From: an uncultured Actinomycetes bacterium
GTDB taxonomy: Bacteria > Actinomycetota > Thermoleophilia > Gaiellales > JAICJC01
DNA length: 64,000 nt
Assembly (NCBI GenBank): GCA_963809325.1
Contig: CAWEIZ010000002.1
Location: 609,745-673,744 of the forward strand
Direction: 5' to 3'
Shown here: piece by piece, positions 1 to 64,000 of the stretch
How the letters are laid out: each line of letters starts with the position of its first letter
How positions within the stretch are numbered: the first letter of the stretch is position 1
Position numbers and translations under genes: made by a program
The notes under the pieces: generated by a model
Seen by the model: the letters and a program-made list of their open reading frames with translations, nothing else
Databases searched by the model: none
What the model was told of the DNA's origin: nothing

Positions 1-2
1 CC

Positions 3-143
3 GTCCACGACGAGCCGCAGATGCCCTTCGGCGGTGTCAAGGACAGCGGCTGGGGCCGGTTCGGCGGGACGTTCGCGATGGACGAGTTCACCGAGCTCAA
101 GTGGGTCACGGTGCAGAGCGGCACGAGGCCGTTCCCGTTCTGA
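3..143 (+). CDS. aldehyde dehydrogenase family protein, C-terminal fragment (5' end outside window)
   Basis: Reads ...VHDEPQMPFGGVKDSGWGRFGGTFAMDEFTELKWVTVQ..., a typical ALDH C-terminus; stop TGA 141-143. Confidence 0.6.
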   Translation, partial: VHDEPQMPFGGVKDSGWGRFGGTFAMDEFTELKWVTVQSGTRPFPF

Positions 144-161
144 TGGCCCGCAGGGACGCCG

Positions 162-1017
162 ATGGCTGAGGTCGTCTCGCTCTCGGAGGCGGTGGCGGAG
201 CTCGTCCACGACGGCGACACGGTCGCCCTCGAGGGGTTCACGCACCTGATCCCGCACGCCGCCGGCCACGAGCTGATCCGCCGAGGGCGTGCGCGATCTC
301 ACCCTCGTGCGCCTCACGCCCGATGTGATCTACGACCAGATGATCGGGTCGGGGTGCGCCTCGCGGCTCATCTTCTCGTGGGGCGGCAACCCGGGCGTGG
401 GGTCGCTGCACCGGTTCCGCGACGCCGTCGAGCACGGGTGGCCGGTGCCGCTCGCGATCGAGGAGCACTCGCACGCGGGCATGGCGGCCGCCTACGCCGC
501 CGGCGCGGCCAACCTCCCCTTCGGCGTTCTGCGCGGCTACGCGGGCACCGACCTCCCCGCCCACACGGCGTCGGCGTCCTGGATCGACTGCCCGTTCACG
601 GGCGAGCGGCTGGCGGCCGTCCGGGCGCTCCGCCCGGACGTCGGCATCATCCACGCGCAGCGCGCGGACGCCGCGGGCAACGTCCAGCTCTGGGGGATCA
701 GCGGCGTCCAGAAGGAGGCGGTGCTCGCGTCGGCGCGATCGATCGTGACCGTCGAGGAGATCGTCCCCGAGCTCACGCCCATGCACGGCGCCGTCATCCT
801 GCCGGGCTGGGCGGTGACCGCGGTCGCCGTCGCGCCAGGCGGCGCGCACCCCTCCTACGCCCACGGCTACTACGACCGCGACAACGGCTTCTACCAGCGC
901 TGGGACGCGATCAGCCGGGATCGCGACCGGTTCCAGGCGTGGATCACGAGGCACGTGCTCGAGACGGCCGGCGTCGAGGAGTACCGCGCGAGCCTCGTGG
1001 AGGCGGCCACCGCATGA
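162..1017 (+). pseudogene. pcaI: CoA-transferase subunit A (glutaconate-CoA-transferase-like; probable 3-oxoadipate CoA-transferase by context), +1 frameshift near 285-289 as assembled
   Basis: N-terminus MAEVVSLSEAVAELVHDGDTVALEGFTHLIPHAAGHELIRRG lies in the frame of 162. The rest (VRDLTLVRLTPDV...HSHAGMAAAYAAGAANLPF...) lies in the frame of 289. The junction is at a GGG run. Stop overlaps the pcaJ start (ATGA). Confidence 0.65.
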
Positions 1018-1784
1018 CCGGGAACGGCTACACCTCGGCCGAGATGATGGCTGTGGCCGCCGCCCGCCGCCTCGCGGACGGCACCGTCTGCTTCGTCGGG
1101 ATCGGCCTCCCGAGCCGGGCGGCCAACCTCGCCCGCGCGACGCACGCCCCGAAGTGCGTGCTGATCTACGAGAGCGGCACGATCGGTGCCAAGCCCCGCC
1201 ACCTTCCGCTCTCGATCGGCGACGGCGAGCTGGCCGAGACCGCCGACGCGGTCGTGTCGGTCCCCGAGATCTTCGGCTACTGGCTGCAGGGCGGGCGGAT
1301 CGACGTGGGATTCCTGAGCGCCGCCCAGATCGACCGCTTCGGGAATCTCAACAGCACCGTGATCGGCGACTACTCGGCCCCGAAGGTGCGGCTGCCCGGC
1401 GGCGGCGGCGCGCCCGAGATCGCGGCGTCGTGCCGGGAGACGCTCGTGATGCTCCAGCACTCGCGGCGCGCATTCGTCGAGCGGATCGACTTCGTGACGA
1501 CGGTCGGCTACGGCGACGGGCCGGGTGCGCGCGAGCGGTACGGCCTCACCGGCCGCGGGGTGACGGCCGTGATCACCGACCTGTGCGTCCTCGAGCCCGA
1601 TCCCGCGACGTGCGAGCTCACGCTCACCGCCCTTCACCCCGGCGTGAGCGCGGACGACGTCCGCGGGGCGACCGGATGGCCGCTGCGGGTCGCCGAGCAC
1701 GTCGAGGTGGGGGCACCGCCGAGCGCAGAGGAGCTCGCGGCCCTCCGCGCCCTGAAGACGGTCGACGGAGGGAACGGAGGATGA
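1014..1784 (+). CDS. pcaJ: CoA-transferase subunit B (probable 3-oxoadipate CoA-transferase beta)
   Basis: MTGNGYTSAEMMAVAAARRLADGTVCFVGIGLPS...ESG...RFGNLNST; ATGA overlaps on both sides. Confidence 0.7.
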   Translation: MTGNGYTSAEMMAVAAARRLADGTVCFVGIGLPSRAANLARATHAPKCVLIYESGTIGAKPRHLPLSIGDGELAETADAVVSVPEIFGYWLQGGRIDVGFLSAAQIDRFGNLNSTVIGDYSAPKVRLPGGGGAPEIAASCRETLVMLQHSRRAFVERIDFVTTVGYGDGPGARERYGLTGRGVTAVITDLCVLEPDPATCELTLTALHPGVSADDVRGATGWPLRVAEHVEVGAPPSAEELAALRALKTVDGGNGG

Positions 1785-2494
1785 GCGGAGGACGGCTCAT
1801 CCGCGTCGACGACTCCGATCACGGCGGCCGCGACCCTCGCTATCTCTCCCCGGACTACCGCTCGAGCGTGAAGCGGGCTCCGGCGGGGCCGCTCGTCCTC
1901 TTGCCCGAGGCCCTCGCGGACACGACCGGGCCGGCCTTCGGCGACGGGCAGGTGTCCGAGGCCGAGGCCGACCTCACGGCGCAGCACGACGGCGAGCCGC
2001 TCGGCGAGCGCATCATCGTCACGGGCCGCGTCCTGGGATCGGACGGCAGGCCCGTCCCGGGGACCCTGGTGGAGGTCTGGCAGGCCAACTCCGCGGGCCG
2101 CTACCGGCACCAGAACGACCAGCATCCGGCGCCGCTCGACCCGAACTTCACCGGGGCGGGCCGGTGCCTCACCGATGCGGACGGCCGGTACCGGTTCGTC
2201 ACCGTGAAGCCCGGCGCCTACCCCTGGCGGAACCACCCGAACGCGTGGCGGCCGTCGCACATCCACCTCTCGGTCTTCGGCCGCGCGTTCACGGACCGGC
2301 TCGTGACGCAGATGTATTTTCCGGGCGATCCGCTGTTCGACTCCGACCCCATCTTCCAGTCCGTCCGCGATCCGGCGGCGCGCATGCGGATGGTGAGCGC
2401 GTTCGACTGGGAGACGACGATGCCCGAGTGGGCGCTCGGGTACCGGTTCGACGTCGTCCTCGGCGGCCGCCACGGCACGCCCATGGAGGAGTGA
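1781..2494 (+). CDS. pcaH: protocatechuate 3,4-dioxygenase beta subunit
   Basis: VEVWQANSAGRYRHQNDQHPAPLDPNFTGAGRCLTDADGRYRFVTVKPGAYPWRNHPNAWRPSHIHLSVFG, the hallmark intradiol dioxygenase sequence. Confidence 0.9.
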   Translation: MSGGRLIRVDDSDHGGRDPRYLSPDYRSSVKRAPAGPLVLLPEALADTTGPAFGDGQVSEAEADLTAQHDGEPLGERIIVTGRVLGSDGRPVPGTLVEVWQANSAGRYRHQNDQHPAPLDPNFTGAGRCLTDADGRYRFVTVKPGAYPWRNHPNAWRPSHIHLSVFGRAFTDRLVTQMYFPGDPLFDSDPIFQSVRDPAARMRMVSAFDWETTMPEWALGYRFDVVLGGRHGTPMEE

Positions 2495-2498
2495 GCAG

Positions 2499-2987
2499 GT
2501 GACCGACCTGACACCGTCCCAGACGGTCGGGCCGTTCTTCTCGATCGGCCTCTGCACGCGGCCGCAGCACGAGCTCGTCCCCGCGTCGGCCGAGGGCGCC
2601 CTCGCGATCTCGGGCCGCGTCCTGGACGGCGACGGAGATCCCGTGCCCGATGCCGTCGTCGAGGCCTGGGACCGCTCCGGGGCGCGGTGGGGCCGCTGCG
2701 GCACGGATCCGGACGGCGGCTACCGGCTGGTCTCGGCCCGGCCCGGGCCGGGTCTGGATGCCGAGGCGCCGCACCTTGCGCTGCTCGTCTTCGCGCGCGG
2801 GCTCCTGAAGCCGGTGCTGACGCGCATGTACCTCCCAGACGAGGAGCGGGCGAACGCCGCCGACCCGGTGCTCTCGGCGCTTGATCCCGACGAGCGCGCG
2901 ACGCTCGTCGCGCATCGGGACGGGGACGGCCTGCGGTTCGACATCCGCCTGCAGGGTGACGGGCAGACCACGTTCTTCGCCCTGTGA
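2499..2987 (+). CDS. pcaG: protocatechuate 3,4-dioxygenase alpha subunit
   Basis: MTDLTPSQTVGPFFSIGL...GRVLDGDGDPVPDAVVEAW...PHLALLVFARGLL; GTG start 5 nt after pcaH. Confidence 0.85.
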   Translation: MTDLTPSQTVGPFFSIGLCTRPQHELVPASAEGALAISGRVLDGDGDPVPDAVVEAWDRSGARWGRCGTDPDGGYRLVSARPGPGLDAEAPHLALLVFARGLLKPVLTRMYLPDEERANAADPVLSALDPDERATLVAHRDGDGLRFDIRLQGDGQTTFFAL

Positions 2988-4300
2988 GCGGCTTTCAGGC
3001 CATCCTGGTGCCCAACGACCTGCGCGACGCCGTCTCGGACGGGGCCTGGCTCGCGGCGCTGCTCGAGGCGGAACGGGCGCTCGCGAACGCGGAGGCGATC
3101 GCCGGAGCGATCCCCGCCCATGTCGCCGCCGCGATCGCCGACCGCTGCCGCCCCGAGCTCTTCGACGCAGCCGGGCTCGCCGAGGCGGGCCGTGCCGCCG
3201 CGAACCCCGTCGAGCCGCTCGTCCGCGAGCTCGTCGCGGCGGTCGGCGGGGAGGCGGCCGCCTTCGTCCACTGGGGGGCGACGAGCCAGGACATCATGGA
3301 CTCGGCCGCGATGCTCGTCTCGAAGCGGGCGCTCGGACTCGTCTGCGGCCGGCTCGACGCTGCCGCCGCCCGCTGTGCAGAGCTGGCGCACACGCACCGA
3401 TCGACGGCGATGGCCGGGCGGACGCTCCTCCAGCAGGCCGTCCCGACGACGTTCGGGCTGAAGTGCGCCGTCTGGCTGGTCGCGCTGATGGACGCCCTCG
3501 ACGGCCTCGAGCGGATCCGCCGCGACCGCCTCGCGGCCCAGCTGGGGGGTGCCGCGGGAACGCTCGCAACGCTCGGCGACGGGGGTCTCGAGGTGGCGCG
3601 CCTCTACGCGCACGAGCTCGACCTGGCCGAGGCGCAGGTGCCGTGGCACGCCGACCGGCAGCGGGTCGCCGAGCTGGGCGCCGCGCTGGCGTCGGCGGCC
3701 GGAGTCGCCGGCAAGATCGCGGGCGACATCGTGCTGCTCTCGCAGACCGAGGTGGGGGAGGTGGCCGAGGGCGCCGGCGGGGCGTCCTCGACGATGCCCC
3801 AGAAGCGAAACCCGGTCGCGTCGGTGCGGGCGATCGCCTGCGCCCGCCAGGCGCGCGGGCATGCCTCGGTCCTGCTCGCGGCCCTCGACGGCGAGCACGA
3901 GCGCGCGGCGGGGGCGTGGCAGTCGGAGTGGGCCGCGCTCTCGGGAGCGCTCGCCTGCGCCGGGGGCGCGGCGGCGAACATCGCCGAGGCGCTCGCAGGC
4001 CTTCAGGTCGACGCCGAGCGGATGCGCCAGAACCTCGACGCGGCCGGGGGGCTCGTGCTCGCCGAGCGGGTCTCGCAGCTGCTCGCTCCGAAGCTCGGCC
4101 GGGCGGAGGCGCACGAGGTCGTCGCGACCGCCGCGGCGACGGGCTCGTTCCGGTGGGCGCTGGTCGCGGACGAGCGGGTGGGGCTGGGGGCCGACGAGGT
4201 CGACGCCCTGCTCGACCCGGACGCCTACCTGGGCTCCGCCGGGGCCATGATCGACCGCGCGCTCGCCCGGCACGCGGAACGGAACGGAGGCAGAACGTGA
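2984..4300 (+). CDS. pcaB: 3-carboxy-cis,cis-muconate cycloisomerase
   Basis: Fumarate-lyase superfamily motifs (VHWGATSQDIMDSA, GASSTMPQKRNP) inside the pca cluster. Confidence 0.85.
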   Translation: MSGFQAILVPNDLRDAVSDGAWLAALLEAERALANAEAIAGAIPAHVAAAIADRCRPELFDAAGLAEAGRAAANPVEPLVRELVAAVGGEAAAFVHWGATSQDIMDSAAMLVSKRALGLVCGRLDAAAARCAELAHTHRSTAMAGRTLLQQAVPTTFGLKCAVWLVALMDALDGLERIRRDRLAAQLGGAAGTLATLGDGGLEVARLYAHELDLAEAQVPWHADRQRVAELGAALASAAGVAGKIAGDIVLLSQTEVGEVAEGAGGASSTMPQKRNPVASVRAIACARQARGHASVLLAALDGEHERAAGAWQSEWAALSGALACAGGAAANIAEALAGLQVDAERMRQNLDAAGGLVLAERVSQLLAPKLGRAEAHEVVATAAATGSFRWALVADERVGLGADEVDALLDPDAYLGSAGAMIDRALARHAERNGGRT

Positions 4301-5058
4301 GAGTGCACCATCGGATCGACGGCGCGGGGCCGCCGCTCGTGCTCGTGAACTCGCTCGGGACGGCGCTCGATCTGTGGGAGCCGCAGGTCGGGCCCCTGGC
4401 GGCTCGGTTCCGGCTCGTCCGCTACGACCAGCGCGGGCACGGGGGCACGCCTGCGCCGGAGGGGCCGTACACCATCGCGGAGCTGGCGGGCGACGCACTC
4501 GAGCTGCTCGACCGGCTCGGGCTCGAGCGGGTGTCGGTGTGCGGGCTCTCGATCGGCGGCGCGGTCGCCACGTGGATCGCCGCCAACGCGCCCGAGCGCG
4601 TGGATCGGCTCGTGATCGCATCCGCCGGCAACCGGTTCGCCACGCCCGAGATGTGGCGCGAGCGGGCGGCGGCCGTCCGCGCCGGCGGCACGGAGGCCGT
4701 GGTCGACGCGGTGCTCGACCGGTGGTTCACCCCCGCGTTCGCGGCGGCCAGGCCCGACGTGGTCGCAGCGTTCCGGACCGCGTTCTGCGCCGTCCACCGC
4801 GAGGGGTACGCCGGCTGCTGCGAGGCGCTCGAGGAGTGGGACGCGACCGCCCACCTGGGCCGGATCCGCGCGCCGGCGCTCGTGCTCTCGGGGTCGGAGG
4901 ACACGGTCGCCCCGCCCGAGAACGGGCGGGCCATGGCCGACGGCATCGCCGGGGCGCGCGTCGTCGTCCTCGAGGACTGCGCCCACCTCGCGAGCGCCGG
5001 GCAGCCGGCCGCCTTCACCCGGGCGGTGCTCGAGCACCTGGCCGGAGATGCCCGATGA
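4297..5058 (+). CDS. pcaD: 3-oxoadipate enol-lactonase (alpha/beta hydrolase)
   Basis: PPLVLVNSLGTALDLWEPQ...VCGLSIGG...SGSEDTVAPP; GTGA overlap with pcaB. Start could be GTG 4297 or 4303. Confidence 0.8.
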   Translation: MRVHHRIDGAGPPLVLVNSLGTALDLWEPQVGPLAARFRLVRYDQRGHGGTPAPEGPYTIAELAGDALELLDRLGLERVSVCGLSIGGAVATWIAANAPERVDRLVIASAGNRFATPEMWRERAAAVRAGGTEAVVDAVLDRWFTPAFAAARPDVVAAFRTAFCAVHREGYAGCCEALEEWDATAHLGRIRAPALVLSGSEDTVAPPENGRAMADGIAGARVVVLEDCAHLASAGQPAAFTRAVLEHLAGDAR

Positions 5059-5435
5059 GCGATTCGGCCCACGAGCGCGGCATGGAGGTGCGCCGCGAGG
5101 TCCTGGGCGACGAGCATGTCGACGCCGCAACCGCGCGGGCCACCGATCTCACCCGCGAGTTCCAGGAGCTCATCACCCGGTACGCCTGGGGTGAGATCTG
5201 GACGCGGCCGGGGCTCGACCGGCGCACGCGCAGCTGCATCACGATCGCTGCGATGGTGGCCCTGAACCGCGAGCACGAGCTCGAGCTGCACATCCGCGCG
5301 GGGCGGCGGAACGGCCTCGAATGGGACGAGATCAAGGAGGTGCTGCTCCAGAGCGCGATCTACTGCGGCGTCCCCGCGGCGAACGCGGCGTTCGCGGTCG
5401 CACAGCGCGTGATGGACGCCGAGGCCGGGGGCTGA
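5055..5435 (+). CDS. pcaC: 4-carboxymuconolactone decarboxylase
   Basis: GMEVRREVLGDEHVD...YAWGEIWTRPGLDRRTRSCITIAAMVALNREHELELHIRAGRRNG; ATGA overlap. Confidence 0.85.
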   Translation: MSDSAHERGMEVRREVLGDEHVDAATARATDLTREFQELITRYAWGEIWTRPGLDRRTRSCITIAAMVALNREHELELHIRAGRRNGLEWDEIKEVLLQSAIYCGVPAANAAFAVAQRVMDAEAGG

Positions 5436-6610
5436 TGCGCACACAGGTGGGGATCGTCGGCGCCGGGCCCGCCGGGCTGACCCTCGCCCAGCTCCTGCGC
5501 GCCGAGGGGATCGAGTCGGTCGTGCTCGAGTCGCGGAGCCGCGACCACGTCGAGCACCGCATCCGGGCCGGCGTTCTCGAGCAGGGCACGGTGGACACGC
5601 TGGCCGGTGCCGGCGCAGGCGAGCGGCTGGCCCGCGAGGGCATCGTCCACCACGGGATCGGCCTCCAGTTCGACGGCGAGCGGCACCGCATCCCCCTGAG
5701 CGAGCTGACCGGCCGGGCGTCGATCGTGATCTACGGCCAGACCGAGATCGTGAAGGACCTGATCCGGATCCGCCTCGACGCCGGCGAGCCGCTCCTCTTT
5801 GAGGTGGGCGGCGTCGCGGTGCACGACATCGAGACCGACCGGCCCCGGATCACGTTCGAGCACGAGGGCCGGGCGCACGAGCTGGAGTGCGATCTGGTCG
5901 CCGGCTGCGACGGCTTCCACGGCGTGTGCCGCGAGACGATCCCGGCGGGCGTCCTGCGCGGGTTCTCGCGCGAGTATCCGTACGGCTGGCTGGGGATCCT
6001 GGCGGACGTCGCGCCGTCGCACGACGAGGTGCTCTACTGCAACACCGACCGCGGGTTCGCGCTTCTCAGCCTGCGCTCGCCCGAGATCAGCCGGCTCTAC
6101 CTCCAGTGCCGGCCGGACGAGGATCTCGGCGGGTGGCCCGACGAGCGGATCTGGGACGAGCTCGAGGCACGGCTCGGGATCCCGGGCTGGACGCTCCACC
6201 GGGGGCCGATCCTCGAGAAGGGCGTCACGGGGATGCGGAGCTTCGTGGTCGAGCCGATGCGGCACGGCCGCCTGTTCCTGGCCGGCGACGCCGCCCACAT
6301 CGTCCCGCCGACCGGCGCCAAGGGCCTGAACCTCGCGATCTCGGACGTCACGCTCCTGGCCGAGGCGATCGCCGACCGGCACCGCACGGGGCGCACGACG
6401 CTGCTCGACGCCTACTCGGACGCGTGCCTGCGGAGGGTCTGGCGCGCCGAGCACTTCTCGTGGTGGATGACCTCGATGCTGCACCGGCCGCCCGATGCCG
6501 ACCCGTTCGACGTCCAGCTCCAGCGTGCGCAGCTTGGCTACGTGGTGCGGTCGGCGGCGGCGGCGAGGACGCTGGCCGAGAACTACGTCGGGCTGGCAGG
6601 CCGTCTGTGA
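5435..6610 (+). CDS. pobA: 4-hydroxybenzoate 3-monooxygenase
   Basis: MRTQVGIVGAGPAGLTLAQLL...DLVAGCDGFHGVCR...FLAGDAAHIVPPTGAKGLNLA. Confidence 0.9.
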   Translation: MRTQVGIVGAGPAGLTLAQLLRAEGIESVVLESRSRDHVEHRIRAGVLEQGTVDTLAGAGAGERLAREGIVHHGIGLQFDGERHRIPLSELTGRASIVIYGQTEIVKDLIRIRLDAGEPLLFEVGGVAVHDIETDRPRITFEHEGRAHELECDLVAGCDGFHGVCRETIPAGVLRGFSREYPYGWLGILADVAPSHDEVLYCNTDRGFALLSLRSPEISRLYLQCRPDEDLGGWPDERIWDELEARLGIPGWTLHRGPILEKGVTGMRSFVVEPMRHGRLFLAGDAAHIVPPTGAKGLNLAISDVTLLAEAIADRHRTGRTTLLDAYSDACLRRVWRAEHFSWWMTSMLHRPPDADPFDVQLQRAQLGYVVRSAAAARTLAENYVGLAGRL

Positions 6611-6665
6611 CCGGCCTCACACGGCGACCGCGACCTGCCCATGCGAGTCTGATAGCGTGGCTGCG

Positions 6666-6982
6666 ATGACGATTGACGCTCAGTCTCCGGGCGTCCCGCG
6701 GTGGTTGGTGGTTGCGGCTGAGTGCGCCTTCTTCGCGGTCATCGCGGCCGTGTCATCGTCGGTGTGTACGCGATCGCGAATCCCAACGGGATCAACTTCG
6801 GGGCACCGTGGCCCGTGGGATCCGAGATGATCGCCGCCGGCGCAGCGATCGTCCTCGGCCTTGGTATCAGGACTCGGCGACGCGCAGACCAAGCCATGCT
6901 CGGCGTCGGGATCGCGGTCGCGTTGATCGCCCTCGTCCTGCTCGCGCTCGTCGCGTTCGTCTTGAGTTTCAACTCAACCTGA
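6666..6982 (+). CDS. small hydrophobic (about 3 TM) hypothetical protein; the frame appears to switch near 6750, or the gene starts at an internal GTG such as 6722
   Basis: Third-position GC is good in the ATG-6666 frame up to about 6750 and in the frame of 6722 afterwards. Both parts are hydrophobic (WLVVAAECAFFAVIAAV / IVGVYAIA...GVGIAVALIALVLLALVAFVL). Confidence 0.3.
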
Positions 6983-7005
6983 CATCCACACACCGGGAGG
7001 CATGC

Positions 7006-7542
7006 ATGGTTCCAGAGGCTCCGATGGAGGAGGCGCCGGGTGGGAAGAAGCCGGCCGGCGAGGGATGGTTCGTGGTGAACGCCCGAGAGGCACAGTGGAT
7101 CCACAACGAGAAGTTCGGGGCCGGCGTCACGTTCGAGGGTAGTCCCGGGTTCACGCAGTACGGGATCAACATCCAGGTGATGTGGCCGGGACAGCCGAAT
7201 GGCTACTACCACGCCGAGGAGGGTCAGGAGGACTTCCTCGTGCTGAGCGGCGAGTGCCTGCTCCTGATCGAGGGCGAGGAGCGCCGGCTCAAGCCCTGGG
7301 ACTTCGTGCACTGCCCGCCCTGGACGGAGCACATCTTCGTGGGGAGCGGTGACGGGCCGTGCGTGTTCCTCGGCGTCGGCGCTCGCAACGCCGGTGACGG
7401 CCTCGTGTATCCGGTGTCCCAGCTGGCGCTACGCCATGAAGCCGGTGTGACCGAGGAGGCGACCACCGGCGAGGTGGCATATGCCGGTTCGCCCAAGACC
7501 GCTCCCGGCCCACACCCCGAAGGACTGCTCGCCGACCAGTAG
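7006..7542 (+). CDS. cupin domain protein
   Basis: GGGAGG RBS 6995-7000; QPNGYYHAEEGQEDFLVLSGECLLLIEGEERRLKPWDFVHCPPWTEHIFVG. Confidence 0.75.
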   Translation: MVPEAPMEEAPGGKKPAGEGWFVVNAREAQWIHNEKFGAGVTFEGSPGFTQYGINIQVMWPGQPNGYYHAEEGQEDFLVLSGECLLLIEGEERRLKPWDFVHCPPWTEHIFVGSGDGPCVFLGVGARNAGDGLVYPVSQLALRHEAGVTEEATTGEVAYAGSPKTAPGPHPEGLLADQ

Positions 7543-7604
7543 GGCACGGAACACGTACGGCGCGGATCCGTGACCTTGCTGGTGGCGGGGAGTACAATCT
7601 GCGT

Positions 7605-7871
7605 ATGCACCCCGTTGCCGTCCTCGTCGGTAAAGGCGCGACCCCGAAGCAGGCTTCGGCCGTGATCTGGGGCTCGGGGACGTTCGTGGCCGTGACAGCC
7701 GGCCTGTGGTTCGTGGACAAGCCGGCCGCGGTGGCCGTGCTGGTCGTCGCCGCGATCTCGGCCCCACGAGCCCTCCTTTGTCTGGTGGCTCGATGGGGCC
7801 GACCGGGTGTCGGCGCGAGCGCGATCGCTTCTGAGCTCCGTGCGTGGCCGGCGATGCACCGGCCGGCCTGA
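7605..7871 (+). CDS. hypothetical small membrane protein
   Basis: ATG ORF with high third-position GC and two hydrophobic stretches; I recognise no homology. Confidence 0.35.
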   Translation: MHPVAVLVGKGATPKQASAVIWGSGTFVAVTAGLWFVDKPAAVAVLVVAAISAPRALLCLVARWGRPGVGASAIASELRAWPAMHRPA

Positions 7872-7893
7872 TCGCACCGGGCACTCGGCGGCG

Positions 7894-8181
7894 TTACGAC
7901 ACCAGCGTGTCGACGTCGAAGGCCGTCTCCTGCGGGGGCGACGTGAATCCGCCCGGGATGCCCCGCTGCATGTTTGGCAGGAGGGTGCCGTCGCGGAACG
8001 TCTCCCAGCTCTCCTTCGAGTTGTGGACCGCCGTGATCGCCCAGCCCTCCGCGCACGGGCCTGCGGCGTGGAAGATCTGACCGTCGGGCAGGCTGCCGTC
8101 GCTCGGGTGCACCGCGGCGATCGACGCGTCGTACTGCTCCTTCGTACCGCCCGAAAACACGTGCACGATCCCGTACGCCAT
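7894..8181 (-). CDS. conserved hypothetical small protein (about 95 aa)
   Basis: GAGGAG RBS before the ATG; MAYGIVHVFSGGTKEQYDASIAAVHPSDGSLPDGQIFHAAGPCAEGWAITAVHNSKESWETFRDG. Confidence 0.6.
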   Translation of the reverse strand: MAYGIVHVFSGGTKEQYDASIAAVHPSDGSLPDGQIFHAAGPCAEGWAITAVHNSKESWETFRDGTLLPNMQRGIPGGFTSPPQETAFDVDTLVS

Positions 8182-8266
8182 GGTGGTTCTCCTCGCAGTT
8201 GGGTTGGCCCGGCTGGGCCGCATGACGGTACCACTCAGGTCGCCCTCGGGCGGCTAGGCTCTTCCA

Positions 8267-8804
8267 ATGCCAGGTGCACGCGGGCCCGTGCGCGTCTTCA
8301 TCGCGACGTCGCTGGACGGATTCATCGCGGGTCCTGGAGACGACCTGAGCTGGCTCCCGGAGGGCGGGGGCGAGGATCACGGCTACGACGACTTCATGGC
8401 CGAGATCGGCGCGGTTCTGATGGGTCGCACCACGTACGACGTGGTGCTGGGCATGGAGGGCCTGTGGCCGTTCGGCGAGACGCCGGTCTTCATCGCGACC
8501 TCGCGTCCGCTCGATCCGGTCGTGCCCACCGTGCGTGCGGTCACCGGCGAGCCCGAGCAGATGCTCGCCGCGGTGCGCGAGGTGGTCGCGGGCGGCGGTA
8601 TCTACGTCGACGGGGGTGTGCTGATCCGCCAGTTCCTTGCCGCCGGGTTGATCGACGACCTCACCGTGACCATCGTTCCCGTCGTCCTCGGCGCCGGCAC
8701 GCCGCTCTTCGCCGGCCTCCCCGAGCGGCAGGGGCCTGACGCTGATCGGATCGCAGTCGTACGGCAGCGGGCTGGTAACGCTGAAGTACCTCCCGTCGTC
8801 CTGA
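8267..8804 (+). pseudogene. dihydrofolate reductase family protein (RibD C-terminal domain), +1 frameshift at the GGGG run 8731-8734 as assembled
   Basis: VFIATSLDGFIAGPGDDLSWL...VLMGRTTYDV...GGIYVDGGVLIRQFL...VPVVLGAGTPLFAGLPERQ runs in one frame. The family-typical C-terminus LTLIGSQSYGSGLVTLKYLPSS* is in the next frame and stops at 8802-8804. Confidence 0.7.
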
Positions 8805-8838
8805 CGGCCGGCTGTGCGTGGTCTGCACGCCGCGTGGC

Positions 8839-9354
8839 TCAGTGCTGCCGGCGCTCGAACTCGAGCATGACCTTGCGGAGCAGGCCGTTCAGCTGTTTCT
8901 GCTCGCGCGAGCTCAGGGCCGCGGCGAGGAGCAGCTCCTTCTGAGCCTGCACACCGACCGCCTTCTGGACGGTCTCGCGGCCGTGGTCGGTGAGCTCGAC
9001 CACCACGCTGCGGCGGTCCTCCGGGTCGGGTAGACGCCGGATCAGATCGGCCTCCTCGAGCCGGTCGAGCCGGTTCGTCATCGCGCCGCTCGAGAGCTCC
9101 ATCCGCTTCGCCAGCCGGCCGGGCGTGCTGCGGAACGGCGGGCCTGACTGCGACAGGGCGGTGAGCGCCTTGAACTCGGCCGTGTCGAGGCCGACATCGG
9201 CCAGCGTCTCGTCGAGCATCCGGTTGATGCGCCGGTGGATGCCGCCGATACGGTCGACGATGCCCTCCACCTCGAGGTCGAGGTCGGGGAACGCGAGGTG
9301 GATCCGACCCAGGAAGCTGTCGATGTGGTCCTGCTCGTCGGGCGGCGGAGCCAT
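8839..9354 (-). CDS. MarR family transcriptional regulator
   Basis: LDTAEFKALTALSQSGPPFRSTPGRLAKRMELSSGAMTNRLDRLEEADLIRRLPDPEDRRSVVVELTDHG. Start is uncertain (ATG 9354, or an upstream TTG at 9390 inside the palindrome). Confidence 0.8.
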   Translation of the reverse strand: MAPPPDEQDHIDSFLGRIHLAFPDLDLEVEGIVDRIGGIHRRINRMLDETLADVGLDTAEFKALTALSQSGPPFRSTPGRLAKRMELSSGAMTNRLDRLEEADLIRRLPDPEDRRSVVVELTDHGRETVQKAVGVQAQKELLLAAALSSREQKQLNGLLRKVMLEFERRQH

Positions 9355-9376
9355 CTCCACGTAGTTTGACACATTT

Positions 9377-9394
9377 TCTCTTGACGTCAAGAGA
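9377..9394. promoter_or_regulatory. perfect 18-bp palindrome TCTCTTGACGTCAAGAGA in the marR divergent intergenic region (candidate MarR operator)
   Basis: Read directly from the sequence. A second inverted repeat, CTATCT-N8-AGATAG, lies at 9406-9425. Confidence 0.5.
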
Positions 9395-9438
9395 TTCGAC
9401 CGGTACTATCTCGATCTCAAGATAGTTCAGATCGAGAG

Positions 9439-9705
9439 GTGCTCATGCTCCAACCGACCGACATGAAGGCCCGACAGCTCATCGCCGCCGAGCGAATCGA
9501 GCGGCTGCGGCGCGACGCCCGGCCGTCGACTCCGCGCGTCGCGGGCCCTGTCCGGCGCCGGGCGGGTGCCTTCCTCGTGGCGTCGGGTCTCCGGCTCGCG
9601 GGGCAGTGCGTGTGGTTCGTGGCGGCAGAGCCGGCGACGGCCGGTGCGGCGTATCCTTCCTTCCTCCCGGATGGCGTCACGGACCACACCACCGTTCCGC
9701 GCTGA
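9439..9705 (+). CDS. hypothetical small Arg-rich protein divergent from marR
   Basis: GAGAGG RBS; MLQPTDMKARQLIAAERIERLRRDA...RRRAGAFLVASGLRLAG; overlaps the next gene by 35 nt. Confidence 0.3.
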   Translation: MLMLQPTDMKARQLIAAERIERLRRDARPSTPRVAGPVRRRAGAFLVASGLRLAGQCVWFVAAEPATAGAAYPSFLPDGVTDHTTVPR

Positions 9706-10795
9706 CCACGTCGGCAGTCTGCTCCGCCCGCCCAAGCTGCACAGGGCCCGGGCCGATCACGCCGAGGGTCGGATCGACGCCGACCAGCTCAGGGCAGTCG
9801 AGGACGAGGCGATCCGCGACGCCGTCCGGCTTCAGGCCGACGCCGGCCTGCGGTCGGCGACCGACGGCGAGTTCCGGCGCGCCTCCTGGCACATGGACTT
9901 CATCTACTCGCTGGGCGGAGTCGAGAAGGTGATGGACTCGACGCTCAAGGTCGAGTTCCGAAACGCGGACGGGACGATGGAGTTCACGCCGCCGTCGCTT
10001 CGGATCGGCTCCCGGGTGCGGCTCGACGAGACGATCTTCGCCGGCGCGTTCGGCTTCCTCGCCGGCCAGGTCGGCCCGGGCATCACGCCCAAGCTCACGA
10101 TCCCCTCGCCGAGCATGGTGCACTACCGCGGCGGCCGGGCGGCGATCGACGAGGCCGTCTATCCCGACATCGAGGAGTTCTGGGCCGACCTGACGGCGGC
10201 GTACGCCGAGCAGGTGCGGCGACTCGGCGGGCTGGGGTGCCGCTACCTCCAGCTCGACGACACGAGCCTCGCCTACCTGAACGACCCCCGCCAGCGCGAG
10301 CATGCGGCGGCGATCGGCGGCGACCCCGAGCACCAGCACGAGGCCTACATCCGTCACATCAACGAGGCGCTCGCCGGCCGGCCCGAGGGGATGGCCGTCA
10401 CCACCCACATGTGCCGCGGCAACTTCCGCTCGGCGTGGGCAGCCGAGGGGAGCTACGAGTTCGTCGCCGAGGCGCTCTTCACGCAGCTCGAGGTCGACGG
10501 CTTCTTCCTCGAGTACGACGACGAGCGCTCCGGGGGCTTCGAGCCGCTGCGGTTCGTGCCGCCGGGGAAGATGGTCGTGCTCGGCCTGGTGACGACCAAG
10601 CGCGGCGAGCTCGAGCAGAAGGACGCCCTGAAGCGCCGGATCGAGGAGGCGAGCCGGTACGTCGACATCGACCAGCTCTGCCTCTCGCCCCAGTGCGGGT
10701 TCGCCTCGACGGTGGAGGGAAACGCGCTCACCGTCGAGGACGAGATGGCCAAGCTGCGGCTGGTCGTCGAGACGGCGGCGGACGTCTGGGGGTAG
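9671..10795 (+). CDS. cobalamin-independent methionine synthase (MetE C-terminal-like) family protein
   Basis: PPFRADHVGSLLRPP...YLQLDDTSLAYL...THMCRGNF...LEYDDERSGGFEPL...LSPQCGFAS. Confidence 0.8.
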   Translation: MASRTTPPFRADHVGSLLRPPKLHRARADHAEGRIDADQLRAVEDEAIRDAVRLQADAGLRSATDGEFRRASWHMDFIYSLGGVEKVMDSTLKVEFRNADGTMEFTPPSLRIGSRVRLDETIFAGAFGFLAGQVGPGITPKLTIPSPSMVHYRGGRAAIDEAVYPDIEEFWADLTAAYAEQVRRLGGLGCRYLQLDDTSLAYLNDPRQREHAAAIGGDPEHQHEAYIRHINEALAGRPEGMAVTTHMCRGNFRSAWAAEGSYEFVAEALFTQLEVDGFFLEYDDERSGGFEPLRFVPPGKMVVLGLVTTKRGELEQKDALKRRIEEASRYVDIDQLCLSPQCGFASTVEGNALTVEDEMAKLRLVVETAADVWG

Positions 10796-10802
10796 CCGGG
10801 CG

Positions 10803-10843
10803 GTGAAACATTGGCATCAGGCACCGGTGTTTCAGGCCTGACC
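10803..10843. repeat. copy 1 of an intergenic repeat (GTGAAACATTGGCATCAGGCACCG plus a related tail) between convergent genes
   Basis: 24/24 nt identical to 39215-39238; contains the inverted repeat TGAAACA-N17-TGTTTCA. Confidence 0.6.
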
Positions 10844-10845
10844 GG

Positions 10846-11259
10846 CTAGAGGGCGCGCATGCTGTTGTTGCGCGGCTTCGTCTCGACCTCGGCCAGGCCC
10901 AGCTCGGCCATGAGCGGCGGCACGTACATCCCGAACCGGCCGCGCAGGCCCTTCTTGAGGCCGTACCAGCCGCCGACCGGATTGTCGGGCGAGCGGGCCC
11001 ACGCCTCGACCGTGCCCTCGGCCGCCGGCTTCTGCTCGTCGGCGGATCCGAGGGGCATCCAGTCGCCGTGCGCCTTCAGCATCGCGTGGAGGTCCTCGAT
11101 GCAGCGCAGGTGGTAGCGGAGCTCGGTCTTGCCGACGCGGCACACGAGGGCCGGCGGGTCGAGCGACTCGTCGCGGAACATCTGGTACTCCGATCCGCCG
11201 CTCGGCGTCTTCAGCACCCAGGGGCTCTCGCGCGTTCCGTCGCCCATGGCGGCGAGCAT
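10846..11259 (-). CDS. conserved hypothetical protein
   Basis: SPWVLKTPSGGSEYQMFRDE...CIEDLHAMLKAHGDWMPLGSADEQKPAAEGTVEAWARSPDNPVGGWYGLKKGLRGRFGMYVPPLMAELGLAE. Confidence 0.7.
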   Translation of the reverse strand: MLAAMGDGTRESPWVLKTPSGGSEYQMFRDESLDPPALVCRVGKTELRYHLRCIEDLHAMLKAHGDWMPLGSADEQKPAAEGTVEAWARSPDNPVGGWYGLKKGLRGRFGMYVPPLMAELGLAEVETKPRNNSMRAL

Positions 11260-11272
11260 ACCCCGGCCTTGA

Positions 11273-11482
11273 CTACACGTCGATGCCGAGCTTCCGCAGC
11301 TCGAGGATGGCGGTCTTGCGCCAGCGGGTCGTCCCCGGCGAGAACGGCAACGTGACGGGCATGCCGTTCGCCTTTCGAAGCGGCTTCCCGTCCTGCCAGA
11401 CGTGGTAGTGGCCCGGCGTCGACTCGACCTCGAGGCCGGCGGCCTCGAGCCGGCGGATGAACTCGCGGACGTCCTTTCGCAT
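11273..11482 (-). CDS. HicA/YcfA-like small protein
   Basis: MRKDVREFIRRLEAAGLEVESTPGHYHVWQDGKP...VTLPFSPG...ILELRKLGI; its start overlaps the permease stop (TGATG). Confidence 0.45.
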   Translation of the reverse strand: MRKDVREFIRRLEAAGLEVESTPGHYHVWQDGKPLRKANGMPVTLPFSPGTTRWRKTAILELRKLGIDV

Positions 11483-12278
11483 CACGTCACCAGCCTGGCC
11501 GTCATCCGCCAGATCGCCACCCGCCAGGTGATGAGCCCGAAGACCAGGAGCACGCTCCAGTGCACCAGGTCGGCCCCGATGTCGAAGCCGAACGCCGCGT
11601 GGCGCACGAGCTGGACCGTGTGGTAGAGCGGGTTCAGCTGGGCGAGGTGCTGGGCCCATTCGGGCAGGCCCGTGATCGGGAAGAACGTGCCCGCCACGAG
11701 GAAGAGCGGCGTGATCACCGCGCTGATCACGTAGCTGAAGTTGTCGATCGACTTCATCGTCGCCGCGACCGTGATCCCGAACCCGGCCCATCCGTAGCCG
11801 GCCACGAATCCGATGAACGGCACCGCGACCATCTGGGGCCGCGGATCGAGGCCGAACGCGATCGCGACCAGAAGCGGGGCGCAGCCGTACACCCCGGCGC
11901 GTATCCCGATCCAGAGCGCCTCTGCCGTCACCAGCTCCTCGGTGTCGACGGGGGCCGCCAGGATCGCGTCGTACGTCCGCTGGAAGCGGAACTTCACGAA
12001 CGTCGAGAACATCGCCGGGAACACGCTCGAGAAGAGCACCGCGGTCGCGACCGTCCCGGTGCCGACGAACTCGACGTAGTCGTATCCGCCGACGCGCGAG
12101 ACGAGCGAGCCGAACCCGAAGCCGAAGGCCAGCAGGTAGATCGTCGGCTCGACCGTCGACGAGAACGTCGCCGATCGCCAGTACGACGAGAAGTTGACGA
12201 TCTCGCGGTAGAGCACGCCCGCCAGCGCCGGCCGCTCGAGCCGGTGCAGCCGCCGTGCCCGGCGGTGCCGGCCGTCAT
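11482..12278 (-). CDS. ABC-2 type exporter permease; the N-terminus is uncertain, possibly frameshifted between 12217 and 12270
   Basis: YREIVNFSSYWRSATFSSTVEPTIYLLAFGFGFG... is a multi-TM ABC-2 sequence. The ATG at 12278 forms an ATGA overlap with the ATPase stop but is out of frame with the permease body, whose first in-frame start is GTG 12216. Confidence 0.7.
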
Positions 12279-13182
12279 TCGATGTCCTCGCCCGTCAGGA
12301 GGACGAAGACGTCCTCGAGGTTGGCGGGCCGGCGGGCGCCGTCGTGGCTGAACCCGTTCGACGTCCTCGATCCCGACCACGGCGACGCTCGTCCCGGTGC
12401 GGCGCGTCGCGCAGGCCGCCCGCGACCGCGGTCCGCTCCACCTCGGAGAGCCGGGCCGGCGGGCCGTACACCTCGAGCACCTCGCTCCCGGCGTGCTCGG
12501 CCACCAGGTCGGTCGGACGGCCCGTGACGACGGCCCGCCCCTCGGCCATGATCGTGACGGTGTCTGCCAGCCGCTCGGCCTCCTCGATGTAGTGGGTCGA
12601 CATGAGGATCGAGACGCCCTCGGTGCGGAGGCTGTCGATGAGCGCCCACAGCTCCTGGCGCACCTGGGGGTCGAGCCCGACCGTCGGCTCGTCGAGCAGG
12701 ACGAGACGCGGGCGGTGGACGAGCGCTCGTGCGATCAGCAGCCGGCGCCGCATCCCGCCGGAGAGCTCGTCGACGCGGGTGTCGCGGCGGGCGTTCAGGT
12801 TCGCGATCTCGAGCGCGCGCTCGACCGCCGGGCCGCGCTCGCCCCGGCCGAGCCGGTAGAGCCACGCGAACACGTACAGGTTCTGCTCGACCGTGAGCGT
12901 GGTGTCGAGGTTGTCGAGCTGGGGGACGACCCCGCACTCGGCCCGGGCCTGCTTCGACTCGCGCGGGAGGCTGTAGCCGAGCACCTCGAGCTCGCCCTCG
13001 TCGGCGATCGCCTGCGCCGTCAGCATCTTCATCGTCGTCGACTTCCCCGCACCGTTCGGCCCGAGCAGTCCGACGCACGTGCCCGCCGGGACGTCCAGGT
13101 CGAGGCCGTCGACGGCCGTGATGGGGCCGAACCGCTTGGTGACGCCGCGCATCCGGATCGCGATCTCGGGCTCCCGTGCCAT
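12275..13182 (-). pseudogene. ABC transporter ATP-binding protein (NodI/DrrA-like), probably two +1 frameshifts in the 3' end (near 12393-12395 and 12353-12355) as assembled
   Basis: GLLGPNGAGKSTT, LSGGMRRRLLIARAL and LLDEPTVGLD are in the frame of 13182. The family C-terminus RRPANLEDVFVLLTGEDIE* is in another frame and ends at 12275. Third-position GC passes through all three frames. Confidence 0.75.
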
Positions 13183-13209
13183 GGTCGCACGGTATCGCGG
13201 GACGACCGC

Positions 13210-14184
13210 TCAGCCCACGGCGAACGGGTTCGACCAGGCGAGGGAGCCGTCGGCCGAGACGACCTCGACCCGGCCCCACTTCCAGTACTCGGGCGGCTCG
13301 AACCGGGCGCGGGTGATCGCGCCGTCGTCGCGCCGCTCGAGCACGCGTCCGCGCCAGTTCATGGCGAGCGGCGCCGCGTTGACGCCGCAGCCGTCCCACG
13401 GCCCGGAGCGCACGGTGATCGACCGGGCCGGCGCGGACCGCACCTCGACGCCGCCGGCGTCGACCTCGATCCCGAGGATCGTCGCGCCGGACGTGGCGTA
13501 GAAGTCGCCGTCGCGCAGCGCGGCCACGACCGCCTCACGGGAGCGCTCGGCCGCGCGCACCATCGTCCACGCGAGCCGGCTGTCCTGGCCGGGGTAGTGC
13601 GAGTCGTCGGTCGCGATCCCGAGGCAGCGCCCGCCGAGGTGCAGGATGTCGTCCCAGTGGACGACCGAGAGGCCGTTTCGCTGCATGAGCTCGGAGCCGC
13701 CGTTCATGACCTCGATGCCGGAGAGCGCGGGCGCGGCCAGGTAGTCCTCGGCCCGAAGGCCGCTCCAGTAGGGATGCGCCAGGTACGCCACGCCGCCCTG
13801 GGCGACGATCCAGGCGGCGGCGTCCGCGATCGACGGGAACTCCTCGGCGGGATCGGGCAGGACGTCGATCCCGTAGGCCAGCACGTCGGCGTCGAAGTCG
13901 CCCCGTCCGTCGAGCTTGGCCGAGAGCTCGCTCGACGGGATCAGCAGGAGCTCGTCGTGGGCGTGGGTCGTGATGTGCCAGTGGTCGGTGATCGCGAGCA
14001 CGTCGAACCCGGCCCGGACGTAGTGCTCGACGAGCCCGGCGGGGGTCGCCTCGCCGTCGGAGTTCGTGGTGTGCGAGTGGAGCTGGCAGCGCAGCCACTC
14101 GCCGTCGCTGCCGAAAGGGGCGATCACGGCCGCGGACGCTACCGGGCGGGTCGGCCTGCACGCAACCGGCGCGGTTTGTACCAT
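13210..14184 (-). CDS. PHP domain (CehA/McbA-like) metallohydrolase
   Basis: LRCQLHSHTTNSDGEATP...DVLAITDHW...AYLAHPYW...GIATDDSHYPG. Confidence 0.7.
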   Translation of the reverse strand: MVQTAPVACRPTRPVASAAVIAPFGSDGEWLRCQLHSHTTNSDGEATPAGLVEHYVRAGFDVLAITDHWHITTHAHDELLLIPSSELSAKLDGRGDFDADVLAYGIDVLPDPAEEFPSIADAAAWIVAQGGVAYLAHPYWSGLRAEDYLAAPALSGIEVMNGGSELMQRNGLSVVHWDDILHLGGRCLGIATDDSHYPGQDSRLAWTMVRAAERSREAVVAALRDGDFYATSGATILGIEVDAGGVEVRSAPARSITVRSGPWDGCGVNAAPLAMNWRGRVLERRDDGAITRARFEPPEYWKWGRVEVVSADGSLAWSNPFAVG

Positions 14185-14193
14185 CTCGCAACC

Positions 14194-15860
14194 GTGGCCG
14201 CCCCCGCGTCACCCGCCGCACGCTCCTTCAGGGCGCAGCGTCGGGCTCGCTCGCCGTCTACCTGGCCGGCTGCGGCGGCAGCTCGTCGAAGCTGCCGCCC
14301 GCGTCGTCGGGAGGCGGAGTCGCCGTCTCGGGCGCCGTGCCGGGCCCACCGGTGACCGGAGGCGTCCGCGGCGGCCGGGTCGTGAACGCGTTCGACGTCG
14401 AGGGCAACGGCTACGACCCGGCCATCGCCTACACGAGCACGGGGTGGGAGGCGATCTGCGACGTCCTCTTCTCGCCGCTCTACTCCTACGACACCGACAA
14501 CTCGCCGCGGCCGAACGCCGCCGCCGCGATGCCGAAGGTGTCGGCCGACGGGCTCGTCTACACGATCCCGCTCCGCAAGGACGTGAAGTTCCACAACGGC
14601 CGGGCGGTGGTCGCCGCCGACTACAAGTACGCCTGGGAGCGGGTGCTCGACCCCAAGACCCAGAGCTGGGCGGCGAGCTACATCTACACGATCAAGGGCG
14701 CCAAGGAGCTCTACCACCGTCAGGCGCAGGAGCTCACCGGCGTCGAGGTCGTCGACGACTCGACGCTCCGGGTGACGCTCGTCCAGCCCGACATCACGTT
14801 CGTCTACGCCCTGACCCAGCCGTTCATGGCGCCGGTTCCCAAGGAGGAGGTCGACCGTCTGGGCGCCGACTTCGCAGACACCCCGGTCGGGAACGGCCCG
14901 TTCAAGGTCGGGACGTACGACTCGCAGGGCCAGCGCTACGTGTTCACCCGGTTCGACGACTACTACTGGAAGGGCCTCCCGTACCTCGACGAGGTCGAGT
15001 TCCGATGGGGGATCGACCAGAGCGTCCAGCTCCTCATGATGCAGCGCGGCGAGCTTGACCTCATGGGCTACGGCCTGAACGCCCAGAGCCTCGCCGAGAC
15101 CAGCGCGTCCGACCGGCTCAAGAAGTACCGCTTCGAGCAGCCGCTGCTCGCGTCGCGGTGGATCAACATGCACCCCCGCGTCGAGGCGTTCCGCGACGTC
15201 CGCGTCCGCCAGGCGCTCAACTGGGCGACCGATCGCGACCAGCTCGAGCGCGTGACCGGCGGCGAGGCGACCGCCTGGGGGGCGCCGTTCCCGAAGGACG
15301 TCCTGGCCGGCGCGCGCACGTTCCCGCCGTACACCCTCGACCTCGATCGCGCCCGCAGCCTCCTCTCCGAGGCGGGGTCACCGCAGGTGGCGGCGACCCT
15401 GTGGGTGAGCGACAGCCCCGAGCCCCAGGTCGGCGCGGTGCTCCAGCAGCAGTGGAAGGCCATCGGCGTCGACATCACGCTGAAGCAGGCCTCGTACGCG
15501 ACCATCAACGATCTCAGCATCAAGGGCAAGTGCGACGCGTGGGTCTCGACCTACTACGCGATCTACCCGACGGCGATCGACCTGATCAGTCAGTACTGGG
15601 AGACCGGCGGGTCGGCGAACTACACCCACTACTCGAACGCCGACGTCGACCGGCTCACCGCCCAGGCCCGCGGCACCAACGACCCGGTGGCGCGAAACGC
15701 GCTCCTGGCCCAGGTCGAGGCCCAGGTCGGCGAGGACGCGGCCGGCGTCTTCTGCGAGAACGTGAACTGGATCATGGCCCGCAACCCCGACCGCCTCAGG
15801 AACTTCCACTACTCCGGTGTCTACGGCGCTTACTACGACCGCCTCTGGGTCGCGACGTAA
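14194..15860 (+). pseudogene. ABC transporter substrate-binding protein (family 5, peptide/nickel type); the signal peptide is out of frame at the C5 run 14201-14205 as assembled
   Basis: The mature part is in the frame of 14337. That frame also reads upstream as ...VTRRTLLQGAASGSLAVYLAGCGGSSS (a Tat-like RR motif plus lipobox) but has no start codon. GTG 14194 is one base out of frame. Confidence 0.7.
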
Positions 15861-16711
15861 GGCGCCCGCGGCCACCTGGCCGCGGCGGACGTTCATCGCA
15901 GGGGTGGCGATTCTCAGCGCGAGGCGTGCTGCTGGCGGTGTTCGCGCCGCTCTTCGGCGACCCGTACGCGACGCCCGTCGACGGCCTGACTCCGACGGGG
16001 CTGCCGCTCGGAGTCCTCACCTCCGGCCACCCGCTCGGGACCGACTCGCTGGGCCGCGACATGCTCGCACGGGTCGCGTTCGGAGCCCGGGCGAGCCTCG
16101 AGATCGCGTTCATCTCGAACATCACCTCGGTCGGGCTGGGAGTGATCGTCGGCCTCGTCGCCGGCTTCTACCGCGGCTGGGTCGAGCACGCGCTCATGCG
16201 GATCGCCGACGTGTTCCTGGCCGTGCCGACGGTGATCTCGGGCCTCGCGCTCGCGAGCGTCCTCGGGACGGGCGTGATCGGCATCTCGGTCGTCGTGACG
16301 GCGCTGTACTGGGCGTGGACGGCCAGGGTCGTCTTCGGCGAGACGCTCGCGCTGCGGCGGCGCACGTTCGTCGAGGCGGCGATCGCGATGGGGGCGCCCG
16401 GCCGCACGGTGATCCGGCGCCACATCCTGCCGAACCTCGCGAGCCTGATCGCGACCATCGCGGCGTTCAACGGCGCGACCGTGGTGGCGGTCGGCGCCGG
16501 GCTCAGCTACCTCGGCGCCGGGATCCAGCCGCCGACGCCGGAGTGGGGGAACATGCTCGCCGAGGGCCAGGGGGCGATCGACTACGCACCGCACCTCCTG
16601 ATCGTGCCGCTGGCGTGCGTCGTCCTCATCGTCTTCGGCTTCGTCCTGATCGGTGAGTCGCTCTCGCGCCGCGGCGCCGTCTCGCTCCAGAGGTCATGGC
16701 TCGATATCTGA
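15817..16711 (+). pseudogene. ABC transporter permease (DppC/OppC type), +1 frameshift near 15922-15925 as assembled; start uncertain
   Basis: TM1 (WPRRTFIAGVAILSA) is in one frame. The body (VLLAVFAPLFGDPY...GTDSLGRDMLARV...) is in the next frame. Confidence 0.7.
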
Positions 16712-17620
16712 TCGTCCGCGCCGGCCTCGGCCTCGTCACGATCGCGGGCGTCGTCCTGCTCACGTTCGTGCTCCAGTTCTCGCTTCCGGGCGACCCCGCC
16801 CGCCGGATCGCGGGCCCGCGCGCGTCGCCGGAGGTGCTCGCGACCGTGCGCGCCAATCTGCACCTCGACGACTCGGTGCCGTCGCAGCTCGTCACCTACG
16901 TCGACGGATGTCGCGCAGGGCGATCTCGGCGTGTCGTACATCCGCCGCCGGCCGGTCATCGACCTGATCATGGAGCGCCTGCCGGCGACGGCCGTGCTCG
17001 CCGTCGGCGGCCTGATGGTCGAGGTGATCCTGGGCGGCGGCCTCGGGCTGTGGGACGGCCTTCGCCGCAAGCGCAGCCGCGGCCTCGCCGCCGCGAACGT
17101 GGTCCTCCTCTCGATCCCGACCTACTCGCTCGGGTTCCTGCTGCTCGTGGTCTTCGCCTACCGGCTCGACCTGCTCCCGCTGGGCGGAGGCACGAGCGCC
17201 AAGGAGCTGATTCTCCCGGCGGCGACGCTCGGCCTCTTCGGCGTCCCCTACTACGCCGCGGTCGTCTCGGAGTCGACGCGCACGGCCCTGTCCGCGTCGT
17301 ACATGCGAACGGCCGTGGCGAAGGGCCTTCCGCGGCGTGTGATCCTGCGCCGGCACGTGATCAGAAACTGCCTCTCGCCGGTGATCACGCTGGCCGGCCT
17401 CGATGTCGCGATCTACCTGTCCGGCGTCGTCTTCGTCGAGTCCGTCTTCGCATGGCCGGGCATCGGCGAGCTTCAGGAGCAGGCCTACAACGAGCTCGAC
17501 CGGCCGCTCCTCATGGGCACGGTCATCATCGCGGCGGTGGTCGTGGTCGCCTTCAACCTCGTCGCCGACGTCGTCCGCGTGCTCGTCGACCCGCGGGCCC
17601 GCGTGGAGGAGGCGGGATGA
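16696..17620 (+). pseudogene. ABC transporter permease (DppB/OppB type), +1 frameshift near 16906-16907 as assembled
   Basis: MARYLIVRAGLGLVTIAGVVLLTFVLQFSLPGDPARRIAG...LVTYVD runs in one frame. It continues as DVAQGDLGVSYIRRRPVIDLIMERLPAT... in the frame of 16931. Confidence 0.75.
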
Positions 17621-18579
17621 CGCCGCTCCTCGAGGTCGAGCGCGTCTCGGTTCACTACGGCTCGTTCGAGGCGGTGACCGAGGCGTCGATCGCCGTGGAG
17701 GAGGGGAGCACGATGGCGATCGTCGGCGAGTCGGGGTCGGGCAAGACGTCGCTCGCGCTGGCGGTCGCGCGGCTCCTGCCTCCCGGCGGTGAGATCGTCG
17801 CGGGCTCGGTGCGTGTGGACGGCGTCGACGTCACGAGCCTCACCGGAGCCGATCTGCGCCGCGCGCGCGGGCGGCTGGTCGGCTACCTCGCCCAGGATTC
17901 CATGGCGGCGCTCAACCCGGTCCTGCCGGCCGGCCTCCAGGTCGCGGAGGTGTTCGAGACGCGCGACGGCGCGCGGCGCCGTGACGCCCGCCGTCAGGCG
18001 GTCGACATCCTCGCCCAGGTCGGCATCCAGCGGGCGGCGGAGGTCGCTGCCATGTATCCGCACGAGCTCTCGGGCGGCATGCGCCAGCGGGTCATGATCG
18101 CGATGGCGCTCGCGCTGCGCTCGCGGCTCCTCATCGCCGACGAGCCGACGACCGCGCTGGACGTCACGGTGCAGGCCGAGATCCTGGCGCTGGCCGCGGC
18201 GCTCCAGGCCGAGCACGGCGTGACGTTCCTGTGGATCACCCACGACATGGGCGTCGTCGCCGAGATCGCCGGAACCGTCGCGGTCATGTACGGCGGACGC
18301 ATCGTCGAGCAGGGGCCGGCGGCCGAGGTGTTCGCGCGCCCGGCGCACCCCTACACGCAGGCGCTTCTCGAGACGGTGCGCGGCGGAGCCGAGGCGCCGC
18401 CGAAGTCGCCGTTCGCCACCATCGCGGGCGCCCCGCCGGCGGGGTTCATCCCGCCCGGCTGCCCGTTCCATCCCCGCTGCGCGCACGTCCACGAGCCGTG
18501 CGCCGATGCCGTGCCACAGGCGGTGGACGTCGGCCCCGGGCACCGGGCCGCGTGCCACCTTCTCGGAGGCGCCCGGTGA
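17617..18579 (+). CDS. ABC transporter ATP-binding protein (DppD/OppD type)
   Basis: GESGSGKTS, LSGGMRQRVMIAMAL, ADEPTTALD, and a C-terminal Cys-rich oligopeptide-ATPase tail; ATGA overlap. Confidence 0.85.
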   Translation: MTPLLEVERVSVHYGSFEAVTEASIAVEEGSTMAIVGESGSGKTSLALAVARLLPPGGEIVAGSVRVDGVDVTSLTGADLRRARGRLVGYLAQDSMAALNPVLPAGLQVAEVFETRDGARRRDARRQAVDILAQVGIQRAAEVAAMYPHELSGGMRQRVMIAMALALRSRLLIADEPTTALDVTVQAEILALAAALQAEHGVTFLWITHDMGVVAEIAGTVAVMYGGRIVEQGPAAEVFARPAHPYTQALLETVRGGAEAPPKSPFATIAGAPPAGFIPPGCPFHPRCAHVHEPCADAVPQAVDVGPGHRAACHLLGGAR

Positions 18580-19517
18580 GCGCGCCGATCGTCCAGCTCG
18601 ACCGGGTGACGAAGCGGTTCGGGCGCGTGACCGCCGTCGACGGCGTGTCGCTTTCGCTCCACGCCGGCCGGACGCTCGGCGTCGTGGGCGAGTCGGGATG
18701 CGGCAAGTCGACCACCGCCCGGCTGGTCGTGGGCCTCGAGCGGCCGAGCGACGGCGCGCTTCGCTTCAACGGCACGCCGTACGGCCGCTCCGCCCGGGCG
18801 CTTCGTTCGGCCCGCAAGGCAATCGGGATGATCTTCCAGGATCCCTACGAGTCGATCGACGGCCGGTTCACGGTCGGAGACGTCGTCGCCGAGCCGCTCG
18901 ACACGCACGGTGTCGCGCGGGGCGCACGCGCCGAGCGCATCCACGAGCTGCTCGACTCCGTCGGGATGGGCGGCATCGACCCCGGCGCCTATCCGGCCCA
19001 GTTCTCGGGCGGGCAGCGCCAGCGGATCGGCATCGCCCGCGCGCTCGCGCTCGACCCGGAGCTCGTGGTCTGCGACGAGCCGACCTCGGCGCTCGACGTC
19101 TCGGTGCAGGCCCAGATCCTGAACCTCCTGCTCGAGCTCCAGCGCGAGCGGGGCGTGGGGCTGCTCGTCATCTCGCACGACCTCCACGTGGTGCGGCGGA
19201 TGAGCGACGAGGTGGCCGTGATGTACGCCGGCATGGTGGTCGAGCAGGGGCCGGCCGAGGATGTCACGCGCTCGCCGCGGCACCCCTACACCCGGGCGCT
19301 GCTCGACGCCATCCCGGGCACGTCGCCCGCCGAGCGGCGCCTGAGCGGCCGTCCGCGCGCCGCCGAGGGGATCGCGTCGGCGGCGGTCGCAGGCTGCCCG
19401 TACTCGACCCGCTGCCCGCTCGTGACCGACATCTGCCGGGCCGAGAAGCCGGCCCTCGAGGGGGGCGAGCACGCGGTGGCGTGCCATCACGCGGACGCGG
19501 CGGCCACGGCGAAGTAG
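18576..19517 (+). CDS. ABC transporter ATP-binding protein (DppF/OppF type)
   Basis: GESGCGKST, FSGGQRQRIGIARAL, CDEPTSALD; GTGA overlap. Confidence 0.85.
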   Translation: MSAPIVQLDRVTKRFGRVTAVDGVSLSLHAGRTLGVVGESGCGKSTTARLVVGLERPSDGALRFNGTPYGRSARALRSARKAIGMIFQDPYESIDGRFTVGDVVAEPLDTHGVARGARAERIHELLDSVGMGGIDPGAYPAQFSGGQRQRIGIARALALDPELVVCDEPTSALDVSVQAQILNLLLELQRERGVGLLVISHDLHVVRRMSDEVAVMYAGMVVEQGPAEDVTRSPRHPYTRALLDAIPGTSPAERRLSGRPRAAEGIASAAVAGCPYSTRCPLVTDICRAEKPALEGGEHAVACHHADAAATAK

Positions 19518-19526
19518 TCTCCGGCC

Positions 19527-19994
19527 GTGCTCGCGCCCGGCGACCGCGTCCCCGACGTCACGCTCATCGGCAACGAACTCGAGCCGGTGCGGCTCGTCGA
19601 GTTCGCCCGCGAGGGGCCGCTCCTGCTCGCCTTCTATCTGTACGACTGGACCGGCACCTGACGAAACGAGCTTCGGCTCCTGCGTGACAGGAGCGCGGTG
19701 TTCGGAGTCGCCGGCGTCCGCATCGCCGCCGTCTCGCGCGACAGCCCGTACTCCCACAAGAAGTGGGCCGAGCAGCAGTGGCTCGACTATCCGCTCCTCT
19801 CCGACTGGACCGGCGAGGCGGTGCGCGCGTTCGGCGTCGCGCAGGACCTCGACGGCCTGGTCGACACGCCCGTGCGGAGCTGCTTCCTGATCGACGGCGA
19901 GGCCGTGATCCGGGGCGCATGGCGCTACGGCGACGACGAGGTGCCGGACGTCGAGGAGCTGGCCAGGGCCGCGGTCTCGCTGGGAAATGGGTAG
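19527..19994 (+). CDS. AhpE/Bcp-like 1-Cys peroxiredoxin with an in-frame TGA (19659-19661) at the peroxidatic Cys position; candidate selenoprotein, or a nonsense pseudogene
   Basis: One frame reads ...LLLAFYLYDWTGT[TGA]RNELRLLRDRSAVFGVAGVRIAAVSRDSPYSHKKWAEQQWLDYPLLSDW...CFLIDGEAVIRGA. From memory this aligns colinearly with M. tuberculosis AhpE (FFPLAFTGICQGELDQLRD). Confidence 0.6.
19676..19694 (+). other. SECIS-like hairpin GCUCCUG-CGUGA-CAGGAGC, starting 14 nt downstream of the in-frame UGA
   Basis: Perfect 7-bp stem, 5-nt loop with G at the second loop position. An overlapping alternative hairpin, GAGC-UUCG-GCUC, lies at 19668-19679. Confidence 0.4.
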
Positions 19995-20021
19995 TGGTGG
20001 TGCTACCCTCGGGCTCGGGCC

Positions 20022-20834
20022 ATGTCAAGCGATAACGGGAAAGTTCAGCGCGTTCCGCGGAAGGTGTACGAGAAGGAGCTCGCACGCCTCCAGCTGGAGC
20101 TGGCCCGCATGCAGTACTGGGTGCGCGACGAGGGCGTCCGCGTGGTGGTCGTCTGCGAGGGCCGCGACGCCGCCGGCAAGGGCAGCACGATCAAGCGGAT
20201 GATGGAGCGGCTCAACCCCCGCCACGCGCGCATCGCGGCGCTGCCGGCGCCGACCGACCGCGAGCAGACGCAGTGGTACTTCCAGCGGTACGCGGCGCAT
20301 CTCCCCTCGGCGGGCGAAATCGTCGTCTTCGACCGCAGCTGGTACAACCGGGCCGGGGTGGAACGGGTGCTCGGGTTCTGCACTCCGGCGCAGCACCAGC
20401 TCTTTCTGCGCCAGTGCCCGACGTTCGAGCGGATGCTGATCGAGGACGGCATCCTCCTCACGAAGTACTGGTTCTCGGTGTCGGACGAGGAGCAGCTCAA
20501 GCGCTTCCAGGAGCGGATCAAGGACGAGCGGAAGCGCTGGAAGCTCTCGCCGATGGACCTCGAGTCCCGCAGCCACTACGTCGACTACTCGCGCGCGAAG
20601 GACGAGATGTTCGTGCACACCGACCTCCCGGAGTCGCCCTGGTTCGTGGTGGAGGCCGACGACAAGCGGCGCGCCCGCCTGAACTGCATCAGCCACTTCC
20701 TGAGCCGGATCCCGTACCAGGATCGGACGCCCGAGCCGGTCGAGCTTCCCCACCGTCAGGCGGAGGACGGCTACCGGCGGCCGGATCGCGTGACGCAGCG
20801 CTACGTGCCTGACCACGTGGCCGCGCTCGACTGA
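20022..20834 (+). CDS. ppk2: polyphosphate kinase 2
   Basis: VVVVCEGRDAAGKGSTIKRMMERLNPR...FDRSWYNRAGVERV...WFSVSDEEQLKRFQERIKDERKRWKLSPMD. Confidence 0.9.
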   Translation: MSSDNGKVQRVPRKVYEKELARLQLELARMQYWVRDEGVRVVVVCEGRDAAGKGSTIKRMMERLNPRHARIAALPAPTDREQTQWYFQRYAAHLPSAGEIVVFDRSWYNRAGVERVLGFCTPAQHQLFLRQCPTFERMLIEDGILLTKYWFSVSDEEQLKRFQERIKDERKRWKLSPMDLESRSHYVDYSRAKDEMFVHTDLPESPWFVVEADDKRRARLNCISHFLSRIPYQDRTPEPVELPHRQAEDGYRRPDRVTQRYVPDHVAALD

Positions 20835-21012
20835 TCCCCGCGATCCCGAGGCGCCCTGTGCTCGGATCGCCCGGCCGGGTGATTCGCGCCCGGCGCCTGC
20901 CGGTGACTATGAGAGTGAGGTCGCTCGCACTCGGGGCGACACGCGCTCCGTTCCAGGCTCTCCAGGCACCGGCTCCGGTGCCGGCTCCAGGTATGAGACG
21001 AGGTGGTGATCG

Positions 21013-21294
21013 ATGCCAGGCCCGACCGATCTCGTGAAGGACGTCCTCGCGCGCGCCCTGATCGCCGCTGACATCAACCCGGGGTTCTCCACCCTCACCT
21101 CGATTCGCACGGTGGCGGCGGGTCTCATTCCCGACGACGCGCTGGCGCTCAGCGTCATCGGTCAGGCGCGAGAGATCGTCCAGGGGACGGCAGAGCGCCT
21201 CTACGACGAGCCGCTCCACGTCGCCGAGCAGCGCTATACCAATGCCACTCTGCGCATCCTCCAGGCCGCCGTCTGGAGAACGAGCGAGGCCTGA
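21013..21294 (+). CDS. hypothetical protein
   Basis: ATG preceded by GAGGTGG; 93 aa; I recognise no homology; sits in a region of somewhat lower GC. Confidence 0.4.
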   Translation: MPGPTDLVKDVLARALIAADINPGFSTLTSIRTVAAGLIPDDALALSVIGQAREIVQGTAERLYDEPLHVAEQRYTNATLRILQAAVWRTSEA

Positions 21295-21354
21295 CCTGGC
21301 CTGACGGGCCACAGCGGCCCCTCCGACAACGGCTCGTGGTGGGATCATCCCGGC

Positions 21355-22359
21355 ATGTCCCTGGCGCTCGCCGTGGCGTGCTCGCTCGCGTTCTCGCTGA
21401 CGAACGGGTTCCACGACGCCGCGAACGCGATCGCCACCCTGGTGGCGACGCGCGGCGCACGGCCCGGTCAGGCGGTGGCGCTCTCGGCCGTCTTCAACAT
21501 GCTCGGCGCGGTGCTCGTCGGCACGGCGGTGGCCGACACGATCGCGGGCATCGTCACCGTGCCGGCCGCGAGCGGCGTGGCGGTCATCGGCGCAGGGGTG
21601 CTGGCCGCCACGATCTGGAACGTCGTGACCTGGCGGCTCGGGCTCCCGTCGAGCTCCGGCCATGCGCTGGTCGGGGGCCTCGTGGGGGCGGCCGTCGCGA
21701 CGACGGGCCTCGACGGCATCAACTGGGGCGGGCTCGACGGCTGGCGTCCCGTCGGCGTGTTCGGCGTCCTGATCGCGCTCGCCGTGTCGCCGGTCATCGG
21801 TTTCGTGTTCGGGGCCCTGGCCGCCGGCGCCGCCCGCCTGATGCTGCGCAGGGGCACGCGCCGGCTGGCCGAGCCGGTGCGAGGTGGCGAGTGGGTCATG
21901 TCGGCGGCGCTCTCGTTCAGCCACGGAGCCAACGACGCCCAGAAGGCGATGGGGGTCACCGCGGCGCTCCTGGTCGCGGGTGGCCGCCTCGACACCCTGT
22001 CCGTCCCGCTCTGGGTCAAGGTCGCCTCGGGTGCGACGCTCACGCTCGGCACGGCGATGGGCGGGTGGAGGATCGTCCGCACGATCGGTCGGCGCATCTT
22101 CCATCTGCACCCGATCGACGGGTTCTCGAGCCAGACCGCCTCGACGGCCGTGATCCTGACGTCGTCCTTCGTTGGCGCGCCTGTTTCGACGACCCACGTC
22201 GTCGCCTCGTCGGTGGTCGGCGTCGGTGTCGGCCGGCGCCGGTGGCGCCATGTACGCTGGGCGGTGGTGCGCACGATGGGCTTCGCATGGATCGCGACGT
22301 TGCCGGTGGCCGCGGCGCTCGGCGCCGTGATCGGCCTGGTCTGGGACGGCGTGGCATGA
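21355..22359 (+). CDS. inorganic phosphate transporter, PiT family
   Basis: LTNGFHDAANAIATLVATR...SFSHGANDAQKAMG...; multi-TM. Confidence 0.9.
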   Translation: MSLALAVACSLAFSLTNGFHDAANAIATLVATRGARPGQAVALSAVFNMLGAVLVGTAVADTIAGIVTVPAASGVAVIGAGVLAATIWNVVTWRLGLPSSSGHALVGGLVGAAVATTGLDGINWGGLDGWRPVGVFGVLIALAVSPVIGFVFGALAAGAARLMLRRGTRRLAEPVRGGEWVMSAALSFSHGANDAQKAMGVTAALLVAGGRLDTLSVPLWVKVASGATLTLGTAMGGWRIVRTIGRRIFHLHPIDGFSSQTASTAVILTSSFVGAPVSTTHVVASSVVGVGVGRRRWRHVRWAVVRTMGFAWIATLPVAAALGAVIGLVWDGVA

Positions 22360-22967
22360 CCACGAAGCGGTGGTTCCTCCCACGCTCGCCCGACGTCCTG
22401 GGCGCGCTGCGCGCGCAGGCGGCCGCCACCGTCGACGGGCTCGACGCGCTCGCGGCCTGGGCCGCCGGCGAGCTTGCGGCCGCCGCCCGGGTGCGGGAGT
22501 GCGAGCACATCGCCGACGACCGCAAGCGCGACCTGCGCGCGGCGCTCTCGGAGGCGTTCTCGACTCCGCTCGAGCCGGAGGATCTGTTCCAGCTCTCGAC
22601 CGGCCTCGACCACGTGATGAACGGGGCGAAGAACATCGTCCGCGAGGCGGAGGTGATGGGGCGGGCGCCGGATCGGCCCATGGTCGAGCTGGCCGCGGCG
22701 CTCGCCGAGGGCACGCGTCACCTCTCGGACGCCTTCGCGGCGCTCGGCAACGGCGGCCTGCGCGCGACCGGTGCCGCCGACGCCGCGCTCGAGAGCCAGC
22801 GGCGCGTGGAGCGGATCTACCGGGCGGCGATGTCGGATCTTCTCGGGGTGGACGACCCGGACGAGGTCTCGGCCCGCCGCGAGCTCTACCGCCGGCTCGC
22901 GGCCGCGAGCGAGGCGCTGAAGGACGTCGCCGAGCGGGTCTGGTACTCGGTGCTCAAGGAGAGCTGA
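22356..22967 (+). CDS. DUF47 (PhoU-like) phosphate transport regulator-related protein
   Basis: ATGA overlap with the PiT gene; helical protein ...CEHIADDRKRDLRAALSEAFSTPLEPEDLFQLS...RRELYRRL...VAERVWYSVLKES. Confidence 0.75.
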   Translation: MTTKRWFLPRSPDVLGALRAQAAATVDGLDALAAWAAGELAAAARVRECEHIADDRKRDLRAALSEAFSTPLEPEDLFQLSTGLDHVMNGAKNIVREAEVMGRAPDRPMVELAAALAEGTRHLSDAFAALGNGGLRATGAADAALESQRRVERIYRAAMSDLLGVDDPDEVSARRELYRRLAAASEALKDVAERVWYSVLKES

Positions 22968-23007
22968 CGGCGGCCGAAGCTCCGGTGGCGCAAGACGCCC
23001 GGCCCCT

Positions 23008-23149
23008 GGGGTCAGACCCCGCATCGGCTGCCGTTGCTCCCGCGTGACGCTGGCGTTGCGGGCAGAGGTCGACGGCGGCCGGACGCGCGTACCGTTCGTC
23101 GCGCGCGTGTGTCAGAAGTGCCACCCCGACCGATGCGGGGTCTGACCCC
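23008..23149. repeat. 142-bp element bounded by a perfect 20-bp inverted repeat (GGGGTCAGACCCCGCATCGG / CCGATGCGGGGTCTGACCCC) between convergent genes
   Basis: Read directly: arms at 23008-23027 and 23130-23149; no ORF of note inside. Confidence 0.6.
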
Positions 23150-23157
23150 GTGCTTCG

Positions 23158-24137
<980 letters not shown>

Positions 24138-24141
<4 letters not shown>

Positions 24142-25160
24142 AGCGGCGCGCCTCCCGGCCACGGCGCGAAGAGGCAGCGCGCGGCCCGGTCGTCGCTCAC
24201 CGGGTGCATCTCGACCCGGCCGTGGACGCAGTCGGCCTGGGCGGCGTGGCAGCGCGGCGCGAAGCGGCAGCCGTCGTGCAGCGACGTGGGATCGGGCGGA
24301 ATGCCGGGGATGGCGGGCGCCAGCTCGCGCGGTCCGCCCACCGTCGGGAAGGCGCCCAGCAGGCGGCGCGTGTACGGGTGCTGCGGCTCGCCGAAGACCT
24401 CCGCGATCGACCCCGTCTCGGCGATCTCGCCGCCGTACATGATCGCCACGCGGTCGCACGTCTCGGCGAGCACCGACAGGTCGTGCGTGATCAGGATCAT
24501 CGAGAGCCCGAAGTCGGCCCGCAGCCGCTCGAGCAGCTCGAGGATCTGGGCCTGCATCATCACGTCGAGCGCGGTCGTCGGCTCGTCGCCGATGATCAGC
24601 TCGGGGTTGCAGGCGAGGGCGAGCGCGATCATCACCCGCTGGCGCATGCCGCCCGAGAACTCGTGCGGGTACTGGCGGGCCCGGGCCGGGTTGATGCCGA
24701 CGTAGCCGAAGAGCTCCTTGACGCGGGCGTCGACGGCCTTCTGATCGACGCCCGGTTCGTGCAGGCGGATCGCCGTGCCGATCTGGTCGGAGACGCGCAT
24801 CACGGGGTCGAGCGCGTTCATCGCCCCCTGGAAGACGATCGACACGGTGTTCCAGCGCAGGTCGCGCAGGCCCCGCTCGGTGCGCCGGTGGACGTGCATG
24901 ATCCCCCGCGTCGAGGCGATGTCCACCGTCCCCTCGGCGCGGTAGAGGTTCGTCGGGAGCAGGCCGAGCATGGCGAGCGCGGTCGTCGTCTTGCCGCATC
25001 CCGACTCGCCGGCCAGCCCGAGCGCCTCGCCGCGGCGGAGCTGGAACGTGACGCCGTCGATCAGGCGCACCTCCTCGCCGTCCCAAGCGCGGTAGGCGAC
25101 GGCCAGATCGCGCACGTCGAGCAGGACGTCGCTCGTGGCGGGAACGGGCTCCGCGGCCAT
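24138..25160 (-). CDS. ABC transporter ATP-binding protein (OppD/DppD type)
   Basis: GESGCGKTTT, FSGGMRQRVMIALAL, GDEPTTALD. Confidence 0.85.
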
Positions 25161-26111
25161 CTACTGGCGCTCCCGCAGGCGCGGGTTGATGATCTCCTCG
25201 ATCGCGTAGCCGACGAGGGTGAAGCCCATCACGAGGAGGCAGATGCAGAGGCCGGGCGGGATGAAGTACCACCACGCTCCGGCCGACACCGCCCCCGACT
25301 CGTTGGCGGTGTCGAGCATCGTGCCCCACGACGGGTGGGTGATGTCGCCGAGGCCGAGGAACGAGAGCGTCGACTCCGCGAGGATCGAGAGGGCGATGAT
25401 CAGCACGGTGTTGGCGAAGATCAGGGGCAGCACGTTCGGCAGGATCTGCTTCCGCAGGACCCAGAACGTCGACGCGCCGAGCGCGTGCGAGCGCTCCACG
25501 AACATCCGCTCCTTCACCGACAGCACCTGGCTTCGGATGATCCGCGACGTGCCCGCCCAGCCGGTCACGCCGATCACGAGGATCACGATCGAGAGCTTCC
25601 CGAACGGAAGGTCGCTGGCCCTCGGCCCGAGCAGCGACACGAGCACGATGGCGAGCGGCAGGAACGGGATCACCAGGAACCAGTCGTCGACGGCGGTCAG
25701 GCTGTTGTCGATCCAGCCGCCGAAGAACCCGGCCGAGATCCCGATGATCCCGCCGATCACGGCCGAGACGAGCGCTGCCGAGATGCCGACGATCATCGAG
25801 ATCCGCGTGCCGAGGATGAGCAGCGAGAGCACGTCGCGCCCGTTCTCCTCGGTGCCGAGCAGGTGGGCCGACGACGGCGCGGCGAGGATGTGCTCCGAGT
25901 AGGACGAGGACGCGGCCGGATCCTGCGGGGCGATCAGCGGGCCGAAGATCGCGATGCACGTGAAGAAGACGAGGATGAAGAGGCCGACCGTGCCGCTCTT
26001 GCTCCCGCACAGGAGGCGGATGGAATGCGCCGTCCCTGCGGCCATGCGGCCGAAGAAGCCGCGCTCGGCGGGTAGCTCGGCCCGTTCGGCGGTGGGGCTC
26101 TCGGCGCTCAC
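25161..26111 (-). CDS. ABC transporter permease (OppC/DppC type)
   Basis: GTVGLFILVFFTCIAIFGPLIAPQDP...LLGTEENGRDVLS...; GTGA overlap with the upstream permease. Confidence 0.85.
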   Translation of the reverse strand: MSAESPTAERAELPAERGFFGRMAAGTAHSIRLLCGSKSGTVGLFILVFFTCIAIFGPLIAPQDPAASSSYSEHILAAPSSAHLLGTEENGRDVLSLLILGTRISMIVGISAALVSAVIGGIIGISAGFFGGWIDNSLTAVDDWFLVIPFLPLAIVLVSLLGPRASDLPFGKLSIVILVIGVTGWAGTSRIIRSQVLSVKERMFVERSHALGASTFWVLRKQILPNVLPLIFANTVLIIALSILAESTLSFLGLGDITHPSWGTMLDTANESGAVSAGAWWYFIPPGLCICLLVMGFTLVGYAIEEIINPRLRERQ

Positions 26112-27067
26112 GACGTCCGCACCCGCGGGTCGAGGTAGGTGTAGGCGAGGTCGGCGATCAGGTTCGCGATGATCACCCCGGCCGACGCGACCAGGAAGAC
26201 CCCCTGCATGACGGGATAGTCCTTGTTCAGGATGGCGTTGTACGACAGCAGGCCCATCCCCGGCCACGAGAAGAGGGTCTCGACGACCGTCGCTCCCGAG
26301 ACCACGAACCCGAGGGTGATCGCCGAGAGCGCAACGACGGGCAGGATCGCGTTCCGGGTGGCCCGCCGGAGGACGCGATGCCTGGGGAGGCCGATCGCGC
26401 GGGCCGTCGTCACGAAGTCCTCGCCCATCACGTCGGCGAGCGACGAGCGCATGATCACGACGTACTGGCCGATGATCCCGATCGTGAGCGTGATGATCGG
26501 GAGCGTCGCGTGCTGGATGACGTTCCACGTGTAGCCGAGCGTCGAGAACGACGCACCGGGCTCCGACTTCTGGCCCGTTGGGAAGAGCCCGACCTCCACG
26601 GCGAAGAACCAGATCAGCACCATGCCTGCCCAGAAGTCGGGCATCGCATAGAAGAAGAGCGACGTCTGCACCACGCCGGTGTCGCCTGGTGAGCCGCGGT
26701 TCGCGGCGGCGTAGATGCCGAGCCACGACCCGATGAACGTGGCGAGGAGCGTCGAGATCCCGACCAGGATCAGCGTGTTCGGCAGCGCCGCCCACATCAT
26801 CGTCGAGACGGGCTGGTTGGTCTGGAAGCTCGTGCCGAAGTCGCCGTGCAGGGTGTCGTCGACGTAGATCCGAAACTGCGTCAGGTACCCCTGGTCGAGC
26901 CCGCGCTGGTGGATCAGGCGCTCGCGGCCGGCCTCGCTCAGCCGCGGGTTGCCGCGGATCAGGTCGTTCTTGGGGTTGCCGGCGATGCGGAACAGGAAGA
27001 AGTTGAAGACGAGGACGAAGACGAGCGTCCCGAGCGCGACGGCGATCTTCTTGAGGACAGGCTTCAC
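26108..27067 (-). CDS. ABC transporter permease (OppB/DppB type)
   Basis: VKPVLKKIAVALGTLVFVLVFNFFLFRIAGNP...TARAIGLPRHRVLRRATRNA...; GTGA overlap with the SBP gene. Confidence 0.85.
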   Translation of the reverse strand: MKPVLKKIAVALGTLVFVLVFNFFLFRIAGNPKNDLIRGNPRLSEAGRERLIHQRGLDQGYLTQFRIYVDDTLHGDFGTSFQTNQPVSTMMWAALPNTLILVGISTLLATFIGSWLGIYAAANRGSPGDTGVVQTSLFFYAMPDFWAGMVLIWFFAVEVGLFPTGQKSEPGASFSTLGYTWNVIQHATLPIITLTIGIIGQYVVIMRSSLADVMGEDFVTTARAIGLPRHRVLRRATRNAILPVVALSAITLGFVVSGATVVETLFSWPGMGLLSYNAILNKDYPVMQGVFLVASAGVIIANLIADLAYTYLDPRVRTS

Positions 27068-28971
27068 CTGGCCCGCGCTCCCGTCGCCCCGGGATCGGGG
27101 AGCTCGAACGGCTGGCGCTCCTCGCGCCGCCGGCGCACGTAGCCGACGGTGCCGACGAGCGCGGTCGTCCCGACCATGAACGCGATAACCCACGGCGTGC
27201 CGGCGTAGCTCGTGCTCGCCTTGGCGCCCGGCTCGATCAGCTGGAGCTGGATCCAGCTCACGCCGAACGGCTGGCCGATCGGCTGCGGCGAGGACTGGTA
27301 GTTCGTCCACGTGTCGGTCCGCGTGACCGACATGTACGGCCCGAAGTCGTAGATGATGTACGGCGAGGCGGCGAGCTCGATCCGCTCGGCCTGGTGCAGC
27401 AGATCGACCCGCTTCTTCGGATCGGGCTCCGTGAGCGCCGCCTTCGTGAGCGCGGTGTACTTCTGGTCGCACCAGAACGAGTCCGACGACGGGTTCCCGC
27501 ACGCCAGCACCTCGAAGTCGTAGTCGGGCGTCGTCAGGTCGCCGAACCACCCCCAGATGAAGGCGTCGAACGTGGGCTCGTACTTGTCGGCGTCGGCGGG
27601 AGCCTTGGAGCTGGTCGGGTTGTAGATCTTGGCGTTGAGCGCGTCCTCGGTGATGGTGTCGAGGTTGATCTTGATCCCGACGTCGGCCGCCCACGCCTTG
27701 ATCCGCAGGCCCACGTTCTGCTGCTGGGAGTCCGACGAGCGCAGGTCGAGCGTGAACTCAGCCTTCGTGCCGTCCTTCGTACAGATGCCGTCCGAGCCGA
27801 CGGGCGGGCACTTCCAGCCGCCCTGCTCGAGCACCTGATGGGCCTTCGCCGGGTCGTACGTGTAGCCGATCTCCGGGTCGCCGGCGTACGAGGTGAAGTA
27901 GCCGCGGCTCTTGTAGTACGAGGAGATGATCCCCGTCCCCGGCGTGTAGAGGCCGTTGTAGACGATCCGTGCCAGGGCGCCGCGGTCGATTGCCCAGCTG
28001 AGCGCCTGGCGGATCGCCTGGTCCTGGACGACCGTGACATTCACGTTCTTCCCGGGGCCGGTGCAGGTCGGCGACCCCTGAAGCGGGCACGAGTTCATCG
28101 CGATCTCGTCGAAGCCCGGCGCGGGCGACGCCCACATCTTGGCGTGCTGCTGCTTTCGGAGCTGGACGGCCCACGTCGTCTTGCCCGTGTTGATCGCGTC
28201 GACCTGCCCGAGCTCGAGGTCGCGCAGGGCGGCGTCGTCGTCCTGGTACTTGATGAGGAGCATGCGCTTGATGTGCCCGGGGTGCCCGTAGAAGTACGGA
28301 TTCGGCTTGAGAACGATCGTGCCCTGCGGGTCGAGCGACGTGACGGTGAACGCACCGCTTCCGACCATGGGGCAGCACGGGTTGAACTTCGTGAGGTGGG
28401 CCGGCGTGTCGGCGTGGGGGGCCCAGATGTGCTCCGGGACGATCGGGACGAACCCGGTCAGGAAGCGGGCGTCGTAGCGGGACAGCACCATCCGCACGGT
28501 CGTCGGGTTGAGCGCCGTCACGCTCTTCATGTTTTCGGTATAGGTCGAGTTGACGTTCGAGTCGGCGGCGTGCTCGTACGAGAAGACGACGTCGTCCGCG
28601 GTGAACGGCTTGCCGTCGCTCCAGCGCATTCCGGACCGCAGGTGGAACGTGTACGTGAGGCCGTCGGGCGAGATCGTGTACGACCTGGTCGGCGAGTTCA
28701 CGAGGTCGGGCCCGCCGTCCTTCAGGTTGTAGTTCAGGAGGGTGTCGTAGACCTCGGTGAAGATGAAGTACGGCGTCGCGTCGAACGACGCGAAGACGTT
28801 CGCCTGGAAGTCGACCGCGTCGGAGAACGCCATCCTCCAGTCGGTCGACTTCTCTCCGGCGGCGGCGGATTGAGGCGAGACCGCCGGGCCGGCGAGGGCA
28901 CAGACGACGAGGGCGGTCGCGAGGACCAGCATCTGCCCGATCCTCTTACCGCCGCGTGGTCTGTCAGCCAT
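27064..28971 (-). CDS. ABC transporter substrate-binding protein (family 5) with an N-terminal signal sequence and an extra C-terminal TM anchor
   Basis: MADRPRGGKRIGQMLVLATALVVCALAG...; family-5 SBP body; C-terminus ...GTPWVIAFMVGTTALVGTVGYVRRRREE... Confidence 0.8.
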   Translation of the reverse strand: MADRPRGGKRIGQMLVLATALVVCALAGPAVSPQSAAAGEKSTDWRMAFSDAVDFQANVFASFDATPYFIFTEVYDTLLNYNLKDGGPDLVNSPTRSYTISPDGLTYTFHLRSGMRWSDGKPFTADDVVFSYEHAADSNVNSTYTENMKSVTALNPTTVRMVLSRYDARFLTGFVPIVPEHIWAPHADTPAHLTKFNPCCPMVGSGAFTVTSLDPQGTIVLKPNPYFYGHPGHIKRMLLIKYQDDDAALRDLELGQVDAINTGKTTWAVQLRKQQHAKMWASPAPGFDEIAMNSCPLQGSPTCTGPGKNVNVTVVQDQAIRQALSWAIDRGALARIVYNGLYTPGTGIISSYYKSRGYFTSYAGDPEIGYTYDPAKAHQVLEQGGWKCPPVGSDGICTKDGTKAEFTLDLRSSDSQQQNVGLRIKAWAADVGIKINLDTITEDALNAKIYNPTSSKAPADADKYEPTFDAFIWGWFGDLTTPDYDFEVLACGNPSSDSFWCDQKYTALTKAALTEPDPKKRVDLLHQAERIELAASPYIIYDFGPYMSVTRTDTWTNYQSSPQPIGQPFGVSWIQLQLIEPGAKASTSYAGTPWVIAFMVGTTALVGTVGYVRRRREERQPFELPDPGATGARAR

Positions 28972-29188
28972 CCGGCCAGATTCGAGCACACTGTCCAATG
29001 CCGCGTCAAGAGAGACGTGTTCCCGTTCCTCGAAACGGGAATACCTGGAACGAGACAACCGTTAGATGTAGTGGATGGAGCCGTGGGGCTTGCGAAAGCC
29101 CCCGACGCCCGGCTCCTTCCGGGTCTGACACAACTACCCCCAGCGTCCGGGACCCGGTCGGGTTGCGCGGACGCCATGCACCAAGAGG

Positions 29189-30250
29189 ATGATGAGGATG
29201 AATGTGATGAACCACACACCGCTGCGAGATCTCCTGGAGGACGCGGAGGCCCGCGGCAGCGTGGACGCAGACGAGGTGGAGGCGGCCATCGCGGGCCTCG
29301 ACCTCACAGAGGAAGACGAGGCCGATCTCCGCCGCCAGCTCGACGATCTCGAGGTCGAGGTCGTGGCTGTGCGCGCGGCCGAGCCCGAGGTTGTCGAGGC
29401 CCCGCCGCGCTGGTACCACACGGCGGCGACCACCAACGGCCTCGATCTGTACCTGGCCGAGATCGGCCGCACCCCGCTTCTCACCAAGTCGGAGGAGCAG
29501 CGGCTGGCCCGGCTGATCGAGCAGGGTGACGAGGCCGCCAAGCGCCACATGGTGGAGGCCAACCTGCGGCTCGTCGTGTCGATCGCCAAGAAGTACCGCG
29601 GTCACGGCGTGCCGTTCGTCGACCTGATCCAGGAGGGCACGCTCGGCCTCGTGCGCGCCGTCGAGAAGTTCGAGTGGCAGCGCGACCTCAAGTTCTCGAC
29701 GTACGCCACGTGGTGGATCCGCCAGGCCGTCCAGCGGGCTGTGGCGAACCAGAGCCGGACGATCCGGGTGCCCGTCCACATCCACGACCGGATGCGCAAG
29801 GTCGACCGGGCCCGCCGCGACGCGGAGGTGCGGCTCGGCCGTGCCGCGACGATCGACGAGGTGGCCAAGCAGGCCCAGGTGGCCGTCGAGGACATCGACG
29901 CGCTCGACGAGGTGCGGACGAGCACGGTCTCGCTGCACCAGCCGGCGGCCGTCGACGGCGAGACGGAGCTCGGGGACCTGCTCCCCGATGCCGACGCCGT
30001 GCCGGTCGACGACGTGGTCGCGCTGAACCTGCGGGCGGACGCCCTCCGCTCGGCGCTCGAGCGGCTCTCACCGCGGACGCGGCGCGTCCTGGAGCTGCGC
30101 TACGGGCTCGCGGGCGGCGACCCGATGAACCTCGACGTCATCGGACGCGAGGTCGGCCTCACCCGCGAGCGGGTGCGGCAGCTCGAGGTCGAGGGTCTGG
30201 CGGAGCTGGCCCGGATGCCCGACGTCGCGAGCCTGCACCAGGCGGCGTAA
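29189..30250 (+). CDS. RNA polymerase sigma factor, RpoD/SigA-SigB family (group 1/2)
   Basis: [21 protein letters not shown]...[58 protein letters not shown]...RTIRVPVH. Several candidate ATG starts lie at 29189-29207. Confidence 0.9.
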
Positions 30251-30266
30251 CACCGTCGAACTCCAT

Positions 30267-30295
30267 GGGGCCGGGCACCTCCGGTGCCTGGCCCC
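30267..30295 (+). terminator. GC-rich hairpin after the sigma factor gene
   Basis: GGGGCCGGGCACC-TCC-GGTGCCTGGCCCC. The single non-Watson-Crick position is G.U on the plus strand. The downstream U-tract is weak. Confidence 0.45.
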
Positions 30296-30330
30296 GGTGG
30301 TATCCCGGCCGGAGTTACCCTCTCGCATTC

Positions 30331-31575
30331 ATGTCGAGATGCGAGGTGAATGACGACGAGCCTGCCCGCACGTCCGGACTCGCGCGGATGCGCGTGCGGG
30401 GCTTCCGGACAGCCCTCGACGTAACACTGCGTCCGGGGCGCGTGTGTGCGCTCGTCGGAGAGGCCAACGCCGGGAAGTCCAACCTGCTTGCCGCCATGTG
30501 GATGCTGCTCGACCCGCTCGCTCCGGCGCCACAGAGGACGGACGTGGCCGTCGGAAGCCGTGGAGGCATCACGATCGAGGGCGACCTGACCTCGGGCGGC
30601 TCCGTGCGACTGGACGCCGCTCCGCCGAAGGTGGTGCGAAGCGCTCCTGCGTCCCGCCAGGATGTCCTCTTCATGCCGGCCGAGCTTCGCTCCGGGGCCG
30701 TCGTTGCGGCGACGGCCGCAGCCGGCGGCGGAGCCGGTCGAGCCCACGCCGCGATCGCGGGGACTCTGGAGCAGGCTCTCGGGCAGTTGTCGGGTCACGC
30801 CTCGTCGGCGACAGGGGCCGTCTCGCTGGTATCCGCGCTCGAGCTGCTCCGCGCCGAGACGGTCGCCGGGATCGTGGTGCTGATCGAGGAGCCGGAGCTC
30901 TTTCTTCGCCCGCAGGCCCAGCGCTACCTCTACCGCCTGCTGCGCGAGCTGGCGACGGCGGGGAATCAGGTGGTGTACTCCACCCACGCCCCGGCGTTCC
31001 TGAACGTTGGCCGCCTCGAGGAGCTGGTGTTTGTGCATCGCGATCCGGAGCACGGCGTCCGCGTCCACCAGCCCGGCCCGTTCCCCGCGGCCTCGGACTT
31101 CCGCACGCTCTCCGAGTTCGACGCCGAGCGGAGCGAGCTCTTCCTGGCGCGGGCAGTGCTGCTCGTCGAGGGGGTCACCGAGAAGCTTGCGTTCCCGTTC
31201 GTGTTCCGCGCGTTGGGCCACGACCCCGATCGCGAGGCGATCTCGATCGTCGAGTGCGGAGGGAAGGCGAACATCCCCCTGTTCGTCCAGATCTGCCGTG
31301 CGGCTGGTGTCCCGTGCGTTGCCGTTCATGACCGCGACGCTCCGCCGGGGCGGCGCCCGATCGCCGCCGAGCGGTTCATCAACCGGCAGATCGAGGAGGC
31401 CGCGACGGCGGACCGGACGGTGGTCATGGCTCCCGACTTCGAGTCGGTCGCCGGGCTTCGCGGCAGGCGGCACAAGCCGGAACGCGCCTGGCAGCGGTTC
31501 ACGGAGGCGGAGGAGCCCGTCCCCGAACCGCTCGCCCGGGCGGCGAGGCTCGTGCTCGCGCTCGCCCGCGATTGA
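30331..31575 (+). CDS. OLD-family ATP-dependent endonuclease (P-loop ATPase + TOPRIM)
   Basis: GFRTALDV...LVGEANAGKSNLL (Walker A), VVLIEEPELFLRPQAQR (Walker B/signature region), LVEGVTEKLAFPFV...VECGGKANIP...VHDRD (TOPRIM). An alternative start is ATG 30388. Confidence 0.75.
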   Translation: MSRCEVNDDEPARTSGLARMRVRGFRTALDVTLRPGRVCALVGEANAGKSNLLAAMWMLLDPLAPAPQRTDVAVGSRGGITIEGDLTSGGSVRLDAAPPKVVRSAPASRQDVLFMPAELRSGAVVAATAAAGGGAGRAHAAIAGTLEQALGQLSGHASSATGAVSLVSALELLRAETVAGIVVLIEEPELFLRPQAQRYLYRLLRELATAGNQVVYSTHAPAFLNVGRLEELVFVHRDPEHGVRVHQPGPFPAASDFRTLSEFDAERSELFLARAVLLVEGVTEKLAFPFVFRALGHDPDREAISIVECGGKANIPLFVQICRAAGVPCVAVHDRDAPPGRRPIAAERFINRQIEEAATADRTVVMAPDFESVAGLRGRRHKPERAWQRFTEAEEPVPEPLARAARLVLALARD

Positions 31576-31623
31576 TGCTGCGCTCATCACAACCGGGGGC
31601 GTTGCGGGAAACCCGATTCCCGC

Positions 31624-31641
31624 TTCGGTGCGCATACCGAT
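31624..31641. promoter_or_regulatory. stress-island dyad, site A: TTCGGTGCGCATACCGAT, 33 nt upstream of the eRF1-like gene
   Basis: One of five related dyads (see findings). Flanked by GCGGGAA / TTCCCGC / GCGGGAA repeats at 31604-31648. Confidence 0.5.
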
Positions 31642-31674
31642 GCGGGAAGTGCGGGCAGGCGCGAGAGTCGTGAT

Positions 31675-32730
31675 ATGAGCATTGATCGCAAAACCGTTCT
31701 GGCGGTGGCCCGCATGCGAGATCCGGCCGGAGTCGTGTCGATCTACGTCGACGTCGATCCGCTCGAGGCCGCATCGGGGGCCCCAACCTGGCTCGAGGAC
31801 TTCAATGTCGAGGTTCGCCGTCTGAACTGCCAGGAGCGGCTGCACGAGCTGAGTCGCGAGATCGCGGATGTGGTGGACCCGTCGCGGCACGGCCGCGGAC
31901 GGGCGCTCTTCTTCGGCGCGACGGCCGGCGGCGCCGTTCACTCGTTTGCCGTCCAGCTGCCGCTCGAGACCTCGGTGAGGCTGGCCGAGCGTCCGCACCT
32001 GCAGCCGCTGCTCGAGGCGCTCGACGGAGCTCGCCCGGCCGGCATCGTCATCGTCTCGATGGCGGAGCTCCGCGCGATCGAGCTGGCATGGGGAGAGGCC
32101 GCCGATCTGGTTCGGCGCGAGATGACTCCGCCGCCGTCGGAATGGAACGAGCGGAAGGAGCCCAACCACCTCCACGACGAGGACCGGCTCCATATCGTCC
32201 GCACCGCTGCGCCGGTCGTCGAGAAGCTCGCCCGCAACCGCGGGTGGGATCGAGTTGTCCTGGCAGGGAACCCGCGCCTCACCCGGCCGCTCGCCGCGAG
32301 GATCACGTCACACGTGGACGCGACGGTGGTCGAGGCGGTGAGGAACGTGCTGATCGAGGACGGCGCACCGCAGGTGGCGAGCCGTCTCCGCTCGCACGTC
32401 GCCACCGCCGGCGAGCGCCGGGCCGCGGCGCTGCTCGACCTGGCCCACGACGCGGCGCTTGCCGGTGGGCGGGGCGCGATCGGCGTCGACGACGTACTCG
32501 ACGCGGTCACCGAAGGCCGAGCCGCATGGGTCGCGATCGACGGTGAGGCGGCGCTCCACACGAGCGGGGTCCGGGAGCCGGCTGGAGGCGTCCGGCTGCT
32601 GCACCGCGCCGACGTGGCGGACACCATCATCGAGCGTGCGCTCGAGACGGACGCCACGCTGACCGTGCTCTCGGGGAGCACCCATCCCGCTCTGCGGGCA
32701 GCCGGTGCGGTGGCCGTCCTTCGGTGGTGA
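31675..32730 (+). CDS. eRF1-like (baeRF1 / Vms1-like) family protein, divergent
   Basis: N-terminal pattern AGVVSIYVDVDP...GRGRALFFGA...LAERPHLQPLLEAL is typical of the actinobacterial eRF1-like family. I did not find a GGxSQ-like motif. Confidence 0.5.
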   Translation: MSIDRKTVLAVARMRDPAGVVSIYVDVDPLEAASGAPTWLEDFNVEVRRLNCQERLHELSREIADVVDPSRHGRGRALFFGATAGGAVHSFAVQLPLETSVRLAERPHLQPLLEALDGARPAGIVIVSMAELRAIELAWGEAADLVRREMTPPPSEWNERKEPNHLHDEDRLHIVRTAAPVVEKLARNRGWDRVVLAGNPRLTRPLAARITSHVDATVVEAVRNVLIEDGAPQVASRLRSHVATAGERRAAALLDLAHDAALAGGRGAIGVDDVLDAVTEGRAAWVAIDGEAALHTSGVREPAGGVRLLHRADVADTIIERALETDATLTVLSGSTHPALRAAGAVAVLRW

Positions 32731-32787
32731 CGAGGTCACCGGCCAGGGCGTGAGGCGCCGGCCTCAAGGGCTGCGAGTTCCGTACGC

Positions 32788-33546
32788 CTAGCGCACCACG
32801 AGCACGGAGCCGGCGGCCCTGTGGGCGACGGCCCCGCTGACGCTGCTGAGCGCCCGCAGCCCTCGCAGCCCGCGGCAGCCGACCACGAGAAGGTCGTCTG
32901 TCGTGGCCCGCTCGATCAGCGTCGCGGCCGGCGAGCTGTCGAGCGCATGCACCGCGTCGAGGGCCGCGCCGGTGCGCCGGCTGAGCTCGTGTGCGACTGC
33001 GAGCGCGCGCGTGGACGGCTCAGACTCGTCGACGCCGACGACGATCGTGCGAGGGAACGTCGCGATCGGCGCGGCGCGGGCGATCAGCACAGAGCAGGCC
33101 GCGTCGTGGACGAGCCGCGCCGCAACGCCGCCCAGGAGTGTCCCCGGGAGCCGACCCTGCCCGTGGCTGCCCACGGCGATCATGCCCGCCTCGAGGCGCG
33201 CAGCCTCGACTGCGAGGAGCGCCGCGGCGGGCCCGGTGCGGAGCGTCGTCGTCACCTCAATCCCGCTCGAGACGTCGTGGGCCGCCTCGGCGAGCGCCGC
33301 CCAGGCCTCTTTGCGGAGCCGGCGCTCCGGCTCGGCCATCTGCGCGGGCATGACCGACGCAACCGATTCGACGAGCCCGGCATGGATCACGCCGACGAGC
33401 TCGATTCGGGCGCCGGGCGCGGCGAGAAGCGCGGCCTGGCGGACGGCCTCAGCCGCCTCTGCGGAGCCGTCGACCCCGCAGACGATCGTCGAGAGGACAG
33501 CCGCCGCGTCAATCGTCGGTACCCGAATGGAATGAAGCTCGGCCAT
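32788..33546 (-). CDS. universal stress protein (tandem Usp domains)
   Basis: IVCGVDGSAEAAEAV...MIAVGSHGQGRLPGTLLGGVAARLVHDAACSVLIAR...IVVGVDESEPS...LLVVGCRGLRGLRALSSVSGAVAHRAAGSVLVV. Confidence 0.85.
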   Translation of the reverse strand: MAELHSIRVPTIDAAAVLSTIVCGVDGSAEAAEAVRQAALLAAPGARIELVGVIHAGLVESVASVMPAQMAEPERRLRKEAWAALAEAAHDVSSGIEVTTTLRTGPAAALLAVEAARLEAGMIAVGSHGQGRLPGTLLGGVAARLVHDAACSVLIARAAPIATFPRTIVVGVDESEPSTRALAVAHELSRRTGAALDAVHALDSSPAATLIERATTDDLLVVGCRGLRGLRALSSVSGAVAHRAAGSVLVVR

Positions 33547-33579
33547 GTCGCGAGCGTACGCGCTCGGCGCCGGCGCGGC

Positions 33580-33596
33580 ATCGGGGAATGCCCGAA
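33580..33596. promoter_or_regulatory. stress-island dyad, site D (minus-strand reading TTCGGGCATTCCCCGAT), upstream of USP ATG 33546
   Basis: Same half-sites and GATGCCG flank as site C; the spacer is 1 nt shorter. Confidence 0.4.
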
Positions 33597-33623
33597 TCGG
33601 ACAGTGGTTTTCCACGCAAAGGC

Positions 33624-33657
33624 GCGGCGGGGTGGAGAGCGCTCTCCACCCCGCCGC
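33624..33657 (-). terminator. perfect 34-bp palindrome (GCGGCGGGGTGGAGAGC|GCTCTCCACCCCGCCGC) just downstream of the amino-acid permease gene
   Basis: Read directly. On the minus strand it is followed by GCCUUUGCG. Confidence 0.55.
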
Positions 33658-33675
33658 TTCGGCGGTACGGTCGGG

Positions 33676-35143
33676 TCAGCGTCCGAGCGGAACCAGAGGC
33701 CGCTCTTCCTTGAACATCCGCACCGGCGGCGTTGCAACCGGAGGCGGTGGCTCGACCGGCGCTTCCTTCGACTGGCGCCAGCGCATGAACACGTACACCG
33801 GGATGCCTGCCATCAGGAGCAGGAACCCCTGCGCGATGTACTCCTCACCCGCTCCGTAGATCATCCAGAACGAGTACGTGAAGGCCAGGATGGCGATCGT
33901 CGCGTCGAGCGTCAGGCGCCGTCCGCTGAACCGCTCGCGATCGGTGAACATCAGCATCAGCTGGGCGGCCGCCGAGAATGCGTACGGCACGAGCGTGGTG
34001 AGCGTGGCCAGGATGATGATCTTCGTGAACGTGTCGGTGAGCGAGGACTGGTAGTTCATCGCCATGAGCCCGCTCAGGAGCACCGACGACGCCACGAGGC
34101 CCACGACCGGCGTCTTGCGCGTGCCGCTGACCTGTGCGAACGCCTTCGGGAAGAGGCCGTCCTGCGCCGCGGCCAGTGGCACACGGCCCTGGATCAGGAT
34201 CCAGCCGTTGAGGGCGCCGAACGTCGAGATCATCGCCACTGCGGCGATGAGCTTGTCGGGCGAGACGCCCAGGACCGACGAGCCGAAGATCTGGCGGGCT
34301 GCGTCGGCGAACGGGGCGTTCGAGTCCGGCCAGCGTCGCGGCCGGGATGACGCCCATGATCGCCACGGTGGCGAGCACGTACAGGCCCGTCGTGACGGTC
34401 GTCCCGAGGATGGTCGCCCGCGGCAGCGTCTTCTCGGGGTTCTTGACCTCTTCAGCCGGAACGGTGGCCGACTCGAGACCAAGGAACGCCCACAGGGTCA
34501 GCGTGGCCGCGAACGAGATCGCGTGCCAGTGGCCCGAGAGGCTGACGTGGTTCGGGTCAAACGGCGTGAAGTTCGCGCTGTGCATGTAGAAGAGCCCGAT
34601 CAGGCCGATCAGAAGCAGCGGCACGAACTTGAGAACCGTTGTGACGACCTGGATGATGCCCGACTCGCGCGCGCCCGCGATGTTCGCGAGCGTCAGCACC
34701 CAGATGACCGAAAGCCCGAGTGTGAACGCGAGCACGTTGTCTGTCCCGAGGCTGGGCCAGAACACGCTGGCATAGCTCACGAAGATCGTCGCGATGGCGG
34801 CGTTGCCGGCCCATGCCGCGATCCAGTAGCCCCAGGCGGTCCAGAAGCCTGCGAAGTCGCCGAACGCCCGCCGCGCATAGGCGTACGGCCCACCGGTCTG
34901 CGGGTAGGCCCGGCCGAGATTCGCAAAGACGAGCGCGAGCAGGATCGCGCCGGCTCCCGTGAAGATCCATGCGAGCAGCGAGATCGGCCCCGTCGACGCC
35001 AGTGATGCCGGAAGCCCGAAGACTCCCGATCCGACCATGTTTCCGATCACCAGCGCGGTTGCCATCCAGAGTCCAAGCGAACGCTTGAGCTTCGGACGGC
35101 CCGCCCCGGCCAGGTCGGAGTGGGTATCCGAGACGCTTGACAT
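33676..35143 (-). pseudogene. amino acid permease (APC superfamily), +1 frameshift near 34326 as assembled
   Basis: The N-terminal 2/3 (LGLWMATALVIGNMVGSGVFGLPASLA...VIPAATLA) is in the frame of 35143. The C-terminal 1/3 (SNAPFADAARQIFG...ALNGWILIQGRVPLAAAQDGLFP...) is in the frame of 34482. Confidence 0.75.
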
Positions 35144-35363
35144 GGCGTTCCCCTTCCATGAGTTGGGCGGATGATTCCGGCCCCACTATCCGTCCGCTCA
35201 GTGCCGCCCGCATCGGGGCCGGCGCCGCACCCGTCGCAGGGGAAGTACCACACGATTTGCGGGCGAATACGCACCCTCAATCGGCGATGTCCCGGATGCC
35301 GAAACGGCGCCCTGGGCACGACGATGAGTGGCACATCTCGGGCACCGTCCCAAGGGGGTCACC

Positions 35364-35582
35364 ATGGGCACGTCCACGCTCTTTCCGTCGAAGCCGGCAT
35401 CTCGGGTGACGCCGGGCGACACGGCTTGGCCGTCCCCGACGGAGCTCGTGTGCGGCGAGTGCGGCTACGCGGTCACCGCGCGCCGTGAGATCCCGCACTG
35501 CCCGATGTGCGGTGCTCCGGGCGCCTGGAAGGCGCCGGCGACCCGCTACCGCAGCGCACCCTCGATCCGCCGCGCCAGGTAG
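35364..35582 (+). CDS. small zinc-ribbon (CxxC...CPxC) protein
   Basis: GGGGG RBS-like run before the ATG; ...ELVCGECGYAVTARREIPHCPMCGAPGAW...; the 3' end overlaps the convergent oxidoreductase gene. Confidence 0.4.
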   Translation: MGTSTLFPSKPASRVTPGDTAWPSPTELVCGECGYAVTARREIPHCPMCGAPGAWKAPATRYRSAPSIRRAR

Positions 35583-36661
35583 GGCGCGAGGAACGGCGCG
35601 GCGATCTTGTCGGGGGGCGACCAGAACGGCTGGGTTGTCGCGACCGACGAGAGCTCTTCACCGTCTCGGATGTGGCTCGAGAGGTAGCGCGGGCCGTTTC
35701 CGGTGAGGAGCACGCTTCGGATGACCGGCCGGAACGGCTCGGGCAGGATGGCTGCTCCCGCCTCGGCCGCGATGACCTGCGCCACGGCGTCGGCCTGCTG
35801 AGCGGCGATGCCGCCCTGCTTCACCGAGTAGTTGGTGATGTCCCCAGCGGCGAAGACGTTCGTCAGGCCCTCTACGCGGCCGTACTCGTCGACCGGGATG
35901 AACCCGCCCTGCACATGCGGGACGCCGTCGAGCTCGATGGCCTGCTGTGCGGGCAGCGCCACGAACCGGTCCGCCTCGACCGTGCCGGACGGCGCCAGCG
36001 TCAGCCTGCCGTCGTCCACGCCCATCGGAATGACGCCGGCGACCAGCGTGATGCCGTGCTCGCCGAGGAGCTCTGCCACCGCCCGGCTCGCCGCCGGGCC
36101 GAGCACGCCGAGCGGCTCGTCCTCGGGCGTGACGAGCGTCAGCTCCGCCTCGTGCTTCGCCGGCCGCCGGGCGGTCATGAGAGCCAGCTCGTACATCGGA
36201 AGCGGCCACACCGTTCCGTGGGGGACGATGAACACGACCGACGCGACCTCGCCGGCATCGATCTCGTCGAGAATTCGCCGGTAGGTTTCGACGTCCGCCA
36301 GCCCCGCGAAGGTCGAGGCCCCGGGGACCGCGGAGACGAGCTTCGTCCCGCACGCGATGACGAGTGCGTCGTACTCGGCGCTCGTTCCGTCGTCGAAGAT
36401 CGCCCGGCGGCCGGCGTTGTCGACCCCGGCGAGCCCGTTGATCCGCAGCGTCGCCCCGACGTCGGCCGTGATCTCCCGGAGGTCGAGCATGTGGACGTGG
36501 CCACGCCCGAAGGGCTCCGAGACGACAAGCGGCCGGTACGCGAACGCCGGCTCAGGGGACGCCAGCTCGACCGAGACCAGGTCGGGCGCGAGTGCGCGTA
36601 GCGCGAGCGCCGTCTCGATGCCTGCGACGCCTCCGCCCGCGATGAGAACGCGGAACTGCAT
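35546..36661 (-). CDS. FAD-dependent pyridine nucleotide-disulfide oxidoreductase (SQR/NDH-2-like), paralog 1
   Basis: MQFRVLIAGGGVAGIETALAL...YDALVIACG...VFAAGDITNYSVKQGGIAAQQAD; paralogous to 59819-60943. Confidence 0.8.
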   Translation of the reverse strand: MQFRVLIAGGGVAGIETALALRALAPDLVSVELASPEPAFAYRPLVVSEPFGRGHVHMLDLREITADVGATLRINGLAGVDNAGRRAIFDDGTSAEYDALVIACGTKLVSAVPGASTFAGLADVETYRRILDEIDAGEVASVVFIVPHGTVWPLPMYELALMTARRPAKHEAELTLVTPEDEPLGVLGPAASRAVAELLGEHGITLVAGVIPMGVDDGRLTLAPSGTVEADRFVALPAQQAIELDGVPHVQGGFIPVDEYGRVEGLTNVFAAGDITNYSVKQGGIAAQQADAVAQVIAAEAGAAILPEPFRPVIRSVLLTGNGPRYLSSHIRDGEELSSVATTQPFWSPPDKIAAPFLAPYLARRIEGALR

Positions 36662-36750
36662 GCGCCGAAGGATCCGCTTTCGGCCGTCCGAATGCATCCG
36701 TGCAGACCCCGGGTTCCATTTCGGGAAAGCCGCAAACGGCCGTCGCCGGA

Positions 36751-36768
36751 TTCGGTGCCGGCACCGAT
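36751..36768. promoter_or_regulatory. stress-island dyad, site B: TTCGGTGCCGGCACCGAT, between the divergent oxidoreductase and hsp20 genes
   Basis: The inner 14 nt, CGGTGCCGGCACCG, is a perfect palindrome; followed by GCGGGAAG as in site A. Confidence 0.5.
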
Positions 36769-36818
36769 GCGGGAAGGGCGTCTGCGGTCAGAATTCAAGC
36801 TGGAGAGGAGGTGACGCC

Positions 36819-37247
36819 ATGACGACCATGACGACATGGGATCCCTTCCGGCAGATGGAGCGGTTCGAGCAGGAGCTGGGGAAGTTCTTCGCCCGCCCGA
36901 ACACTCCGACCGGGACATGGATGCCCGCAGTCGACGTCGAGCAGACTCCGACGGAGCTCGTCTTCACGTTCGACCTTCCGGGCATCTCGCCTGACGATGT
37001 CAGCATCGAGCTGCACGATCGCACGCTGACGGTCTCGGGCTCGCGCGAGGAGAAGCGCGACGAGACGCACGAGGGCTATCACACGCACGAGCGCGTGTTC
37101 GGCCAGTTCGGTCGCAGCTTCTCGCTGCCGTATGCTGTCAAGCCGGACGAGATCAAGGCTGAGTTCGCCAAGGGCGAGCTGGGCATTCACGTGCCACGTC
37201 CAGCCGAGGCGCAGCCTCAGCGGATCGAGATCGCCGCGAAGGAGTAG
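36819..37247 (+). CDS. Hsp20/alpha-crystallin family small heat-shock protein
   Basis: GGAGAGGAGG RBS; WDPFRQMERFEQEL...WMPAVDVEQTPTELVFTFDLPGISPDDVSIELHDRTLTVSGSREE...FGRSFSLP...AEFAKGELGIHVPR. Confidence 0.9.
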   Translation: MTTMTTWDPFRQMERFEQELGKFFARPNTPTGTWMPAVDVEQTPTELVFTFDLPGISPDDVSIELHDRTLTVSGSREEKRDETHEGYHTHERVFGQFGRSFSLPYAVKPDEIKAEFAKGELGIHVPRPAEAQPQRIEIAAKE

Positions 37248-37258
37248 TCCCTCACCGT

Positions 37259-37297
37259 GCGGCCGGCCGCCCAGGCGGGTGCCCGGGCGGCCGGCGC
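37259..37297. terminator. GC-rich hairpin between convergent hsp20 and the 37316-37942 gene
   Basis: About 13 bp of G/C pairing with one bulge (GCGGCCGGCCGCCC...GGGCGGCCGGCGC). Confidence 0.35.
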
Positions 37298-37315
37298 CGT
37301 TCTCTCTCGGACCGG

Positions 37316-37942
37316 CTACTGGAGCAGGCGAGGCGCCGTCAGGATCTCGGTCATCCGAGTCGCCTGGGGGAAGTGCTCGGGCGACTCCGCGATCTCGCGG
37401 AGCTGTGACGCCGCCCCCGGCCCTGTGAACACGAAGATGACCTCGGTGTCGCCGAGGAACACCTCGGGGTGCTCGAAGCTCTCGCCGGGAAGGCCCAGCG
37501 GGTGATCGTGTGCGAGCGCGCGCTCGAGATCGGCGCGCTTTCCAGGACGGATCTCCGCGAGGATCGCGACCCGGTCGTTGATGACCGGTCCCTGGGCGCC
37601 GTCCAGCGGGCGGACGTCCTCGCGTACCGAGGCAATGGCGTTCTGCAGCTGGTGCGCGGCTCCCCAGCCGCCGAGCAGGAGCTCGACGACGACTTCGCCG
37701 TCGGGGCCGCCGACCGCCACCGCGGGGGACGGACGCCACCGGTTCAGCCCGACGCCGGTGATCTGGTCCGCAGGCATCCGCAGCGTCCGCCGCAGGCCTC
37801 CGGGCGGCGTGCCCTCGAGCACGAAGTCGTGGCCGTCGACGCGCGCACGCCCGAGGTGGCGCCTGTGGTTCTCGTCCGTCCACGCGACCGCGTACTCCAC
37901 GACGGCCGTGTGACCCAGCGGCTTCATTGAATGTTCGGCCAT
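37316..37942 (-). CDS. hypothetical protein; the C-terminal half is related to the 56984-57289 protein
   Basis: The start MAEHSMKPLG is preferred over 38011 because site E lies upstream of it. The C-terminal pattern VAILAEIRPGKRADLERAL...FEHPEVFLGDTEVIFVFTG resembles ILYVAQIDPARREELLETF...LERHTVFIGPRHVAFLFEG. Confidence 0.55.
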   Translation of the reverse strand: MAEHSMKPLGHTAVVEYAVAWTDENHRRHLGRARVDGHDFVLEGTPPGGLRRTLRMPADQITGVGLNRWRPSPAVAVGGPDGEVVVELLLGGWGAAHQLQNAIASVREDVRPLDGAQGPVINDRVAILAEIRPGKRADLERALAHDHPLGLPGESFEHPEVFLGDTEVIFVFTGPGAASQLREIAESPEHFPQATRMTEILTAPRLLQ

Positions 37943-37998
37943 GCTCAGAGGATCGTCCGCTGCGCGCGAAAGTGCGTCGGGGTCGACACGGAATCGGC

Positions 37999-38015
37999 TT
38001 CGGGAAAACACCGAA
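37999..38015. promoter_or_regulatory. stress-island dyad, site E: TTCGGGAAAACACCGAA, in the divergent region 37943-38070
   Basis: Perfect TTCGG-N7-CCGAA; the minus-strand reading is TTCGGTGTTTTCCCGAA. Confidence 0.4.
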
Positions 38016-38070
38016 CCCGCGGTGGCCGGCGGGAGGCTAGGATCGGCGACCGACTGCGAGGGGGTGCCAG

Positions 38071-39060
38071 ATGGCGAACGTCCGGATCGGTGTCATGAGC
38101 GCGGCGAACATCGGCCGCAAGGTCGTCATCCCGGCGATCCTCCGCGCCGAGAACGCCGAGCTCGTCGCGCTCGCGAGCTCGGGCGACGCCGGAGCGGCGT
38201 TCCTGCGCGAGACCGAGCTCGACCTTCGCCTCCACGGCTCCTACGACGAGCTCCTCGCCGACCCGGGGGTGGACGCCGTCTACATCCCGCTCCCGAACCA
38301 CCTCCACAACGAGTGGTCGAAGCGGGCGGCCGACGCCGGCAAGCACGTGCTGTGCGAGAAGCCGGCCGCGCTCGATGCGGCCGAGACGGCCGACATGATC
38401 GAGCATTGCGTCGCCCGCGGCGTCGTGTGGATGGAGGCCTTCATGTACCGCTTCCACCCGCAGTGGGAGGCGGTGCGGCGGCTGCTCGGCGAGGGCGCGG
38501 TCGGCGAGCTGCGGACCGTGCGCGCCGTCTTCACGTTCACCGTGCGCGACCCCGCCAACATCCGCCGCCGGCCCGAGTACGGCGGCGGGTCGCTCTACGA
38601 CGTCGGCTCCTACTGCGTGAACGTCTCGCGGTGGATCTTCGGCCGGCCGCCCACGGCCGTCACCGGGATCTCGCACGTGAGCCCGGAGGGCGTCGACGAA
38701 GACTTCCTCGGCGTCCTCGACTTCGGCTCGGGCCAGGCGGCCCAGTTCGTGAGCAGCCTCTCGCAGCCGTACCGCCATGAGGTGCAACTCCTCGGGACCG
38801 AGGGCACGATCACGGTTCCGCAGGCATTCGTGCTGCGAAGCGACGACGTCGCAGTGGAGTGCACCGACGCCGACGGGCAGACTCGCTCGGTGGCGGTCGC
38901 AGGGGACGACGAGTACCGGCTCGAGGTCGAGGACTTCGCCCGGTGCGTCCTCGAAGGGTCACAGCCGCAGGTCGTCTCGCACGAGGACACGCTCTGGAAC
39001 ATGCGGACGATCGACGCGCTCTACGCCTCGGCCCGCGAGGGCCGCGCCGTCCGCCTCTAG
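38071..39060 (+). CDS. Gfo/Idh/MocA family oxidoreductase
   Basis: VRIGVMSAANIGRKVVIPAI...DAVYIPLPNHLHNEWSKRAADAGKHVLCEKP. Confidence 0.85.
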   Translation: MANVRIGVMSAANIGRKVVIPAILRAENAELVALASSGDAGAAFLRETELDLRLHGSYDELLADPGVDAVYIPLPNHLHNEWSKRAADAGKHVLCEKPAALDAAETADMIEHCVARGVVWMEAFMYRFHPQWEAVRRLLGEGAVGELRTVRAVFTFTVRDPANIRRRPEYGGGSLYDVGSYCVNVSRWIFGRPPTAVTGISHVSPEGVDEDFLGVLDFGSGQAAQFVSSLSQPYRHEVQLLGTEGTITVPQAFVLRSDDVAVECTDADGQTRSVAVAGDDEYRLEVEDFARCVLEGSQPQVVSHEDTLWNMRTIDALYASAREGRAVRL

Positions 39061-39187
39061 GCATCGCGGGGGAACCCAGGGTTCCCCCGCGGGCCCCCTC
39101 CATAACGGGTGGCGACCGTTGCCGCGCGGCGGCGAAGAGCGCGGTCTTCGCCGCCGCCACGACCGCCGCGGGCGATGAAACGGCCAT

Positions 39188-39238
39188 GCCTGATGCCAAT
39201 GTTTCAGCCTCGCCGTGAAACATTGGCATCAGGCACCG
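39188..39238. repeat. copy 2 of the intergenic repeat, here as a 19-bp perfect inverted repeat (GCCTGATGCCAATGTTTCA-N9-TGAAACATTGGCATCAGGC) between convergent genes
   Basis: Read directly; the right arm plus flank is identical over 24 nt to 10803-10826. Confidence 0.65.
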
Positions 39239-39270
39239 CTGTTGCAGCCGACCCCGTGGTTCGCCGGGTG

Positions 39271-40389
39271 CTACGCCTCCAGCGGCAGTCCCACCCAGCC
39301 GCGCTCGTGGTGGGAGCGCTCGACGGCGTTGATGACCTCCTGCACCCAGGCGGCGTCGGCGAATCCGCCCTCGTTCTCCCTGCCCGCCAGGATCTCGTCG
39401 ACGAAGTTCGCGGTGAGGTTCGAGTAGTAGAGCGTCGGCCAGTCCTCGTGGACAGATCCGCCCGGCGGGTAGAGCCGCTCGGGGACCTCGACCGGCTCGA
39501 ACTCGACGGCATCGGGCTTCGCCGACCGGAGCGTCTCGGCGACGCCGTGCTCCTCGACCAGGCGGGCGATCAGCGCGCCCTCGCTGCCGTACACGCGCAC
39601 CTCGATGCCGGGATAGTTCCCGACGGTGACGAAGCTCGACTGCACCGAGCAGATCGCGCCGCTTGCGAACTCGCCGATGAAGATGTCGCCGTCGTCGATG
39701 TTGGCCCGGGTCATGAGGCCGGTCTCGCGGATGACCCGCTCGGGCACGAAGTTGCGAAGGACGCCGACGACCGCGGTCAGGTCGGACGCCATGAACCAGT
39801 GGCCGAGGTCGATCACCGGCGCGCCGTAGCCCTCGAGCGACGAGACGACGATGCGGTCGGCCTCGGGGTCGGGCGCCACCTGCCGGAGCGGCGTCTGGGG
39901 GTCGATCCACTGCGAGTTCTGCTCGTAGGCGTTGTAGATGTACGGCGTGCCGACGAAGCCCTCGTTGATGAGCTCCTTCATGTACCGCACGGCCGGGCTG
40001 TAGCGGAACGTGAACCCGACCTTCGTGCCGAGCCCCTTCGACGCCGCCAGGTCGCGTGCGCGCAGGGTGTCGCGGTAGTCGTGCGCCACCGGCTTCTCGC
40101 AGAGCACGTGCTTGCCCGCCTCGAGCGCCGCCATGGTGAGCGTGAAGTGCTCCTCGTCGCCCGTCACGACGTCGATGACGTCGATGTCGTCGCGCTCGAT
40201 CACGCGCCGGTGGTCGGAGACGGCCTCGCCGACACCGAACCTGTCCGCCGCCGTCCGGGCCAGGTCGGGATCGGAGTCGCACACTGCGACCACGCGGCAG
40301 CGCTCGTCGCGCGTCCATCCGGGCAGGTGGGCCCAGTTCGCCCACCTCCCGCACCCGATCACGCCGATCCGTAGCTCTGCTCCGGCCAT
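39271..40389 (-). CDS. Gfo/Idh/MocA family oxidoreductase
   Basis: GGGAGGA RBS; LRIGVIGCGRWANWAHLPGW...GKHVLCEKPVAH. Confidence 0.85.
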   Translation of the reverse strand: MAGAELRIGVIGCGRWANWAHLPGWTRDERCRVVAVCDSDPDLARTAADRFGVGEAVSDHRRVIERDDIDVIDVVTGDEEHFTLTMAALEAGKHVLCEKPVAHDYRDTLRARDLAASKGLGTKVGFTFRYSPAVRYMKELINEGFVGTPYIYNAYEQNSQWIDPQTPLRQVAPDPEADRIVVSSLEGYGAPVIDLGHWFMASDLTAVVGVLRNFVPERVIRETGLMTRANIDDGDIFIGEFASGAICSVQSSFVTVGNYPGIEVRVYGSEGALIARLVEEHGVAETLRSAKPDAVEFEPVEVPERLYPPGGSVHEDWPTLYYSNLTANFVDEILAGRENEGGFADAAWVQEVINAVERSHHERGWVGLPLEA

Positions 40390-41397
40390 GCATCCTCCCT
40401 TCGGGTCTCTTCGTGGCGCCAGCACCGGGCCGTGTGACCGTCGGCGCCGGCGGATAGCAGCTCGGTCTCCCATGCCCGGCACTGGTCGAGCGCGAGCGGG
40501 CAGCGCGGCGCGAACCGGCACCCGTCCGGCACGTCGACGAGCGCCGGCGGGGCCCCGCCGATCGAGCGCAGGTAGCGGCTCTGGGAGTTCACGTCCGGCA
40601 GTGAGCGCAGGAGCGAGATCGTGTACGGATGGCTGGGCTCGCCGAGGAGCGTGGCGGTGTCGGCCAGCTCGACGATCTCGCCGGCGTACATCACCGCGAC
40701 CCGGTCGCACATCTCGCCGATCACGCCCAGGTCGTGGCTGACCAGGATCATGCTCATCCCGAAGTCACGCTGGAGCTCGAGCAGGAGGCTCAGGATCTGG
40801 TCCTGGATCAGGACGTCGAGGGCGGTGGTCGGCTCGTCGGCGAGCAGCACCTTCGGGCGGCCGGCGATCGCCATCGCGATCAGGACGCGCTGGCGCATAC
40901 CGCCTGAGAACTGGTGTGGGTAGTCGCGCATCCGCCGCTCCGGGACGGGGATCCCGACGCGCTCCAGGAGCTCGACTGCCCGCGTCCGCCGCTCGCGCCC
41001 GGAGAGGCGCTCGTGGGCGCCGACCGCCTCCTCGACCTGGGCCCCCACGCGCATGACCGGGTTGAGCGCGCTCATCGGGTCCTGGAACACCATCGAGAGG
41101 TGCGCGCCGCGCATCCGCTGGAGCTCGGTCGCCGAGAGCGTGAGCAGGTTGCGGTCGCCGTACCCGGCGAGGCGCACGTTCCCCGTCGAGCGGGCGGGGG
41201 GAGACGGCATGAGCCCGGCGATCGTCCGGCACGTGACGCTCTTGCCGCAGCCGCTCTCGCCGACGAGCCCGAGGATCTCGCCGCTCGCCGACGGCGAACG
41301 ACACGCCGTCGACCGCGCGGACGACGCCGGCGTCGGTCGCGATGTACGTGCGCAGGTCCTCGACCTCGAGCACGGGCGGCGCCGAGGGGTCAGTCAC
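40359..41397 (-). pseudogene. ABC transporter ATP-binding protein (DppD/OppD type), +1 frameshift near 41281-41284 as assembled
   Basis: MTDPSAPPVLEVEDLRTYIATDAGVVRAVDGVSFAVGE runs in one frame. GEILGLVGESGCGKSVTCRTIAGLMPSPP...FSGGMRQRVLIAMAI...ADEPTTALD follows in the next frame. Confidence 0.75.
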
Positions 41398-42268
41398 CGG
41401 GCCTGAGGATGTCCGCGAGGCCGTCGCCGATCAGGCTGAACCCGACGCCGACGAGGATGATCGCAATGCCCGGGAAGGTCGAGAGCCACCACGCGGTCAG
41501 GAGGTAGTTCTGGCCGTCCGAGATCATGACGCCCCACTCCGGCGACGGCGGCTGTGCCCCGAGGCCCAGGAAGCCGAGCGACGATCCCAGCACGATGTTC
41601 CCGACAGCGTCGACCATCGCGAAGATGATCACGTAGGAGACGACGTTGGGCAGGATGTGGCGGAGCACCACACGCCGGTTCCTGTAGCCCAGCGCTCGGG
41701 CGGCCAGCGTGTACTCCTGGCGCTTGGCGACCAGGGTGTGGCCGCGGGTGATGCGGGCGTAGCTGATCCAGCTCGTGAGCCAGATGGCGACGAACATGTT
41801 GAAGATGCTCGGCCCGAGCATGGCCACGATCGCGATCACGAGCACGAAGAACGGGAACGCGAAGAAGAGGTCGACGATGCGCATGATGACCGTGTCGACC
41901 CAGCCGCCGGAGTACCCGGACGTCAAGCCGATCACGGTGCCGACCACCGCGGTCACGGACGTCGCTCCGAACGCAATCAGGAGGTCGATGCGGCCGCCGT
42001 ACAGGATCCGGGAGAAGATGTCCCGCCCGAACGAGTCGGTGCCGAGCACGTGGCCCGGCGAGAGCGGGTGCAGGAGCGGGTGCAGCGGGTCGATGGCATC
42101 GGGCTTGTAGCTCGTGATGAGCGGCGCGGCCAGCGAGGCCACGATCATCGTGCCCAGGATGACGAGGCCCGCCGCCAGCGTGACCCGGCCCCGGCCGAAC
42201 CGGCGCGTGCGGGAGCGCCGCTCCAGCGACTCGAGCAGCATCCCCGATGTTCCGAAGGCCGTGCTCAT
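41390..42268 (-). CDS. ABC transporter permease (DppC type)
   Basis: VTLAAGLVILGTMIVASLAAPLIT...VLGTDSFGRDIFSR...; ATGA overlap upstream. Confidence 0.85.
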   Translation of the reverse strand: MSTAFGTSGMLLESLERRSRTRRFGRGRVTLAAGLVILGTMIVASLAAPLITSYKPDAIDPLHPLLHPLSPGHVLGTDSFGRDIFSRILYGGRIDLLIAFGATSVTAVVGTVIGLTSGYSGGWVDTVIMRIVDLFFAFPFFVLVIAIVAMLGPSIFNMFVAIWLTSWISYARITRGHTLVAKRQEYTLAARALGYRNRRVVLRHILPNVVSYVIIFAMVDAVGNIVLGSSLGFLGLGAQPPSPEWGVMISDGQNYLLTAWWLSTFPGIAIILVGVGFSLIGDGLADILRPGD

Positions 42269-43209
42269 TCGTAGGTCACCCGCGGATCGAGTGCCGCGTG
42301 GACGACGTCGGTCAGCAGGTTCACGACGACGACGGTGAATGCGAGCACGAGCGTCGTCCCCTGCACGACCGGGTAATCGCGCGACGAGACCGAGTCGACG
42401 AGGAGCTGGCCGAGGCCGGGGATCGAGAACACGTTCTCGACGAGAACCGTGCTCCCGATCAGGAAGGCGAGGTTGATGCCGAACACGACAACGATGGCGA
42501 CGATCGCGTTTCGCACGACGTGACGTAGGAGGACCGTCGTCCGCGAGATGCCCTTGATCCGGGCGGTGTCGACGAAGTCCATCCGGAGCGTCGAGAGCAT
42601 GCTGGCCCGCAGCGTGCGGGTGAGGATGGTCGAGAACGCGAGCGCGATCGTGAGCGCCGGCAGGAACAGGTGCCACAGGTGGTCGGTCAAGCCGTTCCCG
42701 TAGCCCGAGACGGGGAAGAGCTGGAGCTTCAGGGCGAAGACGAGCAGCAGGATGATCCCGAACCAGAACGGCGGCATCGCGAACGTGATGAGCGTCCCGA
42801 CCCGAGTCGCCTGGTCGAAGATGCCGCCCCGCCTGAGCGCCGAGATGATGCCCATCGGGATCGAGATCAGCGCCGCCAGCACGCCCGCGTAGGCGATCAG
42901 GAACATCGTGGCCGGGAGGCGCTCGGCGATCAGCGACCGCGCGGACTGGTTGTAGTAGACCGAGTCGCCCAGATCGCCGTGGACGAGCCGGTCCATGAAG
43001 ATCTTGTACTGCTGCCAGAGCGGCTGGTCGAGGCCGAGCTTGTGGTGGATCTCGGCCGCCGCCTTGGGCGTGTAGTGCTGGCCCAGGATCTGGCGGGCCG
43101 GGTCACCCGGGACCAGGTGCAGCAGGAAGAACACCAGGATGGTGATCCCGAGCACCACAGGGATGAGCTGGAGCACCCTGCGGCCGAGGAACCCGAACCG
43201 CCCGGTCAC
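42265..43209 (-). CDS. ABC transporter permease (DppB type)
   Basis: FLGRRVLQLIPVVLGITILVFFLLHLVPGDPA...DTARIKGISRTTVLLRHVVRNA. Confidence 0.85.
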   Translation of the reverse strand: MTGRFGFLGRRVLQLIPVVLGITILVFFLLHLVPGDPARQILGQHYTPKAAAEIHHKLGLDQPLWQQYKIFMDRLVHGDLGDSVYYNQSARSLIAERLPATMFLIAYAGVLAALISIPMGIISALRRGGIFDQATRVGTLITFAMPPFWFGIILLLVFALKLQLFPVSGYGNGLTDHLWHLFLPALTIALAFSTILTRTLRASMLSTLRMDFVDTARIKGISRTTVLLRHVVRNAIVAIVVVFGINLAFLIGSTVLVENVFSIPGLGQLLVDSVSSRDYPVVQGTTLVLAFTVVVVNLLTDVVHAALDPRVTYE

Positions 43210-43233
43210 GTCCCTCTCCCTTCTGGCGCGAGC

Positions 43234-44835
43234 TTAGTGCTGGTCGACGGTGAGCGTCTCCAGCGACAGATTGTAATTCCCGAGCGGCGTGGCGTGGAAG
43301 CCGTGCACCCACTTGCCCGCCGCGTACCGGTAGGGGCTGTAGTCGAGGATGAGGTACGGCGTCTGGTCGTAGACGATCTGCTGGATCTGCTCGTACATCT
43401 GCCGGCGCTTGTCCGGGTCGAGCTCGCCCCGTGCCTGGTGGACGAGCTTGGTCGCCGTCGGGTCGCCCCAGTAGGAGCTGAACGCGTTCGCACCGCCGTT
43501 GGGATCGACGCCGAACGTGGTCACCTCGTCGGGATCGATGATGTCGTTCGTCCAGTAGCGCTGACCCATCTGCGAGTTCCCGCCGTCCTCCTTGCCGTAT
43601 GCGGTCAGAAGCTCGTAGGTCTTGATGTCGACGTCGATGCCGATCTTGGCGAGGTCCGACTTGATGACCACCGCCGTTGCGTTACCGGCAACGTCATTTG
43701 CCACTTCGATAAGAAACGTCTTGAACCCGTTGGGGTAACCCGACTGCGACAGGATCTCCTTCGCCTTCGCCGGATCGTATGGATACGGCTTCAGCGAGTC
43801 GTTCCAGAACTGCATCTTGTACGGCATGAACGATGACCCCGGCGTCGCATGGCCGGAGTACGCAAGCTTCACAATTGCGTTGCGGTCGATCGCATAGTTC
43901 AACGCCTCGCGCACCTTCGGATCCTTGAACGGCGCGAAGTGCTCGTCGAGCTGGATGAAGTCGACGCGTGTCGACGGGAAGAGATACGTCTGGAGATCGG
44001 GATTCGCGCTCAGCTCGTTGATGAGGTTCCCGGGCGGGTTCTCGATGATGTCCGCGTTCTTGTTCTGAAGCAGGAGCACGCGCGAGTTGTCGTTGGGCAC
44101 GATCATGATCTTGAGCGTCGAGAACTGGGGCTTCGGGCCGGCCCAGTGAGGGTTCACCTTGAACGTGAGATCGCTGCCCTTGTTCCACTGCGTGAGCATC
44201 CACTCGCCGCTTCCGATCGGGTGCTGGAAGAAGTCCTTGGCGCCCTGCTGCTTCACGAGCTGCTCGGGAATCACGGCATAGGCGTACATGGCGAGGTCGG
44301 CCAGGAGCGGCGCGTGCGGCCGGGACAGGGTGATGACGACCGTCTTCGGGTCGGGCGCCTCGACCGACTTCACGGCCTCGAGCAGGAACCCCCAGCCGCC
44401 GTCGTAGTGGATGGAGCGCTCGATCGAGTAGCGCACGTCCTCGGCCGTGACCGGGGTCCCGTCGGAGAACTGGTGGTCGCCGAGGTGGAAGGTGTACGTG
44501 AGCCCGTCATCCGAGATGTCCCACGACGTGGCCAGCTGCGGGATGACGTCGGTGCCGTTCGCGTTCGGCTGGAGGAGCCGCTGGTAGATGTTCTGGGTCA
44601 TCCAGATGCTCTCGTTGACCGAGTTCGCGGCCGGGTCGAGCGTGTCGACGTTCACCGCGTTGGCGATCACGAGCGTGTCGCTCTTGGCCGTGCTCCCTCC
44701 GGCGCCGGTCGATCCACCGCCTCCGCCGCAGCCGGCGGCGAGCACAACCGTCGCGAGGGCCGCGAGCACGGCTGCACGCCGTGCGCGCCACGCGCGGTGG
44801 GGGCTGATCGTCGGCGTGTCCGGGAGGTCGGCCAT
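43234..44835 (-). CDS. ABC transporter substrate-binding lipoprotein (family 5)
   Basis: ...AAVLAALATVVLAAGCGGGGG lipobox; family-5 SBP body. The start is ATG 44835 or 44850. Confidence 0.8.
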   Translation of the reverse strand: MADLPDTPTISPHRAWRARRAAVLAALATVVLAAGCGGGGGSTGAGGSTAKSDTLVIANAVNVDTLDPAANSVNESIWMTQNIYQRLLQPNANGTDVIPQLATSWDISDDGLTYTFHLGDHQFSDGTPVTAEDVRYSIERSIHYDGGWGFLLEAVKSVEAPDPKTVVITLSRPHAPLLADLAMYAYAVIPEQLVKQQGAKDFFQHPIGSGEWMLTQWNKGSDLTFKVNPHWAGPKPQFSTLKIMIVPNDNSRVLLLQNKNADIIENPPGNLINELSANPDLQTYLFPSTRVDFIQLDEHFAPFKDPKVREALNYAIDRNAIVKLAYSGHATPGSSFMPYKMQFWNDSLKPYPYDPAKAKEILSQSGYPNGFKTFLIEVANDVAGNATAVVIKSDLAKIGIDVDIKTYELLTAYGKEDGGNSQMGQRYWTNDIIDPDEVTTFGVDPNGGANAFSSYWGDPTATKLVHQARGELDPDKRRQMYEQIQQIVYDQTPYLILDYSPYRYAAGKWVHGFHATPLGNYNLSLETLTVDQH

Positions 44836-45077
44836 GGTGGATCCTTTCATGCGAGCGACCAAAGGTATGCTTGTGCCGGAAAGATGTACGAATGCACCGA
44901 AGAAATCCTTATGCTTCTTGGGTGTAACCGTTCTTCGGTGTCGACTCATACGAATCCGTCCCGCGACGCGGCCGAGTGTATGAGCGGCGGGTCGGAGGTG
45001 TCAAGGGTTCGGGACGCCGTTATGCTTGCGCCGCGCACGAGGGGAACCGCGAACGAGAGGACGGTGGGGAAGGCCGC

Positions 45078-45845
45078 TTGGCGCGTTTCGACGGGATGAC
45101 TGCGGCCGTGACCGGCGGCGCCAACGGCATCGGCCGCGCCGTCGCGGCGGGCTTCCTGGCCGAGGGCGCGAACGTGGTCGTGGTCGACCTGGTCGAGCCG
45201 CCGGAGACTTTGCGAGGCCCGCGCTTCGAGGCGATCGTCGGCGATGTGGCCGACGAGCGGGTCGCCGAGCGGACGGTCGGGACGGCGCTCGGCCGCTTCG
45301 GCGATCTCGACGTCCTGGTGAACGACGCGGCGGCCTACCCCGACGCGGCGCTCGTCGACATGGAGCCCGGCGACTGGCGGCGGGTGTTCGACGTCAACGT
45401 GACCGGCGTCTACCTGATGTGCCGGGCGTTCGCGCGCCACCGGATCGCCGCCGGCGGAGGCGGCCGCATCGTCAGCATCTCGTCGGGCTCGGCGCGCAGC
45501 CCCCGGCCCGAGGGCGCCGCCTACGCCGCGTCGAAGGCGGCGGTCGAGACGCTCTCGAAGACGCTCGCGCTCGAGCTCGGGCCGCACGGCGTGAACGTGA
45601 ACGTCGTCGCTCCCGGCTACATCGACGTCCGCGGGTGGAGCGACGCCTTTCCGAACCGGGCCACCGACGAGCTGCGGGCGTCGCTCGTCCGCTCGATCCC
45701 GCTCGGCCGCGCCGGCGAGCCCACCGACATCGCCGAAGCGGTGCTCTTCCTCTGCTCCGACGCGGCGGCGCACGTGTCCGGCGCGGTGCTCGACGTCGAC
45801 GGAGGCTCGCTCGCCGGCCGCTACGCCCTCTCCGAAGGATCCTGA
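45078..45845 (+). CDS. SDR family oxidoreductase
   Basis: AAVTGGANGIGRAVA...NDAA...SSGSA...YAASKAAVETLSK. The start is uncertain (TTG 45078 or ATG 45096). Confidence 0.8.
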   Translation: MARFDGMTAAVTGGANGIGRAVAAGFLAEGANVVVVDLVEPPETLRGPRFEAIVGDVADERVAERTVGTALGRFGDLDVLVNDAAAYPDAALVDMEPGDWRRVFDVNVTGVYLMCRAFARHRIAAGGGGRIVSISSGSARSPRPEGAAYAASKAAVETLSKTLALELGPHGVNVNVVAPGYIDVRGWSDAFPNRATDELRASLVRSIPLGRAGEPTDIAEAVLFLCSDAAAHVSGAVLDVDGGSLAGRYALSEGS

Positions 45846-45846
45846 C

Positions 45847-46881
45847 GTGGGCGGCGTCCGGGTGGTGATCACGAGCCCGCTCTCGCCCGAGAACGTGGCG
45901 GTGATCGCCGCCGCCGACCCGCGCCTCGACGTGGTCTACGAGCAGGATCTCATCCCCGCGCCCGAGTACCCCTCGGCGCATCCTCTGCCCGAGATCGCCG
46001 ACGAGCGGGCCGAGCGGCGGTGGATCGAGCTCCTCGAGAGCGCGGAGATCCTGTTCGACTTCGGCCCGCTCGCCCTCGCCGACCGGCTCGTGGAGTGGCC
46101 GCGACTGCGCTGGATCCAGGCCACGAGCGCCGGGGTCGGCCAGCTCGCGCGGCGGATCGGGCTGACCGAGCGGCGCGACGTCGTGGTCACGACGGCGAGC
46201 GGCGTCCACGCCCGCCCGCTGGCGGAGTTCGCGGTGCTCGCGATGCTGATGTTCGGCAAGGACGTCCTGCGCTACCAGGCCGACCAGCGCGCCCACGTCT
46301 GGCGCCGTCACGCCGGTGAGGAGGTCGCCGGCAAGGTGGTGGCCGTCGTCGGAGCGGGGCGGATCGGCCGCGAGGCGTCCCGGCTCCTGCGCGCCCTCGA
46401 CGCCCACGTCATCGGGGTCGTGCGCACGATCGCGGATCGCAGCCCGGCCGACGTCCACGCCGACGAGATCGCGGCGATCGACGACCTCGACGCCATCCTG
46501 CCGCGCCTGGACGCGGTCGTCCTGGCGACGCCCCACACGCCCGAGACCGACGGGCTGCTCGACGCCCGCCGCATCGGGCTTCTGCCCGAACGGGCGATCG
46601 TGGTGAACATCGCCCGCGGGGACGTCGTCGACGAGGCGGCGCTCGCCGGCGCGCTCGCGGCCGGCCGGCTGCGCGGCGCCGCGCTCGACGTGTTCACGAC
46701 CGAGCCGCCGCCCGAGTCGAGCCCGTTCTGGGACCTGCCGAACGTGCTCGTGAGCCCTCACTCGGCCAGCACGGTCGCCGACGAGAACGACCGGATCGTC
46801 GAGATCTTCTGTGAGAACCTGCACGCGTACCTGGCCGGCCGGCCGCTCCGCAACGTGCTCGACCCCGACCTGCTCTACTGA
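45847..46881 (+). CDS. D-isomer-specific 2-hydroxyacid dehydrogenase family protein
   Basis: VAVVGAGRIGREASRLL...VVNIARGDVVDEAAL...ALDVFTTEP...PNVLVSPHSA. Confidence 0.85.
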   Translation: MGGVRVVITSPLSPENVAVIAAADPRLDVVYEQDLIPAPEYPSAHPLPEIADERAERRWIELLESAEILFDFGPLALADRLVEWPRLRWIQATSAGVGQLARRIGLTERRDVVVTTASGVHARPLAEFAVLAMLMFGKDVLRYQADQRAHVWRRHAGEEVAGKVVAVVGAGRIGREASRLLRALDAHVIGVVRTIADRSPADVHADEIAAIDDLDAILPRLDAVVLATPHTPETDGLLDARRIGLLPERAIVVNIARGDVVDEAALAGALAAGRLRGAALDVFTTEPPPESSPFWDLPNVLVSPHSASTVADENDRIVEIFCENLHAYLAGRPLRNVLDPDLLY

Positions 46882-46883
46882 CC

Positions 46884-47747
46884 GTGACCGCCTCCGCCGC
46901 ACCTCGCACGAACAGCGACCGGCTCGTGACGCTGGGCATCGGCGCGCGGGTGAGCCATCCGACGGGCGACGCGTGGAGCGTCGACTCCTACGGCCGGCCG
47001 ATCATCCTGCCGGGGATGGCCGGGGTCTGTTACAACGTCCGCGTCGGGAGCCCGGTCTTCACCTGGGCGGCGGATCACCTCGAGGCCGCGGTGTCGGCAG
47101 GCGGCGCGGGCCCTCCGCCGGATGCCGCCCTCCAGTTCCTGGCGTGCGTCGGGAACCCGGTCCGTGTGCTCACGGGGCCGGCGGCAGGCGGGACGGGGAC
47201 GGTCGTCGGCAAGCACGCCTTCGTGCTCATCGACTTCCCGCAGCAGACGCTCGACCTGCTCGGCCCCGGCGACCGGCTCCTCGTCCGCGCCCGCGGGCAG
47301 GGCCTGCGCCTGCTCGACTTCCCCGACGTGGCGCTGCGAAGCTGCAGCCCGGAGCTGCTCGACGCGCTCCCCGTGCGGGTCCGTGACGGCGCCCTCGAGA
47401 TCGCGGTCGCCGCCGAGATCCCGGCGTTCCTGATGGGGGCCGGCATCGGGATGAGCTCCGAGTGGGCGAACTGCGACGTGATGCTGACCCGGCCCGACTC
47501 GGTGGCCGACCTCGGATACGAGGGCCTGCGGATCGGCGACGTCGTCGCCATGACCGACCAGGATCACCGGTACGGGCGCGGGTCGCTCTCGGGGTCGTGT
47601 GCGATCGGCATCGTCGCCCACGGGATCGGCGTCATCCCCGGCCACGGAACGGGCGTCATCACGATCATGTCCGGGCCGCGCGACCGGTTCGCGCTCGAAG
47701 CCGATCGCAGCGCGAACGTCGGCACCAGCCTGGGGCTCCCGGCATGA
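46884..47747 (+). CDS. conserved hypothetical protein (possibly DUF4438 family), tandem paralog 1
   Basis: GVCYNVRVGSP...ACVGNPVRVLTGPAAGGTGTVVGKH...LGPGDRLLVRARGQG; paralogous to the next gene. Confidence 0.65.
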   Translation: MTASAAPRTNSDRLVTLGIGARVSHPTGDAWSVDSYGRPIILPGMAGVCYNVRVGSPVFTWAADHLEAAVSAGGAGPPPDAALQFLACVGNPVRVLTGPAAGGTGTVVGKHAFVLIDFPQQTLDLLGPGDRLLVRARGQGLRLLDFPDVALRSCSPELLDALPVRVRDGALEIAVAAEIPAFLMGAGIGMSSEWANCDVMLTRPDSVADLGYEGLRIGDVVAMTDQDHRYGRGSLSGSCAIGIVAHGIGVIPGHGTGVITIMSGPRDRFALEADRSANVGTSLGLPA

Positions 47748-48619
47748 GCGCCGCCCGCGCCAACCTCGAGGAGCTGGTCGTGACGGCGGTCGTCGGCGAC
47801 GTGACGACGCCGGTGATGGGCGAGAACCCGTACGAGATCGGCGCCGACGGGACGCCGTTCGTCCCGGTCGGCGCGGGGGGGATCTGTTACAACGTCAAGG
47901 TGGGGATGGCGGCGATGGGGTGGGCGGCCGACCAGGTCGAGCCGGGCGTCAGCATGGCCAACGCCGACCCGGCGGCAAACGACGCCCTCGCGGTCTTCGC
48001 CTGTGTCGGAAATCCGGTCGCCGTGCGCACCGGCGCGGCGGCGGGGGCGGCCGGCACCGTGATCGGAAAGCACGAGTCGTTCCGGGCCTACAAGCACGTC
48101 CTCGTCCACGTCGGCGACGACGTCCTGGAGCAGATCGCGCCCGGCGACGAGCTGCTCGTGCGCGCGTGCGGCCGCGGCATGGCGGTGGCCGACGCGCCGG
48201 GCGTCGCCTGCCACAGCCTCGGGCCCGAGCTCTGGCGCGCGTGGGGCGCGACAGCCGCGGGCGGCCGGCTTCAGGTCGGAGTCACGCGCATCCTGCCGCC
48301 GGAGGTCGTCGGGATGGGCAGCGGCCGGGTCGCCGCCGCCACGTCGTTCGCCCTCCAGACGAAGGACGACGGCATCGTGCGCGAGCACGGCCTGGCCGGC
48401 CTGCGCCTGGGAGATCTCGTCGCCGTCCGCGACTGGGACGCCACGCACTACACCGGCTACCGCGACGGCGGCGTCACGGTCGGCGTCGTCGCGAGCGGCG
48501 ACAGCCCGCTGGCCGGCAACGGCCCGGCGGTCACGGTGCTGCTCTCGGCCGGCGACGGGTCGCTCGAGCCAGAGCTCGCGCCGGATGCGAACCTGGCCGC
48601 GATGCTCGGGCTCGGGTGA
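47744..48619 (+). CDS. conserved hypothetical protein (possibly DUF4438 family), tandem paralog 2
   Basis: GICYNVKVGMA...ACVGNPVAVRTGAAAGAAGTVIGKH...IAPGDELLVRACGRG; ATGA overlap. Confidence 0.65.
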   Translation: MSAARANLEELVVTAVVGDVTTPVMGENPYEIGADGTPFVPVGAGGICYNVKVGMAAMGWAADQVEPGVSMANADPAANDALAVFACVGNPVAVRTGAAAGAAGTVIGKHESFRAYKHVLVHVGDDVLEQIAPGDELLVRACGRGMAVADAPGVACHSLGPELWRAWGATAAGGRLQVGVTRILPPEVVGMGSGRVAAATSFALQTKDDGIVREHGLAGLRLGDLVAVRDWDATHYTGYRDGGVTVGVVASGDSPLAGNGPAVTVLLSAGDGSLEPELAPDANLAAMLGLG

Positions 48620-49641
48620 CCGGGGTGGCCGAGCCCGCCCCGGCGCTCCTCGAGACCCGCCACGTCTCGAAGCACTACGCGGCGGGGTCGGACCTCGTGC
48701 GCACCCTGGCCCGGCGGCCGCCGGACCTCCTGCGCGCCGTCGACGACGTGTCCATCCGCATCGCGCGCGGCGAGACGCTGGGGCTGGTGGGCGAGAGCGG
48801 CTCGGGGAAGAGCACGCTCGGGCGGCTCGTGCTCCAGCTGGAGCCGCCGACGTCGGGTGACATCCTCTACGACGGCCAGAGCGTCCTGGGGCGCCGGGCG
48901 CGCGAGACGCGGGAGCTGCGAAGGCGGATCCAGGTCGTGTTCCAGGATCCCTACTCCTCGCTCAATCCGACGATGACCGTGCGCCAGACGCTCGAGGAGG
49001 TGCTGAAGGTCCACCGGCTCGCGCCGCGCAACGCCCGGCGGGACCGGGTCGAGGAGCTGCTCGACACCGTCGGCCTCGCGCCGGGGTCGGCCGACCGCAA
49101 GCCGCACCAGTTCAGCGGCGGCCAGCGGCAGCGGATCGGGATCGCCCGCGCGCTCGCGGTCGAGCCGGAGTTCATCGTGGCCGACGAGGCTGTCTCGGCG
49201 CTCGACGTGTCGGTGCAGGCCCAGGTGCTGAACCTCATGGTCCGGCTCCAGGAGCAGCTCGGGCTGACGTACCTCTTCATCGCGCACAACCTCGCCGTGA
49301 TGCGCCACATCAGCCGCAACGTCGCCGTGATGTACCTGGGCCGGATCGTGGAGCACTCCCCGACGGCGGAGCTCTTCCGCGAGCCGCTGCACCCCTACAC
49401 GCAGGCCCTGATGAAGGCTGCTCCGTCGCCGGTTGCCCACCGCAAGAGCATCCAGCCGGCGCTGACGGGCGACATGCCGAACCCGATCTCGCCGCCGACG
49501 GGGTGCCACTTCCATCCCCGCTGCCCCCACGCGATGGACGTGTGCCGGGCGACGTCCCCGGCGACCCGGCTCGTCGCCGGGAACCGCGCGGTGGCGTGCC
49601 ACCTCTACCCGGAAGTCGAGCCGGCCGTGACAGGCACCTGA
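48616..49641 (+). CDS. ABC transporter ATP-binding protein (DppF/OppF type)
   Basis: GESGSGKSTLG, FSGGQRQRIGIARAL, ADEAVSALD; GTGA overlap. Confidence 0.85.
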   Translation: MTGVAEPAPALLETRHVSKHYAAGSDLVRTLARRPPDLLRAVDDVSIRIARGETLGLVGESGSGKSTLGRLVLQLEPPTSGDILYDGQSVLGRRARETRELRRRIQVVFQDPYSSLNPTMTVRQTLEEVLKVHRLAPRNARRDRVEELLDTVGLAPGSADRKPHQFSGGQRQRIGIARALAVEPEFIVADEAVSALDVSVQAQVLNLMVRLQEQLGLTYLFIAHNLAVMRHISRNVAVMYLGRIVEHSPTAELFREPLHPYTQALMKAAPSPVAHRKSIQPALTGDMPNPISPPTGCHFHPRCPHAMDVCRATSPATRLVAGNRAVACHLYPEVEPAVTGT

Positions 49642-49684
49642 CCAGCGGTGGAACACCGCCGCGGCCGTATCATCTCAAGCGGCG

Positions 49685-50338
49685 ATGGAGACCCGGGCCA
49701 CCCAGCGGCATTCCGCCGAGGCACCGTTTCGGAGCCTGAGCGAGCGCGCCTACCAGCACATCCGGGGCGAGATCCTGTGCGGCCGCCTGCCGGTCGGGAC
49801 GGTGGTGGGCGAGTCGGCGCTGGCCGAGGAGCTCGGAATCTCGAAGACCCCCGTGCGGCAGGCGCTCCAGCTGCTGCGCGGCGAGGGCCTGCTCCAGGTC
49901 GGTGCCCGCCGGCAGCTGGTCGTGCGCGGCTTCAGCCCGGAGCACCGGCGCGAGATCGTCGACGTGCGCCAGGCGCTCGAGGCGCTCGCGGTGCGGGGCG
50001 CGGCCGAGCGGATGACGCTCGACGACGTCGACCACCTGCGCCTGCTCCTGATCCGCCAGAAGCGGGCGGCGGATGCCGAGCGGGAGGACGACTTCATCGA
50101 GCTCGACGAGGAGTTCCATCTGCGGATCGCGGCCGGGGCCGGCATGCCGGTCGTGGAGCGCCTGCTGCGCCAGCTGCGCGGCTTCGTGCGTGTGATGCAC
50201 ATCGGGACGACGCGGCGGCGCGGCTACCTGGGGCACGTCCTCGCCGAGCACACGGCGATCGTCGATGCGCTCGAGGAGCGCGATGCGGCCCGGGCGGCCG
50301 AGGCGCTCCAGGAGCACCTGGACCGATCGGACTACTGA
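49685..50338 (+). CDS. GntR family transcriptional regulator (FCD domain)
   Basis: ERAYQHIRGEILCGRLPVGTVVGESALAEELGISKTPVRQALQLLRGEGLL plus a helical C-terminal domain. Confidence 0.85.
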   Translation: METRATQRHSAEAPFRSLSERAYQHIRGEILCGRLPVGTVVGESALAEELGISKTPVRQALQLLRGEGLLQVGARRQLVVRGFSPEHRREIVDVRQALEALAVRGAAERMTLDDVDHLRLLLIRQKRAADAEREDDFIELDEEFHLRIAAGAGMPVVERLLRQLRGFVRVMHIGTTRRRGYLGHVLAEHTAIVDALEERDAARAAEALQEHLDRSDY

Positions 50339-50383
50339 GCGGCCTTCGCCGCTGCGCGCCACCGCGACTTCGGGAGGATCACG

Positions 50384-50845
50384 ATGACACGGCAGAACCT
50401 CTTCTCCGGCGTATGGGACGGAGACGACCAGGCTGGAACACGGCGCCGGGTGTTCTGGCGGCCGGACGACGCTCGGATGGGGGCGACGCTGTACGAGCTC
50501 GCCCCCGGCACGCCGGAGGACCGCATGCACATGCACTACGGAGCCGAGGAGATGTTCTTCGTCCTGAGCGGCCGCCCCGTGCTCCGGGGCCGGCACGGCA
50601 AGGAGACGCTCTCCCCCGGCGACGTCGTCTTCTGCCCGGAGGGACGGGTCGGGCTGCACACGTTCAGCAATCCGACCGACGAGCCCGCTGAGCTCCTGGC
50701 GATCAGCGCCGGAAGCTTCCCCGACGTCGTCGCCTATCCCGAGGACGGATACGCGTGGGTGGCAACCCGCGATCCCGATCCCGAGCTCCTGGCGAAGGGA
50801 GGCGATCCCGGCATCATCGCCCGGTTCGAGATCCCGGTCGAGTAG
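50384..50845 (+). CDS. cupin domain protein
   Basis: MHMHYGAEEMFFVLSGRPVLRGRHGKETLSPGDVVFCPEGRVGLHTFSN. Confidence 0.7.
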   Translation: MTRQNLFSGVWDGDDQAGTRRRVFWRPDDARMGATLYELAPGTPEDRMHMHYGAEEMFFVLSGRPVLRGRHGKETLSPGDVVFCPEGRVGLHTFSNPTDEPAELLAISAGSFPDVVAYPEDGYAWVATRDPDPELLAKGGDPGIIARFEIPVE

Positions 50846-50967
50846 CCACCTCGGGCTTTCCACAGGCCGCGATCAGGCCCGGCCCCGATGCCTGCGCGGG
50901 GCGGGCGCGGCGATACTGAGGTCGGTGAGAGTCCTCTCACCTCGAGAGGTCACACTGAGAGCCAGAG

Positions 50968-51651
50968 ATGAACATCCTCGTCGTCGAGGACGAAGCCCTG
51001 ATCACGGACTTCCTGCGCCGTGGGCTCGAGGCTGAAGGGTACGCCGTCGACACCGCGGCGCGGGGCGAGGACGCCCTCGGCTGCCTGCGTGAGCGTCCGC
51101 CGGACCTCGTGATCCTCGACGTGATGCTGCCCGGGATGGACGGGTTCGAGGTCCTCGGCGCGATCCGCGCGAGCGACGCCGACCTGCCCGTCATCATGCT
51201 GACGGCCCGCGGCGAGGTCGCCGACCGCGTGCGCGGCCTCGACCTCGGTGCCACCGATTACCTCGGAAAGCCGTTCGCGTTCGCCGAGCTCTTGGCGCGC
51301 ATCCGGGCCCGGACCCGGCGGCCCGCGCAGAACGGCACGCCGGCGTCCTCGCTCTCGGTCGGGCCGGTGACGCTCGACCTCCTGGCCCGCGAGGCGGACT
51401 TCGACGGCCGCCGTGTCGAGCTCTCGGCGCGCGAGTTCGCGCTCCTCGCGTACCTCATGCGGCATCCGGGCCAGGTGCTGTCGCGGCAGCAGATCCTGAA
51501 CGGCGTCTGGGGGTACACGTTCGACCCGCGCTCCAACCTGGTCGACGTCTACGTCGGGTACCTGCGCCGCAAGCTGACCACGAACGGCTGCTCGCCGATC
51601 GAGACCGTGCGCGGCATGGGCTACAGGATGGCGCGCGAGAGGACTGCGTGA
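50968..51651 (+). CDS. OmpR-family response regulator
   Basis: MNILVVEDEALI...DLVILDVMLPGMDGFEVL...LELSAREFALLAYLMRHPGQVLSRQQIL...VRGMGYRM. Confidence 0.9.
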   Translation: MNILVVEDEALITDFLRRGLEAEGYAVDTAARGEDALGCLRERPPDLVILDVMLPGMDGFEVLGAIRASDADLPVIMLTARGEVADRVRGLDLGATDYLGKPFAFAELLARIRARTRRPAQNGTPASSLSVGPVTLDLLAREADFDGRRVELSAREFALLAYLMRHPGQVLSRQQILNGVWGYTFDPRSNLVDVYVGYLRRKLTTNGCSPIETVRGMGYRMARERTA

Positions 51652-53111
51652 GGGGCCGGCTCGCGATCCGGACCCGGCTCGCGATCGTGAGCGCGACGCT
51701 GGCGGTCGGCGTGCTCGCGGCGGGCCTCCTCACCGTCTACCTGATCGACCGCCGCCAGGTCGACCAGTCGCTTGCGGCCTCTGCGCGGCGAGCCGCCGCC
51801 GATCTGGCGGATTCGGCCCTGCGCGGGACGCCGCAGCCGGCTCCGACGGGCGACGGGACGGGCGACGGGACGGACGACGCCGCCAAGCAGCTGCGGCCTG
51901 AGTCCCCCGAGAAGCTCGTCACGGCCTATCTCCGCGCGCGGGGCGGCTCCGGCCAGCTTCTCGCCAGCGTGACGGCGAGCGGCCACAAACGTGCGAACAG
52001 CCATCGGGCCCGGCGGCTGTGTCAGCGGAATGACGTCGCTTCCGGAGACGCGAAGCGCGTGGAGATCCGCGGGCACGAGTACGTCGTGGCGGCGGTCGCC
52101 CGGGACGGCTCCCGGTTTCTCGCCGCCGTCCCGGCAGCTGACGCCGACGCGGGGGTCCGCACGCTGCTCGATGCCATGCTCGTGGTGTGCCTGGTGGGGC
52201 TCATCCCCGCCACCGGGGCGGCGTGGCTCGTGACCAGGCGTGCGCTCGCCCCGCTCTCACGGATCGCCCAGCGCGCGTCGCGCGTCACCGGCGGCGACCT
52301 CTCGGTGCGGATGGGCCCGGTCCCGTCGCGCGACGAGATCGCCGACGTCGCCGACGCGATCGACGCGATGCTCGACCGGCTCGAGGGCGCCTTCGTGGCC
52401 CAGCGGCGCTTCGTCCACGACGCCTCTCACGAGCTGCGGACGCCGCTCACGATCGCCCGCGGCCACCTCGAGACCGCACTCGCCGGCGGCCGCGACCCGG
52501 CCGGGCTCGAGGCGGCGGCGCAGGTCGCGATCTCGGAGCTCGACCGGATGGCCCGGCTGGTCGAGAGCCTGCTCCGGCTGGCGCGCACAGGCGCGGACGG
52601 CCCGCAGGCGCGCGACCTCGTCGACGTCGGCGAGCTCGCCGAGCGGGTCGTTGCGCGCTCGCGGGTGCTCGGCGACCGCGCCTGGAATGTCGCCGCCGTG
52701 GAGGGAGCCATGGTGGAGGGCGACTCCGACGCGCTCGATCAGGTGCTCCTGAACCTGATCTCGAACGCCGTGCGGCACACGGCCGCCGGCCAGGCCATCG
52801 ACGTGTCCGTCGAGGCGGGGCCCGACACCGTCACGGTGGAGGTGGCGGACTCGGGCGAGGGGATCGACCCCACCCTCCTGCCGACGCTCTTCGACCGGTT
52901 CACCAGGGCGGATGCCGCGCGCGGCCGCGACACCGGCGGCACCGGCCTCGGGCTTGCGATCTGCCGGGCGATCGTCGAGGCCCACGGCGGGACTATCTCG
53001 GCCGCAAGCGCCCCGGGACGCGGCGCGACGTTCACCGTCGAGCTGCCGCGGATGCCCGTGGCCGGCCGGGCCGCGGGCATGAGAACCGTCTCACCCCCGG
53101 CTCACGCCTAG
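51648..53111 (+). CDS. sensor histidine kinase (HAMP + HisKA + HATPase)
   Basis: FVHDASHELRTPLT (H-box), LISNAVRHT, DSGEGI, GGTGLGLAICRAIVEAHGG; GTGA overlap with the response regulator. Confidence 0.9.
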   Translation: MRGRLAIRTRLAIVSATLAVGVLAAGLLTVYLIDRRQVDQSLAASARRAAADLADSALRGTPQPAPTGDGTGDGTDDAAKQLRPESPEKLVTAYLRARGGSGQLLASVTASGHKRANSHRARRLCQRNDVASGDAKRVEIRGHEYVVAAVARDGSRFLAAVPAADADAGVRTLLDAMLVVCLVGLIPATGAAWLVTRRALAPLSRIAQRASRVTGGDLSVRMGPVPSRDEIADVADAIDAMLDRLEGAFVAQRRFVHDASHELRTPLTIARGHLETALAGGRDPAGLEAAAQVAISELDRMARLVESLLRLARTGADGPQARDLVDVGELAERVVARSRVLGDRAWNVAAVEGAMVEGDSDALDQVLLNLISNAVRHTAAGQAIDVSVEAGPDTVTVEVADSGEGIDPTLLPTLFDRFTRADAARGRDTGGTGLGLAICRAIVEAHGGTISAASAPGRGATFTVELPRMPVAGRAAGMRTVSPPAHA

Positions 53112-53183
53112 CTCACTCCCGCTTCCTACGGTGGGAGACGACGCCGCACGACCGCGGCGCCCCCGACCGTAGGAGGATCGTTT

Positions 53184-53552
53184 GTGACCGTCCACCCGTC
53201 AGTTGCCTTCGCGGCCTTCGCCGCCGGGCTTGTCGTCGGCGGCGGCGCCTATGCAGCGAGCCACGACCTGGGGCTCGGCGACGGCCTGGCCGCCTCCGCC
53301 GACGCTCGGGCGCGGCTCGGTCAGGACATGCCGGTCGGCCGCCACGGCCGCCGCGTGCGCCTCCTGGCATGGCACGCCCCGCGCGTGCCCCACCTGAAGC
53401 CGCCGCCCCCGCGCGCGCCTGTCTTCCAGGTCACGTCGGCACCGGCGGTCTCGTCCGCGCCGGTGACGACACCGGTCACCAGCACGAGCCCGGCTCCGCC
53501 GGTGACCCGAACGAGCCCCACGGGCGGAGACGATGGAGGAGAGGATGACTAG
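53184..53552 (+). CDS. hypothetical secreted/membrane Pro/Thr/Ser-rich protein
   Basis: GGAGGA RBS before GTG; N-terminal hydrophobic segment VAFAAFAAGLVVGGGAYAA. Confidence 0.45.
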   Translation: MTVHPSVAFAAFAAGLVVGGGAYAASHDLGLGDGLAASADARARLGQDMPVGRHGRRVRLLAWHAPRVPHLKPPPPRAPVFQVTSAPAVSSAPVTTPVTSTSPAPPVTRTSPTGGDDGGEDD

Positions 53553-53922
53553 CACCGGACTTCGGATCTATACGACCGTCATCGCACTCATTTGCGGTGG
53601 CGCTGTGGCCTGGTCGATCCATCAGGCGTCCCTGGCCTCGTCGTGGCAGGCCGACGCTCGCTCGTGGCACACGGTCGCCCAGCGCACCGTCGCCCACGAC
53701 CGCGTGACGACGAGGCAGATGCACCACCTGGTCGTCCGGTACAACACGCTCGTCGTCCGCACCCGGCGCTCCGAGCAGAAGCTGCTCGCAAGCATGCGGC
53801 GGGCGCAGACGGCCGGCACTGCGCTGCCGTCGGCGTCCTCGTTCGCGAGCGTGACAGCTCCGGCGTCGTCCTCGGCCCCGGTCGCTACGGCCTCCGCCCC
53901 TCCGACCACGCACACGAGCTGA
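53533..53922 (+). CDS. hypothetical membrane-anchored protein
   Basis: N-terminal TM (IYTTVIALICGGAVAWSI) and a Ser/Ala/Thr-rich tail. The start is 53533 or 53545. Confidence 0.45.
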   Translation: MEERMTSTGLRIYTTVIALICGGAVAWSIHQASLASSWQADARSWHTVAQRTVAHDRVTTRQMHHLVVRYNTLVVRTRRSEQKLLASMRRAQTAGTALPSASSFASVTAPASSSAPVATASAPPTTHTS

Positions 53923-54824
53923 TGCAGACGGCCGCCAATATCGCGACGACTGCCGCCTGGGAGTGGCCGGCCACCGGCACCACCTGGCGCATCCATCACA
54001 CGGGCGGCGTCGACTCCGGCCTCGCCGCGACGATCGCGCAGGCGGTCGAGCGCGACGAGGCCCGCTGGTCGCGCTTCCGGCCCGAGAGCGAGGTCGCGCG
54101 TGTGAACGCGTCGGCGGGCCGGCCGGTTCCCGTCTCGTCCGCGACGCTCGACGTGGTCGAGGCGTGCGTCTACTGGATCCGGTCGACGGGCGGCGTCTTC
54201 CAGCCGCTCGTGGGCGGTGCGCTGGTCGCCTGGGGCTACCGCCGCAGCCTGGCCGACCGCAAGGCCTACGCCGAGTCGAGCCCGGACCCGCGCCGGCTGG
54301 AGGGCCGCCCCCAGGTCGATCGTGTCCGGCGGACGGTGCAGATTCCGGCCGGGACGAGGCTCGACCTCGGAGGGATCGCAAAGAGCTGGATGGCGTGCCG
54401 GGCCGCCGCACTCGTACGCGGCCGGTGTGACGACCCCTCGATCCTCGTCGACGCGGGCGGCGATCTCGTCGCGGCGCGCGGCCGGCACCTGGTGGCGGTC
54501 GAGGACCCTCGCGATCACGACGCCCCGCCGATCGCGCGGGTGTGGGTCGGCGAGGGACAGGGGATCGCCACGTCCGGCTTCGGCCGGCGCAGGTGGCAGA
54601 ACGGCGACGGCCGCCCCGCCCACCACCTGATCGATCCCGAGACCGGTGCGCCCGGACCGAGGACGCACGCCACCGTGGTCTCGGACGATCCGGTGGCCGC
54701 GGACGTCCTGGCGAAGCTCCTCACGCTCCGGCCGGGGCGGATCGCCGCGCTGGAGGAGGCCGCCATGGTCCTGAGCGACGGCGCCCTCCGGACGACCGCC
54801 GCCTGGACGGAGGTGGCGGAGTGA
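53922..54824 (+). CDS. FAD:protein FMN transferase (ApbE family)
   Basis: ...WSRFRPESEVARVN...LDLGGIAKSWM...ATSGFGRRRW...HHLIDPETGAP; TGATG overlap. Confidence 0.8.
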   Translation: MQTAANIATTAAWEWPATGTTWRIHHTGGVDSGLAATIAQAVERDEARWSRFRPESEVARVNASAGRPVPVSSATLDVVEACVYWIRSTGGVFQPLVGGALVAWGYRRSLADRKAYAESSPDPRRLEGRPQVDRVRRTVQIPAGTRLDLGGIAKSWMACRAAALVRGRCDDPSILVDAGGDLVAARGRHLVAVEDPRDHDAPPIARVWVGEGQGIATSGFGRRRWQNGDGRPAHHLIDPETGAPGPRTHATVVSDDPVAADVLAKLLTLRPGRIAALEEAAMVLSDGALRTTAAWTEVAE

Positions 54825-55399
54825 TCCTCTGGGACGTCGCGCGGGCGAGCGCATTCGTGGCCTTCGCCTGCTACACGCTGGTCGTCGCCTGGGGCATTGC
54901 GCTGAGCGCGCGCGTCTGGCGCCCGCCGGCTCCCCATATGGCCTATCACCGGTTCCTGGCCTCGCTCGGGCTGGTCGCGGTCGGGATCCACATCGGCGCG
55001 CTGATGCTCGACCGCTACGCCCGCGTGACGGTTCGGTCGCTCGTCGGGCTCGACCCGCGGCCGGGCGTCGTCGTCGGTGCCGCCGCGCTCTGGCTCGTGC
55101 TCGCGCTGCCGCTGTCGTTCAAGCTGAAGCAGGCGCGGTGGATGAGCCAGCGGGCGTGGCGCTCGCTGCACTACTTCGGCTACTCGGTCTGGGCGCTCTC
55201 GCTGGTGCACGGCATCGCGGCCGGGACCGACTCGCGATCGGTCTTCGCGCTTGGAATCTACGGCGCGTCGGCCGCCATCGTCGGCGGAGCGGCGTGGTAC
55301 CGGTGGCTCGAGCGCCCGGCACCGGCCCCCGGGCGCGCGCCGGCGCGCGACCGGCTGCCCGCCCGGGCGGCCCTCGAGATCGAGGGGAGCGAGCCGTGA
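54821..55399 (+). CDS. ferric reductase-like transmembrane domain protein
   Basis: Multi-TM protein with conserved His residues (YHRFLASLGLVAVGIHIGA..., SLHYFGYSVWALSLVHGI); GTGA overlap. Confidence 0.65.
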   Translation: MILWDVARASAFVAFACYTLVVAWGIALSARVWRPPAPHMAYHRFLASLGLVAVGIHIGALMLDRYARVTVRSLVGLDPRPGVVVGAAALWLVLALPLSFKLKQARWMSQRAWRSLHYFGYSVWALSLVHGIAAGTDSRSVFALGIYGASAAIVGGAAWYRWLERPAPAPGRAPARDRLPARAALEIEGSEP

Positions 55400-56514
55400 G
55401 CGCGGCCCGCTCGGTGACGGTGGTCGGAAACGGCGTCGCCGGCTACGCGTGCGCGCGCCGCCTGGCCGAGTCCGGCGTCGCGGTGACGCTGATCGGCCCC
55501 GGCCTGCCCTGCGATCGCCCCCCGCTCTCGAAGCGCGCGCTCGTGCGCCGGGCGGCGCCGTATCTGGCGACGGCCGACGGCCTCGCCGCGGCCGGAATCC
55601 GCCATCTCGACGGTTGGGCCGTCGAGCTCGACCTTCCGCGCCGGCGGCTCGGCGTGCAGTGCACGGCGCGGGGTGAGATCCACGAGCATGCCTTCGAGGA
55701 GCTCGTGTGGGCGACCGGCCTGCGCCTGACGCGTCCCCCGATCCCCGGAATCGGGGTGGCCCACCAGAACGCCGACCCGGCGGGGCTCGAGGAGCTTCTT
55801 CCCCGCCTCGAGCGGCCGGGTCGGCGGGTGGCGGTCATCGGAGCCGGGCTCATCGGCACCGAGACCGCCGCCACGTTGTCGGCGGCCCATCGCGTCACGC
55901 TGGTCGAACGGGGCGATCTGCCGTTGAGCCGGCTTCACAGCGCCGTCGGAGCCGAGGCCAAGCGGGTGCTTGCCGCGCTCGGCGTCGCGTTCGCCGGGGG
56001 CTGCAGCCTCGAGCGCATCGTTCCCATCCCCGGCGGCTCGCAGCTCATCCAGACGTCGACCCACGGGCGGATCGCGGCCGACGTCGTGATCGTCGCGGCC
56101 GGGGTCACCTCGACGCTGCCGCCTGCGCTCGGCGCCGGGCCCACCGTCGATACCGACGAGCGGCTCGCGGTCGAGGGTCTCGACGGCGTCTGGGCGTGCG
56201 GCGACACCGCCGCCTTCCCGCACCCGCGGTTCGGCCGCATCGCGATCCCGCATTGGGACAATGCCCGCGCCGGCGGCGACCACGTCGCGCGCGCGATCCT
56301 GGGGTCGCGCGCGCCGTTCGAGCGGGACCCGTACTGGTTCTCGGACATCGGCCCGCTGCGTGTGCAGCAGGTCGGGTTCGAGCCCGCCGTGTGCGAATGG
56401 TCGGTGCGCGACGGGCTTCACGTCGGTTGCGCGGACGACGGCCGGGCCGCGTGCGTCCTGCTTCTGAACTCCCCCCAACGATTGAACGATGCCCGCCGCC
56501 TGCTGGCGGCCTGA
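55396..56514 (+). CDS. NAD(P)/FAD-dependent oxidoreductase (ferredoxin reductase-like)
   Basis: VTVVGNGVAGYACARRL...VAVIGAGLIGTETAATL...VWACGDTAAF; GTGA overlap. Confidence 0.8.
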   Translation: MSAARSVTVVGNGVAGYACARRLAESGVAVTLIGPGLPCDRPPLSKRALVRRAAPYLATADGLAAAGIRHLDGWAVELDLPRRRLGVQCTARGEIHEHAFEELVWATGLRLTRPPIPGIGVAHQNADPAGLEELLPRLERPGRRVAVIGAGLIGTETAATLSAAHRVTLVERGDLPLSRLHSAVGAEAKRVLAALGVAFAGGCSLERIVPIPGGSQLIQTSTHGRIAADVVIVAAGVTSTLPPALGAGPTVDTDERLAVEGLDGVWACGDTAAFPHPRFGRIAIPHWDNARAGGDHVARAILGSRAPFERDPYWFSDIGPLRVQQVGFEPAVCEWSVRDGLHVGCADDGRAACVLLLNSPQRLNDARRLLAA

Positions 56515-56538
56515 CCAACCCCGAGAGGAGACGACCCG

Positions 56539-56733
56539 ATGGACACCCAGCTCATCATCGACCCGGACACGTGCGTCGGATACGGGGAGTGCGTCGCCGA
56601 GGACGCGTCCGCCGTCGAGCTCGACGAGAACGGCTGCGCGCGGGCTCTCGTGCCGCTGCTTGCCCGCGACCGGGCGGAGCGGCTCTGCTCCGCGTGCCCG
56701 GTCGGCGCCATCACGCTCAGGTCTGCGGCCTAG
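56539..56733 (+). CDS. small ferredoxin
   Basis: MDTQLIIDPDTCVGYGECVAEDASAVELDENGCA...CSACPVGAITL. Confidence 0.8.
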   Translation: MDTQLIIDPDTCVGYGECVAEDASAVELDENGCARALVPLLARDRAERLCSACPVGAITLRSAA

Positions 56734-56739
56734 AGTAGA

Positions 56740-56999
56740 GATGAGTGACCGATAACTCCCGCGCGCGTGGACGCCCGCCGCTTCGGAACGGCGAACCGGG
56801 GAGAGGCTGTGGCTGCGAACCGTCGCATCGCGGCGTCCTCGGTCGCCCCGATATTTCAATCAATATCGCCCGCCGGCGTCTGCGTCATCGCAGACGCCTT
56901 CCGAACCCTGTCAAGCCGTGCCGGCTTGACAGGTCCTGCGTCCTTGCGCTACTCGGTTCTCGCCACCCAGAACATCACGGGAGTTATCGATCACTCATC
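56740..56999 (-). ncRNA. candidate structured RNA, copy 1 (260 nt; 22-bp closing stem, conserved core, two extra hairpin insertions)
   Basis: Closing stem 56740-56761 / 56978-56999. Its only mismatch is C.A on the plus strand, which is G.U on the minus strand. Core blocks are near-identical to 63590-63794. No conserved ORF. Confidence 0.4.
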
Positions 57000-57289
57000 C
57001 CCCGCCGCCAATCGAACACGGCGGTGAGCGCCTCGGGCGCCTTGACCGCGCCGGCCAGCTCGATCACCTGGAGCTGCAGGTCGTGGTCGTCCGCCAGGCG
57101 GCGCACGACGGCATCCGGATCCAGGCCCTCGAACAGGAAGGCGACGTGCCTGGGGCCGATGAACACCGTGTGCCGCTCGAGCTCGGTCGCCGCGATGTCG
57201 TAGGGCGGCTCCCCGGAGAACGTCTCGAGGAGCTCCTCGCGGCGGGCGGGGTCGATCTGGGCGACGTAGAGGATCTCTGTTCCGGCCAT
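56984..57289 (-). CDS. hypothetical small protein, last gene of the USP-ATPase unit
   Basis: MAGTEILYVAQIDPARREELLETFSGEPPYD...HTVFIGPRHVAFLFEG...; the stop codon lies inside the closing stem of the element above. Confidence 0.6.
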   Translation of the reverse strand: MAGTEILYVAQIDPARREELLETFSGEPPYDIAATELERHTVFIGPRHVAFLFEGLDPDAVVRRLADDHDLQLQVIELAGAVKAPEALTAVFDWRRGMSDR

Positions 57290-57333
57290 CCGTGGTCGAG
57301 GATAGCGCGACGGGGCCGTCGTGCGGAAGGTGG

Positions 57334-59193
57334 TCACGAGCGACCGCCACCCAGGGCCCGGAGCGCGTTCAGGATCACGGCGACGTCGATGACCTCCTGG
57401 AACACCGCGCCCGACACCGGCGGCAGGTATCCGGCGGCGGCGAACGCCATGCCCACGATGCTGAGCCCCAGGCCGGCGATGACGCTCTGGCGGGCGATCC
57501 GGATCGATCGCCGGCCGATGCTCACCGCGCGGGCGACGCGATCGATGCGGTCGACCGCGATCACCGCGTCCGCGGCCTCCGACGCGATGGTGGCGCCGGC
57601 CGCGCCGAGCGCGATGCCGACGTCGGCGAGCGCCAGGGCCGGCGCGTCGTTGATCCCGTCGCCGACCATCACGATCGGGCTCAGGTCATCGCGAGCGGCG
57701 AGCGAGCGGACGAGCTCCAGCTTGTCCTGAGGCGACTGCCTGGCGTAGATCCGGTCGACGCCCGCCGCGCGGCCGATGGCCTCTGCCGTGGTCTCGACGT
57801 CTCCCGTGGCGAGGGCCACGTACCGGACACCCGATCTGCGCAGGTCGGCCACGAGCCCCCCGGCATCCTCGCGCAACCGGTCCGACATCACGATCACGGC
57901 GACGACGCGACCGTCGGCCGCCACGGTGACGCGCGCCTCGCCGTCCGCGGCCGCGCCCTCGTCGGCCAGAGCCTCGGGCTGGGCCGCGTGCGCCGCCACG
58001 AACGCTGCGCTTCCGACAGCGACCGGCCGTCCGTCGACGTCGCCCGCGATGCCCTGTCCCGCGTCCTCCCGCACACCGCTCGGCATGCTGAGCCGGAGTC
58101 CGCGATCCGACGCCTCCCGCACGAGCGCTGCGGCCATGGCGTGCGAGGAGAACTGGTCGAGCGACGCCGCAATCCGCAGCGCCTCGCTCGCAGGGATGCC
58201 GTCCGCGGTCAGGATCCGGTCGACCTGAGCCGTTCCCAGCGTCAGCGTCCCGGTCTTGTCGAAGAGCACGGTGCGCGCGCGGCCCAGCGCCTCGATGACG
58301 GCACCGCCCTTCACGATCACGCCCTCCCGCGCCGCCCGGGACACGCCCGAGATGAACGCGATCGGCGCGGCCAGGATGAGCGGGCACGGCGTCGCAACCA
58401 CCAGCACCGCGACGGCCCGTCGTGGGCTCCCGCTGACCGCCCACGCCGAGCCGGCCACCACGATCGTCACCGGCAGGAACACGGCTGCGTAGCGGTCGGC
58501 CATCCGGACGAAGGGCGCCTGACTGCCTTCGGCGTCGCGCACGAGCCGCACCAGGGCGGCGTACGTGCTGCCCGACGCCGGCGTCGTGGCCTCGAGCTCG
58601 AAGGCCTCGCCGGCATTCGTGCAGCCGCCGCGCGCCGTCGCACCGGTGTGCAGCGTGCGCGGCAACGGCTCGCCGGTCAGCGCCGAGTCGTCGACGATGG
58701 CCTCGGCGCTCTGGACGATGCCGTCTGTGGGGATCACCTCGCCGGCCCGGACGAGCAGACGGTCTCCGACCCGCACCTCGTCGACCCCGATCCGCTCGAC
58801 AGCATCGCCCGTGATCCGGTTCGCCCACTTGGGCGCTCGGTCGACCAGGAGCGTCAGCTCCCGGCGGGCCCGCCCCTGCGCGAAGAGCTCGAGTGCGTTC
58901 CCCCCGGCGAGCATCAGCGCGATCACGGCCCCCGCCAGGTACTCGCCGATCGCCAGCGCGCCCGCCATGGCCAGGAGCGCGATCGCATCCACGCCGACGT
59001 CACCGTGAAGCAGCGACCTCCCGACCGAGATCGAAAGCGGGATCAAGAGGGCGAGCGTCGACGCCGCCCAGATGGTGCTCGCGGCGGCGTGCGCTCCCGC
59101 GAGATCGAGCACCCCTCCTGCAACCAGGCTGACGGTGGCCGCGCCCGGCAGGAGGAGGCGTGTCTCCATGGCCGTGCGCGGCAGACCGGGCAT
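57334..59193 (-). CDS. heavy-metal-type (P1B) P-type ATPase, with no N-terminal metal-binding domain and TM motif PCP
   Basis: DKTGTLT, VMVGDGINDAPALA, ATPCPLILAAP, TGEPLP. The start is 59193 or 59169. Confidence 0.85.
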   Translation of the reverse strand: MPGLPRTAMETRLLLPGAATVSLVAGGVLDLAGAHAAASTIWAASTLALLIPLSISVGRSLLHGDVGVDAIALLAMAGALAIGEYLAGAVIALMLAGGNALELFAQGRARRELTLLVDRAPKWANRITGDAVERIGVDEVRVGDRLLVRAGEVIPTDGIVQSAEAIVDDSALTGEPLPRTLHTGATARGGCTNAGEAFELEATTPASGSTYAALVRLVRDAEGSQAPFVRMADRYAAVFLPVTIVVAGSAWAVSGSPRRAVAVLVVATPCPLILAAPIAFISGVSRAAREGVIVKGGAVIEALGRARTVLFDKTGTLTLGTAQVDRILTADGIPASEALRIAASLDQFSSHAMAAALVREASDRGLRLSMPSGVREDAGQGIAGDVDGRPVAVGSAAFVAAHAAQPEALADEGAAADGEARVTVAADGRVVAVIVMSDRLREDAGGLVADLRRSGVRYVALATGDVETTAEAIGRAAGVDRIYARQSPQDKLELVRSLAARDDLSPIVMVGDGINDAPALALADVGIALGAAGATIASEAADAVIAVDRIDRVARAVSIGRRSIRIARQSVIAGLGLSIVGMAFAAAGYLPPVSGAVFQEVIDVAVILNALRALGGGRS

Positions 59194-59205
59194 CGGGCGT
59201 TGCGG

Positions 59206-59643
59206 TCAGGCTTCGATCGCCGACGACTCTGCGGCCTCGACCCCGTGTCCCGTGTAGCCACCGGGGACGACGAGCACCGGGCACGTGGCGATCGGCAGCA
59301 GGCGCTGCGTTGTGCTTCCCAGCACTGCGCCGGCGAACGGCCCGCGGCCGCGGCTGGCGATCACGATCAGCTCGGCCTCGGCTTCCCGAGCGACTTCGGC
59401 GATCATCTGCGCCTCGTCGCCGAACAGCGAGTCGCGGACGATGATGGAGGTCTCGATGCCGGACCGGGAGAGGTGCTCAACGTGAGCGTGGAGCGTGTCC
59501 TCGATCGCGGTTTCGAGCGCGTGCGTGCGGGCGTGCGCAACCACGATCCGGGCGCCTTCCCGGCGCGCGTACGCCTCGGCGACGGGGATCGCCCGATTGG
59601 AGCCTTCCGATCCATCGAGTGCGAGAACGATTGTGGTGTACAT
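59206..59643 (-). CDS. universal stress protein
   Basis: MYTTIVLALDGSEGS...LIVIASRGRGPFAGAVLGSTTQRLLPIATCPVLVV. Confidence 0.9.
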   Translation of the reverse strand: MYTTIVLALDGSEGSNRAIPVAEAYARREGARIVVAHARTHALETAIEDTLHAHVEHLSRSGIETSIIVRDSLFGDEAQMIAEVAREAEAELIVIASRGRGPFAGAVLGSTTQRLLPIATCPVLVVPGGYTGHGVEAAESSAIEA

Positions 59644-59696
59644 GGCAACACCTCCGTGTCGTTCTCACCATGGTTGCGTGTGGACCTCCGGGCGGC

Positions 59697-59714
59697 ATCG
59701 GGGCGGGTACCGAA
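59697..59714. promoter_or_regulatory. stress-island dyad, site C (minus-strand reading TTCGGTACCCGCCCCGAT), between the divergent USP and oxidoreductase genes
   Basis: Same spacing as sites A and B; followed by GCCGC. Confidence 0.45.
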
Positions 59715-59818
59715 CTCGTGTGCGGGGTTCCCGTATGGCAGGTCATGGCGGCCACCGATGGCCGTCCGGCCGGTCGGCGCTAGCCTTGAGCCGTCAGAGA
59801 GTCCAGCGGAGGTGCGTG

Positions 59819-60943
59819 ATGAGCGGCCTGCGGCGGCTTCGCGTCGTGATTGCCGGAGGAGGGGTGGCGGCGCTTGAGACGGCGCTCGCCCTGCGCACGC
59901 TGGCGCCCGAGCTGACGGAGATCACGCTCGTCGCGCCGACCGACCGGTTCAGGTTCCGGGCAGCGGCGGTCGGCGAGCCGTTCGGCCGCGCCGAGGTGCA
60001 CCGGTTCGACCTGGGGTCGATCGCGCGCGACATCGGCGTCACGCTGCGGCATGGTGCGCTCACGGCCGTCGATGCCGAGAACAGAACGGCGACCCTGGGC
60101 GGCGACGAGAGGATCGAGTACGACGCCGTCGTCATCGCGTGCGGGGCCCAGGCGAGCCCGGTGGTGCCCGGAGCGCTCGTCTTCGGCGGCCCGGAGGACG
60201 TCGAGGGTCTGCGCAGGCTCGTCGCCGAGATCGACGCCGGCGAGGTCCACGCGGTGGCGTTCGCGATCCCGGCGAGCATCGGCTGGACGCTGCCCGCATA
60301 CGAGCTCGCGCTCCTGACGGCGCACCGGGCCGACCCCCGGGTGTCGATCTCGATCGTGACCCCTGAGGAGGAACCGCTGGCCGCCTTCGGCGGCGAGGCC
60401 AGCGCGGAGGTGCGCCGGCTGCTCGAGGCGAACGGCGTTGCGCTCCACCTGCGCCAGACACCGGCCGAGTTCACGGCCGGCGTCCTGCGCACGCAGCCCG
60501 GCGACGAGATCCAGGTCGAGCGCGTGGTCGCCCTGCCGCGGCTCGTGGGCGTCCCGATCGAGGGCGTCCCCGCCACGCGAGATGGGCTGCTGCGCACCGA
60601 CGAATTCGGACGCGTCGACAACCTGACCGACGTCTACGCCGCGGGCGACATCACCGCGTTTCCGGTCAAGCAGGGTGGCATCGCCGCCGAGCAGGCCGAC
60701 GCCGTCGCCGAGATGCTGGCATCAGAGGCGGGGATCGACATCACGCCCACACCGTTTCAGCCCGTCCTGCGGGGCGTGCTCATGACGGGCGAGGAGGACC
60801 GCTTCCTGCGCGCCGACCTGGGGGGCGGGCGCGGGGACACGGCCGAGGCGGAGGCACGGGCGCTGTGGTGGCCGCCGGCGAAGGTCTCGGGCCGCTACCT
60901 GGCGCCGTATCTGGCCGGCATCGAGGCCGCTACCACGACTTGA
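59819..60943 (+). CDS. FAD-dependent pyridine nucleotide-disulfide oxidoreductase (SQR/NDH-2-like), paralog 2
   Basis: GCGGAGG RBS; LRVVIAGGGVAALETALAL...YDAVVIACG...VYAAGDITAFPVKQGGIAAEQAD. Confidence 0.8.
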   Translation: MSGLRRLRVVIAGGGVAALETALALRTLAPELTEITLVAPTDRFRFRAAAVGEPFGRAEVHRFDLGSIARDIGVTLRHGALTAVDAENRTATLGGDERIEYDAVVIACGAQASPVVPGALVFGGPEDVEGLRRLVAEIDAGEVHAVAFAIPASIGWTLPAYELALLTAHRADPRVSISIVTPEEEPLAAFGGEASAEVRRLLEANGVALHLRQTPAEFTAGVLRTQPGDEIQVERVVALPRLVGVPIEGVPATRDGLLRTDEFGRVDNLTDVYAAGDITAFPVKQGGIAAEQADAVAEMLASEAGIDITPTPFQPVLRGVLMTGEEDRFLRADLGGGRGDTAEAEARALWWPPAKVSGRYLAPYLAGIEAATTT

Positions 60944-63572
60944 GCCGTTCCTGGGGCACGGCGTGCGCCACCCGGACGCGTGCGTCCACGGCGACGCAGT
61001 CGTCCGCGAGCGCGATCACGGGGTTCAGGTCGAGCTCGGCCACGTGTGGGAAGTCCTCCGCGAGCGCGGCGAGCCGGACGACGAGGTCGACGAGCGCGCC
61101 CGTGTCGGCCGGCGGGCGACCGCGGAAGCCGCCCACCAGCTCGCCCGCCTTCCCCGACGTGACGAGCTCGCCGGCGTCGATGTCGGTGAGCGGGAGCGTT
61201 GCGAACGCCGTGCCCCCGATCAGCTCGGCCATCGTCCCGCCGGGGCCGAAGGCCACCACGGGGCCGAACACCGGGTCCTGCACGACGCCGGCCAGGAGCT
61301 CGATCCCGCCCGAGACCATCGGCTGGAGCACGGCCGGATACCCGATCCGGTCGAGGGCGGCGTCGAGCGCGGCCAGGTCGCGGACTCCGAGGATCACGCC
61401 GCCGCTGTCGATCTTGTGGACGCCCGCCTCGCCGAGCTTCACGACGAGCGGGTAGCCCAGCGCATGTGCGGCCTCGAGCGCCTCGGGCCGGTTCGTCACC
61501 GTGCGCTGGGCGACGCACGGCACGCCGTAGGCGGTGAGGAGGCGGCGGGCGGCGTCGGCGCCAAGCCAGGCGTCGGGTGAGGCCTCGAGCGCTGATTCGA
61601 TCACCGCGTGGGCCGCGGCCCGGTCGACGACGGGCTCGTGGACGCGCCCCTGCGGCCGGCGCAGCCACTCGGCCCGCTCGGCGGCCCGCGCGAGCGCGCC
61701 GGCGGCGGCCTCCGGGTAGCGGTAGCACGGCACCGATCCGCTGTGAGTCGCGCTGCCGGGGGTGACCGCCAGCACGGGCTTCCGCGGTTGCTCGCGGTCG
61801 CACGCAGCGGCGATGGCGCGAACGACGTCCTCGGGCATTGCGAGCGCCGTGGGCGCCGCGAGCACGACGAGCGAGTCGACGTCGGCGTCGGCGAGGAGCA
61901 GCGGCACGACGGCCGCGTAGGTCTCGGCCGTCGCCGAGGCGATCATGTCGACCGGGTTGGTGACGGTCGCCTCGTCCGGCAGGAGCGCGGCGAGGTGCTC
62001 GCGCGTGTGCTCGTTGAGCGGCGCAAGCTCGAAGCCGAGCTCGGCGCAGGCGTCGGCGCACAGGATCGCCAGCCCGCCTGCGTTCGACAGGATCGCGACC
62101 CGCCTGCCGTGGGGCAGCGGCTGGGTCGCGACAAGCTGGAGGACGTCGCACAGCTCCTGCAGGGTGTGCGCGCGGATCACGCCGGCCTGTTCGAACAGCG
62201 CCTCCACCGCCCGGTCGGAACCGGCCAGCGCGGCAGTGTGTGACATCGCGGCCCGCTCGCCCATCGTCGTCGACCCGCTCTTCAGCGCCAGGACCGGCTT
62301 CTGCCTGGCGACCCGGTTGGCGATGCGCGCGAAGCGGCGGGGGTTCCCGACCGACTCCAGGTAGAGCGCGATCGCGGCAGTGTTGTCGTCGTCCTCCCAG
62401 TACTCGAGCAGGTCGTTGGACGACACGTCCGCCTTGTTGCCGATCGATACGAACGCGGACATGCCGAGGCCGCGCTGGGAGGCCTCGTCGATCACCGCGA
62501 GGCCGACGGCGCCGCTCTGCGACGAGATGGCCACGTTCCCCGGCTCGAACTGGCGGCGCGAGAACGTCGCGTTCATCTTCGTCGCCGCGGCGAAGACGCC
62601 CAGGCAGTTCGGCCCGACCATGCGCGCACCGTGCGAGCGGACGAGTGACAGCAGGTCGGCCTCGGCCTTCGCGCCGGCCGGCCCGGTCTCGGCGAACCCC
62701 GCCGAGATCACGCACACCGCCTTCGTGCCGGCGGCGAGCGCCTCGGCGACCGCTCCCTGGACGGCGCCCGACGGCACCGCGATGACCGCCAGGTCGATGG
62801 GCACCGGCAGCTCCGCGACCGAGGCGTGCGCGGGGTGCCCGGCAACGGGCTCGCCGGAGCGGTTGACCGGGAAGACCGATCCGGTGTAGCCGGCCTCGAC
62901 GATGTTCCGGAAGACGGCGCCTCCGATCGACCCCTCGCGCGCGGACGCGCCGACCACGGCGACCGAGTCCGGCTCGAGCACGGGCCGCAGCGACGGCCCG
63001 ACCGCGGTGTGGTCGCGAAAGTCCACTGCCTCGAAGTAGCGCTCGTCGAACCGGATCGGGAAGTCGACCCGGATCTCCTCGCCGTCGTCGCTGCGGGTGA
63101 CCTCGAACCCCGAGTCCTCGAAGACCCGCAGCATCGCCCGGTTCTCGGGCAGCACCTCGGCGACGAAGCGCTCGATCCCGATCTTGCCCGCCTCGTCCGC
63201 GATCTGCTCGAGCAGCCGGGTGGCGATCCCGTCGGCCTGGCGGTCGTCGGCCACGACGAACGAGACCTCCGCCAGCCGCGGGTCGCGGAGGCGGACGAAG
63301 CTCGCCAGGCCGATCACCCGGGCGCTCTCGTCGGCGCCGACGGCGGTGGCGAGGAGCACGCCCTCGCTCGTCCAGTCCGGGTCGAGGAAGCTCGCGACCA
63401 TCGCGTCGTCGACGCGCCTGGCGGCGTGGAACCGCAGACGCATGCTCGTCGGCGAGAGCTCCGTCAGGAACCGCCGCACGGCGTCGGCGTCGTCGTCGGA
63501 AGGCGGGCGCAGGCGGAGCGTGCGCCCGCCTCGCAGGATGACGTCGTGAACGCGTTGCCCGGTGGCGCTCAT
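60930..63572 (-). CDS. bifunctional GNAT acetyltransferase / ADP-forming acyl-CoA synthetase-like protein (Pat-like, GNAT N-terminal)
   Basis: N-terminal GNAT domain (VADDRQADGIATRLLEQIADEAGKIGIERFVAEVLPENRAMLRVFEDSGF). It is followed by CoA-binding/succinyl-CoA-ligase-like and ATP-grasp regions (VAVVGAS...GPNCLG...SQSGA...VVKL...). GGAAGG RBS. Confidence 0.85.
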   Translation of the reverse strand: MSATGQRVHDVILRGGRTLRLRPPSDDDADAVRRFLTELSPTSMRLRFHAARRVDDAMVASFLDPDWTSEGVLLATAVGADESARVIGLASFVRLRDPRLAEVSFVVADDRQADGIATRLLEQIADEAGKIGIERFVAEVLPENRAMLRVFEDSGFEVTRSDDGEEIRVDFPIRFDERYFEAVDFRDHTAVGPSLRPVLEPDSVAVVGASAREGSIGGAVFRNIVEAGYTGSVFPVNRSGEPVAGHPAHASVAELPVPIDLAVIAVPSGAVQGAVAEALAAGTKAVCVISAGFAETGPAGAKAEADLLSLVRSHGARMVGPNCLGVFAAATKMNATFSRRQFEPGNVAISSQSGAVGLAVIDEASQRGLGMSAFVSIGNKADVSSNDLLEYWEDDDNTAAIALYLESVGNPRRFARIANRVARQKPVLALKSGSTTMGERAAMSHTAALAGSDRAVEALFEQAGVIRAHTLQELCDVLQLVATQPLPHGRRVAILSNAGGLAILCADACAELGFELAPLNEHTREHLAALLPDEATVTNPVDMIASATAETYAAVVPLLLADADVDSLVVLAAPTALAMPEDVVRAIAAACDREQPRKPVLAVTPGSATHSGSVPCYRYPEAAAGALARAAERAEWLRRPQGRVHEPVVDRAAAHAVIESALEASPDAWLGADAARRLLTAYGVPCVAQRTVTNRPEALEAAHALGYPLVVKLGEAGVHKIDSGGVILGVRDLAALDAALDRIGYPAVLQPMVSGGIELLAGVVQDPVFGPVVAFGPGGTMAELIGGTAFATLPLTDIDAGELVTSGKAGELVGGFRGRPPADTGALVDLVVRLAALAEDFPHVAELDLNPVIALADDCVAVDARVRVAHAVPQERLKSW

Positions 63573-63589
63573 CAAGACCTTCCGTAATC

Positions 63590-63794
63590 TAGATGGTTGA
63601 TTCCCAATTCGCGCGCGCCTGGACGTCCGATTTGTGGCGTGGACCGCCAAGCGTGGCGGGGCTGCGGCTGCGAACCGTCGCATCGCGGCGTCCTCGGTCG
63701 CGCCGATATTCACCAATATCGGCGCTCCCTGCGTCCTTGCGCTGCTCGGTTCTCGCCGCCCAGGACATCACGTGAATTGGGAATCAACCATCTA
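63590..63794 (-). ncRNA. candidate structured RNA, copy 2 (205 nt; perfect 21-bp closing stem), between the USP stop codon and the Pat-like gene RBS
   Basis: Closing stem 63590-63610 / 63774-63794. Core blocks match copy 1. On the minus strand its 5' end is the USP stop UAG and its 3' end lies 17 nt before ATG 63572. Confidence 0.4.
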
Positions 63795-64000
63795 GGCCGG
63801 ACCCGGCCGAATCACCAGGACCGAGCATCCTGCGCGGTGTGCGGCGCGCTCGCTCACGCTCCCGAGCGCATGGACCCCTCTCAACCCGCGGCTCCCGAGC
63901 ACGAGGAGATCCGCGTCCACATCCGAGAACGCGTCGACGGGATCGCGCGTGTCGTCGGTCAGGAGGAAGCCGCCCGAGTCGATGACGATCGACCGCACCG
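63792..64000 (-). CDS. universal stress protein, C-terminal part (5' end outside window)
   Basis: ...DADLLVLGSRGLRGVHALGSVSERAAHRAGCSVLVIRP*. Confidence 0.75.
   Translation of the reverse strand, partial: VRSIVIDSGGFLLTDDTRDPVDAFSDVDADLLVLGSRGLRGVHALGSVSERAAHRAGCSVLVIRPGPA

Follow-up and report, generated by a model that had tools for sequence, protein, structure and literature searches.

Likely members of a MITE-like family of modular hairpin elements at gene ends in Thermoleophilia

Miniature repeats described in other bacteria

The Correia elements of Neisseria (CREE/NEMIS) resemble the family described here in being non-coding, about 100-200 bp long, bounded by terminal inverted repeats and present in many copies per genome. 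A TA is duplicated at their flanks, and we know of no cognate transposase. Their sites are filled or empty depending on the strain, and co-transcription with neighboring genes yields long hairpins, which are cut by RNase III (PMC10969869). Correia elements share no sequence similarity with our family, and they have promoters and an IHF site and often lie upstream of genes, whereas our elements lie at stop codons and 3' ends. Unlike Correia, our family also carries stops in multiple frames of its arms, and a GC-rich, near-invariant bipartite core that recurs across shells with different termini. In Streptococcus pneumoniae, BOX (boxA-boxB(n)-boxC), RUP, and SPRITE are modular, vary in the number of internal units, have stable predicted RNA structures, and insert into one another (PMC10969869). 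An optional two-hairpin module, tandem core units, and a nested insertion at one locus (L075) are BOX-like features of our family, but the phylum and the sequences are different; and where BOX conserves its terminal modules, our family has an invariant interior and variable arms.

Closer in phylogeny, the actinobacterial MIRU (40-100 bp) lie inside operons, are transcribed polycistronically, and overlap adjacent stop and start codons with their ends, and filled as well as empty sites, with short direct repeats, are known (PMC3184786). The operon-internal forms of our family are MIRU-like, with a GTGA stop/start duplicated at S17-L14 instead of TA or CTAG; MIRU, however, are prone to tandem repetition, contain small ORFs, and are weakly palindromic, in contrast to our near-perfect hairpins of 90-260 nt without a conserved ORF. 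REP/REPIN sequences, mobilized by RAYT, are similarly intergenic, hairpin-forming, and multi-copy, often at 3' ends or within operons. In REPINs, however, conservation lies in the arms (the REP sequences) and variation in the loop, the reverse of our family, which in this respect is not of the REPIN type; unlike REP/REPIN, copy 2 of our element also has a short target duplication. IS630/Tc1-mariner insertion sequences and their MITEs share with copy 2 a duplicated TA target, although, unlike them, no transposase gene with the ends of our elements was found in ~1.5 Mb of fetched loci. Duplication of TA on insertion is described for the IS630 family (PMC2170065); among the references of that paper, Tenzen and Ohtsubo (1991) is cited for preferential transposition of IS630 to TA within CTAG.

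Two structured copies and their empty sites

The window, the whole 64,000-nucleotide stretch of DNA analyzed here, holds two elements with identical core blocks: copy 1 (56740-56999, 260 nt) and copy 2 (63590-63794), both on the + strand, taken as the orientation of the family core. A closing inverted repeat of ~20-24 bp bounds each; because MFE boundary calls over-extend in 71% GC DNA, we used ungapped arm scoring instead. A 36-nt block is the same at 56811-56846 and 63666-63701, and a 44-nt 3' block (56936-56979 versus 63729-63772) differs by three R transitions; each block occurs exactly twice in the window, with 0 occurrences expected. Pairwise alignment leaves a single large gap in copy 2, opposite the extra sequence of copy 1. 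Both copies fold with exceptional stability (copy 1, -150/-154 kcal/mol, z -10.2/-9.0; copy 2, -121/-125 kcal/mol, z -8.3/-11.3), and no shuffle of either folded equally well. A covariance model run with filters off returned only these two copies from the window, copy 2 scoring 98 bits, and no third.

In copy 1 the left terminal arm, GATGAGTGACCGATAACTCCCG (56740-56761), has stops in all three frames (TGA, TGA, TAA) and pairs over 22 bp with one mismatch with the right arm (56978-56999); the closing repeat of copy 2 is 22-24 bp long and unlike it in sequence. After the left arm comes a variable side hairpin, CGCCG-CTTCGGAA-CGGCG (56776-56793), a hypervariable region in an alignment of 40 copies, which in copy 2 reads CCGCCA-AGCG-TGGCGG. 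The 5' conserved block (56811-56846) comprises the 5' strand of P2 and a 23-nt core, CGCATCGCGGCGTCCTCGGTCGC (56824-56846), and is followed by the apical AT-rich hairpin P3, CGATATT-TCAATC-AATATCG (56849-56868), all 11 pairs of which covary family-wide. Between P3 and the 3' block, copy 1 carries an accessory module (56875-56933) of two perfectly paired hairpins, HP1, GGCGTCTGCG-TCAT-CGCAGACGCC (56875-56898), and HP2, CCTGTCAAGCCG-TGC-CGGCTTGACAGG (56907-56933), both present in the MFE folds of either strand. The 3' conserved block (56934-56979) begins with gTCCTGCG, not CTCCCTGCG, and continues with the 3' strand of P2 and then CCCAGAACATCACG. All that a sequence-only reading had reported of the shared core blocks, the two extra perfect hairpins of copy 1, and the differing variable hairpins is therefore accurate.

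The accepted criterion for MITE mobility is the comparison of empty with filled sites (PMC3184786). Relatives (loci L106-L115) have the same gene order as the window, and both element sites are empty in them; collinear BLAST matches at 83-92% nucleotide identity are interrupted exactly at both elements (for copy 1, at 56734-57002), and we found no family copies in these collinear relatives. At the empty site of copy 2, 15 nt separate the stop of a USP gene from the ATG of Pat, and at that of copy 1 a 101-aa gene and a ferredoxin gene overlap by 17 nt. Aligning filled with empty sites places copy 2 with its flanking direct repeats at 63589-63795: the empty site has one CTAG, at the USP stop codon, and the filled site has two (63589-63592 and 63792-63795), around the element proper (63593-63791), in the pattern C-TA-[element]-TA-G. 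The corresponding alignment for copy 1 revealed no duplication at its right flank (CTCATC|CCCC). TA adjoins 29 of the 40 left ends and 20 of the 40 right ends of aligned copies, against a background of 0.9%. We conclude that both window copies are insertions, missing from collinear relatives.

The insertions meet their neighbors at stop codons. The ferredoxin gene (56539-56733, + strand; TAG at 56731-56733) ends 6 nt ahead of copy 1 and converges with the 101-aa conserved hypothetical gene (56984-57289, - strand), which stops at TAA 56984-56986 within the right arm; its last codons, read from the minus strand of that arm as GMSDR and the stop, are therefore element-derived, so that copy 1 supplies the C-terminal tail. 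At copy 2 the USP ORF upstream stops in the arm at TAG 63792-63794, and the Pat-like gene downstream (GNAT plus ADP-forming acyl-CoA synthetase, 60930-63572, - strand) retains its RBS and ATG. It had been noted that minus-strand coding sequences end inside or at an arm in both copies, as they do; the further proposal, that the closing stem senses translation, gains nothing from this, because these ends follow from insertion at stop codons and from the stops that the arms hold in several frames, and are no evidence for a dedicated translation-sensing stem.

Family distribution, modularity, and placement

The core recurs in more than 200 fetched loci, which come from genomes of Gaiellales, Solirubrobacterales, and Thermoleophilaceae and from contigs of soil metagenomes that have no classification. 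The 23-mer core occurs in 105 genome stretches from Thermoleophilia MAGs, with 4-11 exact hits in single MAGs, and the independent 3' block in more than 120 contigs from soil. Pairs of copies from one genome share 98-99% identity but have unrelated flanks, and family members adjoin diverse, unrelated genes with no stable gene-family link at orthologous positions. The subfamily of the window is ~205 nt long (205-260 nt for the window elements), with conserved outer terminal inverted repeats (C)TAGATG[G/A]TTGAT, element ends of the GATG[G/A]TTGATTCC type, and an outer 13-15 nt of the arms conserved across the 40 aligned copies; other shells have different termini (TAGTGG.., TAGTGC.., TAGAGAC..) around the same near-invariant interior. 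No ORF is conserved: copy 1 has ATG AGT GAC CGA TAA where copy 2 has a 60-aa ORF, and indels are not multiples of three. A coding hypothesis was rejected, as the 60-aa ORFs of copy 2 are conserved neither in copy 1 nor family-wide, and a minus-strand SD and ATG in the core, which share the reading frame of Pat only in copy 2, were judged a coincidence.

Modularity extends beyond the window. The two-hairpin module occupies three different positions among family copies, and was never found outside elements in ~0.96 Mb; in copy 1 it has a position seen in no other copy, where it disrupts the first bases of a 3' block that hardly varies elsewhere. Insertion of hairpins at fixed points of a conserved scaffold, as had been suggested, does not describe this pattern. 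We read the extra hairpin pair of copy 1 as an accessory module of the family, which may have arisen as a tandem duplicate of the core unit and then diverged, and not as a scaffold-specific expansion. A search for autonomous partners, by unpaired arms or TA-flanked inverted repeats 0.7-2.6 kb apart, returned neither an autonomous element nor a transposase gene bounded by such ends in the ~1.5 Mb of fetched loci, but only a copy with a nested insertion of a foreign TIR element (L075), two copies side by side (L041), and a solo arm remnant (L201). Nested insertion, solo arm remnants, and the tandem arrays of core units that occur in the family are typical of such mobile repeats. Copy 2 had no BLASTN match in PLSDB (plasmids) or INPHARED (phages), and neither core block matched viral contigs. 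Rfam 15 gave no gathering-threshold hits in the whole window or 18 loci, and at E<=10 only noise for copy 2 (mir-702, C4, sR28).

Placement is tied to gene ends. Stops in at least two frames occur in 64/80 arms and in all three frames in 19/80, compared with 1.4% and 0.04% of random 24-mers, and flanking genes mostly end within ~15 nt of an element end. Elements of the window's subfamily are randomly oriented and enriched between convergent genes (7 sense, 9 antisense, 11 convergent, 2 divergent), whereas short forms have a strong sense bias (22 versus 3). Where a subfamily is biased, transcription follows the strand read as + in this window, and the window's own subfamily is unbiased; the minus-strand polarity assumed earlier has no support. 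Using GC skew as a proxy for the replication strand, we detected no orientation signal. Short forms persist at orthologous sites in ribosomal-protein operons, where the arms evolve fast with compensation and the core is conserved, and carry an SD in the 3' arm, paired in the closing stem beside the upstream stop codon; presence/absence polymorphism is found even within these operons.

Structure is maintained throughout. In two independently ascertained sets, compensatory changes keep pairing in the inner arms, P2, and P3: paired cells make up 84-86%, as opposed to 34-46% with the structure slid, and covariation scores of 0.205 and 0.267 compare with 0.094 and 0.098 in shuffles, none of 500 of which scored as high. 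The description of a real, non-coding, highly structured, and modular element was thus correct, with its stems maintained by compensatory changes. Evidence for the folding strand from G.U versus A.C mismatches is mixed. For the short forms, P2 favors the + strand (82 versus 34); the window's subfamily is neutral, with 11 G.U versus 21 A.C in the arms (a hand tally) and so no G.U excess on either strand, and 18 G.U versus 22 A.C in P2 and P3, leaving aside a conserved tandem C.A at the base of P3, which would read G.U on the minus strand.

Origin of the elements and the near-invariant core

We consider it probable that copies 1 and 2 are members of a multi-copy, non-coding, hairpin-forming family of MITE-like modular mobile elements specific to Thermoleophilia. 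The family is previously unrecorded, and its members land on stop codons. It combines terminal inverted repeats, small size with neither transposase nor conserved ORF, many copies per genome, and filled versus empty sites, as MITEs do. A DDE transposase acting in trans and targeting TA or CTAG (IS630/Tc1-like or IS5/IS427-like) may insert the element by cut-and-paste or copying; it is the target signature that would assign the elements to IS630/Tc1, and an IS5/IS427-type duplication of 4-bp CTAG would fit equally well. Insertions probably land at gene ends because a genome of 71% GC offers few TA sites, which are concentrated in stop codons, and would be harmless at 3' ends because the stop-rich arms end any reading frame within ~12-16 nt. 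Copy 1 would have entered where the 101-aa gene and the ferredoxin gene converge and overlap, giving the 101-aa gene a new tail in place of its own; copy 2 would have landed on the USP stop codon, setting USP and Pat 207 nt apart. If co-transcribed, the element would fold as a rod with more than 100 paired bases, probably a 3'-end barrier or RNase III-type processing site that uncouples USP from Pat.

Several observations argue against this MITE-like origin. The ~1.5 Mb of fetched loci yielded no autonomous partner, and copy 1 lacks a duplication on its right side. Different termini around the same interior are not explained by a transposase that reads terminal repeats, and compensated changes in the inner arms, P2, and P3 imply that a single-stranded hairpin is selected for or generated, not that a transposon decays neutrally. 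The sense bias and orthologous retention of short forms in ribosomal-protein operons, moreover, hint at an RNA-level role or filter. What the MITE reading leaves unaccounted for is the near-invariant and potentially new bipartite core, found in several shells, including SD-carrying sense copies within ribosomal-protein operons. Its 5' half, CGCATCGCnGCGTCCTCrGTCGC, and 3' half, TCCCTGCGTCCTTGCGCTGCT, both contain GCGTCCT and clamp a freely covarying hairpin between them. Resemblances noticed by eye to SRP domain IV, Xer/dif sites, and integron attC were dropped: there was no Rfam SRP hit, P3 is not conserved in sequence, and R/L box motifs are absent. We tentatively suggest, as something that could be true though the odds favor otherwise, that the core is a functional nucleic-acid module, either the cis-recognition site of an undescribed structure-specific mobilization system that sets element ends at the base of any long hairpin beside a stop codon, or a protein-binding RNA element domesticated by Thermoleophilia, with stop codon, hairpin, and SD forming one unit between the cistrons of ribosomal-protein and other operons.

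The earlier proposal, a conserved structured RNA (a 3' UTR element, leader, or stand-alone sRNA) that regulates USP, ATPase, and Pat and in which the closing stem responds to translation at the upstream stop codon, draws on the very stable folds, the strong covariation of arms, P2, and P3 in both sets, the near-invariant core, and the sense-oriented short forms with their paired SD. We nevertheless regard it as improbable: both copies are missing where collinear relatives keep the same genes, family neighbors are unrelated, the randomly oriented window subfamily has no fixed strand relative to transcription and no G.U excess in its arms, there is no Rfam match, and neither copy has a promoter or intrinsic terminator motif (a GC-rich hairpin with a U-tract). 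A tie to the USP/ATPase/small-protein unit fails on the first two of these points.

We give equally little credence to mobilization as single-stranded DNA recognized by structure, as in REP/REPIN-RAYT or IS200/IS605-PATE systems, in which an HUH/Y1-type enzyme would read the core and hairpin while the arms vary so long as they pair. An invariant interior between variable yet complementary arms in several shells, tandem unit arrays, and the lack of a DDE partner in the ~1.5 Mb fetched would suit such a system, and hairpin covariation is compatible with single-stranded DNA. The directly duplicated CTAG/TA at the filled site and the enrichment of TA at element ends speak against it, since to our knowledge REP- and IS200-type elements make no target duplication; so do the subfamily-wide conservation of the outer 13-15 nt of the arms, which resembles that of TIRs bound by a transposase, the lack of orientation bias relative to GC skew, and the fact that no RAYT or TnpA gene was noticed beside any copy in an incidental view of neighbors.

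Least plausible, and in our judgment very unlikely, is a host-domesticated intergenic module that became repetitive secondarily. Between convergent genes it would block transcription in both directions or stabilize mRNA 3' ends, and in operons it would act in intercistronic processing or translational coupling. Convergent placement, the embedded SD, retention in ribosomal-protein operons with fast, compensated arms and a conserved core, and the known cleavage of MITE transcripts by RNase III and RNase E and their capacity to act as terminators (PMC10969869) would fit, but neither copy has a U-tract terminator, polymorphism inside the same operons shows that the element is dispensable, and purifying selection on where insertions are tolerated explains the distribution equally well.

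The element beside the USP, ATPase, and Pat genes is not a dedicated regulatory RNA, and annotation should therefore mask it as a repeat. According to literature and Rfam searches, ours is apparently the first described miniature mobile-repeat family of Thermoleophilia, a largely uncultured, soil-abundant class. Targeting of TA and stop codons by elements with arms that end translation in every frame would explain how a GC-rich, gene-dense genome tolerates them. Because insertions rewrite C-termini, as in the 101-aa protein, and part coupled genes, as with USP and Pat or ribosomal-protein cistrons, they may be a source of strain-level expression differences, and the family may be useful as a marker for strain typing in metagenomes. 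The near-invariant core, present in several shells and kept in ribosomal-protein operons, is a candidate new protein- or enzyme-recognition motif; if it is indeed a functional module, these elements would be no ordinary MITE but a new class of structured element carried by repeats.

Two related units in the window and their empty sites

Two related non-coding hairpin units lie in the window (GC 71%), copy 1 at 56740-56999 and copy 2 at 63590-63794, and a covariance model built from 96 cores of their family found only these two. The sequence-only reading had said that they share core blocks, and this was borne out: blocks of 36 nt and 44 nt (the latter with three transitions) each occur exactly twice in the window, with no occurrence expected by chance. 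Pairwise alignment showed one large insertion, in copy 1, and the two extra perfect hairpins of that copy were located at 56875-56898 and 56907-56933; the side hairpins also differ as described, and the closing inverted repeat, 20-24 bp in each copy, differs in sequence. Folding energies of -150 to -154 kcal/mol for copy 1 and -121 to -125 kcal/mol for copy 2 are far lower than those of shuffled sequences on both strands (z -8 to -11). The neighbours named earlier were also recovered: copy 1 has a ferredoxin gene (plus strand) on one side and, on the other, minus-strand genes for a 101-aa protein, a P-type ATPase and a stress protein (USP), and copy 2 is flanked by a USP and by Pat, a GNAT/ADP-forming acyl-CoA synthetase (Pat-like) gene. 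On the minus strand at 63683, the reverse complement of the copy 2 core reads GAGGACGCCGCGATG, an SD sequence plus ATG in frame with Pat (mechanical ORF 60930..63716) that could add a 37-codon N-terminal extension; this is probably a coincidence.

Contigs with homologues of the 101-aa protein keep the gene order: GAF-kinase, response regulator, three USPs and Pat, with an oxidoreductase on the opposite strand, then USP, ATPase, the 101-aa gene and the convergent ferredoxin gene. In these relatives the 101-aa and ferredoxin genes share 17 nt, and 15 nt separate the USP stop from the Pat ATG. The BLAST alignment, collinear at 83-92% identity, is interrupted precisely over 56734-57002 and stops at 63580, immediately ahead of copy 2, and a covariance-model search of the collinear relatives found no family copy. 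After DWRR the C-terminus of the homologues varies, and in the window this tail, GMSDR*, is encoded by the arm of copy 1. At the copy 2 site the relatives have GGCC-TAG-TCTTCAGAGGTCTTGATG and the window has GGCC-TAG-[ATGGTTGATT...AATCAACCATC]-TAG-ATTACGGAAGGTCTTGATG, so that TA, TAG or CTAG is duplicated at the USP stop codon and the Pat RBS is intact. Copy 1 begins 6 nt after the ferredoxin TAG, with no repeat preserved on its right side. Comparison of these sequences shows that both window copies are insertions.

One relative of window 56500-64000 and beyond (L114:1-10500) encodes a GAF-GAF-HisKA_3 kinase, a GerE-type response regulator, three USPs, Pat, another USP and a P-type ATPase, and resembles a DosS/DosR-type stress or dormancy locus. 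Elsewhere in the window, a ~153-aa ORF (50384-50845) with its flanks (50339-50853) corresponds to ~39 nt in the collinear relatives L113-L115, and no inverted repeats were found at the flanks of this segment. A family member (L033:2300-3300) is also present downstream of the ferredoxin region in a MAG 72% identical to window 52131-56712. It follows an extra 68-aa ORF and has the opposite orientation to the window; both convergent genes end at its terminal TAGs, and it appears to have inserted independently close to the position of copy 1.

In the window's subfamily, TA directly flanks 29 of 40 left and 20 of 40 right ends (dinucleotide frequency 0.9%). Stop codons occupy at least two frames in 64 of 80 arms, against 1.4% of random 24-mers, and all three frames in 19 of 80, against 0.04%; both arms of copy 1 have stops in all three. 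Genes running into an element mostly stop no further than ~15 nt from its boundary, using the terminal TAG or the TGAs of GATGATTGAT. Orientation relative to co-directional genes, called by a GC3/open-frame heuristic, is random (7 vs 9), and 11 members lie between convergent genes and two between divergent ones. In another family member (L075:~130-815), a ~700-nt foreign element that has terminal inverted repeats of its own (GGGCTATCCcTTTGGCTCCAGCA) is nested in one arm, with the host arm's TTCGGAA repeated on both sides. At L201:3555-3585 a right arm (GCGCGGAATCAATCATCTA) stands alone next to coding-like sequence, with no core nearby, and is apparently a deletion remnant.

Family spread, core and shells

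An exact 23-mer of the core, CGCATCGCGGCGTCCTCGGTCGC, used as bait in a species-representative genome collection, matched 105 stretches, all but two chance matches being from Thermoleophilia or unresolved Actinomycetota MAGs; named carriers are Gaiellales, Gaiellaceae, Solirubrobacterales and Thermoleophilaceae, and single MAGs hold 4-11 exact matches. The 21-nt 3' block, outside this bait, was identical in 64 of 98 matches and had at most one mismatch in 84. When the 3' block itself was used as bait in soil metagenomes, at least 120 contigs matched; among the matches listed, 104 instances had a detectable 5' block, with variation concentrated at positions 9, 18 and 23 and all other positions at least 92% conserved. 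Because this bait, independent of the 23-mer, recovers a 5' block variable mainly at three positions, we conclude that the core is near-invariant; because only 19 of these 104 instances hold the exact 23-mer, the genome scan saw about a fifth of the family. The covariance model added a few further diverged copies in other loci. Intragenomic pairs are up to 98-99% identical with unrelated flanks. Rfam 15 held no matching family, the plasmid, phage and viral collections searched gave no match, and no description of the family was found in Rfam or a full-text literature search. Two Vicinamibacteria loci (L053:4314-4336 and L065:4925-4947) have the 23-mer inside a conserved gene end, lacking hairpin and 3' block, and were set aside as chance or unrelated.

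The common unit comprises the 5' strand of stem P2, CGCAUCGCnG, an 11 x 11 internal region, the apical hairpin P3, the 3' block and the P2 3' strand. CGCAUCGCnG pairs with UUGCGCUGC, supported by rare double changes; the internal region is conserved and non-covarying, with GCGUCCU on both strands; and every pair of P3 (22-27 nt) covaries. In two independently ascertained alignments, paired cells made up 84-86%, versus 34-46% with a slid structure, and covariation was 0.205 and 0.267, versus 0.094 and 0.098 in shuffles, none of 500 scoring as high. At the P3 base (columns 40-41 / 62-63 of family alignment A3) the core strand has a conserved tandem C.A/C.A mismatch (GCGCC-CATA...TATG-AACGC), which the opposite strand would show as a tandem G.U. 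The mismatch is present in most members of the window's subfamily, unlike both window copies, which pair perfectly there.

This core is found within differing shells. The window's subfamily (~205 nt) has arms of (C)TAGATG[G/A]TTGATTCC plus 6-9 variable, mutually compensating bases, with double changes at 17 pairs (40 copies, alignment A2). Other shells are ~165-nt forms (arms for example AGTGGTCGCTCC...GGAGaGACCACT), those found inside Gaiellaceae ribosomal-protein operons, minimal forms (90-130 nt) whose closing stems, each unique and 15-23 bp long, immediately follow a stop codon, and tandem arrays of the inner unit with period 66. Two arrays (L067:4335-4530 and L104:1894-2090), from two MAGs and located downstream of one and the same gene, hold three such units (core 5' block, hairpin and start of 3' block), with that gene's last codons taken up in the closing stem.

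The extra hairpins of copy 1 form an accessory module, seen only inside elements of the window's subfamily and constant in orientation; hairpin 1 has the apex CTGCGTSATCGCAG, hairpin 2 the stem GT(S)CAAGSC...GSCTTG(S)AC, and the lower stems of both covary. Their description as an insertion at fixed points of a scaffold was not supported, as the module occupies three positions: 5' of P2 (L054, L085), in the P2 3' strand (L007, L044, L054; hairpin 2 alone in L021, L061), and, in window copy 1 only, between P3 and the otherwise invariant 3' block, whose start it alters. To the covariance model the module resembles a second, degenerate unit of 5' block plus hairpin, scoring 29 bits. The true 3' block contributes most of that score, so an origin by tandem duplication and divergence, on the pattern of the period-66 arrays, is possible.

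Forms inside ribosomal-protein operons

In Gaiellaceae ribosomal-protein operons the core fills the S10-L3, L23-L2, S17-L14 or L14-L24 junction, always in sense, with different junctions filled or empty among loci L001, L015, L051, L073, L076, L089, L093 and L102. The upstream stop codon stands at the stem foot, and the 3' arm contains the SD of the downstream gene (GGAGG), which pairs with CCTCC of the 5' arm. The empty S17-L14 junction of L001 and L015 reads AAGTGATCCAG, with overlapping stop and start and a single GTGA; in L076 and L073, where it is filled, GTGA stands on both sides of the element. The L14-L24 junction has the reverse pattern. Where orthologous sites are filled, arm identity is only 50-70%, below that of the coding sequence alongside, yet the arms remain complementary, and the core is 78-96% identical. 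Short forms overall are sense in 22 cases versus 3, non-independent counts that include orthologous sites, and their P2 has 82 G.U versus 34 A.C on the sense strand. On a simple reading, a selection filter is at work: within essential operons, only insertions restoring stop, SD and start survive. An RNA-level role for these short forms is possible.

A probable modular mobile element and its alternatives

We adopt the reading that copy 1 belongs to a MITE-like, modular mobile element, on the basis of repetition, terminal inverted repeats, filled and empty sites and the short copy 2 duplication, together with TA-flanked ends, stop-capped arms and context statistics. Mobilisation would occur in trans, by a TA/CTAG-targeting DDE transposase. 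According to Tenzen and Ohtsubo in 1991, as cited in PMC2170065, IS630 reportedly prefers TA within CTAG. IS630-family elements duplicate TA on insertion (PMC2170065), and a 4-bp duplication of the IS5/IS427 type fits the target signature equally well. Against a plain MITE count the pervasive compensatory evolution, the differing termini around one invariant interior, the missing duplication at copy 1, and the failure to find a partner transposase in the fetched loci.

The data would also allow, as a secondary role, a domesticated terminator or processing module. The element may act on RNA as a barrier or processing site and may uncouple USP from Pat; the analogy is with Correia and ERIC elements, for which effects of RNase III and RNase E have been described (PMC10969869). 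Correia, BOX and MIRU elements resemble this family in how they work and have no sequence in common with it. A hairpin-recognising ssDNA mobilisation system would explain the invariant core with free arms, but the duplication falls outside its predictions, and no enzyme of that type was seen next to a copy. A dedicated regulatory RNA is contradicted by empty orthologous sites, diverse neighbours and random orientation.

One odd feature worth pursuing is the near-invariant bipartite core, common to different orders and shells and kept in ribosomal-protein operons.

Follow-up and report, generated by a model that had tools for sequence, protein, structure and literature searches.

RESULTS

Two copies of a hairpin-closed element

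In the window, as we call the whole 64,000-nucleotide stretch of DNA that was analyzed, two neighboring genes on the minus strand are separated by a compact, hairpin-closed element. One is the 3' end of a universal stress protein (USP) gene (63792-64000; Pfam PF00582, Usp, E = 5.8e-10), which is cut by the window end. The other, a Pat-like gene (60930-63572), encodes a protein of 880 amino acids with an N-terminal GNAT domain followed by CoA-binding, Succ_CoA_lig, and ATP-grasp_5 domains, and is a neighbor of the element rather than part of it. The element itself, which we call copy 2 (63590-63794), measures 205 bp including a TA at each end, and its family "+" orientation falls on the plus strand of the window. 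Its terminal TAG (63794-63792) doubles as the USP stop codon, the element giving the G of that codon, and its other end lies 17 nt from the Pat ATG (63572), with a GGAAGG at 63583-63578. An earlier note on this DNA had described the gene context in these terms, and correctly so. A second copy, copy 1 (56738-57001), has a ferredoxin gene and an unrelated convergent open reading frame (ORF) as its neighbors.

Copy 2 has as its closing stem an inverted repeat of 21 bp without mismatches (TAGATGGTTGATTCCCAATTC / GAATTGGGAATCAACCATCTA), formed by a left arm (63590-63610) and a right arm (63774-63794) that is its perfect complement. The outer part of the left arm, GATGGTTGATTCC, resembles the IS982-type terminus GATGATTGATTCCACG, and its inner part is specific to the subfamily to which copy 2 belongs. 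Between the arms lie the conserved block GCGCGCCTGGACG (63613-63625), a variable region (63626-63657) containing a small hairpin whose sequence differs among copies, the conserved block A (GGGGCTGCGGCTGCGAACCGTCGCATCGCGGCGTCCTCGGTCGC; 63658-63701), an internal hairpin (GCGCCGATATT-CACC-AATATCGGCGC; 63700-63725), and the conserved block B (TCCCTGCGTCCTTGCGCTGCTCGGTTCTCGCCGCCCAGGACATCACGT; 63726-63773). Block B is engaged in two pairings, one of its CCAGG with CCTGG in GCGCGCCTGGACG and one, over a long range, of its CGGTTC with GAACCG in block A.

Copy 1 is older, with decayed ends (GA-GATGAG ... CTCATC-CC) and no intact pair of TA dinucleotides around its GATG...CATC core (56740-56999). Its closing stem is a 22-bp repeat (GATGAGTGACCGATAACTCCCG / CGGGAGTTATCGATCACTCATC) with one C.A mismatch, and in the outer 9 bp of the stem the two copies are distinguished by two double changes. 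Between the CGATATT hairpin and block B, it also carries an optional module (56868-56935) of two extra hairpins, GGCGTCTGCGTCATCGCAGACGCC (56875-56898) and CCTGTCAAGCCGTGCCGGCTTGACAGG (56907-56933). Block A, taken as GGCTGCGAACCGTCGCATCGCGGCGTCCTCGGTCGC, occurs exactly twice in the window (56811-56846 and 63666-63701; 0 matches in shuffles), and the 43 nt of block B at 56936-56978 and 63729-63771 differ by three G/A transitions; neither block has a further occurrence in the window, and neither appears in shuffles. The earlier note had already reported the near-identical blocks at these two loci, which are borne out, coordinates included, far beyond chance, and its description of the closing stems, with 21 perfect base pairs in copy 2 and the two double changes, is accurate as well.

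For both copies, and on either strand, the predicted fold is much stronger than that of shuffled sequence (z = -8.3 to -11.3). An nhmmer profile of the family copies found only copies 1 and 2 in the window, matching copy 2 over its full length (positions 1-205, E = 8e-58) and copy 1 in two pieces (56739-56870 and 56930-56999). The GC content of copy 2 is 62.9%, compared with 71.4% for the window. A promoter and terminator scan of 63400-64000 gave no sites in or beside copy 2. An origin of the element from a tRNA was considered and rejected, as ARAGORN detected neither tRNA nor tmRNA genes in 56000-64000. Rfam yielded no match for the whole window at the gathering threshold and only chance-level hits at E ≤ 10 for 56400-64000, in line with the remark in the earlier note that its author could match the core to no riboswitch or sRNA family.

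A dispersed family in Gaiellales

When GTDB representatives (one genome per species) were searched with an exact 22-mer from block A, 73 loci were recovered from about 24 Gaiellales/Thermoleophilia genomes, all of them metagenome assembled, and further copies were found in soil metagenomes. As many as 21 loci came from a single genome, MFD04944.bin.1.18 (contig prefix CAVWSF); genomes rich in the element also include MFD05513.bin.2.233 and chromosome OY969568. The 73 loci hold about 80 full-length copies as judged by nhmmer, and nearly all copies share the consensus 5' cTAGATGnnTGAT and 3' ATCAnnCATCTAg. Their terminal inverted repeats have arms of 21 to 24 bp, in which 91.8% of cells are paired (58 copies), and the termini are AT rich, with 33% GC in the outer 12 nt. 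Most copies are 200 to 209 bp long, with variants of 257 to 259 and about 322 to 323 bp that arise from inserted hairpin modules. Coding potential was rejected, given that the lengths vary by other than multiples of three, without any three-base periodicity, and that only 36 of 74 copies maintain the frame starting at the terminal ATG.

The genes beside the copies are ordinary and unrelated to each other. Among them are those for a response regulator, a TetR regulator, and an MFS transporter, atpG (ATP synthase gamma), fhs (formate-tetrahydrofolate ligase), and others; position 1160 of locus L066 holds a truncated remnant, also beside ordinary genes. Relative to the flanking genes the orientation of the copies is unbiased: in family orientation, the surrounding genes are arranged minus-minus in 24 cases, plus-plus in 16, convergently in 18, and divergently in 9. 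A BLAST search of copy 2 against plasmids gave no match.

Empty sites, TA duplication, and target preference

Empty sites were sought by joining the two flanks of each copy and searching the joined sequence against the other loci. The site of copy 2 is empty in the Gaiellales locus L007, which is 93% identical to the window over 2.65 kb and in which 13 nt separate the TAA stop of the USP gene from the Pat ATG. Where the window has TA-element-TA, with the two TAs at 63590-63591 and 63793-63794, L007 has a single TA (5654-5655) inside the USP TAA stop. L007 does carry the element, only at the opposite end of the Pat gene (2789-2991), where the corresponding site in the window (60923-60926, at the 3' end of the Pat-like gene) is empty. 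Further filled and empty sites were paired between L049 and L044 (GGACTC-TA-CGAACG) and between L060 and L043 (ATGC-TA-ACGG). Hence, a TA target-site duplication is seen in three filled/empty pairs, with one TA when the site is empty and two when it is filled. In the fourth pair, that of the L007 copy and window positions 60923-60926, the two flanks read GA and TA, so that no clean duplication is seen. Across 74 copies, the left TA has T in 54 and A in 70. Near-identical copies also occur within genomes: L020 and L028, two unrelated loci of one genome, carry copies that are 99% identical, and another genome contains five near-identical 258-bp copies. More copies with shared terminal repeats and target-site duplications, which the earlier note had named as an observation that would speak against its own reading, are precisely what we find, the duplicated target being TA.

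Among the 81 element ends that face the 3' end of a gene, 51 hold the stop codon of that gene within their terminal 11 nt, and 35 of these 51 use the terminal TAG. Whatever the frame, the terminus TAGATGATTGA supplies a stop codon. Immediately outside the TA, 55 to 62% of copies have a C, with a depletion of G on the left; the tetranucleotide CTAG is about seven-fold underrepresented in the Gaiellales genomes. The preferred target is a stop-codon TA within a CTAG-like context, and it is this preference for stop codons that accounts for the earlier observation that copy 2 "begins exactly at the UAG" of the USP gene.

Covarying helices without a strand signature

Four helices were tested on 58 copies: the closing stem, the CCTGG/CCAGG pairing, the long-range pairing of blocks A and B, and the internal hairpin. 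Together, 90.1% of cells were paired, compared with 33 to 40% when the partners were slid by one to three columns. Changes on both sides occurred in 35 of 60 pairs, and none of 500 shuffles reached the observed values. The both-sided changes affect 21 of the 23 pairs of the closing stem and 7 of the 11 pairs of the internal hairpin, which covaries across the family; at columns 121:140 of the latter, for instance, the alignment has AU 25 times, CG 24 times, and GC 6 times. RNAalifold independently finds these same two helices. The helix between blocks A and B shows double changes to AACCCG/CGGGTT (L008 7466-7559) and AAACCG/CGGTTT (L040 2855-2944), and the pairs between columns 31-35 and 181-185, which join GCGCGCCTGGACG to block B, are 95.5% paired. 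The proposal that pairing rather than sequence is under selection, made when only the two window copies were at hand, is therefore upheld by the both-sided changes in the closing stem across 58 copies.

The strand clues by which the earlier note favored the minus strand do not carry over to the family. Of 1,505 cells, 1,410 are Watson-Crick, and the others comprise 21 G.T, 36 A.C, and 38 other mismatches, roughly the proportions that random single mutations would give. The small excess of A.C is independent of the direction of transcription, and comparing G-U with A-C as a test for the transcribed strand revealed no wobble signature. Pairing on both strands would fit a fold-back of the DNA, or a fold that forms upon transcription in either orientation.

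A conserved interior

Mean column conservation is highest inside the element, with 0.96 for GCGCGCCTGGACG (alignment columns 26-37), 0.97 for block A, which was in part chosen by the pattern used to fetch the copies, and 0.94 for block B, which like GCGCGCCTGGACG lies outside that pattern. The outer termini reach 0.84, the stems 0.63 to 0.73, and the variable region 0.65. Neutral decay of a selfish MITE (non-autonomous DNA transposon) would not predict an interior that is better conserved than the termini. Either the core is needed by lineages that remain competent for transposition or the host selects on the inserted copies. In Gaiellaceae genomes, the same core is found with quite different closing stems in the atpA-atpG spacer (L018) and upstream of fhs (L053). 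The two-hairpin module (55 to 60 nt) occurs only inside members of the family, at three different positions.

Termini shared with an IS982-family insertion sequence

Scanning metagenome contigs with the commonest terminus, the 18-mer GATGATTGATTCCACGCC, gave at least 120 loci; among the matches listed, most are the ends of an insertion sequence (IS) of about 1 kb rather than of the MITE. In L154 (1217-2216), this IS has the form TA-GATGATTGATTCCACGCC...GGCGTGGAATCAATCATC-TA and contains one ORF of 289 amino acids that exceeds, with 150 bits, the cut-off of 130 set for the equivalog model NCBIfam NF033520 (IS982 family transposase) and also matches Pfam DDE_Tnp_1. The transposases of 32 full-length IS copies are only 56 to 65% identical to that of L154. 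Nevertheless, the 16-bp terminus GATGATTGATTCCACG is present in 30 of the 30 copies in which both ends could be read, with three 5' ends off by one base, and "cta" stands outside nearly every end. The transposases belong to a very abundant protein family, represented by over 7,000 clusters at E ≤ 1e-40.

In the commonest MITE subfamily, that of GATGATTGATTCCACGCC, the outer 16 to 18 bp and the cTA flanks are identical to the ends of this IS982 clade; other subfamilies have the termini TTCCCAATTC, CGATAACTCC, and CGGTGAGTCC. Of the two window copies, copy 2 agrees with the IS terminus at 13 of 16 positions and copy 1 at about 10 to 11 of 16. Only the termini are held in common, as the MITE interior gave no match to the IS. 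Inverted repetition between the two ends of the IS is confined to 16 bp and is absent at positions 17 to 24, so the inner part of the MITE closing stem (positions 17 to 24) extends beyond the IS terminus. Its complementarity is therefore left unexplained by transposase recognition of identical ends and is explained by some requirement for pairing.

Neither the window nor the 73 Gaiellales loci yielded a transposase gene, and none of the 13 IS-bearing loci fetched via the protein index (about 260 kb) has a MITE copy. Based on the identical ends and the identical target flanks, we infer that the IS982 clade probably mobilizes the element in trans. An IS630/Tc1-mariner partner, first guessed from the TA duplication, gave way to one of the IS982 family, to which the only IS found with matching ends belongs. 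Nor was an autonomous copy found in the 73 loci and the window: scans for pairs of terminal inverted repeats gave only MITE pairs or chance matches, among them a pair at 39935-40715 of the window that lies inside coding sequence, and all-against-all BLAST of the loci returned syntenic orthologous regions only. A low-GC stretch at 43 to 45 kb of the window was rejected as a transposase candidate, as it encodes ABC transporter proteins.

DISCUSSION

In this study, we find that the hairpin-closed unit upstream of the Pat-like gene is one copy of a widely dispersed family, and we put the probability at about 80% that it is a MITE of about 200 bp, of the form GATG....CATC and flanked by a duplicated TA. 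The copies constitute a previously undescribed MITE family of an uncultured order of soil actinobacteria, the Gaiellales; a literature search combining Gaiellales and MITE returned no paper. Bacterial MITEs have been characterized as small, non-coding elements with inverted termini, TA ends, and target duplication that are present in many copies and give stem-loop transcripts (PMC2229807). The Gaiellales family shows all of these features, the stem-loops as predicted folds, and the A+T-richness usual in MITEs is the one trait it lacks, with 62.9% GC in copy 2. Such richness is not universal, however, since the YPAL elements are not A+T rich either (PMC2229807).

We propose that a DDE transposase of the IS982-family clade would cut and paste the element in trans, recognizing the outer 10 to 16 bp of each end. 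The core and the paired stems, including the inner closing stem, may be needed for spread or else for tolerance by the host. On this reading, copy 2 went into the TA that belongs to the stop codon of USP, within a USP-Pat spacer of 13 nt; USP retained a stop codon, and the ribosome-binding site of Pat was preserved. The two cistrons are now separated by a stem-loop with a predicted energy of about -125 kcal/mol. Judging from the Correia and ERIC elements, this stem-loop could alter mRNA processing, stability, or translational coupling; sensing of a ligand on behalf of Pat would play no part.

A related possibility, which we regard as unlikely but not negligible, is that the MITE ends are only the vehicle and that the covarying core is a structured RNA or single-stranded DNA module domesticated by the host, or else a small RNA family spread by transposition. 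Possible roles of such a core, in intercistronic or 3' untranslated regions, would be in mRNA processing, stability, termination, or translational coupling. The conservation of the interior (0.94 to 0.97) over that of the termini (0.84) would fit this, as would covariation in the internal hairpin, the GAACCG/CGGTTC helix, and the part of the closing stem that lies beyond the IS terminus, and the occurrence of the core with different closing stems in the atpA-atpG spacer and upstream of fhs. Likewise, many copies lie 0 to 50 nt from a start codon or on a stop codon and are therefore almost certainly transcribed, and Correia and ERIC are known to affect the fate of mRNA (PMC2229807). On the other hand, the orientation of the copies is random, so that a strand-specific RNA would have to work both ways, G-U wobbles are not enriched, copy 2 has no promoter-like or terminator-like site, and Rfam has no match. 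Sites are polymorphic between close relatives, which means that no individual copy is essential, and selection of "master" copies for transposition could yield the same conservation.

Somewhat more broadly framed, the four-helix core may be a functional module, either an RNA that works in both orientations for processing and stability between cistrons or at 3' ends, or a single-stranded fold-back needed by an IS982-type transposition pathway, that has spread through the Gaiellales on borrowed IS982 termini. We consider this unlikely, though not negligible. If true, the element would be a mobile cassette selected for its structure rather than a decaying deletion derivative of an IS.

The reading from which this analysis started, a riboswitch-like or otherwise dedicated cis-regulatory leader of the Pat-like gene, read on the minus strand, is now very improbable. 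Its attractions were genuine, in that copy 2 is positioned after the USP stop and ahead of the Pat ribosome-binding site, has a strong predicted fold, and shows covariation that is real. Like riboswitches and other leader RNAs, the element is a structured unit, roughly 200 nt in length, whose helices covary and whose internal loops are conserved, and in the window it is found just upstream of a start codon. In contrast to them, it is tied to no fixed gene or orientation, is mobile, and has no match in Rfam. It belongs to a multicopy family with unrelated neighbors in both orientations, the orthologous site in L007 is empty despite flanks that are 93% identical, with a copy at the other end of the Pat gene, and the insertion is bounded by a TA target-site duplication. 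Furthermore, copy 1 has a ferredoxin gene to one side and an unrelated convergent ORF to the other, and the mismatches show no wobble bias toward the minus strand. Hence, of the claim in the earlier note, the hairpin-closed unit with a conserved core stands, and the role as a Pat leader falls with the finding of a dispersed family, an empty orthologous site, and a TA duplication.

Equally improbable is a relic of a single-strand DNA transposon moved by a Y1 HUH transposase, as with the palindrome-associated elements of IS200/IS605 or the REPIN/RAYT system. The family is intergenic and of high copy number, and its hairpins covary in Watson-Crick pairs only, without wobble, as DNA hairpins would. 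Yet it has true terminal inverted repeats and a TA on both sides of the element against one TA when the site is empty, and IS200/IS605 elements are not known to have inverted terminal repeats or target duplications. In addition, its termini match those of a DDE-type element of the IS982 family, and neither TnpA nor RAYT genes turned up beside the copies.

We give practically no credence to the idea that the conserved core serves a tyrosine recombinase element for attachment or integration. It was raised by a copy in L034 (5509..4427) that is split at GCGAAC by about 870 bp with a C-terminal Phage_integrase-family fragment and by a copy in L037 (5715-5807) that is truncated at GCGAAC too, but the integrase fragment is found in the one case only and its homology ends before the element is reached, no integrase follows the L037 copy, and about 80 other copies are intact.

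The MITE reading places the Gaiellales family beside the Correia/NEMIS elements of Neisseria, the ERIC/IRU elements of enterobacteria, and RUP. These, too, are non-coding, multicopy, mostly intergenic elements of about 100 to 200 bp, with terminal inverted repeats, 5'-TA-3' termini, target duplication, predicted long stem-loops, and filled and empty sites (PMC2229807). For RUP of Streptococcus pneumoniae, mobilization in trans was inferred from the similarity of its ends to those of IS630-Spn1 (PMC2229807), and the candidate IS partner of the Gaiellales family was likewise picked out by its ends. Unlike Correia, ERIC, and RUP, the family resides in an uncultured, high-GC actinobacterial host and is itself 63% GC, and its ends match an IS982-family element and not IS630. 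It also differs in having an interior more conserved than its termini, four covarying helices, an inner closing stem that is specific to the subfamily, and a two-hairpin module at differing positions.

The outer 16 to 18 bp of the commonest MITE subfamily and the cTA outside both ends are identical to those of the IS982-family IS, whereas the MITE has no transposase gene, a dissimilar interior, and arms that pair over 22 to 24 bp, past the 16-bp repeats of the IS. The REP/BIME and REPIN sequences resemble the family as dispersed intergenic palindromes with compensatory changes in their hairpins, and they frequently lie where genes end. Conservation in REPINs resides in the stem, and these sequences are tied to the RAYT (Y1) transposase. 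In the Gaiellales family, in contrast, the asymmetric interior is conserved and the inverted termini and TA duplication are of the DDE type.

In summary, recognizing this element removes a false riboswitch candidate from the annotation and gives the repeat a name and a profile. It will recur across Gaiellales/Thermoleophilia genomes and soil metagenomes, where it breaks assemblies, supplies stop codons, and splits operons. The family could serve as a natural experiment on why some MITEs keep their folded shape. Finally, the USP-Pat gene pair differs from that of a close relative by a 205-nt hairpin and offers a testable case of a MITE altering the expression of an operon.

Element ends and neighbouring genes

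Every copy of this family of dispersed Gaiellales repeats, read as a MITE, carries the terminus TAGATGATTGA at both ends, as at window 63590-63600 and 63784-63794 of copy 2. Each of its three frames contains a stop codon (TAG, TGA and TGA), with an ATG following or overlapping, and 51 of 81 gene 3' ends terminate inside the abutting element. A minus-strand ORF of the window (56984-57337) draws its last five codons and TAA from copy 1. The 3' end of the Pat-like gene can be compared with that in a close relative, locus L007. In the window, this minus-strand gene converges with a plus-strand pyridine nucleotide-disulphide oxidoreductase gene (59495-60943), with which it overlaps by 14 nt (60930-60943). 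In L007, a family copy (2789-2991) is inserted just inside the overlap of the same convergent pair, which provides the plus-strand oxidoreductase gene with a new stop codon and a new tail of eight codons.

Variation within the family

Two copies from Gaiellaceae genomes, one between atpA and atpG (L018 225-318) and one upstream of formate-tetrahydrofolate ligase (L053 5042-5136), retain the conserved core but have shorter and quite different closing stems; that of L018 is GTGGTCGCCGCCGCGAACACG / CGTGTTCACGGCGGAGACCAC, and the GCGCGCCTGGACG arm is missing. Transcription at both loci runs in the family '+' orientation.

A module of about 55-60 nt, with two covarying hairpins, is optional in the family; it is found inside copy 1 (window 56868-56935), twice in L038 (4391-4445 and 4544-4600), and at loci L003, L033, L072, L065, L073, L051, L023, and L044. 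The first hairpin reads ..CTGCG-loop-CGCAG.. and the second GCAAGCC-loop-GGCTTGC, with TGTCAAG..CTTGACA also present as a variant. Because the module is confined to family members and yet occupies three different positions within the element, its changing placement suggests nested or modular insertion.

Elsewhere, in a minus-strand copy (L034 4427-5509), about 870 bp of DNA with lower GC content interrupts the core at GCGAAC. This insert contains a 159-aa ORF without a Pfam match and encodes the C-terminal 77 amino acids of a Phage_integrase-family protein. A second copy (L037 5715-5807) is truncated at the same position, with no integrase nearby. Recombination or integration may be concentrated at GCGAAC in the family core.

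IS activity and target sites

An identical IS982-family transposase (P0114) occurs on at least 20 contigs (L194-L203; ENA assemblies ERZ25039528 and others), and one locus, L199, holds two P0114 copies 5.6 kb apart. Some soil actinobacterial genomes are therefore host to a highly active IS of this kind. The MITE was absent from the 200 kb sampled of genomes carrying this IS.

Across 644 kb, made up of the window and the 73 genome loci, CTAG is about seven-fold under-represented, with some 1,635 occurrences expected from base composition and 230 observed; element ends account for roughly a third of those observed. At two orthologous sites, each compared between different genomes (L023 2227 and L047 2128; L031 3247 and L046 6966), the copies belong to different subfamilies and differ in inner stems and length. 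Since orthologous sites hold different subfamilies, these copies suggest that elements inserted independently and more than once at hot-spot TA sites, rather than being inherited.
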